Notes: generated from the sequence alone by a model not told the origin. A stretch of 59,474 bases of DNA from an uncultured Candidatus Saccharibacteria bacterium (GCA_964563615.1 CAZLWF010000005.1:1-59474), one strand, 5' to 3'; positions 1 to 59,474 are shown, counted from the stretch's first letter. Program-made: numbers and translations.

Positions 1-1241
1 ATCTGGTCAAGCTCACTGATGTGCCGGAATGTTATATCCATTGCTTCTTTAATATCAAATCCTTCCATAGCACGTATCCAATCTTCTGACATAGATTCCT
101 CAGGAATTGCAGGTGGTTTTTCCAAATGTGTCGTTGCCATTTTCATAATACGACTCGTGAGATTGCCTATACCATTTGCAAGTTTAGCATTGTAGGTATC
201 CTTAAATCGCTCCACAGTAAATGGACTATCTTCAAATGAACTCACTTCTGATAACAAGAAAAATCTAAGCGCTTCGGTACCATAATCTTGTGCAATAGTT
301 TTCGGATCAACAACATTACCGAGAGACTTAGACATTTTTACTCCACCTTCTGCTGTAATGAAGCCATTGACTACTATCTGGTTAGAATTCGGAAGTTCTG
401 CAGCCATGAGCATGGCTTGCCACATGACGGATTGGAATCGTGTATTGTCTTTACCGCAGTATTGAGTTGGCGTACCATCTATCCAATATTTGGTAAATGT
501 TTCAGTGTCATTGGGCCAACCAACCGTCGCAATATAGTTGACCAATGCATCAAACCAAACATACATTACTTGCTCTGGATCACCAGGTACAGGTATTCCC
601 CACTCCATCTTTGATTTGAGACGTGAAATAGAGAAATCTCGAAGTCCTCCTTTTACAAATGTCTTCATTTCATTGAAACGAAATTCTGGAATAACAAAGT
701 TCGGCTTTTTTTCATAGAACGTCAGGAGTTTGTCACCAAATGCTGAAAACTTAAAGAAATAATTCTCTTCATTAATAAGTTCAAGCTCGAGGTGCGGATG
801 TATTGGACACTTGCCTTCTACTAATTCAGAATCTGTCTTTTCTTCTTCACAGCCGACACAGTATTTGGTCTCGTAGCTTTTTTTATAAATATAGCCATTA
901 TCATTCACTCGTTTCCAAAATTCCTCTGCAGCTTTGATATGTTTTGACTCGGTCGTACGAATAAAATGCACCGATTCAGTAAGACCAAGCACTTTGACTG
1001 ATGCATAAAATTTCTCGACATTCTCATCGACAAATGTTTGGACTGCTTTGTCTTCCGCCTCTGCTTTTTTAAATATTTTTGACCCATGTTCATCAGTACC
1101 CGAATTAAAAAAGACATCATACCCCATGAGCATTTTGTATCGAGCTATCGCATCCGCCCGAATGAATTCAAGCGCATGACCCATATGGAGCTCCGCATTT
1201 ACATACGGCAGCGTTGTCGTGATATAGAAAGGTTTTGGCAT
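1..1241 (-). CDS. metG: Methionine--tRNA ligase, 3' end runs off the window (not in the ORF track)
   Basis: Manual translation from ATG at 1241: MPKPFYITTTLPYVNAELHMGHALEFIRADAIARYKMLMGYDVFFNSGTDEHG (HIGH-type HMGH and GTDEHG). A CxxC zinc knuckle (YCVGCEE) lies near 860. Confidence 0.95.
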   Translation of the reverse strand, partial: MPKPFYITTTLPYVNAELHMGHALEFIRADAIARYKMLMGYDVFFNSGTDEHGSKIFKKAEAEDKAVQTFVDENVEKFYASVKVLGLTESVHFIRTTESKHIKAAEEFWKRVNDNGYIYKKSYETKYCVGCEEEKTDSELVEGKCPIHPHLELELINEENYFFKFSAFGDKLLTFYEKKPNFVIPEFRFNEMKTFVKGGLRDFSISRLKSKMEWGIPVPGDPEQVMYVWFDALVNYIATVGWPNDTETFTKYWIDGTPTQYCGKDNTRFQSVMWQAMLMAAELPNSNQIVVNGFITAEGGVKMSKSLGNVVDPKTIAQDYGTEALRFFLLSEVSSFEDSPFTVERFKDTYNAKLANGIGNLTSRIMKMATTHLEKPPAIPEESMSEDWIRAMEGFDIKEAMDITFRHISELDQ

Positions 1242-1242
1242 A

Positions 1243-2307
1243 TTATATTCCTGCTTTGCGCTTCTCTATATCATTAAAGTACTCAAGCAAACATACAGCA
1301 ACAGGTACTGCTAAAATAATTCCCCAAAATCCAGCAAGCTTTGCTCCGATCAAAAGTGAAATAATAACAACGAGTGGCGAGACGCCAGTTACCTTTTTTA
1401 CAATGAGTGGAGAGAGCAAGTAGCCTTCGAATTGTTGAACAATCACATAGAAAAGCATCACCACAAAAGCAACTGAGACACCTCCGTCCAAATACGCAAA
1501 GACAATACCAGGTACCGCTGCGAGTACGACTCCAAATGGAATAAGCTCAAATATTGCCGCGACGATACCTAAAAGAAATGCATACTTGACCCCAATGAGC
1601 GCAAGTCCCAAGTACACCAACACACCGACGATCAAACCAAGCAATAGTTGCCCTTGGACCCACAAGCCAATCTTGCGTTCAGTACGCTGCCAAAGATCGA
1701 TGACATATGCTTCGTGTTTGTCTGGAATAATAATTCGAAGGAAATTTTCTACCCCACGCTCTTGGATCGATAAGTAAAATGAGACAACGACAAGTATGAT
1801 CAGATTTAAAAGACCACCAAAAAGTGCAGAGGCAGTATTCACAAATCCACCCGCAAGACCGCCGACAAATAATTGCGCTCGGGTAATTAAATCATCAAGA
1901 GAAAGATTTTGTGATATACCAGTCACTACCGCTTTGGCATCATTAACTGTTGTTGTATCTAGATTATTCAAGATGCTCCCGCTCGGTAAGTGTTTGGAAA
2001 TAAGCACAATAAAATTCGATACTTCTGCAGAGAATATCGGCAAAAATGCATAAAACAAACCTGTGAAAACTAGAAAGGTCACTAGGTAGAGCAAGATCAC
2101 TGCAAACATTCTCTGGATGCCATATTTTTTGAGCTTGCGAACGCCTGATTCTACAAATGATGCAACGACAATGGAAGTTAGAAGTACCAAGACAATATCT
2201 TTAATATAGAAAAGCATTAAGACAAACAGTACAAAAACTACTGTCTGTAAAATAGTTTTTTGGCTGATATGTATGGTCATTTCTGATTTTCCATTTCCCT
2301 CTTGCAT
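1243..2307 (-). CDS. AI-2E family (PerM/YhhT-like) transporter
   Basis: 354 aa multi-pass membrane protein with FELIPFG, QQFEGYLLSPLI, VSPLVVIISLLIG and GIILAVP motifs. Confidence 0.85.
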   Translation of the reverse strand: MQEGNGKSEMTIHISQKTILQTVVFVLFVLMLFYIKDIVLVLLTSIVVASFVESGVRKLKKYGIQRMFAVILLYLVTFLVFTGLFYAFLPIFSAEVSNFIVLISKHLPSGSILNNLDTTTVNDAKAVVTGISQNLSLDDLITRAQLFVGGLAGGFVNTASALFGGLLNLIILVVVSFYLSIQERGVENFLRIIIPDKHEAYVIDLWQRTERKIGLWVQGQLLLGLIVGVLVYLGLALIGVKYAFLLGIVAAIFELIPFGVVLAAVPGIVFAYLDGGVSVAFVVMLFYVIVQQFEGYLLSPLIVKKVTGVSPLVVIISLLIGAKLAGFWGIILAVPVAVCLLEYFNDIEKRKAGI

Positions 2308-2343
2308 AGTCGTATCATACCGCTAAAGTCGGTATCCAACAAC

Positions 2344-3612
2344 TTAGAAACGAAGTTCTTGTTTATACGGCAGTGAATTCGTATACGGGCCGACAATAGC
2401 CAGATTAAGATGCTTGGAACTAAAGATATTTGCGGCTACTTTTTGTATGTCGCGCGCCGTAACCTTTGCGAACTTTTTAGCAACCACATCAGCGCTTAAA
2501 AGCGGACGATGCATGACTTCTTGTCCGCCATACCACTGCGCGATCGCATCTGATGTTTCGAGCCCAAGCTTGATCGTGCCGATCAGATAGTCTTTCACTT
2601 TTTTAAGTTCTGGATTTTCTACTGGTTCGGATTGTAATTTTCTACACTCCGCCAATACTACTCGCATAACTTCTACAACACGATTTTTATCAATGCCTGC
2701 AGCTATTTCAAAAAATCCATGGTCACTATGGGTTTCATTATTTGCTCGCACGTAGTATGCGACTCCCATATCTTCTCTGAGCTTTTGAAAAAGTCGAGAA
2801 CTCATACTGCCTCCCAAGAGTGTCGAAAGAATGACAAGTGCTGGCGTATCTTTATGAGCGATCGGATATGTTCGAACACCGAGGACAACATGCGCTTGAT
2901 CAGTTTTTTTGTATTTGATTGCTAGTCCTGGTTTTGTTTGACTGTCAGATACTTTCTTCTTGCCAGTTTTATTACCTGCAGGTATTGCCTTAAATTGCGA
3001 TTTGATTTGATTGAGCGCATCGACGTGGGAAATATTCCCTGCCACGACGATCGTTGTAGCAGATGCAACATAGTGAGCATCTTTGTAATTAATAAAATCT
3101 TCCCTCTTGAAACTTTTAACATTTTCTTTGGTACCAGCTACGCTCCAACCTGCGGGTTGATCGCCGTAGAGGAGGCTCGTAAATACTTGTTGCACATCAC
3201 GCGCTGGCATGTCTTCGTACATATTGATTTCTTCAACAATAACGCCTTTCTCTTTCTCAATTTCTTTCTCCGGAAACGTCGAATTTTGGTAAATATCGGA
3301 AACAACATCGAGTAACTTTGGAAAGTACCGCGCTTCACCCTTGGCATAGTAGCCAGTGTACTCTTCTGTTGTAAATGCATTATAGTCAGCACCAAGCCCA
3401 TCGAGCTCATGTGCAATATGGAGTGCTGTCGGGCGCTTGGCCGTACCTTTGAAACACATATGCTCCAAGAAATGCGAAATGCCATTTAATTTTTTAGTTT
3501 CGTATTTCGACCCTGCCTCAACAAGCACTAATACCGTGACAGTTGGATTGTCTTTCATTGGTACGGTTATAATTCGCATACCGTTTTTTAAAACTGTTCG
3601 TTTGGGTTTCAT
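2344..3612 (-). CDS. M16 (pitrilysin/insulinase) family zinc peptidase
   Basis: Inverted zinc motif HFLEH and NAFTT, plus a C-terminal SSRLFQKLRE. Start moved to MKPKRTVL at 3612, which overlaps the upstream stop (TAATG). Confidence 0.9.
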   Translation of the reverse strand: MKPKRTVLKNGMRIITVPMKDNPTVTVLVLVEAGSKYETKKLNGISHFLEHMCFKGTAKRPTALHIAHELDGLGADYNAFTTEEYTGYYAKGEARYFPKLLDVVSDIYQNSTFPEKEIEKEKGVIVEEINMYEDMPARDVQQVFTSLLYGDQPAGWSVAGTKENVKSFKREDFINYKDAHYVASATTIVVAGNISHVDALNQIKSQFKAIPAGNKTGKKKVSDSQTKPGLAIKYKKTDQAHVVLGVRTYPIAHKDTPALVILSTLLGGSMSSRLFQKLREDMGVAYYVRANNETHSDHGFFEIAAGIDKNRVVEVMRVVLAECRKLQSEPVENPELKKVKDYLIGTIKLGLETSDAIAQWYGGQEVMHRPLLSADVVAKKFAKVTARDIQKVAANIFSSKHLNLAIVGPYTNSLPYKQELRF

Positions 3613-3806
3613 TAAAATACATTTATTATATGAGTACCGATTTTGCAGCCTGATTTTGATCCACGTGTACCGTGGAAGTAGTAGCCATATGGGCCAAGTT
3701 TCTCTTTGCATTGCTGGTCTACATAATGAAGAGCAAAGAAAAGTAACCCCGCAACACCAATAGCTACCATGAGTGTTACAATGTCGCGTTTAGTGATTTT
3801 TCTCAT
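3612..3806 (-). CDS. Small single-pass membrane protein, unknown function
   Basis: 64 aa with one hydrophobic segment. Its ATG directly follows the glyQS stop and its stop overlaps the M16 start. Confidence 0.7.
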   Translation of the reverse strand: MRKITKRDIVTLMVAIGVAGLLFFALHYVDQQCKEKLGPYGYYFHGTRGSKSGCKIGTHIINVF

Positions 3807-5183
3807 TTATAAATTATTTTTTATAAATTCCACAAGCATGCCTTGTTTAATTCTCTCCTGTTTCCCCGTATCTCGGTCCCGAACTGTTACTGTGTCGTCA
3901 GTAAGCGTATCAAAGTCAATGACAATGCACCAAGGAGTACCTATTTCATCTTGTCGTCGGTAGCGCTTACCAATATTGCCATTATCATCCCACATAACGC
4001 GTCCAAATTCTTTTTTCAAATTTGTATATACCTCTCGGGCTTTCTCGACGAGCTCTGGCTTGTTTTTAAGAAGTGGAGAGACTACACAGATAATAGGCGC
4101 AATTGATGGTCTCAACGAAAGATATACTCGTGCTTCATCTTCTTTTTTATCCTCCCGGTAAGCAGAGGTTATCACTGCAAGAATCGCTCTATCGATACTA
4201 ACTGTAGGTTCAATAACATGAGGCACATATCTCTCTTTTTTTTCTTCATCAAATACATCTAATGATTTTCCAGAGAATTCTTGATGTCGTTTTAAATCGT
4301 AATCACCTCTATGGGAAAGTCCAGTTAATTCTTTAATACCAAATGGGTATTCAAATTCTAGATCAACAGTTTTTTTACTATAATGAGCTCTTGCAGTTTC
4401 AGGATGTTCAAGTTGATGTAATTTTTCTACATCAATACCAATAGTTCCTAACCATTTTTTTTGTTCCTCAAGAAATTGATCAAAAATTTCTTCCCATTTT
4501 ACTGATGGCTGAATAAAGTATTCGAATTCCATTATCTCAAATTCACGCAAGCGGTATGTAAAATCTCGAGGTGTAATTTCATTTCGAAATGCCTTACCGA
4601 TCTGAGCAATACCAAAAGGTAGTTTTGGAGAAAAAGAATCCATAACATTTTTGAAATTTATAAACATACTTTGAGCTTCCTCTGGCCGAAGATATGTTGT
4701 AACAGATGTTTCTTCTACAGCACCCATTTTCGTTTCAAGCATTAAATTAAAAGACCGTACATCCGAAAATTGATTACCATCTGGGCTTTTTAATCCAAGT
4801 TCTTTAATCTTCTGATCCATTTGGGCTACGGAAAGCTTTTCTGCATCAATTCCTGCTTCCTCAAGTATGTGGTCAGCTCTATATCTTTTTTTAGTAATTA
4901 AATCGTCAACGAGTGGATCAATAAATTCTGTAGTATGACCAGATGCTTCCCAAACTCGGGGATGCATCAAAATTGCACTGTCAATCAAATACATATTATC
5001 TCGGGAAGTAACGAAATAGTTAAGCCAAGATTCACGAATGTTATTTTTTAAAACAGCTCCGAGTGGCCCATAATCATACGTTCCCGCAAGCCCACCATAT
5101 ATTTCTGACCCAGGATATATAAACCCGCGACGCTTGGCGAGTGACACAATTTTCTCCATTAGATTTTCCTTTTCTTCTTTCAT
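3807..5183 (-). CDS. glyQS: Glycine--tRNA ligase, homodimeric (alpha2) type
   Basis: KRRGFIYPGSEIYGG, YLRPEEAQ, GKAFRNEITPR and FEIMEFE motifs, with the anticodon domain IGKRYRRQDEIGTP. Confidence 0.95.
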   Translation of the reverse strand: MKEEKENLMEKIVSLAKRRGFIYPGSEIYGGLAGTYDYGPLGAVLKNNIRESWLNYFVTSRDNMYLIDSAILMHPRVWEASGHTTEFIDPLVDDLITKKRYRADHILEEAGIDAEKLSVAQMDQKIKELGLKSPDGNQFSDVRSFNLMLETKMGAVEETSVTTYLRPEEAQSMFINFKNVMDSFSPKLPFGIAQIGKAFRNEITPRDFTYRLREFEIMEFEYFIQPSVKWEEIFDQFLEEQKKWLGTIGIDVEKLHQLEHPETARAHYSKKTVDLEFEYPFGIKELTGLSHRGDYDLKRHQEFSGKSLDVFDEEKKERYVPHVIEPTVSIDRAILAVITSAYREDKKEDEARVYLSLRPSIAPIICVVSPLLKNKPELVEKAREVYTNLKKEFGRVMWDDNGNIGKRYRRQDEIGTPWCIVIDFDTLTDDTVTVRDRDTGKQERIKQGMLVEFIKNNL

Positions 5184-5224
5184 ATTTTTTATTATTTACT
5201 ATTCACTGTTTACTCTTCACTATT

Positions 5225-7150
5225 TCATTGCACTACCCGCTCCATACCAGAACTGAAGCTCGTGTCATTGTAGAGCGACGTGGTAAGTGCTGCCCAGGTA
5301 CTTCGTACGATCGTATTGGTATAGGCATCTGTTCCAGTGAGTACTGTCTGGAGTAGAATTTGCGGAATGCTACCAATTTGCGTCGTCGAAGGGGTTATAC
5401 CGATTTGAAATGATGCTTCCCGGAGTGGCAAGCTAATACCGGTTCCCTTGGTAACATTGCCTAATTTCCAGGTCACCGATCGAGTCGTTTCGTTGTAGGT
5501 AACAACTTCCTTTGCAGGCGAGGTCGGTCCAACAAATCTAGCATACGTAGGCAGTGTTGCAACTGCTTCAGCACCTGTTATGTCATTGACTGAGTTCGTT
5601 ACTGACCAGGTTACTGTATAGAGCGTCTCATGATCGGCTTGTGGTGGCATTGGGCCAGTGTTGGTAAATGGACCTTGGAAATGAAGCGCCTTACCGGCAA
5701 TCTGTAGATCTGAAGCGAAGATAAGCGTCTTTGATTCAGTATTCGTCACATCTGAGACCACGCCACCGAGTGATGGCTCTTTACCTTTGATCCCCACCGT
5801 AACAAGGATTTGCGGATTTGAAATATATGAACCTGAAGCATAAAGCGGCAACGGCTTAAACGAGAACGACACGGAGCCTTGCTCGCCTGGATCAATAGAA
5901 GCAAAAACACCACTTCTCGTCTTATCCCAAATAATTTTACTATTGAGCGAATCATAGAAGCCAGTCGACGTTTTGACTGTACTTTTATCATACGCATTAC
6001 CGGTTAGTGTTGCCGTCATTTCGACATCAGTTAGTCTGGTTTCTAAATTATTTTCCCAAATAATTTCTATATCTACTTCTTGATTCCCATTTAAAATATT
6101 AGTCGTACTATCTGCACCATTGACGAGAATAGATGTCGAGAGAAATGGGCGCTTGATAATAATTGTTCCGAGAAGTGATGTATAGGTTACTGCAAGCGTC
6201 GTCCGATCTGTTGCGCTTGCTTCACCAGAATACACACGGAAAGCTCTCTCTTCGCCATCTTGACCTTGGAGACTGCCGGTAATTTTTATTTCTTTTGTCA
6301 TACCTTTCCCCATATCACCAAGCTCCCACATATTGTCTCCAATAGCTGCAAGAGGTTCTGAAGTATTAACAATAAATCCCGAAGGATACTCCATTCGCAC
6401 CAGCATATTTGGTATTGGTTTTTCAGCATTGGAGAGTACTTTGATCGTCATTGTAAAGAGCTGATTTGAGGTAACTTGTTTTGGAACATCAAGCGACAGA
6501 GCAATCGGCGAGGAATTAATCGTGACCGAATACACTGTGTCTTTAACGAAAATAGCATTTGAACCTGCAACTCGATACTCGAGCGATGCTTTGACTGTCT
6601 TTTGTGTGCCTTGTTCGCCATAGAGAATAACCTTAACGCTTTGCGATGAGGTTTTGCCTGGACCCACAGTACCGAGCGTCATACGCGGCAATCTCACTTG
6701 TTCTCCATCACTACCCTCAACACTCCCTTTGGGATATGAGACCAGAAGATCAGCAAGCTCAAGGGGGACACTGTTTTTATTCGTCACTTCTATCTCAAGT
6801 GTGAGTTCATCACCACCACCGGTAAACGAGCTTCCTAAAATATTCACATCAATATTATCATTTGATACGGTATTATTGCCCCGAAGAAACGTGTAACCAG
6901 CATAAAGACCGGAGAGTACAAAAACACCTACTGAAAAGAAGAAAATAAATTTAAACATAGATGATGAAGGTTTGACTGGCATCGTTTCTGTTGCAACTGT
7001 TGACTCTTCTTTTTTCTCCCAAATTTTTGAAATCCCATAGTCACGGGGATGCAAAGTGCCACGCTTGCGTTTGCGGAGTAGGCTTTCATCTTTGCTATAG
7101 AGCCGCCGATTAAGCTCTTCGATTTGATTCGGCGCTTCATTACCGTCCAT
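5225..7150 (-). CDS. Membrane-anchored beta-rich extracellular protein (DUF11-like Ig repeats)
   Basis: 641 aa with one N-terminal TM helix followed by repeated beta-sandwich-like segments ending in W-x-(L/I)-G-x-(L/M/V). Confidence 0.6.
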   Translation of the reverse strand: MDGNEAPNQIEELNRRLYSKDESLLRKRKRGTLHPRDYGISKIWEKKEESTVATETMPVKPSSSMFKFIFFFSVGVFVLSGLYAGYTFLRGNNTVSNDNIDVNILGSSFTGGGDELTLEIEVTNKNSVPLELADLLVSYPKGSVEGSDGEQVRLPRMTLGTVGPGKTSSQSVKVILYGEQGTQKTVKASLEYRVAGSNAIFVKDTVYSVTINSSPIALSLDVPKQVTSNQLFTMTIKVLSNAEKPIPNMLVRMEYPSGFIVNTSEPLAAIGDNMWELGDMGKGMTKEIKITGSLQGQDGEERAFRVYSGEASATDRTTLAVTYTSLLGTIIIKRPFLSTSILVNGADSTTNILNGNQEVDIEIIWENNLETRLTDVEMTATLTGNAYDKSTVKTSTGFYDSLNSKIIWDKTRSGVFASIDPGEQGSVSFSFKPLPLYASGSYISNPQILVTVGIKGKEPSLGGVVSDVTNTESKTLIFASDLQIAGKALHFQGPFTNTGPMPPQADHETLYTVTWSVTNSVNDITGAEAVATLPTYARFVGPTSPAKEVVTYNETTRSVTWKLGNVTKGTGISLPLREASFQIGITPSTTQIGSIPQILLQTVLTGTDAYTNTIVRSTWAALTTSLYNDTSFSSGMERVVQ

Positions 7151-7173
7151 ATCGATAAGTATAGCAGATGGAT

Positions 7174-7752
7174 TTAGAGATTGCTCTCCTTGAGTGCTCG
7201 ATTGATTTCAAATAGTATTGTTTTCTTTTCAAGCTTTTTGTAAATTTCACTTCCTGGATCTATCGGAGCTTCCAAATAGTCAGCAAAGGTATCAGTCCGA
7301 CCAATATAGCCTAAGTTGTGAAGAATTCTAAGTACGAGCACAAGCTCAATAGTTTCATAGTTTTCTTGTATACGATCATGAGTGAGATGTGTTACGGTCG
7401 CAATTAGATCGTCAAAAATTTCAGGAATTGGCTCTTCACCTACGCATAACCGCTCGAGAAGCTTGGCAACACTTGCGATAATTTTTAAGCTTTGAGGATT
7501 GAGACGCAATCCATATGACTGTATCGCCACCCCTGATGTTACGCGCCACAACTCTTTACCTTGGACAAGATCAACTGTCGCATGTGAGAAATCTTGGAGA
7601 CCAAAACGAAGTTTGGACTTTCCGAGCCGTATCCCCTGCGCATGCGCATAGACAAGCCCAAGTTCGCGGGTATAGAGTGAAAGCATTTTGTTTGCTTCGC
7701 CGACATTGCGGCTCCCTATAACAAATGCTTCGCTGTGATAAATGTGGTTCAT
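7174..7752 (-). CDS. recO: DNA repair protein RecO (short form)
   Basis: GEANKMLSLYTRELGLVYAHAQGIRLGKSKL is a RecO N-terminal OB-fold pattern. No zinc-finger cysteines are present. Confidence 0.85.
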   Translation of the reverse strand: MNHIYHSEAFVIGSRNVGEANKMLSLYTRELGLVYAHAQGIRLGKSKLRFGLQDFSHATVDLVQGKELWRVTSGVAIQSYGLRLNPQSLKIIASVAKLLERLCVGEEPIPEIFDDLIATVTHLTHDRIQENYETIELVLVLRILHNLGYIGRTDTFADYLEAPIDPGSEIYKKLEKKTILFEINRALKESNL

Positions 7753-7753
7753 A

Positions 7754-8680
7754 TCAGTTTATTTCTTCTAAACCTAAAGCCTGTCGCATGTACATGTCTT
7801 TCTCTTCTTCATCATTACTTTGAAAATATGAAAGAACAGGGGAAAGATTATAGTCTTTACCGTGATTTCTTTCATGTATATATGAACCTAAAGTTGCCAA
7901 TACTCGCAGAGACCCTGGTCCCCAAATTTCATCTATTACCTTAAGGTACAGGATTGAACTTTCAAAATAACTTCGTTTCATGTTTTCCCATACATTCTTG
8001 GCAGATTCTTTCTTGACATCAGAAATTCCTTTTATTATTTGATCTAAAATTGGCTGGTAATAGTCATATCCAAAGGGTAAAGTTTGGTACTCCTCATATT
8101 CATCGTCCATTACAAATAATTCTTCTTTCAATTCCTTCTTGTGTATTAACCCAATTTCTCTTACTATCCCCTGCAAGATTATTTCATTTAGTCCAGTAAA
8201 ATGCGATCCTCCACCGATAGCAGAAGTTTTTTCGATACCATTTTCACTAATTGGATATCGATCTTTTTCAAAATGCCATTTTAATGACGGCACTTTATGT
8301 CCCATTTCATGGAGCAATACTTCAAACAATTGAATTCTATTAGGAAACTGATCTGACGCAATAAGTATTTCTTGGGTGTCAGTCATCTCATCTATATATG
8401 CATCTGATGAATCTTCTCCGTTTAGAATATCAATCGCATCGCGAGGGACAAAATGGATAGAATCTATTTCTATCTGCGAAAATGACATACCTATTTTTTC
8501 ACATTCGTTTTTATAATATCTATTGAAAAGTTCAATGGCCTTTAGTTCGTCTGGATTTTTCTCAAATTCATAGTCATTTAGCCAACCTCTCAAATATTCA
8601 CGATTGTTTTTTAACTCAGCGTAAAAATGTTCAACAGTTTCTTTTTTTATGCCTTTGCCAATGTAATCAGGGGTTCTCAT
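7754..8680 (-). CDS. Hypothetical protein with HExxH, putative zinc metallopeptidase
   Basis: LLHEMGH followed downstream by GLNE. Confidence 0.5.
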   Translation of the reverse strand: MRTPDYIGKGIKKETVEHFYAELKNNREYLRGWLNDYEFEKNPDELKAIELFNRYYKNECEKIGMSFSQIEIDSIHFVPRDAIDILNGEDSSDAYIDEMTDTQEILIASDQFPNRIQLFEVLLHEMGHKVPSLKWHFEKDRYPISENGIEKTSAIGGGSHFTGLNEIILQGIVREIGLIHKKELKEELFVMDDEYEEYQTLPFGYDYYQPILDQIIKGISDVKKESAKNVWENMKRSYFESSILYLKVIDEIWGPGSLRVLATLGSYIHERNHGKDYNLSPVLSYFQSNDEEEKDMYMRQALGLEEIN

Positions 8681-8681
8681 T

Positions 8682-9398
8682 TTAATATTTTCTTATCCAA
8701 TCATATGTTTCCTCAAATAATTTCTTTTCTGCTTCATGGGAATTAAAATTATGATCTGCGAAGTCAAGATTAATAAGCAACTTTGGCTTATTTGCTTTCA
8801 CAAAATACTTTTTACTGTCCTTACCTGTGCCTGTTCCAATAAATTTTACCGGAATATGTATTTTTTTAATAAGTTCTCCGCAATCTGGAAAATCGAATAA
8901 TTGCTTTATGAATTTCTCACCGATTCTAATTTTCATACCCCAATCTATGTAATACTCCTTCCCAATTTTATATTTAGTAAAAAACTTTTTCTCATCTTCA
9001 CTTTTTACATATGGGGCATCCCATAAAACAATGGCTTTCACCAAGCTCATATTAGAAAAAAGTAGTGATGTTCCACCAAAACTGTGACCAATGAGATAGA
9101 TACTTTTATATTGCTTTTGAAAATGACCAAGTACGGTTGTTATGTCATCACCATGCTGGCTAATACTAGTCTCTTCGAAATGCCTAGCATATTTATTATC
9201 ATTATAAAAATCAAAACGGAATGTATCGTAACCTTTCTCACCAAAAAATTTCGCCCCATTAAAATGGATATGCTCATTACGGTTACCCGTAAAACCATGA
9301 CAGAAGATGACTAATTTACTTGAACCCTTTTTGCTTTTAACGAGATCCCCATAGACGAAATGCCCATCCTTAGTTTTAATTTTTAGCTCTTTTTGCAT
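8682..9398 (-). CDS. Alpha/beta hydrolase
   Basis: HGFTG oxyanion motif, GHSFG nucleophile elbow and a C-terminal ADHNF. Confidence 0.85.
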   Translation of the reverse strand: MQKELKIKTKDGHFVYGDLVKSKKGSSKLVIFCHGFTGNRNEHIHFNGAKFFGEKGYDTFRFDFYNDNKYARHFEETSISQHGDDITTVLGHFQKQYKSIYLIGHSFGGTSLLFSNMSLVKAIVLWDAPYVKSEDEKKFFTKYKIGKEYYIDWGMKIRIGEKFIKQLFDFPDCGELIKKIHIPVKFIGTGTGKDSKKYFVKANKPKLLINLDFADHNFNSHEAEKKLFEETYDWIRKY

Positions 9399-9410
9399 AC
9401 AGAGACTATA

Positions 9411-9725
9411 TCATACAATCTTAAACGTAATCATTTTAACCATTGAACTATCATTTATATCTGCATAAAATCTTCGTAAATCAGTAAACATTTCTTCTTT
9501 AGAAGAATACTTACCTTTCATATCTTCTTCCGTGACTCCAGCGATTTGCTTATCAATAACGTTTGTTATTATCGCATGGGCAAAAACTTCATTTGTCGCA
9601 GATTCAATCAAAGCAATTTCATCATCAACCTTTAAATCTTTTGCACTATTAATTCGCCACGTAGAATCTTTGTTCCCTTCTAAAATCCAGTTCTTTTTGA
9701 TTTCTGTAAAACCAAGAGCTTTCAT
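9411..9725 (-). CDS. ASCH domain protein
   Basis: 104 aa with ILEGNKDSTWR, matching the ASCH GxKxxTxR signature. Confidence 0.7.
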   Translation of the reverse strand: MKALGFTEIKKNWILEGNKDSTWRINSAKDLKVDDEIALIESATNEVFAHAIITNVIDKQIAGVTEEDMKGKYSSKEEMFTDLRRFYADINDSSMVKMITFKIV

Positions 9726-9779
9726 ATTGCCTGTAATTTTTCTTGTAATGGACTTATTGATTTCAAATCAGTCATATAA

Positions 9780-10538
9780 TTATATTAAATCAAATTCGAG
9801 ATAAAGAGGATTATGATCAGAAACTACATCTGCCAACACTTTGAAATCTCTAACAATTATTTCTGGAGAGCAAAATATGTAATCAGCAAATTTAAGTGTT
9901 TTTTTATAGAGTTCTGTGCGGGTTGAAATTATATTATATTCTTTTATAAGATTTTTTAAACCTATATCTTCAAGCATTTGCATACTTTGAGTGTTCGGTA
10001 AAAGATTGAAATCACCTACTATAATCTGAGGACCATCAAAAGATTCTATTAAATCAACTACTATCTTTGATTGATTAAGTCTTTTTTCACTATCACTCTT
10101 CCCTTCCGGTCGATGAGTGAAGTGTGTATTCATTATCCTTAGTCTGCTGCCTTTCACTAGTAAATCAAACCATTGCAATTTCCTATCATGATCTCTATTT
10201 TCTACATCATTAGATTCTTCCCAATTTCCTTTAGCAATGAGAATATCTCCTTTTTCTAAAACTTCAATTTTTTTATTTATATATGTTGCAATACCATAAC
10301 GCTCCTCTAGTACATCACAAAATTCATAATTATGATTTTCTAAAGAATTTCTAATTTGTTCAAAAAGATCATGTTTTACTTCCCGACCTGAAACCTGAAC
10401 AAATGCTTGAGAATTTTGGTTCTGCTTATAAATTTCTTGAAAACAAAAGATGTCTATCTCATTTTTTCTACTTTCGATAAAGTTCTTTAGTCCAGGCCAG
10501 ACTCTTCCACCCCATGCATTAAGTGTAATAAGTTTCAT
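9780..10538 (-). CDS. Endonuclease/exonuclease/phosphatase (EEP) family protein
   Basis: LITLN, FCFQE, NTHF, GDFN, DYIF and SDHNP motifs. The ATG overlaps the ileS TGA (TGATG). Confidence 0.9.
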   Translation of the reverse strand: MKLITLNAWGGRVWPGLKNFIESRKNEIDIFCFQEIYKQNQNSQAFVQVSGREVKHDLFEQIRNSLENHNYEFCDVLEERYGIATYINKKIEVLEKGDILIAKGNWEESNDVENRDHDRKLQWFDLLVKGSRLRIMNTHFTHRPEGKSDSEKRLNQSKIVVDLIESFDGPQIIVGDFNLLPNTQSMQMLEDIGLKNLIKEYNIISTRTELYKKTLKFADYIFCSPEIIVRDFKVLADVVSDHNPLYLEFDLI

Positions 10539-13500
10539 CACTCTATGTTAATCGAAATAATAATTTCTCCAATATTTACTTCTTGCCCATTATTATCTGC
10601 AAACGTCACTTCTTTTGCCAAGACTGTCTTCTTAAAATCATTCATAAACGGCGTGACGAGTGATTCTGCTCCAGGTGAAATACTGAGAGATATGACATCA
10701 CTAGGAGTTAATCCTGCTTGCTTACGCATGTCTTGCACAGCTCGGACAAATTCTCGATACTCGCCTTCGAGCTTAAGCTCCGGTGTAATACGCTCATCAA
10801 AAACAATCACTGGACCTTTTTCAACAGCTTTGACATTGAGCTCATCTTTGATGAGTTCTTTGTAGTAATCACTTAGGTCTTCGGTGACGAAGAAAAATGC
10901 AAGTGGCTGGCGCACAGGGATATTAGCTTTCTTCCTGAGTGCATTTCCGACCGTGCACAAATCCCGAACAACCTGCATATTTTCTATTAACTGTTTACTA
11001 TTCACTATTGACTGTGTTCCTGGCCAATCACTTAGATGCACACTTTCTACATCTGCCTCATGTCGTAATCGTTGCCATATATCTTCCGCAGCAAATGGTG
11101 CAAATGGCGCCATCACTTGGGCGAGAATTTTTAATACTGTATACAATGTTTGCTTTGCATCAGTATCACCATCTTTGATGCGGTCTCTCGAACGACGTAG
11201 ATACCATGTCGAAAGATCACCAATAAAGTCTCGAATTGCCCGTACAGGTTCAAGGGCTTTGTATGCATCGAGCTTCTCGGTTGTGAGGACGATGACTTGA
11301 TCAAGCCGAGCCAGTACCCATTGATCAAGAATGTTTTTACTTTCGACTTTCGACGTATCACTTTCGACTATTGTATCCCTATACAACTCATAGAACGATA
11401 AAATATTATACAAGAGCCCAAATACTTGACGTTGAAGTTCGCCAACTGTCCGTTCATCGAAATTCTTGGACTCACCCGGCTGGTTGACTGAGTACATCCA
11501 CAAACGAAGCGTATCGACGCCGTATTTCTCAATCATCGTCCAGGGGTCAACAACATTCCCGATTGATTTAGACATTTTCTTGCCGTCTTTATCGAGAATA
11601 TGTCCGAGACAAATAACATTCTTGTACGCCAAACCACGATCCATGAGCACACCAACAGCGAGGAGTGTATAGAACCAGCCTCGTGTTTGATCGATCGCTT
11701 CAGAAATAAAGTCTGCTGGGTACCCTGGACCTTCGACAAAATCTTTATTCTCAAATGGATAATGATCCTGTGCGAACGGCATAGCACCTGAGTCAAACCA
11801 GACATCCATGACTTCTTTTACCCGACGGAATTCCTTGCCATCTCGCTCCAGTACGATTTCATCAATAAATGGACGATGCGGATCAAGCTCATAATTTACA
11901 TTATGCGGCAGTGGCACAAATGGAAGTTCCCTAACTTCTGCATTATTTAAATATTTAAATTCCTTTTTGTCCGTAACAAGATCGAGTGATCGATCTGGAT
12001 CTAAACCTTGCGCACCTGCAACCAAAAGCCATGATGGACCACCATGCGTCACCAGAAGAATATTTTTATTTTGATATTTTGATTCCAGCTCATACAAGAG
12101 ATCCATTGATCGCTTTTTTACATCCATATACGATTCCCCATCTGGATACGCAAATGAGAAATTCTCTGCATTTTTCGGAAGCGTCGTATGATATTCTATC
12201 CAGGTCTTGAAACCAGCATTACCAACTTTGAATTCGCGAAGTCGATCATCAATTATGATACTTTCTTTTGGGAGATCAAGAATCTCACGAATGATTTCTG
12301 TTGTTTCTTCTGTACGAACGAATGGTGAAGCAATGATAAGCTCAATATTTTGCTTTTTTAATTCTTCCGCGCTCACTCGCACCTGTTCTCTACCCTTCTC
12401 TGTGAGATGATCCGGCGCATCTACAATCTCGCTAATAAATCCACCTAGGTTGTGCTCTGCTTCCCCGTGTCGCATCACGAAATACGTATTACCTGACTTT
12501 TTCGTATATTTCTTGAGGGTTTCAAATGAATCGACAACCAATACCTCTCCGTCAGTTGCTACCCAAATCGGTAGTGGTGTTCCCCAGTACCGTTCACGAG
12601 AAATCGCCCAATCTTTCACTTCACGGATCCACTCACCAAAGCGCCCTTCTTTAGTATGATCTGGTTCCCAATTGATCTTATGATTTTCAGCAACAAGCGT
12701 ATCGCGAAGCGTTGACATGCGGATATACCAAGAATCTCGAGCATAATAGATAAGCGCAGTTTTACAACGCCAACAATGTGGATATGAGTGAGTGTATTTT
12801 TCTTTCTTGAAAAGTAATCCTCGATGTGCCAAATCTTTGATAACATCGACTGCTGTCTCTTCATCTTTGACAAATTTCCCTTCGAGGAAATCAGTGCCTT
12901 TGACGAAATGACCTGCCTCATCAACGAGGTGGAATTTAGGTAGTCCTACTTTTGTACCGAGCTCGAAATCTTCTTGCCCATACATGACTGCAGTGTGCAC
13001 AATGCCTGTACCATCAGTCGTGGTCACAAAATCTGCTGGATAGACCTTGTACGCATTTACTAATTTTTCATCACCAGCATCAAGATTTTGAAGATATGGG
13101 TAGAGAGGTTCATATTGCATACCTACCATTTCATTACCCGTATGCTCTGCAATAATTTCATGCGGTTCCGCAATAACAGATAAACGTTCTTTTGCTAACA
13201 CCAAAATTTCATCTCCGACTTTGACTTCTACATACACCACATCTTTACCCACCGCCAAACCAACATTGCCAGGCAGTGTCCATGGGGTCGTTGTCCATGC
13301 AAGAAAATAACCATTGTCTGTTCCGACAATTTTAAACTTTGCAGTTACTGAAAGGTCGGTATCATCTTGATACCCTTGGGCAAGTTCGTGTGACGAAAGC
13401 GCTGTCCCACAACGAGGACACCACGGTACGACTTTGTAGTCTTTGTAGAGCAAGCCTTTGTCATGTACTTTTGAGACAATATTCCAAATTGATTCGATAA

Positions 13501-13969
13501 AATCACTCTTGTAGGTGATGTAGGGATTTTTGTGATCTACCCAATATCCGGATCGATCAGTAAATCGTTCCCATTCATCGATATATTTCCACACACTCTC
13601 ACGGCATTTATCATTGAATGCTGCAATACCGTAGGATTCGATTTCTTTTTTGGATTTCAATCCCAATTCTTTTTCGACTTGGAGTTCTACTGGTAACCCA
13701 TGTGTATCCCAGCCGCCTTTCCTACGCACATGAAATCCTTGCATTGTTTTATACCGTGGAAATGCATCTTTGAAACAACGAGGTTCTAGGTGGTGAATGC
13801 CAGGCTTGCCATTGGCTGTCGGCGGACCATCATAGAAAACAAACTCACCCTTTGGAGATTCTTTCTCAAGAGATTTTTGGAATATAGTATTATCTTTCCA
13901 AAACTGCAAAACTGCTTCTTCACGAAGCGCTGTGTCTGATTTATTATTTTGTTCGTTGTTCTCTAACAT
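10538..13969 (-). CDS. ileS: Isoleucine--tRNA ligase, type 2, with inserted histidine-phosphatase domain
   Basis: FYDGPPTANGKPGIHH, GWDTHGLP, WTTTPWTLP, WAISRERYWG and KMSKS. The RHG...VTHGG domain is inserted before VMDVWFDSG. Confidence 0.95.
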   Translation of the reverse strand: MLENNEQNNKSDTALREEAVLQFWKDNTIFQKSLEKESPKGEFVFYDGPPTANGKPGIHHLEPRCFKDAFPRYKTMQGFHVRRKGGWDTHGLPVELQVEKELGLKSKKEIESYGIAAFNDKCRESVWKYIDEWERFTDRSGYWVDHKNPYITYKSDFIESIWNIVSKVHDKGLLYKDYKVVPWCPRCGTALSSHELAQGYQDDTDLSVTAKFKIVGTDNGYFLAWTTTPWTLPGNVGLAVGKDVVYVEVKVGDEILVLAKERLSVIAEPHEIIAEHTGNEMVGMQYEPLYPYLQNLDAGDEKLVNAYKVYPADFVTTTDGTGIVHTAVMYGQEDFELGTKVGLPKFHLVDEAGHFVKGTDFLEGKFVKDEETAVDVIKDLAHRGLLFKKEKYTHSYPHCWRCKTALIYYARDSWYIRMSTLRDTLVAENHKINWEPDHTKEGRFGEWIREVKDWAISRERYWGTPLPIWVATDGEVLVVDSFETLKKYTKKSGNTYFVMRHGEAEHNLGGFISEIVDAPDHLTEKGREQVRVSAEELKKQNIELIIASPFVRTEETTEIIREILDLPKESIIIDDRLREFKVGNAGFKTWIEYHTTLPKNAENFSFAYPDGESYMDVKKRSMDLLYELESKYQNKNILLVTHGGPSWLLVAGAQGLDPDRSLDLVTDKKEFKYLNNAEVRELPFVPLPHNVNYELDPHRPFIDEIVLERDGKEFRRVKEVMDVWFDSGAMPFAQDHYPFENKDFVEGPGYPADFISEAIDQTRGWFYTLLAVGVLMDRGLAYKNVICLGHILDKDGKKMSKSIGNVVDPWTMIEKYGVDTLRLWMYSVNQPGESKNFDERTVGELQRQVFGLLYNILSFYELYRDTIVESDTSKVESKNILDQWVLARLDQVIVLTTEKLDAYKALEPVRAIRDFIGDLSTWYLRRSRDRIKDGDTDAKQTLYTVLKILAQVMAPFAPFAAEDIWQRLRHEADVESVHLSDWPGTQSIVNSKQLIENMQVVRDLCTVGNALRKKANIPVRQPLAFFFVTEDLSDYYKELIKDELNVKAVEKGPVIVFDERITPELKLEGEYREFVRAVQDMRKQAGLTPSDVISLSISPGAESLVTPFMNDFKKTVLAKEVTFADNNGQEVNIGEIIISINIE

Positions 13970-14015
13970 ATTGACATAAAATTAATATTGTGATAAAATA
14001 TCATAAATAATAAAG

Positions 14016-14207
14016 ATGGAAAATCAAATAATAGTTTTACTTTGGATTTTAATAGGTATTTGCTATACAGGCACAGGATACCTGATAACACTTAAATTAA
14101 TTTCAGATAAGGGCAGACCCAGCCGTATGACACGATTGATTTCAATAATCCTGTGGCCATTTATGGGGCTATTGGCTGTAATTGCTCCCGAATCAACCAA
14201 GCATTAA
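14016..14207 (+). CDS. Small membrane protein, antisense within the ileS leader
   Basis: 63 aa with two hydrophobic segments. It has its own extended -10 (TGATAAAAT, 13991-13999) and its stop sits immediately before the shared hairpin. Confidence 0.65.
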   Translation: MENQIIVLLWILIGICYTGTGYLITLKLISDKGRPSRMTRLISIILWPFMGLLAVIAPESTKH

Positions 14208-14263
14208 AAAAACTCGTCCACGAATCACGATAAACATCATGATTCAAGGACGAGTTTCTTTTT
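14206..14263. terminator. Bidirectional intrinsic terminator (T-box terminator and terminator of 14016-14207)
   Basis: aaactcgtcc...gaatcacgat aaac atcatgattc...ggacgagttt, with T tracts on both strands. Confidence 0.85.
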
Positions 14264-14408
14264 ATATAAGAAATCGTGGTACCACCTTGCTTGCTTCTCA
14301 TTTACTGCTATTACGGGCTTACCCGTCAGGTTCTAGAGTCTTGCGACATTCTTCCTGAAGCTGCCCCCGTTTGGAGGACCAAGAGGTGATTGCCTCTTCA
14401 ATGCTTAT
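14206..14408 (-). promoter_or_regulatory. T-box riboswitch (Ile specifier AUC) upstream of ileS
   Basis: Minus strand: the antiterminator CAAGG-UGGUACC-ACG (14275-14289) pairs with CGU-CCUUG (14245-14252). The AAGAGG/CCUCUU hairpin has loop CAAUCA containing AUC (14388-14390), and there is an alternative terminator hairpin. An extended -10 TGATAGTAT lies at about 14415-14423. Confidence 0.9.
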
Positions 14409-14457
14409 AAAGAAATACTATCACATAGGTAATAAAAGTCTATGTTACAATATTTCC

Positions 14458-14700
14458 ATGGATCTCTCATCACTCGGGCACACTATCCTTCTTACTATCA
14501 CCAATATTCACCATTTAACTATTGGTTTTTGGATTTTAGTTGCCTTGGTTGTTTTTATTTCCTTTATTTTGATCTCCAATTTCCGTTCATACGGCGAGAA
14601 TTATTTAATTGGTTTTATATTCTATGCGCTCTATGGTTTTGGAGTATTTACCTTACTCACTAATATTTACAACCAGCTCCATATTATTGCTTCATTATGA
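14458..14700 (+). CDS. Small membrane protein
   Basis: 80 aa and hydrophobic. Start chosen at MDLSS because TGTTACAAT lies 6 nt upstream; the longer ORF-track start falls inside the T-box. Confidence 0.65.
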   Translation: MDLSSLGHTILLTITNIHHLTIGFWILVALVVFISFILISNFRSYGENYLIGFIFYALYGFGVFTLLTNIYNQLHIIASL

Positions 14701-15227
14701 CGTTACACAAAGATGAAACTAAAATAGCAGTCTACCGCAGACACTGGTTTTATTTTGTCACAGAAACACTCCTCTTTGGATTGCTTGCTGTTTTCCCTCT
14801 TGTTGCAGGCACCATACTGCCGACCTACATACCTTTCGAAATTCCAGCATATCTGTCAGTTTTATTTCATTTCCTTTATACACTCTGGCTTTTATTTGTC
14901 TGGATAACCTTTTTTATTTCCTACACGAATTATATTCTCGACCTTTGGATTTTGACTTCAGAAAGACTCGTCAATGTTGAGCAAATCGGTATATTCTCAC
15001 GTGAGGTTTCAACTTTGCAGATTGAGAAAGTTCAAGACATCACTGTCACACGAAGTGGCCTACTCGATGAACTCTTAGGCACAGGTAGCCTCCTCGTCGA
15101 AAGTGCTGGTGCTGATAAAAAGTTCTTCATGTCAAAAATCGCTAATGCCGAACGCGTCAAAGAGCACATTCTGAAAATCGTAGAAGCTAAAACTCATGAA
15201 GTAAAAACCGTACGAATCGAAAAATAG
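14697..15227 (+). CDS. PH-domain (bPH_2-like) membrane protein
   Basis: Two TM helices, then WILTSERLVNVEQIGIFSREVSTLQIEKVQDITV...GTGSLLVESAG. Confidence 0.75.
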   Translation: MTLHKDETKIAVYRRHWFYFVTETLLFGLLAVFPLVAGTILPTYIPFEIPAYLSVLFHFLYTLWLLFVWITFFISYTNYILDLWILTSERLVNVEQIGIFSREVSTLQIEKVQDITVTRSGLLDELLGTGSLLVESAGADKKFFMSKIANAERVKEHILKIVEAKTHEVKTVRIEK

Positions 15228-15647
15228 TTACGCTGCTTTTTGTTCTCTTCCTTCTTCTCTTACTTTCTTCTTTGCTAACTCTTCTCGGAGGAACCTAGGC
15301 ATATCTTCCTCTTTCATTATAAATATATTTTGTGCTTCAAAATCTGCAGTTGTTTTACAGTTCTCACAAAGCGACACACCAGCTTTACCGCCAAAAGCGA
15401 TATAGACGTCACGCGTTTTGGGATCGACACCAACAACTGGGCCATATTCGCGCATGGGCCAGCCTTGCTGTACATAGTCACCAGGCTTAAATGCAATACC
15501 TTCAAAAGACTCGGGATTAGTATCAAGCCAGATTTTATCTTGGCTCCAATTGCTCACAACAAACTCCTTGAGATGCGGATTGTTTGGGGGTTCCTGCAAA
15601 GGCTCACCGATATGGGCATGCTTCCGGGGAAAATCATTTTCTATCAT
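15228..15647 (-). CDS. Hypothetical protein
   Basis: 139 aa ORF with TACAAT 6 nt before the ATG. It converges on 14697-15227. Confidence 0.6.
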   Translation of the reverse strand: MIENDFPRKHAHIGEPLQEPPNNPHLKEFVVSNWSQDKIWLDTNPESFEGIAFKPGDYVQQGWPMREYGPVVGVDPKTRDVYIAFGGKAGVSLCENCKTTADFEAQNIFIMKEEDMPRFLREELAKKKVREEGREQKAA

Positions 15648-15677
15648 AGGTGGATTGTAACGCTTTCGTATAAAAAG

Positions 15678-15703
15678 AAAAGCCCAGAATGTCTGGGGCT
15701 TTT
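15678..15703 (-). terminator. Intrinsic terminator
   Basis: aaaagcccaga-atg-tctggggctttt hairpin with an A-rich flank, directly after the 15705-16229 stop. Confidence 0.7.
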
Positions 15704-15704
15704 A

Positions 15705-16229
15705 TTAGGTGAGATACGTATAGCAATCCCGATCGCCATCACTGAGTGTAGTAGCGATAGCTTTCGAACATCCTGGATCATGCTCAATAATCGAGCAGAA
15801 AAAATTTGTCGGTACTTGTACATTTTTCACAAAGGCCACGAGGATGCCATTAATTTTTTCTTTCTCTTGCACCAGTTGGTTATAGGAACCAATCAGGTAG
15901 AGCAACTGCTCCCACTCTGGATGCATTTCCGGCCTCGTCTTTATGGGGCGATCGCCTTCAAAAAATATCCTCTGCAGCAAAATATCGATTTTGGCTCTTT
16001 TTGTTCTGGCTTCATTTGCCATAAGCGAATTCTGTAATGAATATTTTATCAATACGCAGAGCGGTAATAATAAAATAATCCCGACAATAGAGCGAACTGC
16101 ATCAAGGTAAGATAAGACCTTGAGATCAATTGCTCCGATAAGTAACGAAAGAATCAGTACTATAAAATAATTCTTCTCCTTTACGGTCATTGGAAGCTGA
16201 TCATCAGGTGCAACAAGTTGATTTTCCAT
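15705..16229 (-). CDS. Hypothetical two-TM membrane protein
   Basis: 174 aa with two N-terminal hydrophobic helices, flanked by an upstream -10 and a terminator. Confidence 0.6.
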   Translation of the reverse strand: MENQLVAPDDQLPMTVKEKNYFIVLILSLLIGAIDLKVLSYLDAVRSIVGIILLLPLCVLIKYSLQNSLMANEARTKRAKIDILLQRIFFEGDRPIKTRPEMHPEWEQLLYLIGSYNQLVQEKEKINGILVAFVKNVQVPTNFFCSIIEHDPGCSKAIATTLSDGDRDCYTYLT

Positions 16230-16280
16230 GGAATGAATTTTTATTATTCTACCATAAAATATTTTATCTGTCGATGTAAA

Positions 16281-16306
16281 AGAAAAAACCCTCTTTTGAG
16301 GGCTTT
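16281..16306 (-). terminator. Intrinsic terminator
   Basis: Minus strand gccctc-aaaa-gaggg followed by ttttttctttt. Confidence 0.7.
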
Positions 16307-16604
16307 AAGTTAAAAAATTATACATAAGCTTACGAGCTTCTCTGGGCCATTTTTTGTAAATGAGTCTACATAACTGATGCACTTCTTTCGATTTGTGTTT
16401 ATACGACTCATTTTTCTCGTCAGCTAATATTTTTTCATATTTATCCAGGAATTTATTCAGTCCTTCATTGGCCTCTTCAAATGACTCTGCCTGAGTCACT
16501 TTCCATCGAGCCAATTCATAATCACTCTTTTCCTTAGTGGACTTTTTAATTTGCAAAATGAACATTATGAACCCAGAAAAAACTGAATGTATTTTTTGCG
16601 TCAT
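16305..16604 (-). CDS. Hypothetical protein
   Basis: Likely start MTQKIHSV (99 aa). The ORF-track start overlaps argS. Confidence 0.5.
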   Translation of the reverse strand: MTQKIHSVFSGFIMFILQIKKSTKEKSDYELARWKVTQAESFEEANEGLNKFLDKYEKILADEKNESYKHKSKEVHQLCRLIYKKWPREARKLMYNFLT

Positions 16605-16659
16605 ATTTTTCTTTTTACTATAGCATATATGACTACATTTGTCTAGCAAACTAAGAAAG

Positions 16660-18372
16660 CTACATTTTTTCGGGCACTTGTATACCCAAAAGCGATAGCC
16701 CATTTTTCATGACTATTGTAAATGTTTTTGTTAGAGCGATTTTGTATGGTGAATACTCATCTTTACTATCCACGATTGCAGTTTCTGCATAGAAACTATT
16801 GAATGCGCTCGCAAGTTCTATCAAATACGTCGCTATGTGGTGTGGTGCATAACTCTCCCCTGCGCGAACAACAACTTCCGGGAAGCGATACAATAAATGT
16901 TCCAGTAAACTAACCTGGCTTGGTGCTTGACCTGCATCAATTGCAATCCCCTCTGTTTCGGCTTTCCTCAAGACTGACTGGGCACGCGTTGCGCTGTATT
17001 GAAGATAAGGACCAGAATCACCCTCAAAGGAAATCGACTTGTCGAAATCATAGACAATATCACCACCAATCGCCGAGCGCAAAATGGCATATTTGATTGC
17101 AGCAACCGCTACCTGCGTGACGACTTCCTCACGCTCAAATGCAGTAAATGCCCGTCCTTGGACACGCTCGAGGATCACCTGCATTGCTTCATTTAGAAGC
17201 GACTCACCGGTAACCACATTGCCTTTACGTGAGGCCATTTTGCCCGACACGAGGCGCATCATACCGTTGGTGATATGCATCGTCCGATCTGCCCACATAG
17301 GTTCAATATGACGCATAGCCTCTTTGACCACTTTCATATATTCACCTTGTTCAACAGCGGTCGTAACAATAGAGAGATCAGGGTTTTCATAGGCAAATTT
17401 CTGCTTGGTAAGTCCAAGTTCTTTGGTCTCATAGGTTGGCAGCCCTTGGGAATTCACAAAGACGCGTGTGTGAAGCGCAGGATTATATTTCTCACCGTGA
17501 AAGACAACTGCCCCATCGCTTTTCTCAAAGACTCCTTTCTCTAGATATTCGTTCACAATCGCAAGACCGATCGGCGCCATCTCACTTTCAAAAAAAGAAT
17601 AATCAAACTTCGTGCCGAGTATTGTGTAAAGTGATTCAAATGCAGCAAGCGTTACGCCCCTGCCCCAATCATAAAGCTCGTTGATTTTCTCTTCGCTTCG
17701 ATCATAAATTTCTTTATTAATCGCATCAATTTCTTTTTTCGCTTCGGTATCATTTTCGTATGCATCGTTACCTTTGGCATAGCATTCGCCGATATAGAGC
17801 GCTTGTGCCGATACAGCTTCAAGTTCAGCTGGTATAGGATTTTTCATGAGACCATAAATCGCTTTCGCTACGTGTGGACCAACGTCGCCTTGATAGTTGG
17901 CACGGATCACTTTAGCACCGTGATATTCGACTATTCTTGAAATCGATTCACCGATGGCATTCGTCATCAAATGTCCAATATGAAATGGCTTGAATGGATT
18001 TGGCTGTGTATACTCAACCATGACTTTTTTCCCAGAAAGTATTTCATTTTTGCCATAGTTTTCATGTGCCTTGAGTATTGCCGCAACTTCATTTGTAAAA
18101 AATTCTCTACTCAAGTAGAAATTAATAAATCCAGGGCCAGCTATTTCAATCTTCTCGATCTCTGGCAGTTTAGTTTTCTCAAGTTCAGTAAGTATAAGCT
18201 TTGCAACGTCTTGTGGAGATTTGCCGAGTGGTTTTGCAAGTGCGAGAGCAACATTGGTCGAGTAGTCACCATGAGCAAAATCCCCAGGGTGGTCGAGCTT
18301 AATAGCTTGATCAGTAAAACCAAGTGCTGCTAGGGATTCCTGTATATAGGCTGTAAGCTTTTCTGCGATCAT
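16660..18372 (-). CDS. argS: Arginine--tRNA ligase
   Basis: HGDYSTNVAL, IAGPGFINF, VEYTQPNPFKPFHIGH, KMASRKG and GDSGPYLQY motifs. Confidence 0.95.
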   Translation of the reverse strand: MIAEKLTAYIQESLAALGFTDQAIKLDHPGDFAHGDYSTNVALALAKPLGKSPQDVAKLILTELEKTKLPEIEKIEIAGPGFINFYLSREFFTNEVAAILKAHENYGKNEILSGKKVMVEYTQPNPFKPFHIGHLMTNAIGESISRIVEYHGAKVIRANYQGDVGPHVAKAIYGLMKNPIPAELEAVSAQALYIGECYAKGNDAYENDTEAKKEIDAINKEIYDRSEEKINELYDWGRGVTLAAFESLYTILGTKFDYSFFESEMAPIGLAIVNEYLEKGVFEKSDGAVVFHGEKYNPALHTRVFVNSQGLPTYETKELGLTKQKFAYENPDLSIVTTAVEQGEYMKVVKEAMRHIEPMWADRTMHITNGMMRLVSGKMASRKGNVVTGESLLNEAMQVILERVQGRAFTAFEREEVVTQVAVAAIKYAILRSAIGGDIVYDFDKSISFEGDSGPYLQYSATRAQSVLRKAETEGIAIDAGQAPSQVSLLEHLLYRFPEVVVRAGESYAPHHIATYLIELASAFNSFYAETAIVDSKDEYSPYKIALTKTFTIVMKNGLSLLGIQVPEKM

Positions 18373-18391
18373 ATTGCACAGTTTAGCATAT

Positions 18392-18418
18392 AAAAACCCC
18401 TTTGTTACAGGAGTTTTT
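18392..18418 (-). terminator. Intrinsic terminator after glyA
   Basis: aaaaacccct-ttgttac-aggagttttt inverted repeat. Confidence 0.55.
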
Positions 18419-18431
18419 ATTGCATTTCAAT

Positions 18432-19598
18432 TTATTTTTGGCGTAATACTTTATCGATCTTCCGCGCTATTGTTATCATGTCTTTCTCCTTTTTGCCCCG
18501 TGTCGTCTCAGCTGGAGTACCGAGTCGTATGCCAGAGGGATCTACAGGACTTCGAGTATCAAATGGAATGGTATTTTTGTTAACAATGATACCTACTTGT
18601 TCCAATCTTTCACTAGCTTCTTTACCACCAATACCTTTGCCATCCATCCATGTATCAACAAGTAGCAAGTGTGAGTCAGTACCCCCTGAAACAATTCTCC
18701 AGCCGAGCTTCCCAAGTTCATGTGAAAGTACCGATGCATTTTTGGTAACTTGCTCCGCATATTTTTTAAATGCAGGAGTTGTAGCTTCTTTAAGAGCAAC
18801 AGCAACTGCTGCAATTTGATTCATATGCGGACCACCCTGAAGACCGGGGAAAATTGCTTTATCAATTTTTTGCGAGTAGTTTAATTTAGAAAAAATAAGT
18901 GCACTCCGAGGTCCTCGAAGTGTTTTGTGGACCGTCGTTGTAACTACATCTGCATACGGAAATGGTGATGGATACACCCCACCTGCTACGAGTCCTGCAA
19001 TATGCGACATATCAACCATAAGGATAGCACCACAAGCATCGGCAATAGATCGCCACTCTTTCCAATCAACTATACGCGGATATGCTGTATAGCCAGCAAC
19101 AATGAGAGCCGGTTTTTCTTTCATTGCAATTTTTTTGAGCTCTATGTAATTTAACGTTTCTGTTTTTTTATCAACTTGGTATGGTATTTGCGTCCACCAT
19201 TTTCCAGTAACTGAAACTTTATGTCCATGGGTAAGATGCCCTCCATGAGATAGCTCCATGCCCATAATCTTACCTCTTGGGGGGACAAGAGCTATCAATA
19301 CAGCAAGATTCGCAGGCGAACCTGAAAGACCTTGAACATTGACGCTCCATTTGTTCGTTGTAAGTCCAAACAAAGAAAGTGCTCGTGCACGACATAGATC
19401 ATCGAGCTTATCCACGATTTCATTGCCACCATAGTATCGCAATTTCGAATACCCTTCAGCGTACTTGTTGGTAAGCTCTGAACCCAATGCTTCAAGCACG
19501 TCTTTCGAAACATAGTTTTCTGAGGCAATCAAATTGATCACGCTTTTTTGGCGCTTTTTTTCTGCATCGATTAATTTTTTGATTTGAATGTCTTTCAT
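18432..19598 (-). CDS. glyA: Serine hydroxymethyltransferase
   Basis: LIASEN, NKYAEGY, GGHLTHG, TTTVHKTLRGPR (PLP lysine) and SGIRLGTP. Confidence 0.96.
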   Translation of the reverse strand: MKDIQIKKLIDAEKKRQKSVINLIASENYVSKDVLEALGSELTNKYAEGYSKLRYYGGNEIVDKLDDLCRARALSLFGLTTNKWSVNVQGLSGSPANLAVLIALVPPRGKIMGMELSHGGHLTHGHKVSVTGKWWTQIPYQVDKKTETLNYIELKKIAMKEKPALIVAGYTAYPRIVDWKEWRSIADACGAILMVDMSHIAGLVAGGVYPSPFPYADVVTTTVHKTLRGPRSALIFSKLNYSQKIDKAIFPGLQGGPHMNQIAAVAVALKEATTPAFKKYAEQVTKNASVLSHELGKLGWRIVSGGTDSHLLLVDTWMDGKGIGGKEASERLEQVGIIVNKNTIPFDTRSPVDPSGIRLGTPAETTRGKKEKDMITIARKIDKVLRQK

Positions 19599-20018
19599 TT
19601 ATTTTCCAGTGCTCCCAAATCTGCCTTCACCTCGGACAGATTCGGAGAGTGTATCAGTTTCTTCCAATGTTGCAATTGTGACAGGAAAAAGTATAAGCTG
19701 GGCTATTTTATCTCCTACCTCTACTGTGTATGCTTGCTTGCCTACATTCATAAGCTGGACGTTGTATTCACCTCGATAGCCTGCATCATACACTCCACCC
19801 ATAGTGTGGAGGCCTTTCTTTGCCATACCGCTTTTGTCTTTGACGATGGCAGCATACCCTTCTGGAAACTCTAATGCAAATCCAACAAAAAATATGTGTT
19901 GATCACCTGGCGATAGAGTTATTGATTCTCGGGAATACATATCAAGACCAACATCTCCTGGATGGCTATAGCTCGGTAGCTTTGTATCTTCGTAAAGCTT
20001 TTTTACTTTTATCTGCAT
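19599..20018 (-). CDS. dut: dUTP diphosphatase (trimeric)
   Basis: GDVGLD, KSG, GGVYDAGYRGE, IAQL and RGEGRFGSTG. Start set at MQIKVKK. Confidence 0.93.
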   Translation of the reverse strand: MQIKVKKLYEDTKLPSYSHPGDVGLDMYSRESITLSPGDQHIFFVGFALEFPEGYAAIVKDKSGMAKKGLHTMGGVYDAGYRGEYNVQLMNVGKQAYTVEVGDKIAQLILFPVTIATLEETDTLSESVRGEGRFGSTGK

Positions 20019-20054
20019 ATCCCATCTTAGCAATAAAATTGGCATTTACTAGAT

Positions 20055-20083
20055 TTGACAATTTGCCTTACTAAGAGTATGGT
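20055..20083 (+). promoter_or_regulatory. Sigma70-type promoter of thyA
   Basis: TTGACA-17 nt-TATGGT. Confidence 0.6.
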
Positions 20084-20099
20084 GAGGAAAATTCATTCC

Positions 20100-21071
20100 A
20101 TGAGAAAAAATAATGAAATCCCGGTTCAATACAAACCGTATTCAGAAAGAACACCAGACAACCAATACGAAAATCTACTTCATGATTTACTAAATCATCC
20201 TAATCGCGAGAAAAAAACAAGTTATCATTCACAAGCGAAGGAAAATGTAGGATCAGGGCATATGTACTGCTTTGAACTTCCATGTCGGATATTACAATTT
20301 CATACCTCAAATGGCGCACCAATAACAACAGTTCGTGACTTGGGTAACTTTGGAATATTCGGGGCTATTGGAGAAATGATTGGCTTCATAAATGGCGCAC
20401 GGACATTAAAAGAACTTATGGATTTTGGATGCCCTGAATCGTTCTGGGCATCATCGGTTACAAAAGAAAAGTGTAAAGTCTGGGGATTAGAAGAAGGCGA
20501 TTTAGGATTAGGATCATACGGTCCTAATTTTACCGCTCTTCCCACACACAATGGAGATTTATTTAATCAAATCACTGCCTTAAATAACCAGATTAAAAAC
20601 TATCCATCAGCACGAACAAATCTAATCAGTTCTTGGTACACCCCATTTGATATGGGAGATAAAACACAAAATTCTCCTAGAAAGGTTGTTGTTGCTCCAT
20701 GTCATGGAAATATGATCCAGTTTGATGTAATGGATAATAGAAACATGCATATGACCGTATACCAACGCTCTGCAGATTCCCCACTTGGTTTGGTATATAA
20801 TCTTACTCAATGGTACGCATTTGGCATGATGGTCGCCTATATCGGAAATTTAAATTTTGTGTGGTATACCCATGTACTACCCAATCCTCAAATTTACGAC
20901 ATCCAATTTGAAGCAGTGAAAGAATTATTGAGTAGAAAACCAGGCAAGTTGCCAAGCTTATATTTACGACCTAAAAACAAGGTGGAAAATCTAATTGATT
21001 TTCGTAAAGAAGATTTTGTAATTGAGGATTATTACCCTCAGCAAAAAATGAAGGTTCCATCAGTTGTTTAA
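20100..21071 (+). CDS. thyA: Thymidylate synthase (ThyA fold, divergent)
   Basis: APCH catalytic Cys, YQRSAD, GLVYN and QIY. Start set at MRKNNE. Confidence 0.85.
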   Translation: MRKNNEIPVQYKPYSERTPDNQYENLLHDLLNHPNREKKTSYHSQAKENVGSGHMYCFELPCRILQFHTSNGAPITTVRDLGNFGIFGAIGEMIGFINGARTLKELMDFGCPESFWASSVTKEKCKVWGLEEGDLGLGSYGPNFTALPTHNGDLFNQITALNNQIKNYPSARTNLISSWYTPFDMGDKTQNSPRKVVVAPCHGNMIQFDVMDNRNMHMTVYQRSADSPLGLVYNLTQWYAFGMMVAYIGNLNFVWYTHVLPNPQIYDIQFEAVKELLSRKPGKLPSLYLRPKNKVENLIDFRKEDFVIEDYYPQQKMKVPSVV

Positions 21072-21086
21072 ATATTTGCAATCCTC

Positions 21087-21113
21087 AAAGTCCAGCTAAA
21101 CTGGACTTTTTTT
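21087..21113 (+). terminator. Intrinsic terminator after thyA
   Basis: aaagtccag-ctaaa-ctggacttt followed by further T's. Confidence 0.75.
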
Positions 21114-21146
21114 ATTTATCAGGTATTGTATAGGAAAATACTAACT

Positions 21147-21575
21147 ATGAACTATGTAGACATCAATAACGTGCGCAGTGAAGAAATGCGCCAAAAATGG
21201 CAATCAATTATTGATAGAGGTATAGATCCATTCGATATACAGTATGTCGAAGAGTATGTTGGCCCTGTTATACTCCAGAGCGATCATTGGTATGTATTTC
21301 AAAATAATTATCCATATAAGGGCGCCTTGTATCAGCCCGTTTTGGTTTCAAAAAAATTTTATAGTGATGATGATGAAATGAGCGATGAAGAATGGCTTGA
21401 TCTCCGAAAGATAAAGAAACAGATGAAAGAATTGCTCGGTATTAAGGGCGGAGGATTCATCATGCGTTTCGGTGACACTAGTCTTTCTGGAGGAAGCGTT
21501 ATACATCTTCATGCGCAGCTTATTGTTCCAAAAGAAAACGAAGCGGTTGCTGCATGGTTTGGTTCAAAAAAATAA
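21147..21575 (+). CDS. HIT-superfamily nucleotide hydrolase/transferase
   Basis: NNYPY and GGSVIHLHAQL (HxHxQ variant). Start set at MNYVDIN. Confidence 0.7.
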   Translation: MNYVDINNVRSEEMRQKWQSIIDRGIDPFDIQYVEEYVGPVILQSDHWYVFQNNYPYKGALYQPVLVSKKFYSDDDEMSDEEWLDLRKIKKQMKELLGIKGGGFIMRFGDTSLSGGSVIHLHAQLIVPKENEAVAAWFGSKK

Positions 21576-21586
21576 AAACTGCAATT

Positions 21587-21620
21587 AAAAAATCCCGAAG
21601 AGTATTCTTCGGGATTATTT
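21587..21620. terminator. Bidirectional intrinsic terminator
   Basis: aatcccgaaga-gtat-tcttcgggatt between convergent genes. Confidence 0.8.
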
Positions 21621-22461
21621 ATTTTACTCGTACAATTTCTACACTAGCTGCTTTTAAATCTTCCTGAGCGTTTTGATTTGCATATCCCTCTTTAAAGAAC
21701 AGTTTTCTGATGCCTATTTTGGCAATCATTTGCGCACATGGAAGACACGGAAATGTTGTTACATACATATCTCTACCCCTAAGAACTATTCCCTTCTGTA
21801 ATGCTTGTGCAAAAAGAGCTTTCTCAGCATGTATTGCCCCACATACTTCAGGTTTTTCTCCTGGTTTCATAATAAGTCGCATGTCACCATTTACATAAGG
21901 TTCCATACTTGTTGGCATATGTTCATTAAATGCTACAAGCAATCCTTCTTCGGTTTGTATAGCAGCTCCAACTTGTCGCCAAAAATCAGAACTCTTGCTA
22001 GCTGTTTTTTCTGCCTCAAGAAGCATCTGCCGATCAAACTCCTTAGTAGAGATTTCATAGTCTGCAATCACTTCTTTTGGAATTATGGTATTCCTCCAGT
22101 CCCACCGCAAGAAAGCATTGTCATACTCAACATGCGTATTTGGAAGTTTTTTTGATAATGCGTGTGAAATATCTTCATCTGGCATCACAATTATGGAGAA
22201 TTCATCCAAAAATTTTCCGTCCTGGTCAAAATTTTCAATAACTTTAATACTGGAACTAGGAAATTTTATATGGAGATATGCACCAACTTCCTCTGCAGAA
22301 ATACAACGGATATCGCGACTTAACTGGTCAGCAATGACTGCGTCAATTTCCTTACAACCATTTGCGGTAAGCAATACAATATCAGCAGACTGATTACGTT
22401 CCAAAAAGGATATATACCCGCGATGAATCACTGGCATATACAAAACAATTCCCTTTGTCAT
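21619..22461 (-). CDS. dCMP-deaminase-like protein with extra N-terminal domain
   Basis: C-terminal RQVGA, IHAE and TFPCLPCA zinc-deaminase motifs. The N-terminal region contains PVIHRGY. Confidence 0.8.
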   Translation of the reverse strand: MTKGIVLYMPVIHRGYISFLERNQSADIVLLTANGCKEIDAVIADQLSRDIRCISAEEVGAYLHIKFPSSSIKVIENFDQDGKFLDEFSIIVMPDEDISHALSKKLPNTHVEYDNAFLRWDWRNTIIPKEVIADYEISTKEFDRQMLLEAEKTASKSSDFWRQVGAAIQTEEGLLVAFNEHMPTSMEPYVNGDMRLIMKPGEKPEVCGAIHAEKALFAQALQKGIVLRGRDMYVTTFPCLPCAQMIAKIGIRKLFFKEGYANQNAQEDLKAASVEIVRVK

Positions 22462-23099
22462 TTTCCACCTCCTTTCTTTTTTCTATCTTTAAAATGCTCC
22501 TCCACAACTGTAACAATTTTTTTACCCAGCTCTTCTGAAGCATCCATTGTCAGCGTTCGTATTCTGGCTGTTGTTGATGTTTCTGCCTGTGGTGGAAGGA
22601 CAATAATATTGTCAACATAATTTTTGTAAGCTTTCTTCATGTCTTGAATGAAGGTAGGTCGCCTGCTTTGTGTTGTTTTCGAGAATACCAGAATATTTGG
22701 TTTTATTTTCTTTATCAACTTGAATGGGTCATCTTTGACATTTCGTACAGTAATAATATTAACTGATCTATTTCTGATCAAAATATCAATTCGCTCTTCT
22801 AATCCAACAATTGGCCGTTTTGGCCCCTTATCTTTTTTTACCAATTCATCTGAATCAACCGCAAGAATCAGTACATCACAAAACTCTTTCGCTTTTTCAA
22901 GATACTTGGCATGACCAACATGAAACATGTCGTACACTCCACTTGTATAGCCAACCTTTAGCCCTTCTAACTTAAGGACACCAACAACCCAAGCAAGATC
23001 TTCATTATCAAGGATGATGCGGTCTTCTTTATTGATTCCACCATCCATAATTTTTAGTATTTTAACTCTTCTTGTTCTTTTCGTAGTTTCCATTTTCAA
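22458..23099 (-). CDS. Cytidylyltransferase-like (HIGH nucleotidyltransferase; RfaE-II/TagD-like)
   Basis: TSGVYDMFHVGHAKYL, LAVDSD, KGPKRPI and STT. ATGA overlap with the deaminase gene. Confidence 0.85.
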   Translation of the reverse strand: MKMETTKRTRRVKILKIMDGGINKEDRIILDNEDLAWVVGVLKLEGLKVGYTSGVYDMFHVGHAKYLEKAKEFCDVLILAVDSDELVKKDKGPKRPIVGLEERIDILIRNRSVNIITVRNVKDDPFKLIKKIKPNILVFSKTTQSRRPTFIQDMKKAYKNYVDNIIVLPPQAETSTTARIRTLTMDASEELGKKIVTVVEEHFKDRKKKGGGK

Positions 23100-23127
23100 A
23101 GAATTTTTTTGTTAGCAATTACCTCAC

Positions 23128-23183
23128 AGCCTAAACTTTTTTAAAACATTGTCAATTGACAAAATAAATTTTTAGAGTAGAGT
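23128..23183. promoter_or_regulatory. Back-to-back divergent sigma70 promoters
   Basis: The palindrome TTGTCAATTGACAA gives TTGACA on both strands. It is followed 16 nt later by TAGAGT (+, folA) and TAGGCT (-, cytidylyltransferase). Confidence 0.55.
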
Positions 23184-23201
23184 TATAAAAAACAATTTTC
23201 T

Positions 23202-23699
23202 ATGATAACAATCATTGCAGCAGTACAAAAAAAGGACAATGGTATAGGCAAGAACAATGACGTGCTTTTCCATATACGACCAGACTTTATTCGGATGAAA
23301 AAGATGACTATGGGTCATCCAGTTACCATGGGACGTCTGACGTATGAATCCTTACCTGAGAAATTTCGACCATTACCTGGCCGGACAAACATAGTTATTA
23401 CCAGAAAAATGGACTACCAAACTCCGGAAGGTATCATCGTCACACATTCCCTATCAGAAGCGACTGAGCGAGCATCAGCCATTGATCCTGATAATTTTAT
23501 TTTAGGAGGTGGAGAAATATACAAAGAAGCACTCAAGTTAGGTATCGTTGACCGACTAGAGCTCACGATTATTGACGGCAATAAAGAAGCTGATACTTTC
23601 TTTCCAGATTGGAACGGTTTTGGGAAAACGACAAATCGCATACAAGGCTACAGCGAGGAGGAAGGAGTATATTACGAATTCGTGACAATTGAAAAATAG
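23202..23699 (+). CDS. folA: Dihydrofolate reductase
   Basis: IIAA, GIGKNN, MGRLTYESL, RPLPGRTNIVIT, GGGEIY and ADTFFP. Confidence 0.95.
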   Translation: MITIIAAVQKKDNGIGKNNDVLFHIRPDFIRMKKMTMGHPVTMGRLTYESLPEKFRPLPGRTNIVITRKMDYQTPEGIIVTHSLSEATERASAIDPDNFILGGGEIYKEALKLGIVDRLELTIIDGNKEADTFFPDWNGFGKTTNRIQGYSEEEGVYYEFVTIEK

Positions 23700-23700
23700 A

Positions 23701-23736
23701 AAAACCGACATCATGATACATGATGTCGGTTTATTT
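23701..23736. terminator. Bidirectional intrinsic terminator
   Basis: aaaccgacatcatg-ata-catgatgtcggttt. Confidence 0.8.
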
Positions 23737-24301
23737 ATTCCACTTCGTATGGTGTATTCTTCTTATGCAAATGAGTAAAATATTGCTTTGCAATCTCATC
23801 AACCCAGGGTACTACCTGTGAAATATCAGTGTAGTACTGGAAACGATAATGTTTGTTAATATGTCCAAAATTTCTGACATACGCAGATTTACGCATTGCT
23901 TCAGGGCGTCCAGATTCAGAAATAATCAAAATTGGTATTTTGTTCCCATACATAATCTGCATGCCAATTTGTATCTCCGGTATGGTGACAACAGCGACCA
24001 ATATATTTGCCGTATCAATTGCCTTGTGAATTTTTTCTATATGCTCATTTTCAATAGCTTTAATTTCCTTACTGAGTTGAGTATGGAATGAGTCATTACG
24101 CATATGAATCTTTTCTTGATCATAATCTACCGGCAATCCAGCAGCAAAAAGTAGAGTTTCAATTTTCTGATTACTATCTTCAACTTCAATAATCTCATAA
24201 TTACGTTCAATCAACATTATTTTTAATTGCTGAAGCTGATTTTTAAAATACTCGGGAATATGCTGGGTCGCATGAATGAGGTATATTTTTATTTTTTTCA
24301 T
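23735..24301 (-). CDS. Hypothetical protein, possibly nucleoside 2-deoxyribosyltransferase/TIR-like fold
   Basis: KIYLIHA...IDTANILVAVVTIPEIQIGMQIMYG...PILII resembles the NDT/DNPH1 pattern (recalled, not searched). Confidence 0.4.
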   Translation of the reverse strand: MKKIKIYLIHATQHIPEYFKNQLQQLKIMLIERNYEIIEVEDSNQKIETLLFAAGLPVDYDQEKIHMRNDSFHTQLSKEIKAIENEHIEKIHKAIDTANILVAVVTIPEIQIGMQIMYGNKIPILIISESGRPEAMRKSAYVRNFGHINKHYRFQYYTDISQVVPWVDEIAKQYFTHLHKKNTPYEVE

Positions 24302-24350
24302 GGTCGAGACAATTTTGTTCGGGAACAGTATAGCATCTACGGTTTCGAGT

Positions 24351-24390
24351 GCAAGAAAAAATCGCCCCTTAGGGGGTGATTTTTTCTTGC
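24351..24390 (-). terminator. Intrinsic terminator after rplK
   Basis: gcaagaaaaaatcgcccc-tta-gggggtgattttttcttgc, a long inverted repeat with GU pairs. Confidence 0.8.
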
Positions 24391-24397
24391 ACGTTGA

Positions 24398-24823
24398 TTA
24401 TTTTACGATATCAATACCAGCTGCGCGAGCACTTCCTTCGATGATCTTCATAGCTCCAGCGAGGTCCTTGGCATTTAGATCTCGCATTTTCTTCTCAGCA
24501 ATCTGCTTGACCTGCTCTTTAGTGATCTTGCCTACCTTTGAGGTATTTGGCTTACCTGAACCTTTCTCAATACCAGCTGCCTTCATGATAAGACCAGCCA
24601 CAGGAGGCGTTTTGACAACAAAGTCATAACTGCGGTCTTCGTAGACGGTAATGTGAGCTGTAACCGTCTCCCCTGCAAATTCCTGGGTAACTGCATTAAA
24701 TTTCTGCACAAAATCTCCTATGTTAATACCTGCTTGACCAAGCGTTGGGCCAAGAGGTGGTGCCGGAGTCGCTTTGGCGCCCATTGCTCGAACTTTTACT
24801 TTTTTGATGATTTTTTTAGCCAT
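24398..24823 (-). CDS. rplK: 50S ribosomal protein L11
   Basis: KATPAPPLGPTLG, VYEDRSYDFVVKTPP and IIEGSARAAG. Confidence 0.97.
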   Translation of the reverse strand: MAKKIIKKVKVRAMGAKATPAPPLGPTLGQAGINIGDFVQKFNAVTQEFAGETVTAHITVYEDRSYDFVVKTPPVAGLIMKAAGIEKGSGKPNTSKVGKITKEQVKQIAEKKMRDLNAKDLAGAMKIIEGSARAAGIDIVK

Positions 24824-24869
24824 ATAATTATTGCGGAATAAGAAGCATATCCGATTGCTCTACCTTACT

Positions 24870-25418
24870 CTAAATCTTCTTGACTTGCAAGAAATCAAGT
24901 TCAACTGGGGTTTCGCGACCAAACATTGAAACGAGAACTTTGATTTTACCGCGCTCGTGATCGATGCCGTCAATTCTACCTTCAAGCTCTTTAAATGGTC
25001 CATCATTGATACGAACAATTTCACCGACGTCGAGATTGATGTTATGTTTTGCTGTTTTAGCACCTTCCATCTTGCCGAATAATGCAGTAATCTCTTCTTG
25101 GTTAAGTGGCACTGGATTAACACCTGCACCAACGAATCCAGTAACACGCGGAGTATTTCTAACCACAAACCACGAGTCATCAGTCACGATCATGTCAACG
25201 AGTACATATCCTGGATAGACTTTTTCTTCAACTTCAACTCGCTTGCCGCCTTTAATTTTTATCTTTTTCTCAGTCGGCACAATAACCGCAAAAATCTTGT
25301 CATGCATGCCAAGTGATTCAATACGCTGCAGTAAATTACGCATCACTGCATTTTCATAGCCAGAATACGTATGTATTGCGTACCAATTGCGTGTCCCTAG
25401 TGTTTCTTGTTTTGACAT
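24870..25418 (-). CDS. nusG: Transcription termination/antitermination factor NusG
   Basis: WYAIHTYSGYE, YPGYVLV, VRNTPRVTGFVG, the KOW motif DGPFKELEG and FGRETPVELDF. Confidence 0.97.
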   Translation of the reverse strand: MSKQETLGTRNWYAIHTYSGYENAVMRNLLQRIESLGMHDKIFAVIVPTEKKIKIKGGKRVEVEEKVYPGYVLVDMIVTDDSWFVVRNTPRVTGFVGAGVNPVPLNQEEITALFGKMEGAKTAKHNINLDVGEIVRINDGPFKELEGRIDGIDHERGKIKVLVSMFGRETPVELDFLQVKKI

Positions 25419-25422
25419 ATAG

Positions 25423-25605
25423 TTAAAATGGAAGAATTGTTTCTAATCCTTTTGAGAACAAAAAGTCAAACAGACCTAAGAGGTACGCTAAAATACCAGA
25501 GATAAGGAGGACAGCAATAGTTAGGAGAATTGCCTGTTGTCTGGTTGGCCAAATAACATGTTTGAGCTCTGTTTTTGTTTCTCGTAAATAGGTAATAATT
25601 TTCAT
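25423..25605 (-). CDS. secE: Preprotein translocase subunit SecE
   Basis: YLRETKTELKHVIWPT followed by one TM helix, directly upstream of nusG. Confidence 0.93.
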   Translation of the reverse strand: MKIITYLRETKTELKHVIWPTRQQAILLTIAVLLISGILAYLLGLFDFLFSKGLETILPF

Positions 25606-25642
25606 ATTTATTAAAAACCGCCCCGGAGGGCTTAATACATTC

Positions 25643-25671
25643 ATAGTAGCAAGCAAGCCTTCCGAAGTCAA
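25643..25671 (-). promoter_or_regulatory. Sigma70 promoter of secE-nusG-rplK
   Basis: Minus strand TTGACT-17 nt-TACTAT. Confidence 0.65.
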
Positions 25672-25678
25672 CATACAC

Positions 25679-25707
25679 AAAAAAACCGCCCTTTTGGGCG
25701 GTTTTTT
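25679..25707 (-). terminator. Intrinsic terminator
   Basis: aaaaaaccgccc-tttt-gggcggtttttt. Confidence 0.8.
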
Positions 25708-25718
25708 GAAATTGCGTC

Positions 25719-26507
25719 TTATCGAATTTCGTAGGTAATTGTTACGCTTGAGGTTATTTTGTTCTCACCTGCTGGCAGCTGTGGTGCTTGAGATTCATTG
25801 GCAACACTATCCATAGCCATACCTCCTTTGGCATAGTACATAGGCATTGGATAATTACCAGATTCACTAAAGCCAACAACACCAACAATTTTTACACCTA
25901 GTTCTTTGGCAAGCTCGTCAGCTTTGGCCTTTGCGTCATTGATAGCATTTGTACGAGCCTCTGCCTGAAGAGCTGTGTCATCATCAATAGTAAAATTAGG
26001 ACCAACTATTTCTGTCATACCCGCTGCAACCAATGCTTCAATAACGTCGCCTGCTTTGCCTGTATCACGAACCTTAACTTCGAGTGTCTCTCGGATTTCA
26101 TAGCCTGTAATTTTTGGATTTGAAGGACAGACCCTATCATAGTAGCCATAGCATGTCTCATACACTGGGTTGGCCATGTAACTTATAGTTTTGACATCTG
26201 TGGAGAGAATACCAAGCGCTTCTACTGCAGCCAATGCTTTTTCTTCTCGTGCAGTTGCATTGCTTTGCGCATCGCTAATAGTATTCGCTTTTTCAATAAC
26301 TGTAAAATCAATAGTTGCAATGTCAGGAATTGCAAATACCTCTCCAGTGCCAGAGACATTTATTGTTGTTCCTGCCACCCCACCTACATAGTGATAGGCT
26401 TTGGCAGTATTTAAAAACTGCATAAAGAGAAACAGTACTAGAGCGACAGCCCCAGCAGTAAGGATATAAAAAAGTACTTTTTGTTCTTCGTGTTTTATTG
26501 TAATCAT
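25719..26507 (-). CDS. SIMPL/DUF541 domain protein
   Basis: INVSGTGEVFAIPDIATIDF, AINDAKAKADELA and ITSSVTITYEIR. Start set at MITIKH. Confidence 0.88.
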   Translation of the reverse strand: MITIKHEEQKVLFYILTAGAVALVLFLFMQFLNTAKAYHYVGGVAGTTINVSGTGEVFAIPDIATIDFTVIEKANTISDAQSNATAREEKALAAVEALGILSTDVKTISYMANPVYETCYGYYDRVCPSNPKITGYEIRETLEVKVRDTGKAGDVIEALVAAGMTEIVGPNFTIDDDTALQAEARTNAINDAKAKADELAKELGVKIVGVVGFSESGNYPMPMYYAKGGMAMDSVANESQAPQLPAGENKITSSVTITYEIR

Positions 26508-26560
26508 ATATTTTCTATGGCGTATGAAAGAATATTTTCTTACATACAATTAAATAATAA

Positions 26561-27013
26561 TTATACGTGCACATTACTAACACTTTCAACGGGGGCGTTA
26601 CGCTTTGTGCTTTGAAAGAATTTCTTTGTCTCTGCATAAGGATCAACTCCAAGCAAAGTCTGCACTGCACCTTCTCGTTTCGCATGACCTGAAAGAGCTA
26701 CGATAAACCGAAGCATTGTCCCAATCCCTAAAAATACATAGATGATAGTAAATATTTTACCCGCATCAGTACTTGGTACCAATTGCCCTCCAGCGCCGAC
26801 AGTTGAAAGCGTCGTAACGCTAAAATATAGTGCATCCAAATATTTCCAATGCTCAACAAAATGATAAAATATTGAACCTGAAATTAAAAGTATGACTAAA
26901 AATGTCAATAAACTCCGAAGCTCTCGATCACGCAATACATCTCGCATCGTTCTCGTAAAGCGCACAATCATAAGAATAAAAGTTGCACTCATGACTATCT
27001 TACTTAATCGCAA
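26561..27013 (-). CDS. Two-TM potassium-channel family protein (Ion_trans_2) with atypical filter
   Basis: LDALYFSVTTLSTVGAGG...GKIFTIIYVFLGIG is a pore helix and filter pattern. Confidence 0.8.
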   Translation of the reverse strand: MRLSKIVMSATFILMIVRFTRTMRDVLRDRELRSLLTFLVILLISGSIFYHFVEHWKYLDALYFSVTTLSTVGAGGQLVPSTDAGKIFTIIYVFLGIGTMLRFIVALSGHAKREGAVQTLLGVDPYAETKKFFQSTKRNAPVESVSNVHV

Positions 27014-27473
27014 GCAATGTTACATCAAAAATAAGCGTAGCATTTGGAGGAATGGTTCCAGGAATACCAGATGGGCCATAGGCTAGATTTCCTGGAATAA
27101 TGAGTTTGCGCTCTTCGCCAACTTTCATACCAGCAACACCTTCATCCCAACCAGCGATCACCTGGTGTGCCCCTAAAGGAAAATCAAACGCTCCTCCGTG
27201 GTTTGCACTTGCATCAAAGATGGTCCCATCTTCAAGCATGCCAACATATGAGACAGAAACAGTCTGACCACTTGCTGCTATAGCACCAGTGCCTTCCTTT
27301 ATAATAGTATATCTAAGACCACTTGCTGTTGTTGTTTCTTGCATATCTAAAGTATTTGATTGATTGGCAGTATCCTCTATTGAGGATGAACGCTTATGCA
27401 CACCAATAACAATCGCTAAAATAATAAGAAAACCCATAATAGCACACGCACTCATAATTTGCTTTTTATTCAT
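27000..27473 (-). CDS. FKBP-type peptidyl-prolyl isomerase with N-terminal anchor
   Basis: VSYVGMLEDGTIFDAS, VIAGWDEG, GMKVGE, LAYG and IPPNATLIFDVTL. Confidence 0.93.
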   Translation of the reverse strand: MNKKQIMSACAIMGFLIILAIVIGVHKRSSSIEDTANQSNTLDMQETTTASGLRYTIIKEGTGAIAASGQTVSVSYVGMLEDGTIFDASANHGGAFDFPLGAHQVIAGWDEGVAGMKVGEERKLIIPGNLAYGPSGIPGTIPPNATLIFDVTLLAIK

Positions 27474-27556
27474 ATGCTCTAGTATAGCGTTGCAGATAGG
27501 TAAAAGAAAGTATGCTACACTTGTTCTATGTTAGGTTAAAGTTATAAATTACCTAT

Positions 27557-28000
27557 ATGCTTACTCAAGGACAAGAAGCGCCAGATTTTGCATTGCCAGA
27601 TGAGAAGGGCGAGATACATACACTCCATCAATACCAAGGAAATTGGCTATTGCTCTATTTTTATCCTAAAGATGATACGCCAGGCTGTACCAAAGAAGCC
27701 TGTTCGTTGCGCGACCATGCGCTCCAGTATGAGAAAAATGACACTATAGTTATAGGTATTTCTTCTGACTCTGGTGAGAGCCACAAACGCTTTATTGCAA
27801 AATACAAATTACCGTTTTTACTCCTGTCAGATAAAGGCAAAAAAGTCATTACAGCATATGGAGCAGCAAATGAGAACGGGGGAACAAAACGGATTTCATA
27901 TCTGATTGGACCAGACGGCATCATTGAAAAAACCTACTCACAGGTAAATCCAACAACCCACGCACAGGAAGTCCTCGCAGATATTGAGGCCCTTCGCTAA
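27557..28000 (+). CDS. bcp: Peroxiredoxin (BCP/PrxQ)
   Basis: LYFYPKDDTPGCTKEAC. Confidence 0.9.
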   Translation: MLTQGQEAPDFALPDEKGEIHTLHQYQGNWLLLYFYPKDDTPGCTKEACSLRDHALQYEKNDTIVIGISSDSGESHKRFIAKYKLPFLLLSDKGKKVITAYGAANENGGTKRISYLIGPDGIIEKTYSQVNPTTHAQEVLADIEALR

Positions 28001-28004
28001 TAAT

Positions 28005-28029
28005 AAAAACCCTGCCTTGCAGGGTTTTT
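28005..28029. terminator. Bidirectional intrinsic terminator
   Basis: aaaaaccctgc-ctt-gcagggttttt. Confidence 0.8.
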
Positions 28030-28041
28030 ATTATTAGCGAA

Positions 28042-28308
28042 CTATTGAATATTAGTATTCAAATCATCAAAATTCGTCGCGTCGAGATCTTCAGATATGT
28101 CATTGAGTTCATCAGAGTATGTATCATTTCCAGGCTGAATTGATGCTTCTTCCTGTATGACTGTTGGTGCTTCTACTTTTTCTCGTTGCATAAAAAAGTA
28201 CACGCCGCCCGCAATAATAATAGCGATGACAAGCACGATCGCAAGCGATGAGCCTTTTTTGTTCTCTGGCTCCATATTTGGCAAAGTGTTAGATGTTGTT
28301 GTATCCAT
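28042..28308 (-). CDS. Small single-pass membrane protein with acidic tail
   Basis: 88 aa with one TM helix and a D/E-rich C-terminus. Confidence 0.65.
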   Translation of the reverse strand: MDTTTSNTLPNMEPENKKGSSLAIVLVIAIIIAGGVYFFMQREKVEAPTVIQEEASIQPGNDTYSDELNDISEDLDATNFDDLNTNIQ

Positions 28309-28316
28309 ATAAATAA

Positions 28317-29129
28317 TTATTGTGTGCTAATTGCTTGATCAAGAGTAGTATTTGTTGTTGTATTGACTGGAATATTATTAGCTGCAGGTGAAATATTCGT
28401 AGTATTCTTTACTTGTCCAGAATTAGCTCCTGAAGCACCTAAGGCAGTTTTCATATTTTCAATAATAGCTGTTAGTGCCTTCTTTGCTATAGCAATTTCT
28501 TGTCGCAATGCCTCTGCTTTGCTTTTTAAGCTACCATCAGCAGCTGTATCTGTTGTCGCTGAAGCTTGAAGTGCTGCCAAATCACTTTCTGCAAGATCTA
28601 TAGCATTGTTAGCAGTTGCCAACATTGCTTCAAATGAACTCGTATCGCGACCCGTTGCTTGCACTTTGGCAATTCTACTTTCTATGCGGGTAGCAATCTC
28701 ATGTAATGTAACAATTGCATGAGTAAAACGCTCTGTTATATTTTCTCGAACTTTAATAATCTCCCCTGCTTTCTCTTCGCCAAATTTTTGACTGAGCATG
28801 TCTTTGTGCGCAGCGAGACTTGATTTAAACTCAGCTGTATCACCTTCCATTTTCGTCACTCGTGATTGCATAAGCTTTTCTATCTCAGCCCTATTGCGAG
28901 GAACCGGCATGGTCTTGGTCTGATTATTTGACAAAGGCAGCAGTTTGGTTTTTGAACCTAGTGTGTTGGTATTAATTCCCATAGGTACATCCACCTCAGT
29001 ATTGGCCGTCGTGACACTTTGAGTTTCAAACTTTGGCGGCATCATACTGTTGCTCGGCAATCCAATCGCATGAGCACCATGAGCGGAAACCATAAAGACC
29101 ATAACAAAAATAGCAATATATGTTTTCAT
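28317..29129 (-). CDS. Secreted alpha-helical/coiled-coil protein
   Basis: Signal-peptide-like N-terminus and an A/K/E-rich helical core (RIESRIAKVQATGRDTS). Confidence 0.65.
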   Translation of the reverse strand: MKTYIAIFVMVFMVSAHGAHAIGLPSNSMMPPKFETQSVTTANTEVDVPMGINTNTLGSKTKLLPLSNNQTKTMPVPRNRAEIEKLMQSRVTKMEGDTAEFKSSLAAHKDMLSQKFGEEKAGEIIKVRENITERFTHAIVTLHEIATRIESRIAKVQATGRDTSSFEAMLATANNAIDLAESDLAALQASATTDTAADGSLKSKAEALRQEIAIAKKALTAIIENMKTALGASGANSGQVKNTTNISPAANNIPVNTTTNTTLDQAISTQ

Positions 29130-29207
29130 TTGTATGTAATTAAATTATAAGAGGCACCATAAGATAGAACTTACAGCTACCAATACAAGTATAGCAAACA
29201 AAGCAAA

Positions 29208-29984
29208 CTAGCTATCCACATCTTTAGGGTTTCGCGACGGGGTAGCAGCAAGACCTTTCCAGACTTGTTCCCATTCTGCAAGCTCTTCATAATGCACTTT
29301 CCTATAGAGAGAAAAAGCTAGAGGTGTTTCTATTTCCATGCTTTTATTTTCTTTTGTTTTCATGCCAAAAAATAAGAGTGGGTCAACAGCAACTATTATA
29401 TCTTTCTTGCGAAACTCCATCTGGACGTGCACATGAGAAATAGTGCCATGTATGTTCCCTGTCTTTCCAACGCGCCCAAGTGCACGAGTAGCTTTAATAG
29501 GTAAAAGTGGATAGGTATGAAAACTTATTTCACGCAGAAACTTCTGACGACGAGTAAACTTAACAGTAAACTTCGACAAATGCATATACAGGCTATACAG
29601 TACAAAGCCATCTTCGGTTTTTATTTCTGGATGTGATAACAATACGTACTTGCCATTTGTTTCGTTAAATCCAGAGTACTCAAAAATACCTGGCGCTATT
29701 GGATAGACCAAGGTTCCAGATCGGTTCGGAATATCTATACCAACATGAAAATAATTTGACTTGTGTTTGATAGGATGAAAGCGAAAACCAAAATAGCCAA
29801 AATGTGCATCAATCTCTCGGTTACCGCGTTTGATTGGAAATTGCAATCCATCTAATCCTTTGGTTACTTTATATAATTTCTCCCAGAATTTTTTATCTTT
29901 GTCTGGAATATAGTGCTCAATTTTAGACGCATAGACGCCGGGGCGTTTTTGTATATGCTCTCCAATTGGTGGCAACAAAGTCAC
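29208..29984 (-). CDS. M23 family metallopeptidase
   Basis: HVGID (HxxxD), YMHLS and SHVHV. GTG start. Confidence 0.85.
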   Translation of the reverse strand: MTLLPPIGEHIQKRPGVYASKIEHYIPDKDKKFWEKLYKVTKGLDGLQFPIKRGNREIDAHFGYFGFRFHPIKHKSNYFHVGIDIPNRSGTLVYPIAPGIFEYSGFNETNGKYVLLSHPEIKTEDGFVLYSLYMHLSKFTVKFTRRQKFLREISFHTYPLLPIKATRALGRVGKTGNIHGTISHVHVQMEFRKKDIIVAVDPLLFFGMKTKENKSMEIETPLAFSLYRKVHYEELAEWEQVWKGLAATPSRNPKDVDS

Positions 29985-30046
29985 AATACTTAGAGTATAC
30001 TCCAGGTGTTTTCGGTTACCAACTTACCTTCAATAAACCTACTTTC

Positions 30047-30724
30047 TTAGCTATTTTTCTCAACAGCAACAACCTCGCCATCGCGGAGTGTAATAATTCG
30101 ATTTGCCAAATGGGCATATTCATCTTCGTGAGTAACCATGATGATAGTCTGCCCTTCTTTATGTAAATCTATAAAGGCATCAAGCACTGCACGAGACGTC
30201 TCACTATCTAGGTTTGCCGTTGGCTCATCAGCAAAAATAATTTTTGGGTTATGTGCTATCGCACGTGCGATGGCAACACGCTGCTGTTGCCCTCCTGATA
30301 ACTGTGACGGCAAACTGTGTAAACGATTACCAAGCCCCACACGTTCGAGCGCATGCTCAGACGCAAGTATCGCTTCGGATGTTGCTGCACCTTGCATCAA
30401 AAGCGGCAAGCTCACATTCTCTACTGCAGTGAGTGAAGGTAATATTGCGTAATCTTGAAAAACGTAGCCCAGATTTGCAAGACGAAATTCTGTTCGCTCA
30501 TGACTGGAGAGATCATTAGTCGCAATACTGTCAATAAAAATTGTGCCACTTGTTGGATGATCTAATAATCCTAGTTGATACAAAAGCGTACTCTTCCCTG
30601 ATCCAGATCGACCAGTGATAGCGATAAATTCTCCAGTCTCGACTCTAATATCAATATTTCGAAGCGCAGTAACAGGGCCTGCGCCGCTTTGAAATGTTTT
30701 AGTTAATTGTTTTGTTTCAATCAT
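30047..30724 (-). CDS. ABC transporter ATP-binding protein (LolD/MacB-like)
   Basis: GRSGSGKST, LSGGQQQRVAIAR, FADEPTANLD and VTHE. Start set at MIETKQ. Confidence 0.92.
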   Translation of the reverse strand: MIETKQLTKTFQSGAGPVTALRNIDIRVETGEFIAITGRSGSGKSTLLYQLGLLDHPTSGTIFIDSIATNDLSSHERTEFRLANLGYVFQDYAILPSLTAVENVSLPLLMQGAATSEAILASEHALERVGLGNRLHSLPSQLSGGQQQRVAIARAIAHNPKIIFADEPTANLDSETSRAVLDAFIDLHKEGQTIIMVTHEDEYAHLANRIITLRDGEVVAVEKNS

Positions 30725-30728
30725 ATAA

Positions 30729-32009
30729 TTACCTGCCAAGTATGGCATCAAGTGTATTTTGTTTAATAACAATTCTCGCAGGGATGTAGCCAGCAATTAT
30801 AGTTGCTACAAAAAGTATAATTGCTCGCACCATTGTCCCCGATATCGTGGCTACTAAAATACCATCTGAAAATGGAAAATCAATTGGATGTGCTGCAATG
30901 AGAGGTTTAAGCATAAGAAATACGATGAGTACTCCAAATCCAACACCCGCCATTGAATAAAACAGCGACTGCATAACATACGAGAATTGTATTGCTTGCC
31001 CAGAAATGCCAATACCTTTCAAAATACCAATAAATCGTCTGCGGGTAATGGCATTAACGAAAATAACAATGAAGATGGTAATTGATGCTACCGCAAGACC
31101 AATTGATCCGATAATATTTCCAATGAGTGCAAACGTGAGCTTTATATCTTTGAGAAATTTTGGCTGAGCTTCTTGCCAAGTTTGAATGCGGGCATTTTCA
31201 GAAACCCCCGAAGCGACGAGTGCTGCCTTGAACTCATCTGCCATCTTTGGGTCTGCAAGTTTTATCACAATTTCATCAAGATTCAGATCGCTTCGACCGA
31301 TTAATTTCCTGATTTCTGTATCAAGCATAAAAATTCTCGAATCAACTTCACCCACTTTGCCTTTGATAATACCTTTTACAATAACTTCACGAGAATTACC
31401 AGCAATATTGAGCCGCACCTTTGATCCAACTTCTACATTTTTGAGTGTTTGAAATCCTGGAGAATCAATTGGGGTATATTTAAAAAGTAAATCACCTCCT
31501 ATTAAAATACTATCAGTATCACCTGGCTCTAAGTATTCCCCCTCTACAACGAGCGACCCAAGCCCAGTAACTTTATCTTCATTAACTGGATCAATACCAG
31601 CCACTAGTCCGCCAGCACTGCTAACGACTTGATTGGGCTTGAGTGTGTCTTTGTAATTTGATTCAATTTTACCGCCTTGAGTATAACGGCCCGTATAGGC
31701 CACAAAACCTGGTACGGTTTTTATAATATTAATTATTTCAGAACTTTGGTCGATATAAGAGCGATCAGAAAATGGCGAGATGATAATGTCACTCGTATAG
31801 TGAATTTTATTTGCCTCTTCAGAACCTTGGATAAGGCCAACGAGGATACCCGAGACAACGATAAGATTCAGAAATGTAAGTGTCATCACAAAAATAATAA
31901 GTCCTGTCGTCCATTTATTTGCATGGATAATATCTCGGTAAGCCAAAAAAGCCCCAACCTTAAGGGATATTTTGGTCTTCGCAAATTTACTCATACTCGT
32001 TTTCTGCAT
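30729..32009 (-). CDS. ABC transporter permease (FtsX/MacB/LolE-like)
   Basis: One TM helix, a large extracytoplasmic domain and three TM helices, with RRRFIGILKGIG and YIPARIV. Confidence 0.88.
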   Translation of the reverse strand: MQKTSMSKFAKTKISLKVGAFLAYRDIIHANKWTTGLIIFVMTLTFLNLIVVSGILVGLIQGSEEANKIHYTSDIIISPFSDRSYIDQSSEIINIIKTVPGFVAYTGRYTQGGKIESNYKDTLKPNQVVSSAGGLVAGIDPVNEDKVTGLGSLVVEGEYLEPGDTDSILIGGDLLFKYTPIDSPGFQTLKNVEVGSKVRLNIAGNSREVIVKGIIKGKVGEVDSRIFMLDTEIRKLIGRSDLNLDEIVIKLADPKMADEFKAALVASGVSENARIQTWQEAQPKFLKDIKLTFALIGNIIGSIGLAVASITIFIVIFVNAITRRRFIGILKGIGISGQAIQFSYVMQSLFYSMAGVGFGVLIVFLMLKPLIAAHPIDFPFSDGILVATISGTMVRAIILFVATIIAGYIPARIVIKQNTLDAILGR

Positions 32010-32072
32010 ACATCGTACTATAGCAGAAAATGTATAGATTGATACACTGTGCTAGGTGTATTTAATTCCACG

Positions 32073-33809
32073 CTATATCTGTGGACAGTACTCCCACAAA
32101 TCTTTTTTATAATTATTTGAGCCAGACATTCCCGTTCCTAAATATCCCCTACTACCAATACTAAAAGCAATAGCATTTTTGCGCGCTGTTCCTGCAAAGT
32201 CGGCTTTTTGAGTCCAAGAGTCTAGTGTCGAGTCATATTCCCAGAAGTCTTTCAGAGTACTGTTATCCGTATTGCCTGTTCCAACATATCCCTTACTTCC
32301 AATAGTGAAGCCAACTGCCTCAGTGCGAGCTGCTCCTCCAAAGTCGGCTTTTTGCGTCCAGGTATTTCCTGTAGGATCGTATTCCCAGAAGTCTTTCTTT
32401 TTACCAAAATCATCTTCACCAGTTCCAAGATATCCTTTTCCATTCAATGCAAAGCCAATTGCGTCACTGCGACCAGCTCCCGCAAAGTCGGCTTTTTGCG
32501 TCCAGGTATTTACCAAAGGATCGTATGCCCAGAAAAAATTATTACTTGGGCCATTCATATTATGCCCGGTCCCAATATATTCTTTAGAATTTAAAGAAAA
32601 AGCCACACTACGATGCCAACCAATAATATTGGCACTAGCTTTCTGTGTCCAGGTATTAAGTAGTGGATTATATTCCCACATATCATCAAAAGGGCCAGTG
32701 GTCCAATTTATACCAGTTCCCACATATCCTTTATCGCCAATTTTTAAACCAACAGCTGCCATGCGCGCTGTTCCTGCAAAATCGGCTTTCTGCGTCCAGG
32801 TATTTGCAAGTTGGTCATATTGCCAGAAATCTTTATAAAATTTATTTGTTCCACCATTGTATGCATATCCCGTTCCTATATATCCTTTGTTATCAATAGA
32901 AAAACCGATAGCTTCATGGCGACCAGAACCTCCTAAATCTGCTTTCTGAGCCCAAGTATTGGGTGTACAAGCTGCGGGGGCGACATTAACTGTTATTTGT
33001 GCAGTTGCTGTATTTGCCGTACCAACTGCAGTCAATTTAAATACTGTTGTTTGAGTAAGCGGCGACGTAGTAACTGAACCTTGGATTATCGTTGGTGTGA
33101 TGGAACCAATACCTTGATCAATTAGCCCGGTATTGCAATTTGCTGTTTTCCAATTGAGTGTTGTTGTCTGTGCGTAGGCAATCGTTAGTGGAGTGGCATT
33201 AAAAAGCAAGATGGTGCACTGCGGCGGCGGAATGACTGTTATTGTTTTTGTAGCTGTCGCAGTATTGGTAGCATTTGATGCAGTTAGGGTAAATACTGTT
33301 GTTTGAGTTAAATTACCTGTAGAAATAGAACCATTGACTGGCACAGTAGTAATCGTAGGAGAAATAGAGGCATTCGTACAATTTTGTGTAGCCCAAGATA
33401 GGACAGATGCTGTATTGTAGGCAATTGAGATTGGGTTGGCTATAAAAGAATTAATACTACAGACTGACGGAGTGCCTACGGTGACGGTAGTATACGCAGT
33501 TGCACTATTGGCATCCCCTACTGCTGTTAGTGTATAAGTTTTTGTGACTGAGAGTGGGCCTGTTGAAACAGAACCAGAAGGCAGTGGAGAAGAAATAACT
33601 GAAGTAGAGCCTTGAGTGACAAGGTTGGTCATGCACCCTGTGGTAACCCATTTAAGTGACGATGACCCACCAGAACTTACTGAAGCAGGTACAGCTTTAA
33701 ATGATGTAATAGCACATGGAGTAAGTGTTTCGTCATCCGCTGAAACAGTAAAAGGGTTACAATAGATAAAAGCTACTACTATAAGGACTCCCCAAAATAT
33801 TTTTTTCAT
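32073..33809 (-). CDS. Secreted protein with three Ig-like repeats and a six-bladed Kelch propeller
   Basis: Signal peptide, three C-x-I-x-x-F-x-A-x-P repeats, and six W(T/A)QKA...GYxGTG repeats. Confidence 0.85.
   Translation of the reverse strand: MKKIFWGVLIVVAFIYCNPFTVSADDETLTPCAITSFKAVPASVSSGGSSSLKWVTTGCMTNLVTQGSTSVISSPLPSGSVSTGPLSVTKTYTLTAVGDANSATAYTTVTVGTPSVCSINSFIANPISIAYNTASVLSWATQNCTNASISPTITTVPVNGSISTGNLTQTTVFTLTASNATNTATATKTITVIPPPQCTILLFNATPLTIAYAQTTTLNWKTANCNTGLIDQGIGSITPTIIQGSVTTSPLTQTTVFKLTAVGTANTATAQITVNVAPAACTPNTWAQKADLGGSGRHEAIGFSIDNKGYIGTGYAYNGGTNKFYKDFWQYDQLANTWTQKADFAGTARMAAVGLKIGDKGYVGTGINWTTGPFDDMWEYNPLLNTWTQKASANIIGWHRSVAFSLNSKEYIGTGHNMNGPSNNFFWAYDPLVNTWTQKADFAGAGRSDAIGFALNGKGYLGTGEDDFGKKKDFWEYDPTGNTWTQKADFGGAARTEAVGFTIGSKGYVGTGNTDNSTLKDFWEYDSTLDSWTQKADFAGTARKNAIAFSIGSRGYLGTGMSGSNNYKKDLWEYCPQI
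32341..32511. repeat. Intragenic Kelch-repeat duplication
   Basis: The 27 bp aagtcggctttttgcgtccaggtattt is identical at 32341-32367 and 32485-32511, 144 bp apart. Further degenerate copies flank it. Confidence 0.9.
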
Positions 33810-33854
33810 AAGCGCGTTATATCATATGTGTATTATTTGTCAAATTTGGAGCAG

Positions 33855-33883
33855 TTGACTTATTCTAGAATTTAAGGTACAAC
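33855..33883 (+). promoter_or_regulatory. Sigma70 promoter of 33960-35576
   Basis: TTGACT-17 nt-TACAAC. Confidence 0.55.
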
Positions 33884-33959
33884 GTTACCAAGCTGTTACT
33901 CGCGCCTGGACCTTTCCTTGCGGATAAAGAGCAGTTTTTTTACAAAAAAATAACAAGAG

Positions 33960-35576
33960 ATGAAAAAGATTTTCTCACTTACATTAGGGGCAATGCTTTG
34001 CCTTACACTTTTTTTCACCGCACCAGCGATGGCACAATCAGCACCAAACGTCGAATGGCAGAAAAGTCTCGGCGGAACAAAAAGTGAAGTTTTCAATAAG
34101 GTGTTTCAAACACCCGATGGTGGACAGCTATCCATAGGATATGCATTCTCAAATGATGGGAATGTATCCGACAATCACAGCAACAATGGCTCCGATGCAT
34201 GGATTGTGAAAACTAACTCCATGGGAGATATCCAATGGCAGAAATGCCTCGGTGGAAACAAAAACGAAGCCTTCCTTGGTGGCACTCCACTCAGTAATGG
34301 AAACTGGGCATTCGTTGGATATACATCTACACAAAATAACACTGATGATGTAAAAGATAAGCATGGCAACGACACAATAAATGACATATGGGTTGTCATA
34401 ACTGATCCCAACGCTAATATTATAGTCCAAAAATGTCTGGGTGGCGCCTTAAGTGAAGTGGGTAATTCTGTCATTGAAATAGATGGAGGTGACATATTGG
34501 TTGCTGGATACACAGAGTCGAGCGACGGAGATGTTACCGGACACAAAGGTGGTAAAGATGCATGGGTTGTCAGACTTACCTCAAGCCTCGGTGTCGTTTG
34601 GAGCAAAACCTACGGCGGAAGTGATGATGACTATGCGAACGAGCTATTTTATTATGCAGGAAAATGTGCTTTTGCTGGGGCATTCAAATCTGCAGATGGT
34701 GACATCACAGACTGGGGCTACGAAAATGCTGGCGGATTTGATGGAATAGCACTCCACTTTTCGCCCACTAATGGTAACATCGCTGCACTTACAGCATGGG
34801 GAGGTAGTAATGATGATTATCTTACTTGCGTCGCATTAGGAACAGACAATAACCTTATGTTTGCCGGAGCAAGTAATTCTGGGGATGGAAATATACCGGA
34901 AAACAAAGGTGAAGCTGACTGTCTCAACGTACAACTTGATCAAGAAGGAACCAGCTGGTATTTCACCACAACTGATGGCGGAAGTGACATTGATAGTGTG
35001 ATGGCAATCTGCACGGTAAATCAATTCTTCATTGAAGCTGGCGCTTCCCGTTCAAATGACGGAGATGTTACCGAGAATAAAGGCGGATACGACGTCAGAT
35101 TGACTGAAAAATTGCTTGAGGATGGAACAGTTGTGTGGGATAAGACCTATGGTGGAAGCGGTGATGACTATGCAAATAGCATTGCTTCGGCTGGAAGTGG
35201 TAGTTATTTTGTTGCTGGAGCTACAAGCTCTACTGACATTGATACAATGACCAACCACGGTGAACTTGATGGATTATTGATCAAATTCTCTGGCGATTTC
35301 GGAACCAACACTCCAGCCATTGCAAACGAAGATGTGTTTGCGGTGAATATTTATCCAAACCCAACTTCTGACTTAGTGACTATTTCCTTCAATGGAATGG
35401 CACCAACAGAATTTGCATTGTTCAAGACAAACGGTCAACTCATCACCCGGGAGAATGTGGCACTCGGAACACAGCAGATGACATTTGATCTAAAGAACTT
35501 TGCAGCCGGTACATATACTTTCCGTTTTGCTGGCAACGGAAAGGCATATATAGAACGAGTTGTAGTTGCAAAATAA
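33960..35576 (+). CDS. Secreted beta-propeller protein with T9SS type-A C-terminal sorting domain
   Basis: Signal peptide and repeated W(Q/S/D)K(S/C/T)(L/Y)GG blades. The C-terminus reads VNIYPNPTSDLVTI...NGQLI...DLKNFAAGTYTFRF...IERVVVAK. Confidence 0.85.
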   Translation: MKKIFSLTLGAMLCLTLFFTAPAMAQSAPNVEWQKSLGGTKSEVFNKVFQTPDGGQLSIGYAFSNDGNVSDNHSNNGSDAWIVKTNSMGDIQWQKCLGGNKNEAFLGGTPLSNGNWAFVGYTSTQNNTDDVKDKHGNDTINDIWVVITDPNANIIVQKCLGGALSEVGNSVIEIDGGDILVAGYTESSDGDVTGHKGGKDAWVVRLTSSLGVVWSKTYGGSDDDYANELFYYAGKCAFAGAFKSADGDITDWGYENAGGFDGIALHFSPTNGNIAALTAWGGSNDDYLTCVALGTDNNLMFAGASNSGDGNIPENKGEADCLNVQLDQEGTSWYFTTTDGGSDIDSVMAICTVNQFFIEAGASRSNDGDVTENKGGYDVRLTEKLLEDGTVVWDKTYGGSGDDYANSIASAGSGSYFVAGATSSTDIDTMTNHGELDGLLIKFSGDFGTNTPAIANEDVFAVNIYPNPTSDLVTISFNGMAPTEFALFKTNGQLITRENVALGTQQMTFDLKNFAAGTYTFRFAGNGKAYIERVVVAK

Positions 35577-35594
35577 AAACAGCCAGACGCGTAC

Positions 35595-35627
35595 AAACCT
35601 TCCTGAGGAAATCAGGAAGGTTTTTTT
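35595..35627. terminator. Intrinsic terminator
   Basis: aaaccttcctga-ggaaa-tcaggaaggttt followed by T's. Confidence 0.85.
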
Positions 35628-35684
35628 ATTTCCGGAAATGGCACGAACTATTTATTTTAATTTTTCTCAATTCAAAAGAAGAAT

Positions 35685-36722
35685 CTACAAAATCGGTTCT
35701 CGTTGTTGTGGCTTGTACCAATGATGTTCGATCGTATATTCGTCATAGCCATGGGTAAACGTTGCGATTGCAGTACCGATAAGGATAAGATGTGGCCACA
35801 CCGCTTCTCCGAAAAAGAGAAGTGACATCGTCAAAAACGAGAGGAAGAAAAGCGAAGTGAATCGTATTTCAAATCCAATCATAAAGAAAAATCCAATGAG
35901 AAGTTCAAGCGTAAACGCACCGAAAACGAGAAACATCGGATCAAATGGAAAGTAGTTTGTTAGGTGATATTTGGCGACCGTATCAAGTGCAAGTGTGCCA
36001 TGAAGAAACTTGGCGTAGCAGGAAGCAAACATAAGCGATATACCAAAAAGTATTCGCATAATGAGGAAGCTATACGGCCGTATATGAGCTGCCATTTGAG
36101 TCAGCATTATTGACCATGACGTAGGCTTTGAGTATATGCGATATGCACCACCAAAAATAACGAGGACTGTCGCTTCGCCCAGGTAAGTAAAGTAGCTAAC
36201 CATGTAGATTCCTTTTTTAGAAAGCATATAGAGAAAAAGCAATCCAACGACAAAGCTTCCAATTCGAGGAAAGAACCCAAAAAGTACTGAGACACCTACA
36301 GTATAGACAATAAATTGGAATAAGATTGTTTGTACTGGAAAGAAATAACTGAACGGCAATTCCAATCCAAAAATTGATCCATAGTATGCGCTTGCGATGA
36401 GCGCCAATCCGAAAGTCGCCTGGGCAATGTGACCTGCATATGGCTTTATTTTAAATAAGAAGGGATCAATCTTGCGTTCGAGCCATTTTGAAATTGAAAG
36501 GAAAAAGACAAGTGTAATACTAATGCAGACGACGAAACCCCAAAAAAGAAATTCATAGGTATGCCCTAAAACAACTTGTCTAAAATTGAGCGCCGGTGCT
36601 TGGAGAGCACTCGTTACCTCCTCTGTATTTAAAACATAGACTTCGTGTGCACGAGCTATGTACGGCAATATGATAGCGCTGATACTACCAAGGATGAGGC
36701 CAAAACGTTTTGAGAGTTGCAT
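35685..36722 (-). CDS. DoxX-like multi-pass membrane protein
   Basis: Two internally similar halves (MRILFGISL...YAKFL...LELLIG) and EAVWPHLILIG. Confidence 0.65.
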   Translation of the reverse strand: MQLSKRFGLILGSISAIILPYIARAHEVYVLNTEEVTSALQAPALNFRQVVLGHTYEFLFWGFVVCISITLVFFLSISKWLERKIDPFLFKIKPYAGHIAQATFGLALIASAYYGSIFGLELPFSYFFPVQTILFQFIVYTVGVSVLFGFFPRIGSFVVGLLFLYMLSKKGIYMVSYFTYLGEATVLVIFGGAYRIYSKPTSWSIMLTQMAAHIRPYSFLIMRILFGISLMFASCYAKFLHGTLALDTVAKYHLTNYFPFDPMFLVFGAFTLELLIGFFFMIGFEIRFTSLFFLSFLTMSLLFFGEAVWPHLILIGTAIATFTHGYDEYTIEHHWYKPQQREPIL

Positions 36723-36748
36723 AGAAAAAGTATACCAGGAAAAAGAAC

Positions 36749-37441
36749 TTATTTGTAATTTTTATATGCTGCAATTTCACCTTTACGAAAAGCATTGACG
36801 AGCAAGTGAGCTTGGCGTGTTGGTTCCGGCAACCGATATCCTCGTGCTAGTTCAAGTGCGATGTCACGCGCATTATCTATCGACATTTGATTGCCCGGAG
36901 AAATAAACATTGGCTTCACATTAGTTTTTGTACGAAGAACTGTACCGATTACATCTCGAGTCTTTGGATCATAGAGATATGCATAACTTCCCTTTTCATG
37001 TTTTGGTTCATCGTAGGTGCCATATAATTTTTTCTTAGCTGCACCAAGCGTCGAGATATTAATGGCAAGTCCAAAGTGGGCAGCAATACCGAGTCTTCTT
37101 GGATGCGCGACCCCATGACCATCAACCATGATGGCATCAGGAATGTGTTTAATCTTTTTCCATACTTCTAGAAGCGGTGGAATTTCACGAAATGAAAGTA
37201 ACCCTGGCACATATGGAAAATTGACTTCCATCTTCACACACGAGTGTTCAATAGGTATGAGGTCAGGATATGATAGTACGATGATGCCAGCATAAACATC
37301 TTTTTCATATTTATTAAACGACACATCAGCTCCTGCAATCATTTTTATTGGCACTGCAAGTGGAGTAAGGTCAACATGTCCTTCTAATTTTTTCTGGATT
37401 TGAAATGCTTCTTTTGGTGTGACGTTCCATGCGTGTTTCAT
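36749..37441 (-). CDS. nfi: Endonuclease V
   Basis: AGADVSF, FPYVPGLLSFREIP, MVDGHGVAHPRRLGIA, FISPG and RLPEPTRQAH. Confidence 0.95.
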   Translation of the reverse strand: MKHAWNVTPKEAFQIQKKLEGHVDLTPLAVPIKMIAGADVSFNKYEKDVYAGIIVLSYPDLIPIEHSCVKMEVNFPYVPGLLSFREIPPLLEVWKKIKHIPDAIMVDGHGVAHPRRLGIAAHFGLAINISTLGAAKKKLYGTYDEPKHEKGSYAYLYDPKTRDVIGTVLRTKTNVKPMFISPGNQMSIDNARDIALELARGYRLPEPTRQAHLLVNAFRKGEIAAYKNYK

Positions 37442-37552
37442 CGTAGAAGTATACTATTGCAATCATCAAGTGGAAAACGTCATTGACGAGGCTTTGCTAC
37501 ATACTACAATATTAGAAGGCCGAATTTATTAAAGTATTACACTTATAATTAT

Positions 37553-37744
37553 ATGCTTAAATGGAGTGTCATTTTTCTCGTCATTGCGATTATTGCGGGC
37601 TTACTAGGTTTTACAACAATTGCTGGAACTTCAATCACAATTGCAAAAGTACTTTTCTTTGTATTTTTAGTTATATTTATTATTACCTTACTTATTGGAG
37701 GAGCGTTATTTAAAGGTATTAAAAATACAATTTCAAAGCAATAA
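37553..37744 (+). CDS. DUF1328 (YtjA-like) small membrane protein
   Basis: [25 protein letters not shown]...AKVLFFVFL. Confidence 0.88.
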
Positions 37745-37763
37745 AATTCCTTATTGTTGAAAT

Positions 37764-37788
37764 AAAAACTCCCATTTCGGGAGTTTTT
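37764..37788. terminator. Bidirectional intrinsic terminator
   Basis: aaaaactccc-atttc-gggagttttt. Confidence 0.8.
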
Positions 37789-37794
37789 ATAATT

Positions 37795-39537
37795 TTATAT
37801 GCGTTCACCTATTTGCTGGCGCCACATGGCAAAGTAAAGACCTTTTTTGTCTAATAGCTCATCATGATTTCCGACTTCGACTATGTTGCCTTTTTCTAAC
37901 ACATAGATACGGTCAGCATGCATAATAGTTGAGAGTCGGTGTGCAATAAGGACAGAAATTCTTTCATTACCAGCTGATACATCACGGATAGTTTTAGTAA
38001 TTTCTTCTTCAGTAATTGAATCAAGTGATGATGTTGCCTCATCAAAAATAAGAATAGTTGGTTTACGCAATAAAGCCCTGGCAACAGACAGACGTTGTTT
38101 TTCACCTCCTGAAACTTTCACTCCACCTTCGCCAATAACAGTATCGAGCCCTGCTCCACCGCGTGCAAGCAAGTTCTGGCATTGCGCTGATGCAAGTGCA
38201 TCTAAACATTCCTCGTCAGTTGCATGTGGATTTACAAAGAGGAGATTCTCTCGTATCGTGCCAGCAAAAAGTTGAGTATCTTGGGTGACAAATCCAAACT
38301 GTCCTCGCAATATATTCATGTCTAATACGTGCATAGGAATGTCATTAAAAGTTATTTCTCCAGATTTTGGTGTATATAACCCAACTAATAACTTAACCAA
38401 ACTGGTTTTTCCTGAACCGGATGGCCCGACGAAAGCAATTGTCTCGCCTTTTGTTACTTCAAATGTAATATTTTCAAGCGCTGCATTTCCTGCACTTTTA
38501 TATTTAAATGAAATATCTTTAAACGCAACATGTGTAATATTTGATATCTGAGTACTATTTTTAGGTTTTGCTTCCGACGGCGCTTGCATAATCTCTTCAA
38601 AGCGTTTAAGCGCAACCTGTGCTTCTCGATAGCTATTGATAACATTACCGAGCTCTTGGAGCGGCTGAAAAATAAAGAATGAGTATATGTAGAGAGAGAA
38701 GAATTGGCCAAAAGTAACAATTTTTGCAAATACGAGATAGAGCAGGAATGCCAATATCAGCGTGCGCATTAAATTGATAAGCGTTCCTTGTACAAAGGAA
38801 ATACTTCTAATGTAGCGTAGCTTCTTGAGTTCAAGCTTAAGTATTTTATCTGTTGTCGAATTCAGCCGATTTATTTCTTGACTAACTAGTCCCAAACTTT
38901 TCACAAGCTCAATATTTCGAAGTGACTCAGTCGTTGATCCAGCTAATGCTGTTGTTTCAGCTAAAATGATTTTCTGAATCTTTTTTACCTTAGCTGTTAA
39001 GGCATATGATAGTCCACCAATAATGGGGATAGTAAGCGCATATACAACAGCGACACCCCAATAAATTTTAGCGGCGTATATCGTGACAAAAATAAATCCG
39101 ATAATCGAAACAAACAAGACATTAATGAAAGCATTTATAAATGCTTCACTTGAGGTTCTTACTTTCTGCAAAGTGCCGAGTGTCTCACCACTGCGCTGGT
39201 CTTCGAATACTTCATACGGCAATGCGAGAGAATGTTCAATGCCATCATTGTAGATTTTCGCACCAGTTCGTTGGGTGACAGTATTCAAGTAATAGTCTTG
39301 AAAATTTTTCGCGACACGTGATACAAAGGCTACCCCAACCGCAAGCAATAAGAGATACGATACACCTCTAAAAAACTCACCAAAGGTAAAGGAGTCAAAC
39401 TTAGTTGCATAGTCATCTATAATATGACGAAAAATGAGTGGGTCTAATAGTGAGAAAGTTTGATTGATTGCTGCCAATAGAATTACTCCCACACAAAGCC
39501 ATGCATGTTGTTTTAAATATGAGACAAGAATCTTCAT
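37795..39537 (-). CDS. ABC exporter, fused permease/ATPase (MsbA/MdlB-like)
   Basis: Multi-pass membrane domain, GPSGSGKT, VSGGEKQR, FDEATSSLD and IAHRLST. The start MKILVS overlaps the upstream TGA. Confidence 0.92.
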   Translation of the reverse strand: MKILVSYLKQHAWLCVGVILLAAINQTFSLLDPLIFRHIIDDYATKFDSFTFGEFFRGVSYLLLLAVGVAFVSRVAKNFQDYYLNTVTQRTGAKIYNDGIEHSLALPYEVFEDQRSGETLGTLQKVRTSSEAFINAFINVLFVSIIGFIFVTIYAAKIYWGVAVVYALTIPIIGGLSYALTAKVKKIQKIILAETTALAGSTTESLRNIELVKSLGLVSQEINRLNSTTDKILKLELKKLRYIRSISFVQGTLINLMRTLILAFLLYLVFAKIVTFGQFFSLYIYSFFIFQPLQELGNVINSYREAQVALKRFEEIMQAPSEAKPKNSTQISNITHVAFKDISFKYKSAGNAALENITFEVTKGETIAFVGPSGSGKTSLVKLLVGLYTPKSGEITFNDIPMHVLDMNILRGQFGFVTQDTQLFAGTIRENLLFVNPHATDEECLDALASAQCQNLLARGGAGLDTVIGEGGVKVSGGEKQRLSVARALLRKPTILIFDEATSSLDSITEEEITKTIRDVSAGNERISVLIAHRLSTIMHADRIYVLEKGNIVEVGNHDELLDKKGLYFAMWRQQIGERI

Positions 39538-40034
39538 GCTGTAATTTGAGGAGCTGGCGCATCCATACCTGCCCAAAGATTAATCGTACCAATCGAGGCA
39601 TCACTACTGGCTTTGATATACAAGAATAGCTGCATTTTATATGCTGTTATCATTTTTAACGCATCTAAAATAAAAAATCTTTTCTCTGCAGTCCTACCCC
39701 AAAGTGAGAGCACCTTTGCTAGTTCAGCATCATTAAATTTCTCATATAGCTCTTTCATTTCTATCTCTTGTTTATCCATCATTTCGGCAAAATTCTCTAG
39801 TGTTACCCCTTCCGACTCTGTGATATATCCTGTAAAACCTTCAGTTCTTTCTTCAAGCACAGCTCGAAATACTCCTTTGCCCATTCTTGCTATGTACTGC
39901 ATAAGCTCAAGTGTCGTTCTTTGTTTTTCTGTTGGTTTATGATCAAGCCCATCTGGTGATATTTTCTCTCCTAGGTGCTTAATGATTCTTATTTCATTGG
40001 TAAATGATGCCCAGATTTCTTCTTTTGTATACAT
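39534..40034 (-). CDS. DinB/YfiT-like four-helix protein
   Basis: 166 aa helical protein with KPTEKQRTTLELMQYI...YKMQLFLYIKAS. This resembles DinB-fold proteins but lacks the metal histidines. Confidence 0.5.
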   Translation of the reverse strand: MYTKEEIWASFTNEIRIIKHLGEKISPDGLDHKPTEKQRTTLELMQYIARMGKGVFRAVLEERTEGFTGYITESEGVTLENFAEMMDKQEIEMKELYEKFNDAELAKVLSLWGRTAEKRFFILDALKMITAYKMQLFLYIKASSDASIGTINLWAGMDAPAPQITA

Positions 40035-40080
40035 ATAAATAAAATGATTACTAAGTCCCGAAAGTATAGCAAACTATAAT

Positions 40081-40115
40081 AAAAAAATCCTCTTACTTTG
40101 GTAGAGGATTTTTTT
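40081..40115 (-). terminator. Intrinsic terminator
   Basis: aaaaaaatcctct-tactttggt-agaggattttttt. Confidence 0.75.
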
Positions 40116-40125
40116 ATTATAGTTC

Positions 40126-40833
40126 TTATTTACCAAAAGCTTTAAGACCAGCAAGGATTTTTCTACCATCAATTGTCGCAGCATGTAAATCAGCTGAACC
40201 CTGCTTAATCATTGCACGTATGGTTTTTGCAATAGCGACGTTTTGGGTATTCATTGTTTCATCACCTAAAATCGTTGCAGCTGCAATTTTGCCATTATTG
40301 TATTGCACTTCTGCATCAGCTAATCTAGCTTTCATGTCGGCAAGTGTATTTGTGATGCTTGTTACATCATGACCAGCCGTCTTGGCTTCCCCAATCCGTA
40401 TTTCAAATTCTTCTACTGTATCACCCATCAAATCAGTCCTAACATCCATATTAAGAGCACGCATCTGCATATGTGTTTTAAGAGAGGTTATACCATACAT
40501 ACGAACAGATTGCATAAGTGATTTTATTGTAGCGCTATCAGTCCCTGAAGCTGCACTAGCTTTTATTTTTTCGAGTCCAGCAATAGTAGTCTGCGCATTT
40601 TGCGTAAGCATTGCTTTTTCTTCAGTAGTAATTAATTTGGTTTGAATGGCTATGATAAGATTTTGTAAATATGAGATTCTCTCATCAATCCGTTCAGTTA
40701 AACTAGTGACACTCTCAGTATTGCTTTCGCTGTGCTTCCGATTTGCAGCAGTGGCAGTTATAGGCACTACGCCAATGCACATAATAAAAACTAACATTAC
40801 GCCAACAACTGTAGCTTTATTCCAAAATTTCAT
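40126..40833 (-). CDS. Secreted alpha-helical/coiled-coil protein
   Basis: Signal peptide and a helical core (FEIRIGEAKTAGHDVT) similar to 28317-29129. Confidence 0.65.
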   Translation of the reverse strand: MKFWNKATVVGVMLVFIMCIGVVPITATAANRKHSESNTESVTSLTERIDERISYLQNLIIAIQTKLITTEEKAMLTQNAQTTIAGLEKIKASAASGTDSATIKSLMQSVRMYGITSLKTHMQMRALNMDVRTDLMGDTVEEFEIRIGEAKTAGHDVTSITNTLADMKARLADAEVQYNNGKIAAATILGDETMNTQNVAIAKTIRAMIKQGSADLHAATIDGRKILAGLKAFGK

Positions 40834-40914
40834 ATATATCTAAAAAGTTACCAATAATAATACAGATAGTACTGTTGACGAGTTGCCACTCAAACTGTGA
40901 CAAGGAGAAGTTAC

Positions 40915-41691
40915 TTATGAAAATCTAGCAAGTATGGCTGCTATCCATGCATGCCACTCAACTGGCTCACCGCCATGATCAACTTCATCTCGCTCTTTAA
41001 CAGATTGCAAATAATAATCTATCATTGACGGATCAATAGTAATGCCAGGATAAGGCTCTTGGGACGCTGGCACTCGATTAACAACTTTTTGCACCAATGT
41101 CTTAAGTCTAATATCTGCCAATCCATATTTTTGAAGCATAATGGTCTGCACCTCTGGATCACCAACCTTAAATACTTCGTAAACTATCTTGTCGTAATTG
41201 CCAAATTGACCAATAGTAGGATCAATGTACATAAATCTGTTGTCAAAGTAGATTTCAAGCCATGCATGATCAACCATATGTTGGTCTTTTTTACTTTCTT
41301 GATTCTGAAAAGCAAAGCTGAATCGCTCAACTATTTCATGTGTATTGCCGTGATAGGTAGCACCAATCGGAAGCTCATTATCAAAAAATTTTTGATTAAG
41401 TACTTTTGCAAGTGCATAACTTGACGGGCCACACCCCCACGATGGGACATTATTTTCTTCTGCTAGTGCTGTCACAGTCGTAATAAATTGAGGTGAAATA
41501 CTATCCAGATACTCTCCAATTTCTATGATTTTTTTATCATCATCGCTTTGCCAAAAAATAATAGGGGTATTTTGGGTTCTAGCTGTATATATCTGCCAGC
41601 TAAGTTGACCAAGAGTAAGCAGCAGTGCAATACTAGCAATATAGAAAGTTACCCCAACCTTTCTGTTCATTTTTATTGTTTGGTTTTCCAT
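40915..41691 (-). CDS. Membrane-anchored transglutaminase-like (Cys-His-Asp) protein
   Basis: TM anchor, WGCGPSS and DHAWLE...YIDPT. Start set at MENQTI. Confidence 0.65.
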   Translation of the reverse strand: MENQTIKMNRKVGVTFYIASIALLLTLGQLSWQIYTARTQNTPIIFWQSDDDKKIIEIGEYLDSISPQFITTVTALAEENNVPSWGCGPSSYALAKVLNQKFFDNELPIGATYHGNTHEIVERFSFAFQNQESKKDQHMVDHAWLEIYFDNRFMYIDPTIGQFGNYDKIVYEVFKVGDPEVQTIMLQKYGLADIRLKTLVQKVVNRVPASQEPYPGITIDPSMIDYYLQSVKERDEVDHGGEPVEWHAWIAAILARFS

Positions 41692-41729
41692 ACAGATCAC
41701 TCAATAGCCAAATGTCGTGTCTATAGTAA

Positions 41730-41975
41730 CTAATTATCCTTCTTGTCTCCTTGCTGTGGTGTTGTGTGTACATGGATAACAGTTTCATCTCGAGATGCTG
41801 GGATAATAAGAATTGAGATGCCATATGCAATAAGTCCAGGGATGAGACCTGTCACAAATGACAGAAAAAGAAATATCACTCGAATAAGTACTGGATCTAT
41901 TTCAAAATATTCTCCTACGCCACCACAAATGCCACTTACTACTCGATTTGTCTCACTTCGGTAAAGTCTTTTCAT
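41730..41975 (-). CDS. PspC domain protein
   Basis: KRLYRSETNRVVSGICGGVGEYFEIDPVLIRV. Confidence 0.92.
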   Translation of the reverse strand: MKRLYRSETNRVVSGICGGVGEYFEIDPVLIRVIFLFLSFVTGLIPGLIAYGISILIIPASRDETVIHVHTTPQQGDKKDN

Positions 41976-42007
41976 GTGAGTAGTATAGCAAGTAACAAGT
42001 TGCCTTA

Positions 42008-42043
42008 CTAATTAAAAAATACCCGAAGGTATTTTTTAATTAG
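42008..42043 (-). terminator. Intrinsic terminator
   Basis: ctaattaaaaaatacc-cgaa-ggtattttttaattag inverted repeat. Confidence 0.7.
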
Positions 42044-42045
42044 TC

Positions 42046-44523
42046 TTATAATTTTGGACATGTTTCTTGAGCCCAGGTGGTGTAGAGACCTTGTGTTATC
42101 TTACCCCATAGACCATCCACTTTAGTTCCGAGAATCGTCTGGGCTGTTTTAATACCAGTCAAGGATTTTGGACCAATAATACCGTCCGTCACTAGCTGAG
42201 GTGTAGCTGCATCTAGCTGATTAACAGCCTTTTGTACCACTTTTGCGTCTTCACCTTTGAGTCCAATCTTAACCAATACATTAGGTGTCCCAACAATTTC
42301 ACATCCGAGAGTATAGCCACTAGGATCTATTTCATTATCATCGACGGTGCTTGTACAACCCGGATCACTTGGATAATCCATCTTGCCATCTCCATCATTG
42401 TCTTGCCCATCACTGCAACTATACGAAATATAGTTGCCGCCTGAACCTAATGGAGGAGCCGGAGTATCTTCGACTATAACTTCTTCATCAGACTCGTCAT
42501 CATCGCTTGCAGTTGTACAGCCCGGATCATTCTCATCCGAAAGACTATCTCCGTCATTATCAACACCATCTCCACACTGATAGGTTACTGTATTTCCGGT
42601 TGTAAAGGTTTGGTCAGGAGAACTTACTGTATTACTGCTTTCATCAGTTGATATGATCGACGCATGGTAGAGCGTACCCGGAGTTAGGTCGTGCAATGTA
42701 ACAGAGTGACTTGTAACTCGTGGCAGTGTATCACTTGTCCCAGTCGTTAATCCATAACCCGTTGTGGTGCCATAATTAACGAGCGTCGAAGCTAATTCGT
42801 CAGTTGTCCAAGTTATTACTGCTGTTGTATCTGTTGGAGAAATAGTAATGCTCGATAATACTGGATCTATAGTATCTGGGGCATCCGGCGTCACTTCTGT
42901 ATAACTAAAGCCTGATGAACAGCCAGAGACATTGCCAGAACTATCAGTTGCTGTTGATCGGAATGTTGTTGTTGAATTGTCTGCAACTGAGACAGTGAGA
43001 CCTGGGGAGGCAAATTTATTTGATGTGCCTGAAATAATAACACTTCCAGCACATGTGCTATCTGCGTATATTTTTACTGTTGTACCGCTTGGTGCTGTTC
43101 CTTTTAGTTTAGGGCTGTTATTGTTAGAACCAGAAATTGGATTAGAAGAGCTTATTGTTGGGGTTACTGGTAAAACAACAGCGAGAGTGGTAAAGAAATT
43201 ATCCGACGAAGCTCCAATATTCCCTGCTGCATCTTTTGATTTTACAGAAAAATGATACAGCGTATTTGCAGCTAGTCCGGTTATCGTCACGCTATGGTTA
43301 GTCACTTTCGGTGAAATATTTGTTTCACTTGTCGAATTAGTGTACGAAGTCGTTGTCCCGTAATCAACACTTGATGAAGATGCTTCGTTGGTAGTCCAGG
43401 TAATAGTTGCCGTCGTTTGTGTAGGCGTAACCCCTATCGAAGAGATTACAGGATCAGTAGCATCCGGCGTCACTTCTGTATAACTAAAGCCTGATGAACA
43501 GCCAGAGACATTGCCAGAACTATCAGTTGCTGTTGATCGGAATGTTGTTGTTGAATTGTCTGCAACTGAGACAGTGAGACCTGGGGAGGCAAAGGCTGCC
43601 GCAGTTCCTGAAGCAACTGGACTTCCACTACAGCTAACTGTTGTATAAAGTGCAACAGTCGTACCCGCATCAGCAGAGCCTAATAGCTTTGGACTATTGT
43701 TGTTTGACCCGGAAATTGGATTCGATGAAGTGATAGCTGGTGTAGCTGGAAGAATAACAACAGCTGTGTCTGTTGTAAATGTATTATCTGAAGAAGTACC
43801 TGTATTACCACTTGCATCTTTTGATTTCACATCAAAATGGTAAGCCGTATTTTGTGTAAGACCAGTTATCGTAACTGAGTGTTGAGTTACCATAGGCAAT
43901 ACATCCTCCTCAGTCGTTGTGCCATATGAAATAGTGCGACCATACTCGACGATTGAAGATGCATCTTCATTAGTACTCCACGTTATGGTTGCCGATGTTT
44001 CTCCTGGATTGACTGCAATTGAGGAAATGATTGGAGCACTTGTATCTGGAACAATAACATCCGTTATAACAACAGTAATCGGATCACTTTGCTCTGATGT
44101 ATTACCACTTCCATCAGTTGCAGAAACTGCAAATTTATAGGTACCAGCGGTAAGACCACTGATTGTAGCTGTATTTGTTGTAACCGTTGCTACGATATTA
44201 CTTGTCTTTTCATTTATATTTTGCGTTGCATTCGGGGTAAGGGCACTCTTGATACTGCTACCAAAATCAACAATACTATTAACAACAGTTGAGAATGTAC
44301 TTTCTTGTTTTGGCACTGGGGTTGGTGTAGGTGTCTCTGGCTCTGATTGAGTAGGTCTTTGGCGTGGAGTATCAGTTACTCTTGGTTCAGATGTATCAAT
44401 AACTCTAGCAACGCCGGTAAAATTTTGGTTACTGTGGGTCAAAACAAAATAACCACCACCAAGTATAACGGCCAAAAGTAAAAGTACTTTTACTGCGTTG
44501 TAGTTCGGATTAGAGAAATTCAT
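42046..44523 (-). CDS. Surface protein with FN3/Ig-like repeats, two Cys/Asp-rich motifs and a C-terminal peptidoglycan-binding domain
   Basis: N-terminal TM helix, ATITWxTNE..SS.V.YG repeats and CxDGxDNDGD..xxDPGC twice. The PG_binding_1-like end reads GEDAKVVQKAVN...DGIIGPKS...VDGLWG. Confidence 0.85.
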   Translation of the reverse strand: MNFSNPNYNAVKVLLLLAVILGGGYFVLTHSNQNFTGVARVIDTSEPRVTDTPRQRPTQSEPETPTPTPVPKQESTFSTVVNSIVDFGSSIKSALTPNATQNINEKTSNIVATVTTNTATISGLTAGTYKFAVSATDGSGNTSEQSDPITVVITDVIVPDTSAPIISSIAVNPGETSATITWSTNEDASSIVEYGRTISYGTTTEEDVLPMVTQHSVTITGLTQNTAYHFDVKSKDASGNTGTSSDNTFTTDTAVVILPATPAITSSNPISGSNNNSPKLLGSADAGTTVALYTTVSCSGSPVASGTAAAFASPGLTVSVADNSTTTFRSTATDSSGNVSGCSSGFSYTEVTPDATDPVISSIGVTPTQTTATITWTTNEASSSSVDYGTTTSYTNSTSETNISPKVTNHSVTITGLAANTLYHFSVKSKDAAGNIGASSDNFFTTLAVVLPVTPTISSSNPISGSNNNSPKLKGTAPSGTTVKIYADSTCAGSVIISGTSNKFASPGLTVSVADNSTTTFRSTATDSSGNVSGCSSGFSYTEVTPDAPDTIDPVLSSITISPTDTTAVITWTTDELASTLVNYGTTTGYGLTTGTSDTLPRVTSHSVTLHDLTPGTLYHASIISTDESSNTVSSPDQTFTTGNTVTYQCGDGVDNDGDSLSDENDPGCTTASDDDESDEEVIVEDTPAPPLGSGGNYISYSCSDGQDNDGDGKMDYPSDPGCTSTVDDNEIDPSGYTLGCEIVGTPNVLVKIGLKGEDAKVVQKAVNQLDAATPQLVTDGIIGPKSLTGIKTAQTILGTKVDGLWGKITQGLYTTWAQETCPKL
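42881..43593. repeat. Perfect 134-bp intragenic direct repeat
   Basis: 42881-43014 is identical to 43460-43593 by base-by-base reading. Confidence 0.92.
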
Positions 44524-44595
44524 ATTGGTTTTAATTTTACCATACTAATACAATTAAGTTAAACACTAATCTATATACATAATGTTTCCTTCTGG

Positions 44596-47493
44596 TTAAT
44601 TCAAAATTTTTGCAATATTGCTATAATTTTGCGGACAGCCACCCACAATAACATCTGTATATAGTTTAGCGAAAATATCTGGAATAATTTCATCTGCATG
44701 ACCTACTTTATGACCTGTGCCAGGCCAATGGGTAAACGTAGATGGGATAACAGCCATAATCTGGTCAAAAGCACTTTTAACTGATGTGTATTCAAGCGTA
44801 TGGTCATCTTCACCATGATAATCATGCATTGGTCCATCATTTACATCAAGAAACGTATTTAGCATGGTCATCGTTACACCGCCCGGATGTCCAGCTGCAG
44901 AACAAATCCATGAAGGTTCATTCATATTACTCAAGCTCACTCTTGCATCGCTTGTAATCGCCGCATTATTCATATTGTTACCTAGCATGTCAGCTGTAAA
45001 TGAGGTAAGGCCACCTGCTGAGGTACCGGTTGCGACAATGCGGTTTTTATCAAAATTATAAACTCCTGCATTCGCGCGGGCCCATCGTACCGCAGCCGCA
45101 AGATCTGTACCTGCCAAAATTTGATTAGCATTATTAAAATTGCCACCGCCTTCACCTCGATAGTTTATCGATGCACATGCCCAGCCCCGCATAGTGAAAT
45201 CTTTACACCACCCACTATCAGCTTTATCTCCTCCGCCACCATGAAGATTAAACGCAAGTGGCAATCGTTCATTAGATTCATTTGGTGGTAAATATAAATC
45301 TAGAAATAGTTCTGTATTATCACCGTCTGGCGCAGTTGCATATTGATAGGTATTTTTTGATACTTCTGAAAAAGCAAAAATCTCATTGCAGTAGCGTAGC
45401 GTTCCCGTATCATTACCATTGCTCGTAACGCAATTTGTCCCGCCGCCCACGGTACTACCTGACTCATCCTCCCCTTCAATCTGATACACCGTATACTCTG
45501 CGACATTACCACTATCATCAGTTGATGCATCCCACGAGAGAGTGGCTGATGAGGGTGTTGTTGATTGGGTGGCAAGATTAGTTGGGATAGATGGTGGAGT
45601 GGTGTCATCGGCAAGTGTAGCAAGACCAAGTCCTTCAATTTTTGTTATAGAATATTTTGCCAATGAAACACAGTCTGTTCCTGTTGCTTGTGATTCACCG
45701 ATCATGCAAGATGTTATCGGTGTAATTTGATCAAATAGGTTATCAGTAACCATGAGATCCATATTTTCAGCATCAGGATTTCTGTCATCCCCTATACCGT
45801 AGGTTGAAGAAAGTGATTCTCCTTTTATCCAAGAAACTGACAGAGTTGCCTGAGGATCACTAATTGCCTCTCCGTTTATTTCGATCGTCGAAAGTGGCAC
45901 CACTCGATCAGACCAGTTTATAAAATAATATGTTTTTTCACTCGTGAGAATATCCTCGAAACCATAGACTTGGAATTGCCCTTGTGGGACACCACTTACA
46001 GTTGATTGGAGATCAATTACTTTTTGATGCCCTGAGAAAACATCTTTAATGAGTTTGTACGTCAATCCAGAAACATAGAGCTTTAGTGGCGCTGAATCAT
46101 AACTGCCCGTACTGTTATACACTTCATTATCAGGGATTTGCTGGTCTTTAGTTGCGGGATTAATGCTTTTGGCAACTTTTTGCTTTCCTAGAACATGACT
46201 TGAATATCCTCCCAAATTCGTACTCGAAGCACTTGCAATAATGTTGTCATGCGTATGGTTAAATTGTGCAAGTTTGAACAGATACTCAGCCTCAAATGCA
46301 GCGTTGGCTATAGTATTATTGAATGCAGCAGCGGTAAAATTAGATGTCAATTGACTTTGATCGTAATTGTTGATTTCTTTTTGCGTAACTCTAAATTTAT
46401 GATTACCAAAATAGCTTGTATAGCTCGTAAGTGCAGCTTGCATTTTGCCATCTAAAAATTCTCGACTCTTATCACGGAAGCAGTCAAATATATCTATACC
46501 AGGATGTTGCGATGGATCACAGACATTATCATAATCCACCAAATCATCACCATTTAAGTAGGTGCCATACTCAATATTTACTATATCGCTAAAACCAATT
46601 TTACAATTTGGATCAGAACTTGTTGAGTCCCCTTTAATACACTTATTCCAACTCGAACTTGCACCGTAGTCTTGTGCATCTTTTTTAGGCTTCTTCACGT
46701 GAATCTGAATTTTCAAATCTGGCATGTTATGAGTTTGAGCCCAAGCTTGTATTGCCAAAGCAAGAGGATGAACGCGTGCCACAAAGTGACTTGCACTTGT
46801 AAATGCTTGCACTCCTTGTGTTGTCGACGGAGCTTCAACACTACACTCTGAGCAAAGCTGCACACCTTCAAGTACAACACCTGGATGGTTGCTACGTATG
46901 TCATTAAGCAGTGCAATATTTTCATCAATCATTTTCTGTATACTTCCTGGATCAGTTGGGATTGGTGCGGTGAGCGGCATACCATCAGCTACTTGTGTAA
47001 CAACATTCAACGAATAAGTCGCTACTGGTCGGCGCATGTGTGGAATAACATTCAAGAACTTATCGTGAAAACGAGCGATGTTAGTATACTTGGTTGTATA
47101 GTTTTGTTCAGTTTCTTTTGTGCCATCGCCGTTCCAAAAGTCAGTTTCATTGGCACGAAATCCTTCTCCCCACCCGTCGAAATGTGCATAGTTGGCATTT
47201 ACTCCTGGTAGATAACGGAGCATATTGAGCCCTGTGTCATTTAATGCATTAAAAAAATCCTGGTTTTCAACGTTATAAAAACTATCAATCTGATTATCGA
47301 GGCCAGAAGACAGTAGTGACGGCAAGACTGCACCATCGTAAATTAGACCACCAATGTCAATTGTTTGTGCACCATTAAAATTAGTCCTACGTACTATATT
47401 GAAAACTATAAAAATTCCAAGCACAATAATAACAAGTATTAATAGGAGAATTTTGACAACATTGTACTCTGGTTTTCTTAAAAAATTAAACAT
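44596..47493 (-). CDS. Surface protein with a clan-A-like glycoside hydrolase barrel, FN3 and an alpha/beta esterase
   Basis: TM anchor, LRYLPG...LCSE barrel motifs and a DTTPPSIPTNL...LSWDASTD FN3. The esterase shows LHGGGG, GTSAGG, HGEDD and GH. Confidence 0.75.
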   Translation of the reverse strand: MFNFLRKPEYNVVKILLLILVIIVLGIFIVFNIVRRTNFNGAQTIDIGGLIYDGAVLPSLLSSGLDNQIDSFYNVENQDFFNALNDTGLNMLRYLPGVNANYAHFDGWGEGFRANETDFWNGDGTKETEQNYTTKYTNIARFHDKFLNVIPHMRRPVATYSLNVVTQVADGMPLTAPIPTDPGSIQKMIDENIALLNDIRSNHPGVVLEGVQLCSECSVEAPSTTQGVQAFTSASHFVARVHPLALAIQAWAQTHNMPDLKIQIHVKKPKKDAQDYGASSSWNKCIKGDSTSSDPNCKIGFSDIVNIEYGTYLNGDDLVDYDNVCDPSQHPGIDIFDCFRDKSREFLDGKMQAALTSYTSYFGNHKFRVTQKEINNYDQSQLTSNFTAAAFNNTIANAAFEAEYLFKLAQFNHTHDNIIASASSTNLGGYSSHVLGKQKVAKSINPATKDQQIPDNEVYNSTGSYDSAPLKLYVSGLTYKLIKDVFSGHQKVIDLQSTVSGVPQGQFQVYGFEDILTSEKTYYFINWSDRVVPLSTIEINGEAISDPQATLSVSWIKGESLSSTYGIGDDRNPDAENMDLMVTDNLFDQITPITSCMIGESQATGTDCVSLAKYSITKIEGLGLATLADDTTPPSIPTNLATQSTTPSSATLSWDASTDDSGNVAEYTVYQIEGEDESGSTVGGGTNCVTSNGNDTGTLRYCNEIFAFSEVSKNTYQYATAPDGDNTELFLDLYLPPNESNERLPLAFNLHGGGGDKADSGWCKDFTMRGWACASINYRGEGGGNFNNANQILAGTDLAAAVRWARANAGVYNFDKNRIVATGTSAGGLTSFTADMLGNNMNNAAITSDARVSLSNMNEPSWICSAAGHPGGVTMTMLNTFLDVNDGPMHDYHGEDDHTLEYTSVKSAFDQIMAVIPSTFTHWPGTGHKVGHADEIIPDIFAKLYTDVIVGGCPQNYSNIAKILN

Positions 47494-47546
47494 GTATAAA
47501 TAGTATACCAGCTTCTTATCTTTTTTTGCTATACAGGTACATCCTG

Positions 47547-50534
47547 TTAGTCAGCAATGTGTGTAAGATTGCTATAACTTTGCGGGCAGCTTTCACCAAT
47601 TAGCTCATTATAGGCTCTAGGGATAACAATTTTATCTATTGCATCATCTTCTCCGAGACCATGACCTGAATCATCAAAACATTGGAAGTAACTTGGAATA
47701 CCGAAGCTTTGCATAATGCCAAGTGCCTCATCACCATCATCATTTTGTGCATCATCTGGATCTGAACAGTGCCAACCATGAGTCGTGTCTTCACCACCTA
47801 GGAAAAAGACGGACGGCGGATCATTAGCATCAATATAATTATACGCAAACGGCGCAAGTGGCCCAGATGTACTTGTTACCATGCAGCTCCACGATGGAAC
47901 AATACCCCCACTTTGATATGTTTGATTATCTCTGTTAACCAGCGTATCGCTTGATGGGTAAAATGATGCATCATTGGCAGTGGTCGCAGCAAGCATAGAA
48001 GTAATACCTCCAGCAGAAGTACCTGCCAATATTATTTTGTTGGGATCTATACCATAGTCAGTCGCATGTAGTCGTGCAAATCTAATTAACGCTAGCATAT
48101 CTGAAGCCGCATGTTTTTGCTCTGACATGGTAAAACCCATATTTGTGTGGTCAGTTCGATAATCACCAGAGATACAGACATACCCTAGTCGAGCTGCTTC
48201 ATTACATGGAGCTGCCCCTCCTTCAGATTCACCGCCACCGCCATGCATAAATATTTTAAGTGGACGATTTCTTGCTGTATCTGAAAGTGGCGGTGTGTAG
48301 AGATCAAACGCCAAATCATACGTGCTTGAAAATTCTATACCGGCAGTACCTAAGGCAACCGAAGGCTCTGGAATCTCTGACTGAGTGAAGATCTCATTAC
48401 AGTAGCGAAGCTCACCCGGAGTACCCGCAACATCTGGATCACAAACTGGAATTTCTTCCTCTTCTCCCCCGTCATCAGTAATCTGATACACCGTATACTC
48501 TGCGACATTACCACTATCATCAGTTGATGCATCCCATGAGAGGACAGCTGACGTTGGAGTTGTTGATTGCACGACAAGATTACTAGGAACAGATGGTGGA
48601 GTAGTGTCGGCAGGCAGAGCTACCATTTGATTTGGATCAAAGACAAAGTAACCAAAGGAATACGCTGGTATATAGAGGCTGCCAAGTGTTGTGTCGACAT
48701 CTTTATAAACAACTGCAGTTTCATTTGCATCGATATACCCATCAGTTTTTAGATTTGTATTACCTCTGCCTGCATAGAGATGATCTCCAGCTATATACGC
48801 ATAGGTAATTGGTGTCTCAATATTTATAGGTTCATTATTTACAACAAATGGCGCAGTATCTCCAACTTGTCTTAATCCAAGTGAAACTCCTGAAAGGTTC
48901 GTAACATAGACAAAATATTTTCCGTCTTCTCCTCTGTATGCATCTACTCGTAAATAAGGATTGGTGTCATCAGAAATAATATCTGTATCGTTTGATGTAC
49001 TGACTGAGGCATCAACGTATGATGCATTATTTTCAACAATAGTATTCATAAACTGTATTGGCCAATAAGTCATCCGACGAACTGCATCATCTTTATGCGT
49101 ACCTGCAGCAACCACATCGGTAACGGTATTATTTATTTCATCCCAATCGCCCACACTATCAACAAAACCTTCAGGTCCATCGAGTGTACCAATCGGACCA
49201 AATAGATTTGTACTAATTGCATGAATATCAGCTACAGGCACAGTGCCAGGATGTGCTGCATTATAAGCATTAATTGTATTCAAAAATCCACCAACGAATA
49301 TTGCCTGAAGTAGAGTGTTTGAATACAGTCCTTCCGTTGGTGTCGTTTTTATTTCAGTATTGTACTCAGTAAAGAGAATCTCTTTGCCTGGCATAAGCGC
49401 CTGATAATACTCAATAGTATCAATAACTAATTCATTATCATTGATGGCATGGGAAGCTCGAGCGCAATCCATCAAAGCATCAATACCCCCCAAAGTACCA
49501 CAGACCTGACTACCCGAAGAACCTGAGGGTGGATATGCTACGGGAGGGTAGTAATGAGTCGTAATCGCATCTGCAGTTAAAGTTCCATTTTGCATAGCAT
49601 TCGCGAGGCCATTATTCCAATTCTTGTAACTAATATTATTATTGAGGCCTACCTTCCAGTAAGGCGCTGCATTGGCAGCAATGACAATTGATGGATCAAA
49701 ATCACGGATAGCTTGCGCATATGGTTCGACGCGTGCGACATAATCAGCAACTTTGTATAAACCATTTGTACAACCAGTGTCGCAATACCATGCATTGTCT
49801 GCTTGTATATAATGTTCTTCACCAAGTTCGACATACTTTACATCTACACCGAGTGCCTTGAGGCGACCAAGTGCAGAAAGCACATCGCTGACTGTGCCCG
49901 TTGAAGGATTAATGGTAAACATATTCGTTGCATCAATGCGCGTAGCCATTGGTGCAAAATCTTCCAGATAATTATGTCCAATTGTTGTTTGATTCTGATA
50001 GGTGCCTTGACTGACATCTTCAGCATATGAATTATCTGGACTGTATATGAACATTTGACATGGCCAATGCCCATTGCCGTGGTTCAATGCCCCAAGCGGC
50101 ATAGCAAAAATAGGATCACCAGACAGATCGTGGAGCGACGGGCATGATTTGTACTGATCAGGCACAACGGCATCAATTGGATGAAAAAAATTTGCTTCAG
50201 CTCCAGGCATGCGGTAGTTAGTAAATCCTGCTGCGTCAAGAAACGCATTTAGCGTTTCATCATGAAAATCCATCGTATCAAATATTGCTTCCAAATTAAC
50301 ACCGAGTAAATCTGACTCAACCGGTGCATGTACAACATCTGTGATTGCAATCGTTATTGACTCTTCAGCTGTGGCGTCTCCCCAGGGGTAGACGAAGTCA
50401 ATAACTTGCGCTCCGTTAAAGTTATACCTAAGACTTGTATTAAAAACCACAAAAACTCCAAGTGCAATAATCGCAACTATGAGAAAAAAGAGTTTAACGA
50501 CATCGTATTGAGGATTTCGTAGAAAATAAAACAT
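47547..50534 (-). CDS. Surface protein with a clan-A-like glycoside hydrolase (GH51/GH79-like), FN3 and an alpha/beta esterase
   Basis: YRMPG, VKYVELGEE, ITTHYY and LFTEYN, then an FN3 domain. The esterase shows MHGGGG, GTSAGG, GGED and SGH. Confidence 0.8.
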   Translation of the reverse strand: MFYFLRNPQYDVVKLFFLIVAIIALGVFVVFNTSLRYNFNGAQVIDFVYPWGDATAEESITIAITDVVHAPVESDLLGVNLEAIFDTMDFHDETLNAFLDAAGFTNYRMPGAEANFFHPIDAVVPDQYKSCPSLHDLSGDPIFAMPLGALNHGNGHWPCQMFIYSPDNSYAEDVSQGTYQNQTTIGHNYLEDFAPMATRIDATNMFTINPSTGTVSDVLSALGRLKALGVDVKYVELGEEHYIQADNAWYCDTGCTNGLYKVADYVARVEPYAQAIRDFDPSIVIAANAAPYWKVGLNNNISYKNWNNGLANAMQNGTLTADAITTHYYPPVAYPPSGSSGSQVCGTLGGIDALMDCARASHAINDNELVIDTIEYYQALMPGKEILFTEYNTEIKTTPTEGLYSNTLLQAIFVGGFLNTINAYNAAHPGTVPVADIHAISTNLFGPIGTLDGPEGFVDSVGDWDEINNTVTDVVAAGTHKDDAVRRMTYWPIQFMNTIVENNASYVDASVSTSNDTDIISDDTNPYLRVDAYRGEDGKYFVYVTNLSGVSLGLRQVGDTAPFVVNNEPINIETPITYAYIAGDHLYAGRGNTNLKTDGYIDANETAVVYKDVDTTLGSLYIPAYSFGYFVFDPNQMVALPADTTPPSVPSNLVVQSTTPTSAVLSWDASTDDSGNVAEYTVYQITDDGGEEEEIPVCDPDVAGTPGELRYCNEIFTQSEIPEPSVALGTAGIEFSSTYDLAFDLYTPPLSDTARNRPLKIFMHGGGGESEGGAAPCNEAARLGYVCISGDYRTDHTNMGFTMSEQKHAASDMLALIRFARLHATDYGIDPNKIILAGTSAGGITSMLAATTANDASFYPSSDTLVNRDNQTYQSGGIVPSWSCMVTSTSGPLAPFAYNYIDANDPPSVFFLGGEDTTHGWHCSDPDDAQNDDGDEALGIMQSFGIPSYFQCFDDSGHGLGEDDAIDKIVIPRAYNELIGESCPQSYSNLTHIAD

Positions 50535-50597
50535 TGTAGCTAATTGTATAGTAGCAAATTAGAAAATCACAAGCAAAAACAACCTACGATGCATAGC

Positions 50598-51311
50598 TTA
50601 TTTTATTTTCTTCTGAGTTTTGTATGACGTATTTTTTTTGATCAGTGATTTTGCGGACGGTGAATGAAGGAGTCGGGCATTTGGAATAATGCAGTGGCCA
50701 CCTATCGGACCATCAACGTGTTTCAAATATGGCCGCAGGACTTCATGTCTACCTAGTTTTATGTACCCTTCATTGTAGGTTTGGTTACCTAGCCGATAGA
50801 CAACATCGGCATCTAAACCAAATTTTTTGCAATATGCGTGAATTTCTTTCTCAAGAGCGATGAGTAGACCATACTGCGTCGTATCCCAAAGCTTCAAAGC
50901 TTCTGTTGTTTCAGAAAGCGCCGTTGCATACACATTGATACCTCTATTTTTAAATAGTTTTGCTGCCTGCTTCGCATCTTTACCACCAAAGAATTTCACA
51001 AATGTTTTTATGCCTTTTGCTATATGAGGGTGGACACCTCGTATAGGTGAATGCACGGCAGCGAGTTTGCGCGATGTGCCAACAGGAACAGATGAGTGGA
51101 TAATCGTTAATGTTGGTTTAAATAATTTCTGATAACTTTTAACATGACGTATAAATGTAGGGGTATATGGGATAGCAATATGTATGACATCGTAGTGTTT
51201 CTTAGATGCAATCATATGCTTGTACGGGTCATGGCAATCACAGGCTAAAACCTCTTTTAGTGCTTGCCCAACTTCCCCGTATCCAATGACAACTTGAGAT
51301 CTATGTACCAT
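50598..51311 (-). CDS. Short UDP-glucose/GDP-mannose dehydrogenase-family protein
   Basis: VIGYGEVG Rossmann motif, HSSVPVGT, EALKL and PIGGHC catalytic Cys. Confidence 0.75.
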   Translation of the reverse strand: MVHRSQVVIGYGEVGQALKEVLACDCHDPYKHMIASKKHYDVIHIAIPYTPTFIRHVKSYQKLFKPTLTIIHSSVPVGTSRKLAAVHSPIRGVHPHIAKGIKTFVKFFGGKDAKQAAKLFKNRGINVYATALSETTEALKLWDTTQYGLLIALEKEIHAYCKKFGLDADVVYRLGNQTYNEGYIKLGRHEVLRPYLKHVDGPIGGHCIIPNARLLHSPSAKSLIKKNTSYKTQKKIK

Positions 51312-51418
51312 AGCAAAAGTATACTATAGTTTTTCTTGTCTGATTACCGAACATGCTACAGAGTCCACAGACTATATATTCCCTTAGAATAACTTTTATA
51401 GTAAACTTTAAAGCAGTA

Positions 51419-51817
51419 ATGGACACATCGTTAGATACAAGAAAAATCTTAATCGTTGAGGATGAAGAAATCATGCTTAATCTTTTAGGCGATGCACTTG
51501 AAAAGAAGGGCTGCGTGGTCTTTAGAGCAAACAATGGTGAGGATGGATTAAAACTTGCCTTGAGTGAGAGTCCTGATTTAATTTTGCTCGATATCCTTTT
51601 GCCAAAAATTGACGGACTTCAAGTTTTAAAGAAAATCCGTGAAGGAGCTGAGGCAATAAAAGATGTACCAGTTATTTTGCTGACTAATTTAAATCCTGAT
51701 AAAGAAGAAATCAATCAAACGATTACCCAAACCTACCCTGCTTACTACCTCGTTAAGTCCAACTGGAACGTCGATGATGTGATTGATAAAGTCCGTGAGC
51801 GATTATCTCGCAAGTAA
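51419..51817 (+). CDS. Single-domain response regulator receiver
   Basis: ILIVEDE, DLILLDILLPKIDG, VILLTN and YLVK. No kinase gene is adjacent. Confidence 0.92.
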   Translation: MDTSLDTRKILIVEDEEIMLNLLGDALEKKGCVVFRANNGEDGLKLALSESPDLILLDILLPKIDGLQVLKKIREGAEAIKDVPVILLTNLNPDKEEINQTITQTYPAYYLVKSNWNVDDVIDKVRERLSRK

Positions 51818-51835
51818 TCTTTAATTAAATTAGTT

Positions 51836-52021
51836 TTATTCTGTCGTCTTACCTTCAAATGCAGATATCTCTGCATTTTCTACTTCATAGCTAATATCTA
51901 TCGGATGACAGCAGACTTCACAATCCTCAATATAGCTTTGGCTTCCAGCCGATACGTCTAAAATAACTGAGATTTCTTCTCCGCAATATGGGCAATTAAA
52001 AAAGTGTTCTTTGGTTTCCAT
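51836..52021 (-). CDS. CPxCG-motif cysteine-rich zinc-ribbon protein
   Basis: CPYCGE...YIEDCEVCCHPI. Start METKEH lies 6 nt after TATACT. Confidence 0.85.
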   Translation of the reverse strand: METKEHFFNCPYCGEEISVILDVSAGSQSYIEDCEVCCHPIDISYEVENAEISAFEGKTTE

Positions 52022-52096
52022 GGTTGTAGTATACAATTGATTGCACAAACAATGTCACATTATTGACTTCATATTCGTCTCACTTAATATAGACCT

Positions 52097-53311
52097 ATGC
52101 ATAAATATTCAAAAAACTTTTCTATAGTATTTTCTTTTCTCGTAGTAGTACTTACGCTTTTTGGTGTATCACAAGCCAGCTTTGCGGCAACAACCCAAGT
52201 AAAACCATTTGAAGTCACTGGCTGGATTCCCTACTGGAGTGTGACTGCAGGCACAACCGTAGCAAATAAAAATTTAACTACTTTAACCTCGATATTTCCT
52301 TTCGGCTACGGCGTCAATACTGATGGCACCCTTACTGATCTCGCCAAACTCGCTACATCACCGACGTGGGCAAGTCTCAAGACTAGTGCTAATGCTAAAC
52401 AAGTAAAATTTATTCCGACGATCACCTGGACAGACGGTACAGCGATCAATCAAATACTCTCTGATAAAACCCTTCGTACCAAACATGTCGACACTATTGT
52501 CGCTATGGTTGAAAATGGCAAATTTGATGGCGTCGATATTGACTATGAGAAAAAACTTGCAGTAACGAAAGACAACTTCTCTATGTTTCTAACGGAGCTC
52601 AAAGCAAAGCTCGGCAGTAAAACTCTCGTCTGCTCGATCGAAGCTCGCACACCACTTGCATCGTTATATCGTGTCATTCCGACAAACATCCAGTATGCCA
52701 ATGACTACAAAGCTATCGGCAAAGCATGCGATAGAGTCGTCATACTCGCCTATGATCAAGGCCGTGCAGATTTCGTCTTGAATAATACCAAAGCTGGTGC
52801 ACCGTATAATCCCATCGCTGATGTTGAGTGGGTAAGAAAAGTAGCAACACTTGCATCTGAATCAATCCCAAAAGAGAAAATCCTCCTCGGTATTCCGACC
52901 TATGGATTTAACTATGAAGTAACGATCGCACCGAACTGGTTCAAGAGTTACAAAAAGGTCTCTTCTGCTACCGCTTCATATGCCACCCAAACTGCGACAC
53001 TCTTTGGTATCACTCCTACGCGCAATAAATCAGGCGAGATGAGCTACTCATTTGCCACTGGATCCACACCCAAAGAAGTCGCAACCTACAAACTACCAAG
53101 TACACTCACGAGTGATACATTTGCCAACCGAGCACTCGCCTATGCTAATGCTACCGGCAAAACGTTTACCTTCAACACTGTCTGGTGGAGCGACGCTGAT
53201 GCTATCAAGCAGAAAGTAACTCTCGCTAAAGAGTTAGGTCTCGCAGGCATTTCCCTATTTAAAATAGATGGCAATGAAGATCCAAATATCTGGGCGATGC
53301 TTGCCAAATAA
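52097..53311 (+). CDS. Secreted GH18 glycoside hydrolase (chitinase/spore-cortex-lytic-like)
   Basis: Signal peptide, intact FDGVDIDYE (DxxDxDxE), LAYD, LGIPTYG and WWSD...KVTLAKELGLAGI. Confidence 0.88.
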   Translation: MHKYSKNFSIVFSFLVVVLTLFGVSQASFAATTQVKPFEVTGWIPYWSVTAGTTVANKNLTTLTSIFPFGYGVNTDGTLTDLAKLATSPTWASLKTSANAKQVKFIPTITWTDGTAINQILSDKTLRTKHVDTIVAMVENGKFDGVDIDYEKKLAVTKDNFSMFLTELKAKLGSKTLVCSIEARTPLASLYRVIPTNIQYANDYKAIGKACDRVVILAYDQGRADFVLNNTKAGAPYNPIADVEWVRKVATLASESIPKEKILLGIPTYGFNYEVTIAPNWFKSYKKVSSATASYATQTATLFGITPTRNKSGEMSYSFATGSTPKEVATYKLPSTLTSDTFANRALAYANATGKTFTFNTVWWSDADAIKQKVTLAKELGLAGISLFKIDGNEDPNIWAMLAK

Positions 53312-53319
53312 AACTGGGG

Positions 53320-53715
53320 CTATTGTTGTAGGTAATCTAAAAACGTCATCAAGCTACATAGTGATGTAGCTGCCGAAAATATATGCCACATGCTGTGGTT
53401 AATAGTATATCCATATTTGTGTTGCCGTATATAAAATACGACAGAAACTACTGCACATATGATTGCTAGAAAAGCGTATGGAAAATTCCATCGTCCCATA
53501 AAAAGTAGATAAAAATTCGATGCCATCAAAAGATACGCAAACGTTACATCTTTAAATGCAAAATATCTTTCTCTTGATAAATGAAAACATGTGGACACAA
53601 TGAGAACCATACCCATGAGGAATGCATACCAATATATTTGATTAGCAAAAGCTACAGTTAGTGGTACCAAGAAAAACAAATTACTTAAAATTGTAAGTTT
53701 CAACATTTGCTTCAT
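53320..53715 (-). CDS. Small multi-pass membrane protein (CREST/hemolysin-III-like motifs)
   Basis: SNLFFL, STCFH and HSMWHIFS. Confidence 0.55.
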   Translation of the reverse strand: MKQMLKLTILSNLFFLVPLTVAFANQIYWYAFLMGMVLIVSTCFHLSRERYFAFKDVTFAYLLMASNFYLLFMGRWNFPYAFLAIICAVVSVVFYIRQHKYGYTINHSMWHIFSAATSLCSLMTFLDYLQQ

Positions 53716-53831
53716 TAAATATTGCTCGAATTTTCTTTTATTTTAACTTTCATAGTTAAATCTTAGTAGGAAAATTATCTAAAAGGTAAACCTTTCGTAC
53801 AACCTACCTAAAGAAGAAACAGTTTGCCTTT

Positions 53832-54341
53832 TTATTGACTAATAACTTCATTGTAAACCTGTTCTGCTATTTTCTCAGGGCTATTTTTTGTTGTATCTAT
53901 TTCCACAAAGGCAGAAAAGTCTTTAGACTGTTGCATTTCGTAGGTATAATCAAATCGTTCTCGATTCGGCATTTTATTCCTTTCTTCTCCTCTCTTTTGA
54001 ATTCTCTCCCACAATACATCCTTTGGAGCAGAAAGATAGTACATAAAAAAAGGCACATTACATTTAGTAACAATCTCCTTCAATTTTTTATCTCGTTCTT
54101 TTGTAATACCACTATCGATAACAATACTAACTCCATTAGAAAGAAATGATTCAGTGAGTGAAAAAATTACGTCAAAAGCTATAACATTATACTCATCCGT
54201 TGCTTTTGACTTTGTAATTAAATTTCGCACTAAATCAAGACCTACAAATGCTGTATTTTCCATTTTTTCTTTCAGTAAGTTACTTACTGTTGACTTACCT
54301 GCTCCTCGTGCTCCATCTAAGATAATAAGTTTTGCTTTCAT
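53832..54341 (-). CDS. P-loop kinase (AAA_33/nucleotide-kinase-like)
   Basis: LIILDGARGAGKST, IVIDS and LWERIQKR. Confidence 0.8.
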   Translation of the reverse strand: MKAKLIILDGARGAGKSTVSNLLKEKMENTAFVGLDLVRNLITKSKATDEYNVIAFDVIFSLTESFLSNGVSIVIDSGITKERDKKLKEIVTKCNVPFFMYYLSAPKDVLWERIQKRGEERNKMPNRERFDYTYEMQQSKDFSAFVEIDTTKNSPEKIAEQVYNEVISQ

Positions 54342-54346
54342 ATTAG

Positions 54347-54942
54347 TTATAGATAATTTTTTAATTCTTCCGACAGTAAATCAATTGTTTTGAAGGTGAT
54401 TCCATTCAAACCATATTCTTTTGCTTTGCTAATATTTTTTTCTCCATCATCTATAAAAATTGCTTCATCAGGATTAACCCCAAGCTTTTGAAGAGTTACA
54501 TCAAATATTTCTTTAGTCGGCTTTTTAATCCCAAGCTCCCAAGAAAATGATACTACATCGAAATAATCCCTTATTCCCCATTTATCTAGTACTGCAGCTT
54601 CGAAAACTGTCGTATTTGAAATAAACCCAATTTATATTTTTTCTTAAGATCAAGAAGCAAGTCTCTCATGCCAGCAAACATCGTCGCTTTTTCAATTCCC
54701 TCCCTGAATAAATTAATAACGTATTCAATATTTTCTTGATTCTGTTCAATCTTAAATTCTTTTAGAAAATTTACAGCCATATCTTGTTCTGATTTCCATT
54801 CATTAAGTTGGACTGAAGCTTCGTACAAATGCATGAAATCAGGTGTCTTTTCAATTCCAAATTTGTCTTGCAGTGACCTGGAAATACCGACATTCTTTGT
54901 ACCTAATGTTTCCCACAAATCAAAAATGATTGCTTTTACCAT
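54347..54942 (-). pseudogene. HAD-family hydrolase split by a -1 frameshift at about 54622-54628
   Basis: Frame 1 reads IIFDLWETLG...YKLG. The shifted frame continues ISNTTVFE...ELGIKKPTKEIF...FIDDGEKNI...NYL to a stop at 54347. Confidence 0.85.
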
Positions 54943-54965
54943 AAAGTGAGTTTATCAGACCGGAA

Positions 54966-55538
54966 CTAAAAAGTCCTTTCGGTTTTTCCATAAGACTTTT
55001 GTTTTATATAAATCATTGTATCGTATCCACGTGTTACCTGATCACTTATATCAACACCAAGACTAACCAGAAAATCAAAAAGTTCTTTTTGCACTATTTC
55101 TGCATCAGCATCTTTGTCCATAATTTTTTCTGCTTCTATAAATGAACCCAAATCTCTAACTTCATCTAAACAAATTTCCATATTCTGATATGTTGTTTTG
55201 ATTCTTTCTTTGTGAACATGAACTACTTCTTTGTATCCCATGACGAGGAGAGCTTGTTTGAATTCTTTTGAATCAGTGATCTCTGTTTCATGCTCAATAG
55301 CATCAAATTCATTCTTATTGGGTTGCTTGAGGGTAAAGATAAATTTTCCATTTGATTCCCGAATTCGTAAAATATTTTTACCCGCCTGAAATTCATCATA
55401 TGCGCCGTAGTTTTGATCTACAAAAGTAACATCGTCTTGAACAACTGATGCAGATAAGATGCACCCAAGCTCTTGTAGCTTTTCTATAATTTTCTCTTTA
55501 TCTCTTAATTTTGCTTTTACTTCAATTTCTTTACGCAT
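54966..55538 (-). CDS. CYTH-domain protein (class IV adenylate cyclase/CyaB-like)
   Basis: EIEVK (ExExK), LRIRE, FTLK, EHETE, KER and LGSFIEAE. Confidence 0.85.
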   Translation of the reverse strand: MRKEIEVKAKLRDKEKIIEKLQELGCILSASVVQDDVTFVDQNYGAYDEFQAGKNILRIRESNGKFIFTLKQPNKNEFDAIEHETEITDSKEFKQALLVMGYKEVVHVHKERIKTTYQNMEICLDEVRDLGSFIEAEKIMDKDADAEIVQKELFDFLVSLGVDISDQVTRGYDTMIYIKQKSYGKTERTF

Positions 55539-55636
55539 AAATTATTTTTGGTATCTATCGGGATTTTCCCTCGACTCAAAATTCGCCGCCACTCATTTTA
55601 GTCTAGATACCAGCTCGTTTATTTCTATATTGAAAA

Positions 55637-56890
55637 TTATTTGTTGTTTATAATATCTTCGATTTCCATAAGTCTATTATATTTGCAGACTCTCTCAGCA
55701 CGAACAAGTGATCCTGACTTAATATAGTCACTGGCAAGTCCAACTGCAAGATCGGCAATAAACGTATCTGTCGTGTCACCGGATCGATGGGATACAAACG
55801 GAGACCAGCCCTGCTTTTTTGTCAGCTGAATCGCCTCTATAGTTTCAGTCAGCGTGCCAATTTGATTTGGTTTGATAAGCACAGCATTGATCGCCTGTTT
55901 ATCGATGGCAACTTGTATCCTTTTACTATTTGTCACCGTGAGATCGTCGCCAACGATTTTTATCTTGTCGCCCAATCTTTTTCTCATTTCGACAAAACCC
56001 TCCCAGTCGTCCTCTGCTAGACCATCCTCGATAGAAATAATTGGATGTCTTTCGATCAATTCCTCATACCAATCAATTACTTGATTGGTTGTCCTATCTG
56101 CGCTTTCTCCGGCAATTTTCAATCGGTATATACCATTCTTATAGAAACTCGATGCAGCCGCGTCTATTGCGATCTTAACCTGGTCTAATGTGTAGTTAGC
56201 GACTACAATCGCCTCTTCAATAAGTTCCAATGCCTCTTCAGAGGTTGTGAGTCTTGGTGCAAAACCACCTTCGTCGCCGACACTTGTTGTATAACCCTTA
56301 GATTTCAATATCTTTTTTAATGACAAAATGATTTCTCCCGTAGCTTGCACTTTCCGACGGAAAGAATCAAAACCAATGGGAGCAAGCATGAATTCCTGAA
56401 TATCTAAGCCACTATCAGCATGCTTGCCACCATTAATAACATTAAACATTGGTTGCGGAAGTTTAAAGTTCATGGTACTCCCCAGTCCTCCCAAATATTC
56501 GTACAGCTCAACCTTTTGCTCTTCTGCACAAGCACGGGCAAAAGCCAAGGAGACTCCGAGAAGTGCATTTGCACCGAGGCGTGATTTGTTTTCCGTACCA
56601 TCTCGCTGAATTAGAGCCATATCGAGACTAGTCTGATCAAAGTCTTTACCTTTGATAGACTCATAAATTTCTGTATTTACATTTTCGATAGCTCTAAGTA
56701 CGCCGAGTCCTCCGTATCTGCTCTGATCGTGATCACGCAATTCAAGAGCCTCATGAACTCCAGTACTTGCTCCGGAGGGGACAGATGCCTTTGCCATCAC
56801 ACCGCGCGAGAGTGTACAGCAAACTTCTAACGTTGGATTGCCACGCGAATCGATAATCTCTTTTGCTGTAACTGATTGTATCTTTGCCAT
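55637..56890 (-). CDS. eno: Enolase
   Basis: DSRGNPT, VPSGASTG, NGGKHA, GDEGGF, IEDG, VGDDL, IKPNQIGT and SHRSG. Confidence 0.97.
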   Translation of the reverse strand: MAKIQSVTAKEIIDSRGNPTLEVCCTLSRGVMAKASVPSGASTGVHEALELRDHDQSRYGGLGVLRAIENVNTEIYESIKGKDFDQTSLDMALIQRDGTENKSRLGANALLGVSLAFARACAEEQKVELYEYLGGLGSTMNFKLPQPMFNVINGGKHADSGLDIQEFMLAPIGFDSFRRKVQATGEIILSLKKILKSKGYTTSVGDEGGFAPRLTTSEEALELIEEAIVVANYTLDQVKIAIDAAASSFYKNGIYRLKIAGESADRTTNQVIDWYEELIERHPIISIEDGLAEDDWEGFVEMRKRLGDKIKIVGDDLTVTNSKRIQVAIDKQAINAVLIKPNQIGTLTETIEAIQLTKKQGWSPFVSHRSGDTTDTFIADLAVGLASDYIKSGSLVRAERVCKYNRLMEIEDIINNK

Positions 56891-56891
56891 A

Positions 56892-57704
56892 TTATATGCT
56901 TTTCAGTTGGTTAAAAGTGACACTACCAGAGAGATGTTTCTCTGCTTCAATGATAATTTTCTCCATCATTATTACCGTTTCGACTGGATACTTGCCTTTT
57001 GCTGTTTCGTCCGAAAGCATAACTGCATCAGCACCCTCGAGAATGGCAGTAGCCACATCGGTCACTTCCGCCCGAGACGGTGTAAGGTTTTCTACCATAG
57101 AAAGAAGCATCTGGGTAGCGACGATGACAGGTTTGCCTGCTTTTCGTGCTTTTTTAATTATCCGATCTTGTATAAACGGTATCTGTTCGAGAGGCACCTC
57201 ATTGCCAAGATCGCCACGGGCTATCATAACAGCATCAGCTTCGGCAATAATCTGTTCGAGCGACAGAAGTGCTATAGCTCTTTCTATTTTTGCTATTACC
57301 ATCTGTCTACCTCCAAAACCATGCACCAATCCTCTACATTTTTCTATATCCTCCGGACCACCAACGAAAGAAACAGCTACGTAGTCAACAGCATGAAGAG
57401 CAGCAAATTTTATGAACTCCTCATCATTGCTCGTAATCGATGAGAGTGCTCGAAAGTCATACGTATGACTCTCATTTTCCTGGACCCGAGGACCAGGTAA
57501 GTCGATGATAATCGGAATTCGCCGACCACATTCTTTTTCGAGTTGTCGTATAAAAGTGATTTGTTCTGCCCATAGGGCGAGATCGCCCCAGGAAAAGTTA
57601 AGTCTCACCACATCTAGCTGGTGACTCACCATCGCCCTTAGGATGTCTGCTTTTTCTGACACCGGACCGAGTGTGACTACAATTTGTGCTTTGGAATTTG
57701 TCAT
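56892..57704 (-). CDS. pyk: Pyruvate kinase, minimal (barrel only)
   Basis: TLGP, RLNFS, IAKIE, MIARGDLG, ATQML and VMLSDETAKGKYP, in only 270 aa. Confidence 0.85.
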   Translation of the reverse strand: MTNSKAQIVVTLGPVSEKADILRAMVSHQLDVVRLNFSWGDLALWAEQITFIRQLEKECGRRIPIIIDLPGPRVQENESHTYDFRALSSITSNDEEFIKFAALHAVDYVAVSFVGGPEDIEKCRGLVHGFGGRQMVIAKIERAIALLSLEQIIAEADAVMIARGDLGNEVPLEQIPFIQDRIIKKARKAGKPVIVATQMLLSMVENLTPSRAEVTDVATAILEGADAVMLSDETAKGKYPVETVIMMEKIIIEAEKHLSGSVTFNQLKSI

Positions 57705-58333
57705 GAGGGTACTTGTGATTCAGTCTGGCGAATCTCCTTGTGTATCATATGGCCAGTCTCGTCAATATCATAAATAAGAATCGAGCCAAAGGGTATCTCG
57801 ATATCTGCTATATTCTCGTCGGAAATGTTCTCAATATATTTGACGAGCGTGCGAAGCGAATTACCATGCGCTACGACCAGTATATTTTTATTTTCCATAA
57901 CTCGTGGCAAGATTTTTTCTAAAAAATAAGGGACCGCGCGATCATAGACCATCTTAAGCGATTCGCCATTGGGTATGGGATATTCCCAGCCTCGTCGGAG
58001 TTTCTTAAATTCTTCTTCGCCGAGAATCTTCTCCATTTCCCATTTATTCTTTCCTGTATAGTCACCATAATCGCGTTCATTCAAAGCGGCAGCGTGCTCT
58101 GTTGGTACTTTGTATCGCTTACATACATTGAGCATGCAGGAAAGTGTCTCAATAGAACGCACGAGCATCGAAGCAAAGGCATAGTCGATCTCGATATCTT
58201 GTATGAGGAATCCCATATCTTCGGATTTATTGAATCCATATTGGTCCAAATGGCGATCACGCAAACCTGTCCATTTACCGAGCTTGTTCCATTCTGATTC
58301 GTGATGTCGTGCCAAGAGAAGTTTGCTTGTCAT
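57701..58333 (-). CDS. gpmA: 2,3-bisphosphoglycerate-dependent phosphoglycerate mutase
   Basis: LARHHESEWN, WTG, LNERDYG, GESL and VAHGNSLR. Confidence 0.88.
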   Translation of the reverse strand: MTSKLLLARHHESEWNKLGKWTGLRDRHLDQYGFNKSEDMGFLIQDIEIDYAFASMLVRSIETLSCMLNVCKRYKVPTEHAAALNERDYGDYTGKNKWEMEKILGEEEFKKLRRGWEYPIPNGESLKMVYDRAVPYFLEKILPRVMENKNILVVAHGNSLRTLVKYIENISDENIADIEIPFGSILIYDIDETGHMIHKEIRQTESQVPS

Positions 58334-58336
58334 AGT

Positions 58337-59311
58337 TTAAGGATTAACAATATTCTCTGGAGTTCTGCCTTCAAAGAAGCTAATAATATTGCGAGCTACA
58401 ATTTCAGCCATCTGGTTTCGAGCCCCAATACTTGCCGAGGCAATATGTGGAGTCAGAATAATATTCTGTAATTTGAGAAGTCCCGGAACGGTTTTGGGTT
58501 CAAATTCAAAAACATCAAGAGCTGCACCGCTAATACTTTTTTCTCTCAAAGCCACCTCAAGAGCCTTCTCATCAATAATTGGACCACGTGAAGTATTAAT
58601 GAGAAAAGCAGATGGTTTCATAAGTCGAAGGCGTGCTTCATTTATCAGATGCCTTGTCGAATCAAGAAGTGGTACATGCAGACTCGTGACATCCGCCTGG
58701 GGTAAAAGCATCTCAATTGTACTACAGTATGTCGCGCCACACTCTTTTTCGATGCGATCATTTCTTGTCACATCAGTATAGATAATTTTCATACCAAGAC
58801 CCTTAGCATAATAGGCAACTCTCTCACCGATCCGACCGGCTCCAACAAGACCAAGTGTGCTCCCAAGAATGTCTGTACCAATAAACTGCATCGGCGCCCA
58901 GCCTTTATACTTTCCTCGCCTGACAAACTCATCAGCTTCGACAATTCTCGCCGCAAGAGCAAGTATGAGAGCTATTGTGTGTTCTGCGACAGCTTCAGTG
59001 GAAAGAGGAGCGGGAGCATTTGTTACTGTTATTCCAAGTTTTTTTGCTTCAGCCACATCTATATTGTCGAAACCAGTAGCATAGTTGGCATATAGTTTTA
59101 TGTTTGGCACATGATGAAATACTTTTGCATCTATCCTGTCAACCAAAAGGGTGAGTACTGCATCATATGGTTTCTTTTTCAAAAATGAAATGAGTTGTTT
59201 TTGAGAAAGTGGATAATCCTTTGGATTGATATCCACCGTATATCCTTTTTGCTTCAGCATATTAATTCCAATATTAGGGATTTGTCGAGTTACAAAAATA
59301 TTTTTTGACAT
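58337..59311 (-). CDS. D-isomer-specific 2-hydroxyacid dehydrogenase (glyoxylate reductase/D-glycerate dehydrogenase-like)
   Basis: ATGFDNID, EAVAEH, GAGRIG, LHVPL, INTSRG, DVFEFEP and TPHIAS. Confidence 0.9.
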   Translation of the reverse strand: MSKNIFVTRQIPNIGINMLKQKGYTVDINPKDYPLSQKQLISFLKKKPYDAVLTLLVDRIDAKVFHHVPNIKLYANYATGFDNIDVAEAKKLGITVTNAPAPLSTEAVAEHTIALILALAARIVEADEFVRRGKYKGWAPMQFIGTDILGSTLGLVGAGRIGERVAYYAKGLGMKIIYTDVTRNDRIEKECGATYCSTIEMLLPQADVTSLHVPLLDSTRHLINEARLRLMKPSAFLINTSRGPIIDEKALEVALREKSISGAALDVFEFEPKTVPGLLKLQNIILTPHIASASIGARNQMAEIVARNIISFFEGRTPENIVNP

Positions 59312-59355
59312 ACCTATATTTTAGCAGGTATCTATACAAATTGCTGACTTACACA

Positions 59356-59453
59356 GGGGAACTAGTAAATGGTATTGTGTGTTCCTAAAGAAAATATTAC
59401 TGCTCTGTTCAAATCCAGAGCGCGAGTGAAATAGTTCACTCGCTTACCCACCA
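59356..59453 (+). other. Degenerate tRNA-like/structured intergenic element
   Basis: It starts GGGGAACTAG, has AATGGTA and GTTCAAATCC, and ends ACCCACCA. The anticodon and acceptor stems are imperfect and an extra hairpin is present. Confidence 0.25.
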
Positions 59454-59474
59454 CTCGCTTTGCTCGAGGGTGCC

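Follow-up and report, generated by a model that had tools for sequence, protein, structure and literature searches.

A conserved N-terminal leader reused on unrelated extracytoplasmic proteins in one family of Nomurabacteria-type CPR bacteria

The window, the whole stretch of 59,474 nucleotides analysed here, comes from the ~645-kb genome of an uncultured CPR bacterium of the Nomurabacteria type and carries three tandem genes whose products share, as judged by sequence comparison, a genuine N-terminal membrane-targeting module of ~45 residues that is reused on unrelated proteins. This leader has no counterpart among the Pfam and NCBIfam models and is apparently undescribed. We propose, with moderate confidence, that it is a family-specific modular export leader of the signal-anchor class, which would enter the membrane through the general Sec pathway and remain uncleaved.

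Domain organization of the three window genes

The three tandem open reading frames (ORFs) lie where the original prediction had placed them, and the N-termini quoted there are correct letter for letter. Their similarity is far beyond chance: a leader hidden Markov model (HMM) run on the six-frame ORFs of the source genome returns the window trio at E = 1e-21 to 1e-26, and a broader leader profile, applied per genome, returns it at 1e-15 to 1e-17. The features, in window coordinates, are as follows.

50543..50572, minus strand: promoter-like TTGTGA-18-TACAAT of the 995-aa gene, its end 8 nt before the ATG
47547..50534, minus strand: 995-aa ORF (ORF listing)
50397..50534, minus strand: leader of the 995-aa protein, residues 1-46, MFYFLRNPQYDVVK, apolar helix to G-V-F, then NTSLRYNFNGAQVID; leader profile E 1.5e-17
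48615..50396, minus strand: N-domain of the 995-aa protein, residues ~47-640, distantly paralogous to the GH-like barrel of the 965-aa protein
47550..48614, minus strand: FN3 module and BD-FAE-type alpha/beta-hydrolase esterase of the 995-aa protein, residues ~641-995 (Pfam, PDB)
47502-47507: -10-like TATACT of the 965-aa gene, 8 nt before the ATG
44596..47493, minus strand: 965-aa ORF (ORF listing)
47356..47493, minus strand: leader of the 965-aa protein, residues 1-46, MFNFLRKPEYNVVK, apolar helix to G-I-F, then NIVRRTNFNGAQTID; leader profile E 4.0e-16
45604..47355, minus strand: GH-like N-domain of the 965-aa protein, residues 47-630, predicted (beta/alpha)8 barrel with a C-terminal beta-sandwich
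44599..45603, minus strand: FN3 module and BD-FAE esterase of the 965-aa protein, residues ~631-965 (Pfam, PDB esterases)
44534-44562: promoter-like TTAACT-17-TAAAAT of the 825-aa gene, its end 10 nt before the ATG
42046..44523, minus strand: 825-aa ORF (ORF listing)
44395..44523, minus strand: leader of the 825-aa protein, residues 1-43, MNFSNPNYNAVK, apolar helix to G-Y-F, then VLTHSNQNFTGVARVID; leader profile E 3.3e-15
42049..44394, minus strand: passenger of the 825-aa protein (Pfam and NCBIfam)
42007..42044, unstranded: terminator-like AT-rich hairpin with a 17-bp stem and a T-rich tail, directly past the stop codon of the 825-aa gene

The C-domains of the 965- and 995-aa proteins are predicted to be BD-FAE (PF20434) alpha/beta-hydrolase esterases. 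Specifically, Pfam places fn3 at residues 636-685 and BD-FAE at 731-841 (63 bits) of the 965-aa protein, and fn3 at 649-686 and BD-FAE at 744-866 (54 bits) of the 995-aa protein, the BD-FAE cut-off being 26.8. The esterase part of the latter also matches PDB esterases at E 2.7e-8, and both sequences contain the G-T-S-A-G-G serine motif, in agreement with the G-x-S-x-G pattern of a nucleophile elbow. The esterase named in the original prediction is thereby confirmed, while the glycoside hydrolase (GH) named with it lacks sequence support in Pfam and PDB and stands at the level of fold. The N-domain of the 965-aa protein belongs to no sequence family in Pfam or among PDB sequences. Its AlphaFold2 model (pTM 0.72, mean pLDDT 66) displays an alternating strand-helix pattern followed by a beta-rich C-terminal part, and the alternation is read as a TIM barrel; in a Foldseek comparison with the PDB, the best matches of this model are GH51, GH44 and GH30 enzymes (E 6e-8 to 1e-5, TM 0.33-0.44). 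The hallmark of clan GH-A is a (beta/alpha)8 barrel with two catalytic Glu residues on strands 4 and 7. The N-domain of the 995-aa protein likewise finds no sequence match in Pfam or PDB and is linked to the GH-like domain of the 965-aa protein through a paralogue at C22:488-2188. In the sister genome, the orthologue of the 995-aa protein is only 389 aa long, the whole GH-like block being absent and the leader abutting FN3 directly, which marks a module boundary.

The 825-aa passenger consists of a Pro/Thr-rich linker, three FN3/Pur_ac_phosph_N-type modules with Ig-like spacers, and acidic double-disulfide repeats. The FN3 assignment made for this protein is sound, and the peptidoglycan-binding module proposed with it is a weak PG_binding_1-like match at the C-terminus (residues ~757-810; E 0.004, with a score of 17.7 bits where the cut-off is 23).

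Sequence, distribution and passengers of the leader

Across the family, the leader consensus is M-N-F-F-K-N-P-x-Y-N-S-I-K, 16 apolar residues to G-Y-F, a polar spacer of 12-13 residues, and [Q/N]-x-[G/A]-x-V-[I/V]-[N/D]. As predicted, conserved residues stand on both sides of the helix, with ~15 highly informative positions in all, but the outer motif first given as N-F-x-G is local to the genus, and its family-wide form is [Q/N]-x-[G/A]-x-V-[I/V/F]-[N/D]. Of 122 proteins, 96 have 12-13 residues between G-x-F and [G/A]-x-V, and G-x-F and the small-residue pattern of the helix are invariant. With 16-20 residues, the apolar stretch is intermediate between the h-region of a signal peptide and a transmembrane helix. 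All but one of 59 leaders (58) have Lys or Arg directly in front of the helix, the sequence at this point being S-[I/L]-K, and the helix contains no Glu. The net charge of the N flank (+0.88) exceeds that of the C flank (+0.56), a weak bias, so that the assigned topology rests on the nature of the passengers. AlphaFold2, run on the leader alignment, predicts a helix over residues 3-6, a break at N-P, a helix over residues 8-39 and a coil over GAQVID (mean pLDDT 85), the helix reaching pLDDT 88-97 across residues 1-30.

Six copies of the leader occur in the source genome, namely the window trio and three more on contigs C1, C11 and C4; the string GQSGKVID near the C-terminus of a lipoprotein (C4:64704) was discarded as chance level (domain E 2.8). 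Among 61 relatives, 24 carry the leader, on ORFs of 47-1227 aa, and within the family the profile matches 47 of 251 genomes and 23 of 45 genera, with 1-10 copies per genome. The motif is therefore clearly not confined to the three window paralogues. Outside the family, a sample of 300 genomes and 221 genera from the rest of the class gave no full-length leader match, only weak matches to the helix part. At this sampling of genomes, the full-length leader does not extend beyond a single family of CPR bacteria of the Nomurabacteria type. In a library of 1.84e9 proteins, 255 protein clusters match the leader at E <= 1e-3, and the match starts at residue 8 or earlier in 141 of the 150 best global matches.

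The proteins behind the leader are unrelated to one another and extracytoplasmic. The median length is 171 aa, and 144 passengers fall into 73 BLAST clusters; in passengers Pfam finds PG_binding_1 (clear in other leader proteins, unlike the weak match of the 825-aa protein), fn3, Kelch, BD-FAE, NHL, SpaA-like domains, or nothing. At least two Cys are present in 91 of 97 small passengers, in even number in 89 of those, and a further apolar segment was found in only 2 of 150 passengers (none in the other 148). These paired cysteines, the wall-binding, FN3 and hydrolase domains, and the scarcity of further apolar segments place the passengers outside the cytoplasm. Leader proteins whose passengers are unrelated have no other segment in common. 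The original view of a reusable, apparently undescribed N-terminal signal thus holds on unrelated extracytoplasmic passengers in many genera.

It is highly improbable that the leader has no special function and is simply the inherited N-terminus of one paralogous family expanding by local duplication, conserved through recency or gene conversion. Such an origin would agree with the frequent tandem arrangement of leader genes (the window trio; G026:C7, G068:C18 and G062:C9) and with the esterase or FN3 modules shared by four of the six passengers of the source genome. It does not fit the 73 unrelated passenger clusters with their several different folds, nor proteins that have nothing but the leader in common, nor the conservation of the leader across 23 genera while synonymous sites vary. 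At conserved leader positions, all four Pro codons, all four Gly codons and both Tyr codons are used. This synonymous variation means that the leader is conserved at the protein level and not at the DNA level, and it rules out an RNA- or DNA-level element such as a leaderless-mRNA signal.

Relation to known export signals and possible cleavage

When five leaders were compared with all of Pfam-A and NCBIfam at E <= 10, only sub-threshold matches to unrelated helix-only families were obtained, and full-length Pfam and NCBIfam scans of leader proteins revealed no N-terminal family. The curated models of special signals, YSIRK/GXXS (PF04650/TIGR01168), KxYKxGKxW (TIGR03715), ESPR (PF13018) and SipW-cognate (TIGR04088), were all unmatched. 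The statement that the leader has no AxA, lipobox or G|F prepilin site was confirmed by sequence reading and HMM scans. Signal peptides cut by signal peptidase I have small uncharged residues at -3 and -1, a few residues after an apolar core of 7-15 residues. On a crude rule-based reading, the leader contains no such AxA site, its sole conserved candidate breaking the -3 rule and lying 12-13 residues past the helix. Ordinary AxA signal peptides are present in the same genome (TFA|A, AYA|I, AHA|I and similar; one on an esterase paralogue), which together with the missing AxA site argues that the leader is not a standard cleaved signal. No leader column holds a conserved Cys as in a lipobox L-x-x-C (15 Cys across 150 leaders, at no fixed position), and no R-R in the n-region, as in the twin-arginine motif S/T-R-R-x-F-L-K, or Tat model match points to a Tat signal. 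A type IV prepilin signal would require Gly at -1 before the apolar segment and Glu at +5, neither of which is found, and no pilin or N_methyl model of Pfam or NCBIfam matches at E <= 10; canonical G-F-T-L-I-E pilins are present elsewhere in the source genome.

A close analogy in behaviour is offered by the YSIRK/GXXS signals of staphylococcal and streptococcal surface proteins (PF04650; PMC5962339, PMC11841062), which are likewise lineage-restricted and have a strongly conserved motif towards their N-terminus. As with the leader, only a subset of surface proteins, otherwise unrelated, bears the motif, plain signals serving the remaining exported proteins of the cell. YSIRK signals work through the general Sec machinery with no dedicated translocase, matching the absence of a co-occurring gene for the leader. 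However, the two share no sequence or HMM similarity. YSIRK signals are cut by signal peptidase at a normal AxA site and the protein is then anchored by sortase at its C-terminus, whereas the leader has no AxA site and its passengers no C-terminal anchor; moreover, only in the leader does a further conserved motif follow beyond the membrane, at a constant distance from it. SipW-cognate signals of the TasA/camelysin type resemble the leader in being conserved beyond the apolar core as well, where a short extracytoplasmic motif (small, x, hydrophobic, x, D/N) surrounds the processing site. Yet TIGR04088 does not match the leader, the motif spacing differs, the cytoplasmic N-P-x-Y cap has no SipW counterpart, and no second, archaeal-type signal peptidase tracks the leader, 58 of the 61 relatives having a single S26 gene.

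A less probable reading is that the leader is exported by Sec and cut at [Q/N]-x-[G/A]|x-V-[I/V]-[N/D], a SipW-type or propeptide-like processing site, so that the passenger is released; the candidate cutter would be the single signal peptidase I or a universally present envelope protease. The would-be -1 position is G or A in 118 of 122 proteins (97%) at a tight spacing of 12-13 residues from the membrane, which is what a processing site would look like and speaks against an anchor, and the motif is the sole conserved extracytoplasmic element on otherwise unrelated passengers. The -3 position, by contrast, is N, Q, E or D in ~75%, while the genome's ordinary signals obey the -3/-1 rule, and a site 12-13 residues past the helix lies beyond the usual length of a c-region. 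Hydrolases and small disulfide-rich proteins, both common among secreted proteins and often released, make up many of the passengers, which again weighs against an anchor. Additionally, leader-negative relatives put similar domains behind ordinary cleaved AxA signal peptides, indicating that the leader takes the signal peptide's place. On the other hand, no extra S26 paralogue tracks the leader, no rhomboid passes the cut-off in the 61 relatives, and a cleavage site would leave the conserved cytoplasmic cap unexplained. Leader-only ORFs of 45-56 aa also exist, two of them tandem and of equal length, and such length-conserved ORFs would be pointless if the leader were discarded.

The predicted organization, a single N-terminal helix with the bulk of the protein outside, is that of a type II signal anchor. 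Generic anchors of this type are abundant in the source genome and resemble the leader in the single N-terminal helix, the Lys just before it, the extracytoplasmic passenger, the lack of an AxA site and, in many uncleaved examples, the G-(G)-Y-F helix end. Plain anchors, however, have no conserved flanks, whereas the leader has its ~15 informative positions and travels as a unit among unrelated passengers.

Candidate partners and the proposed membrane tether

No dedicated partner gene has been found for the leader, and the claim of a dedicated export signal is so far unsupported, since signal peptidase, rhomboid, pseudopilins and neighbouring genes all fail to track it. Sorting systems such as exosortase/PEP-CTERM, rhombosortase/GlyGly-CTERM and sortase/LPXTG pair the signal with an enzyme gene of matching distribution, and the candidates followed here show no such pairing. 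Presence and absence of genes were screened by tblastn in leader-positive genomes (the source genome G000, G010 and G029) against leader-negative ones (G017 and G101). Because one genome was 85% sampled and the source genome is 86% complete, a partner could have been missed; the power of this comparison is limited, and it is blind to any partner that all genomes possess. It left a pseudopilin-like gene trio (C1:56748-60650), a 176-aa membrane protein of bPH-like type (14697-15227 in the window), two secreted proteins and a methyltransferase. Across 61 genomes, the pseudopilin protein was ruled out by its occurrence in many leader-negative families and its absence from several leader-positive genera, and the bPH-like protein by the same mismatch.

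Signal peptidase I (PF10502, S26) is encoded in all 61 relatives, once in 58 and twice in three, and an extra copy as the dedicated enzyme was ruled out, all three two-copy genomes being leader-negative. A rhomboid protease, suggested by the likeness of the G-Y-F helix end to a rhomboid recognition pattern, was also ruled out by genome scans: no relative of the 61 has a match above the Pfam cut-off (one lies below it), whereas the model finds matches in all 14 control genomes. Next to the window trio, a 261-aa membrane protein (40915-41700), suspected to be transglutaminase-like but without a Pfam match, is missing in G010 and in as much of G029 as was sampled, and a PspC-like 81-aa gene that follows the FN3 protein in two genera is absent from G010; both were rejected. 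No conserved neighbour accompanies the leader genes, which elsewhere sit among unrelated housekeeping genes. The composition of the linker past the motif was too weak to discriminate anchoring from release (S/T/P/G/A/Q/N 61% versus 57%).

An assembly role for the leader has also to be weighed. Sulfolobus sugar-binding proteins (the "bindosome") reuse class III, prepilin-type signal peptides on non-pilin substrates, and there, as with the leader, one conserved N-terminal hydrophobic module mounts many ectodomains on the cell surface. The leader differs in having no [K/R]-G|hydrophobic site, no Glu+5, no pilin HMM match and no link to pilus genes. It seems quite improbable that helix and outer motif join these proteins to each other or to a common membrane scaffold, as in a pilin- or bindosome-like display of varied heads. 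The pilin-like dimensions (median 171 aa, head domains with paired cysteines), the leader-only mini-proteins, the tandem arrays and the invariant G-x-F and small-residue helix pattern are compatible with it, as is a preprint (PMC13278184) in which structure predictions lead to the proposal that a CPR protein anchored in the membrane tethers a pilus through insertion of its N-terminal strand. Against it stand the missing prepilin site and pilin or N_methyl matches, a pseudopilin trio that does not co-occur with the leader, the absence of a linked assembly ATPase or chaperone, the unlikelihood of 1000-aa enzymes as filament subunits, and the presence of the G-Y-F helix end on the genome's generic anchors.

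We therefore favour, at the moderate confidence given above, the modular signal anchor. The cap F-F-K-N-P-x-Y-N-S-I-K, of 12-13 residues, would lie at the inner membrane face and the 16-residue apolar helix to G-Y-F would span the membrane; the helix would run on outside for ~10 polar residues, usually through a conserved Arg, until the non-helical [Q/N]-x-[G/A]-x-V-[I/V]-[N/D] motif ends it 12-13 residues off the membrane. Nearly any ectodomain could follow, including enzymes, FN3/Ig stalks, wall-binding modules and small disulfide-bonded domains. Since no lineage-matched translocase or peptidase was found, we infer N-in insertion by the general SRP/Sec/YidC route, and the leader most likely persists uncleaved, as a membrane tether of type II. 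Topology is probably fixed by the two conserved flanks, a job that, given the weak charge bias, would fall to the cap, and the outer flank may in addition attach the stalk to some ubiquitous component of the envelope. On this signal-anchor reading, the window trio would be three membrane-tethered surface proteins, namely an FN3/wall-binding stalk and two enzymes that combine a GH-like domain with an esterase, and each gene would have a promoter of its own.

A bolder reading, which we consider rather doubtful, is that the tripartite leader is a new protein-sorting signal of monoderm CPR bacteria, read by a universal or highly divergent envelope factor that either cuts at G|x-V, releasing small disulfide-rich effectors and enzymes, or docks the stalk to the wall to present exchangeable, host-facing heads; leader-only 45-aa ORFs would then be competitors, regulators or precursors of peptide signals.

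CPR bacteria (Patescibacteria) are mostly uncultured and presumably live attached to other cells, and most of their surface proteins lack annotation. The leader adds an example to the few lineage-specific export-signal motifs, such as the YSIRK, KxYKxGKxW and SipW types, and is unusual among them in its conserved element outside the membrane at a fixed distance. It deserves a family model of its own, the proteins that bear it being labelled at present as plain hypothetical membrane proteins. A 45-residue profile serves as a sequence tag for the exported repertoire of one large family, comprising at least 255 clusters, most without a known domain, and the leader set is a short list in which to look for factors of attachment, for enzymes that degrade walls or glycans, and for small proteins that are secreted or tethered.

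Genes of the trio and their products

The three consecutive ORFs of the trio (ORF listing) have exactly the limits of the original prediction, and their shared N-termini read as it had quoted them:

42046..44523, minus strand, 825-aa ORF; -10-like TG-n-TAAAAT at site 44534-44562, minus strand
44596..47493, minus strand, 965-aa ORF; -10-like TATACT at 47502-47507, minus strand
47547..50534, minus strand, 995-aa ORF; -10-like TACAAT at site 50543-50572, minus strand

In all three genes, the -10-like hexamer lies 8-11 nt upstream of the ATG and no ribosome-binding site (Shine-Dalgarno) is found upstream, which supports the annotated start codons; judged from sequence, each gene is consistent with leaderless transcription on its own. 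A hairpin with a T-rich tail lies directly 3' of the 825-aa gene.

The 825-aa protein contains three FN3/purple-acid-phosphatase-N-type modules and acidic double-disulfide repeats; of the FN3 and PG-binding parts predicted for it, the former is clear and the latter weak, with the PG_binding_1-like C-terminus scoring 17.7 bits, under the cut-off. The 965-aa and 995-aa proteins both end in an FN3 module and a BD-FAE alpha/beta-hydrolase (63 and 54 bits, Pfam) with the nucleophile motif G-T-S-A-G-G, which bears out their predicted esterases. The GH predicted beside each esterase holds at fold level only, because the N-domains of ~590 residues have no sequence-level match and the neighbours come from Foldseek. 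Specifically, the AlphaFold2 model of the 965-aa N-domain (pTM 0.72) shows an alternating strand-helix pattern followed by a beta-rich C-terminal part and is read as a putative (beta/alpha)8 barrel, with GH51, GH44 and GH30 as best PDB neighbours (E ~1e-7, modest TM-scores). The N-domains of the two proteins, otherwise dissimilar by BLAST, are bridged by a 566-aa GH-like barrel paralogue (C22:488-2188, minus strand), whose plain N-terminal anchor lacks the motifs of the leader.

Other genes near the trio are as follows:

40915-41700, minus strand, 261-aa protein with an N-terminal helix and the strings C-G-P-S-S, D-H-A-W and I-D-P-T
41730-41975, minus strand, small PspC-domain membrane protein
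52097-53311, plus strand, secreted GH18 (chitinase-like) protein whose signal peptide is canonical (SFA|ATT), just upstream of the trio locus

The strings of the 261-aa protein resemble a Cys-His-Asp (transglutaminase/papain-like) core; the protein has no Pfam match and is found only within the same genus. The PspC-domain gene, also present at 8906-9127 of the relative's locus L024, comes immediately after the gene for the FN3/wall-binding leader protein in two genera (G000/G004 and G029) and is absent from G010. The GH18 protein, together with the GH-like/esterase pair, suggests a glycan-degrading neighbourhood.

Anatomy and distribution of the leader

In the leader alignment, per-column information gives the consensus M-N-F-[F/W/L]-K-N-P-[Q/E]-Y-[N/D]-S-[I/L]-K for the putative cytoplasmic cap, followed by 16 apolar residues ending G-[Y/W/F]-F (G and F each in 57 of 59 leaders), a polar N/S-rich spacer, often with Arg, and the terminal outside motif [Q/N]-x-[G/A]-x-V-[I/V/F]-[N/D]. 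Of 122 proteins, 96 separate G-x-F from [G/A]-x-V by 12 or 13 residues, and 117 keep this spacing within 10-14. Every synonymous codon is in use where Pro, Gly and Tyr are conserved, so selection acts on the leader peptide and not on RNA. AlphaFold2 run on the alignment predicts, at mean pLDDT 85, residues 3-6 as a short helix, then an N-P break, a long helix at 8-39 that crosses the membrane and extends ~10 residues beyond, and a non-helical conserved end. Because the two sides of the helix show only a weak charge bias (+0.88 inside versus +0.56 outside), topological information may reside in the aromatic/Pro cap and in the invariant Lys that precedes the helix.

Scanning all six-frame ORFs of G000, the genome (645 kb, 29 contigs) whose contig C5 is the window, by regex and HMM located the leader on three further proteins:

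C1:52943-54769, 608 aa, FN3 and an unknown domain
C11:2300-3346, 348 aa, esterase only
C4:62087-63271, ~390 aa, esterase

The leader profile matches 24 of 61 genomes (60 relatives searched), nearly all of the same family, in ORFs of 47 to 1227 aa. With a broader profile rebuilt from 59 leaders, 47 of 251 genomes of the family carry the leader (23 of 45 genera; 1-10 copies per genome), while 300 genomes from 221 genera in the rest of the class give no full-length match and three weak helix-only matches. Among 1.84 billion representative proteins, 255 match at E <= 1e-3 and 52 at E <= 1e-10; in the best 150, the leader starts at or before residue 8 in 141, and lengths run from 45 to 1143 aa (median 171). 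The leader is thus not private to the trio.

Five leaders scanned against all Pfam-A and NCBIfam models (E <= 10) gave only sub-threshold matches to unrelated single-helix families, and none to the YSIRK, KxYKxGKxW, ESPR, SipW-cognate, Tat or pilin N-methyl models. The leader sequences contain no twin arginine and, as predicted, neither a lipobox Cys nor a pilin-type G|F-x-x-x-E; G000 also has canonical pilins and AxA signals. The helix end G-(G)-Y-F is common to many plain N-terminal anchors of this genome, so that the leader resembles a specialised form of the signal anchors of this lineage. In function, its closest counterpart is the YSIRK/GXXS class, in which some surface proteins share a lineage-specific motif within their export signals and use the general Sec system (PMC5962339, PMC11841062). 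Unlike that class, the leader has another sequence, lacks an AxA site and bears a second conserved motif outside the membrane. We found no description of the leader in the literature; the one related publication, a preprint, describes a CPR pilus system with components that carry ordinary signal peptides (PMC13278184).

Passengers and modularity

The 144 post-leader segments fall into 73 single-linkage BLAST clusters, with PG_binding_1, fn3, Kelch, BD-FAE, NHL, SpaA-like, Big_7 and peptidase M64 as Pfam domains; most leader proteins have no Pfam match, and the leader itself is never matched. At least two cysteines occur in 91 of 97 small passengers, in even number in 89 of those, and only 2 of 150 leader proteins have a second apolar segment. 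Together with the Pfam and BLAST diversity, these features mark the passengers as extracytoplasmic and single-pass, with unrelated structures. The leader acts as a modular unit. In the sister-genome orthologue of the 995-aa protein (389 aa), the leader runs at '...AQVID' straight into the FN3-esterase part, with the GH-like domain missing entirely. That plain paralogy explains the shared leader is hardly credible.

A BD-FAE esterase paralogue of G000 (C1:88140-88919, plus strand, truncated at the end of the contig) has, in place of the leader, an ordinary signal peptide (MKKDITYSLAILVCVFTLTLPGIIHA|KGK), so this genome makes one enzyme type with two export signals. Additionally, leader-only ORFs occur in tandem in L051, a relative's locus (G026:C7:22500-25000):

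1733-1870, minus strand, leader-only 45-aa ORF
1915-2052, minus strand, leader-only 45-aa ORF

Both stop three residues past the outside motif (...AGQTAGKSILNSK, ...AGQTAGKAIMNSR) and adjoin leader proteins of 90 and 107 aa. Leader-only proteins of 45-56 aa are also among the library matches (P0073, P0087, P0108, P0118 and P0007). Such ORFs may encode small membrane proteins or peptide precursors.

Candidate partner genes and proposed membrane retention

The original prediction of a dedicated export, processing or display signal so far finds no support in a co-occurring peptidase or transporter gene. An S26 signal peptidase gene is present in all 61 relatives, in single copy in 58; the three genomes with two copies are all leader-negative, which discards an extra signal peptidase as partner. 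Rhomboid (PF01694) exceeds the Pfam cut-off in none of the 61 relatives, all members of this order, and the model was found in 14 of 14 control genomes; its absence looks like lineage-wide loss. We also screened for G000 proteins common to leader-positive genomes only (G010, complete, and G029, 85%, versus leader-negative G017 and G101; assembled from 20-kb pieces). Besides leader proteins, the screen retained a pseudopilin-like trio, a bPH-like membrane protein, a methyltransferase and two secreted proteins; across the 61 relatives, neither the pseudopilin protein nor the bPH-like protein tracks the leader. Leader genes share no conserved neighbourhood beyond genus-level synteny. Within the limited power of the screen, the leader has no dedicated peptidase or transporter.

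The pseudopilin-like trio (604, 198 and 496 aa; C1:56748-60650, minus strand) lies downstream of pilB/pilC in G000 and is patchy, occurring in 18 of 61 relatives from several families and missing from many genomes in which PilB and PilC are retained. That the leader serves in assembly, in the manner of a pilin or bindosome, is improbable.

Cleavage at the outside motif is a possible but doubtful alternative. In its favour, the G/A is near-invariant and would suit position -1 of signal peptidase I, the motif keeps a fixed distance from the membrane, the passengers resemble secreted proteins, and in two leader-negative genomes of the family similar domains follow canonical AxA signal peptides. 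Against it, roughly three in four cases have N/Q/E/D at position -3, and the helix ends 12-13 residues before the site, which thus lacks a proper signal peptidase I motif. That favours retention, as do the resemblance to plain anchors, the conservation of a cytoplasmic segment that a cleavage site leaves unexplained, and the leader-only ORFs, including the two tandem equal-length copies in G026.

We therefore lean, with belief and doubt about balanced, to the leader being an uncleaved type II membrane tether that uses the general Sec route. Most likely, the general SRP/Sec/YidC route would insert it N-in, and it would remain in the membrane as the tether. Conservation of the cap, of the rigid outside helix and of the motif at its end would reflect their part in fixing orientation and placing the ectodomain or, alternatively, in docking the ectodomain to a ubiquitous envelope component.
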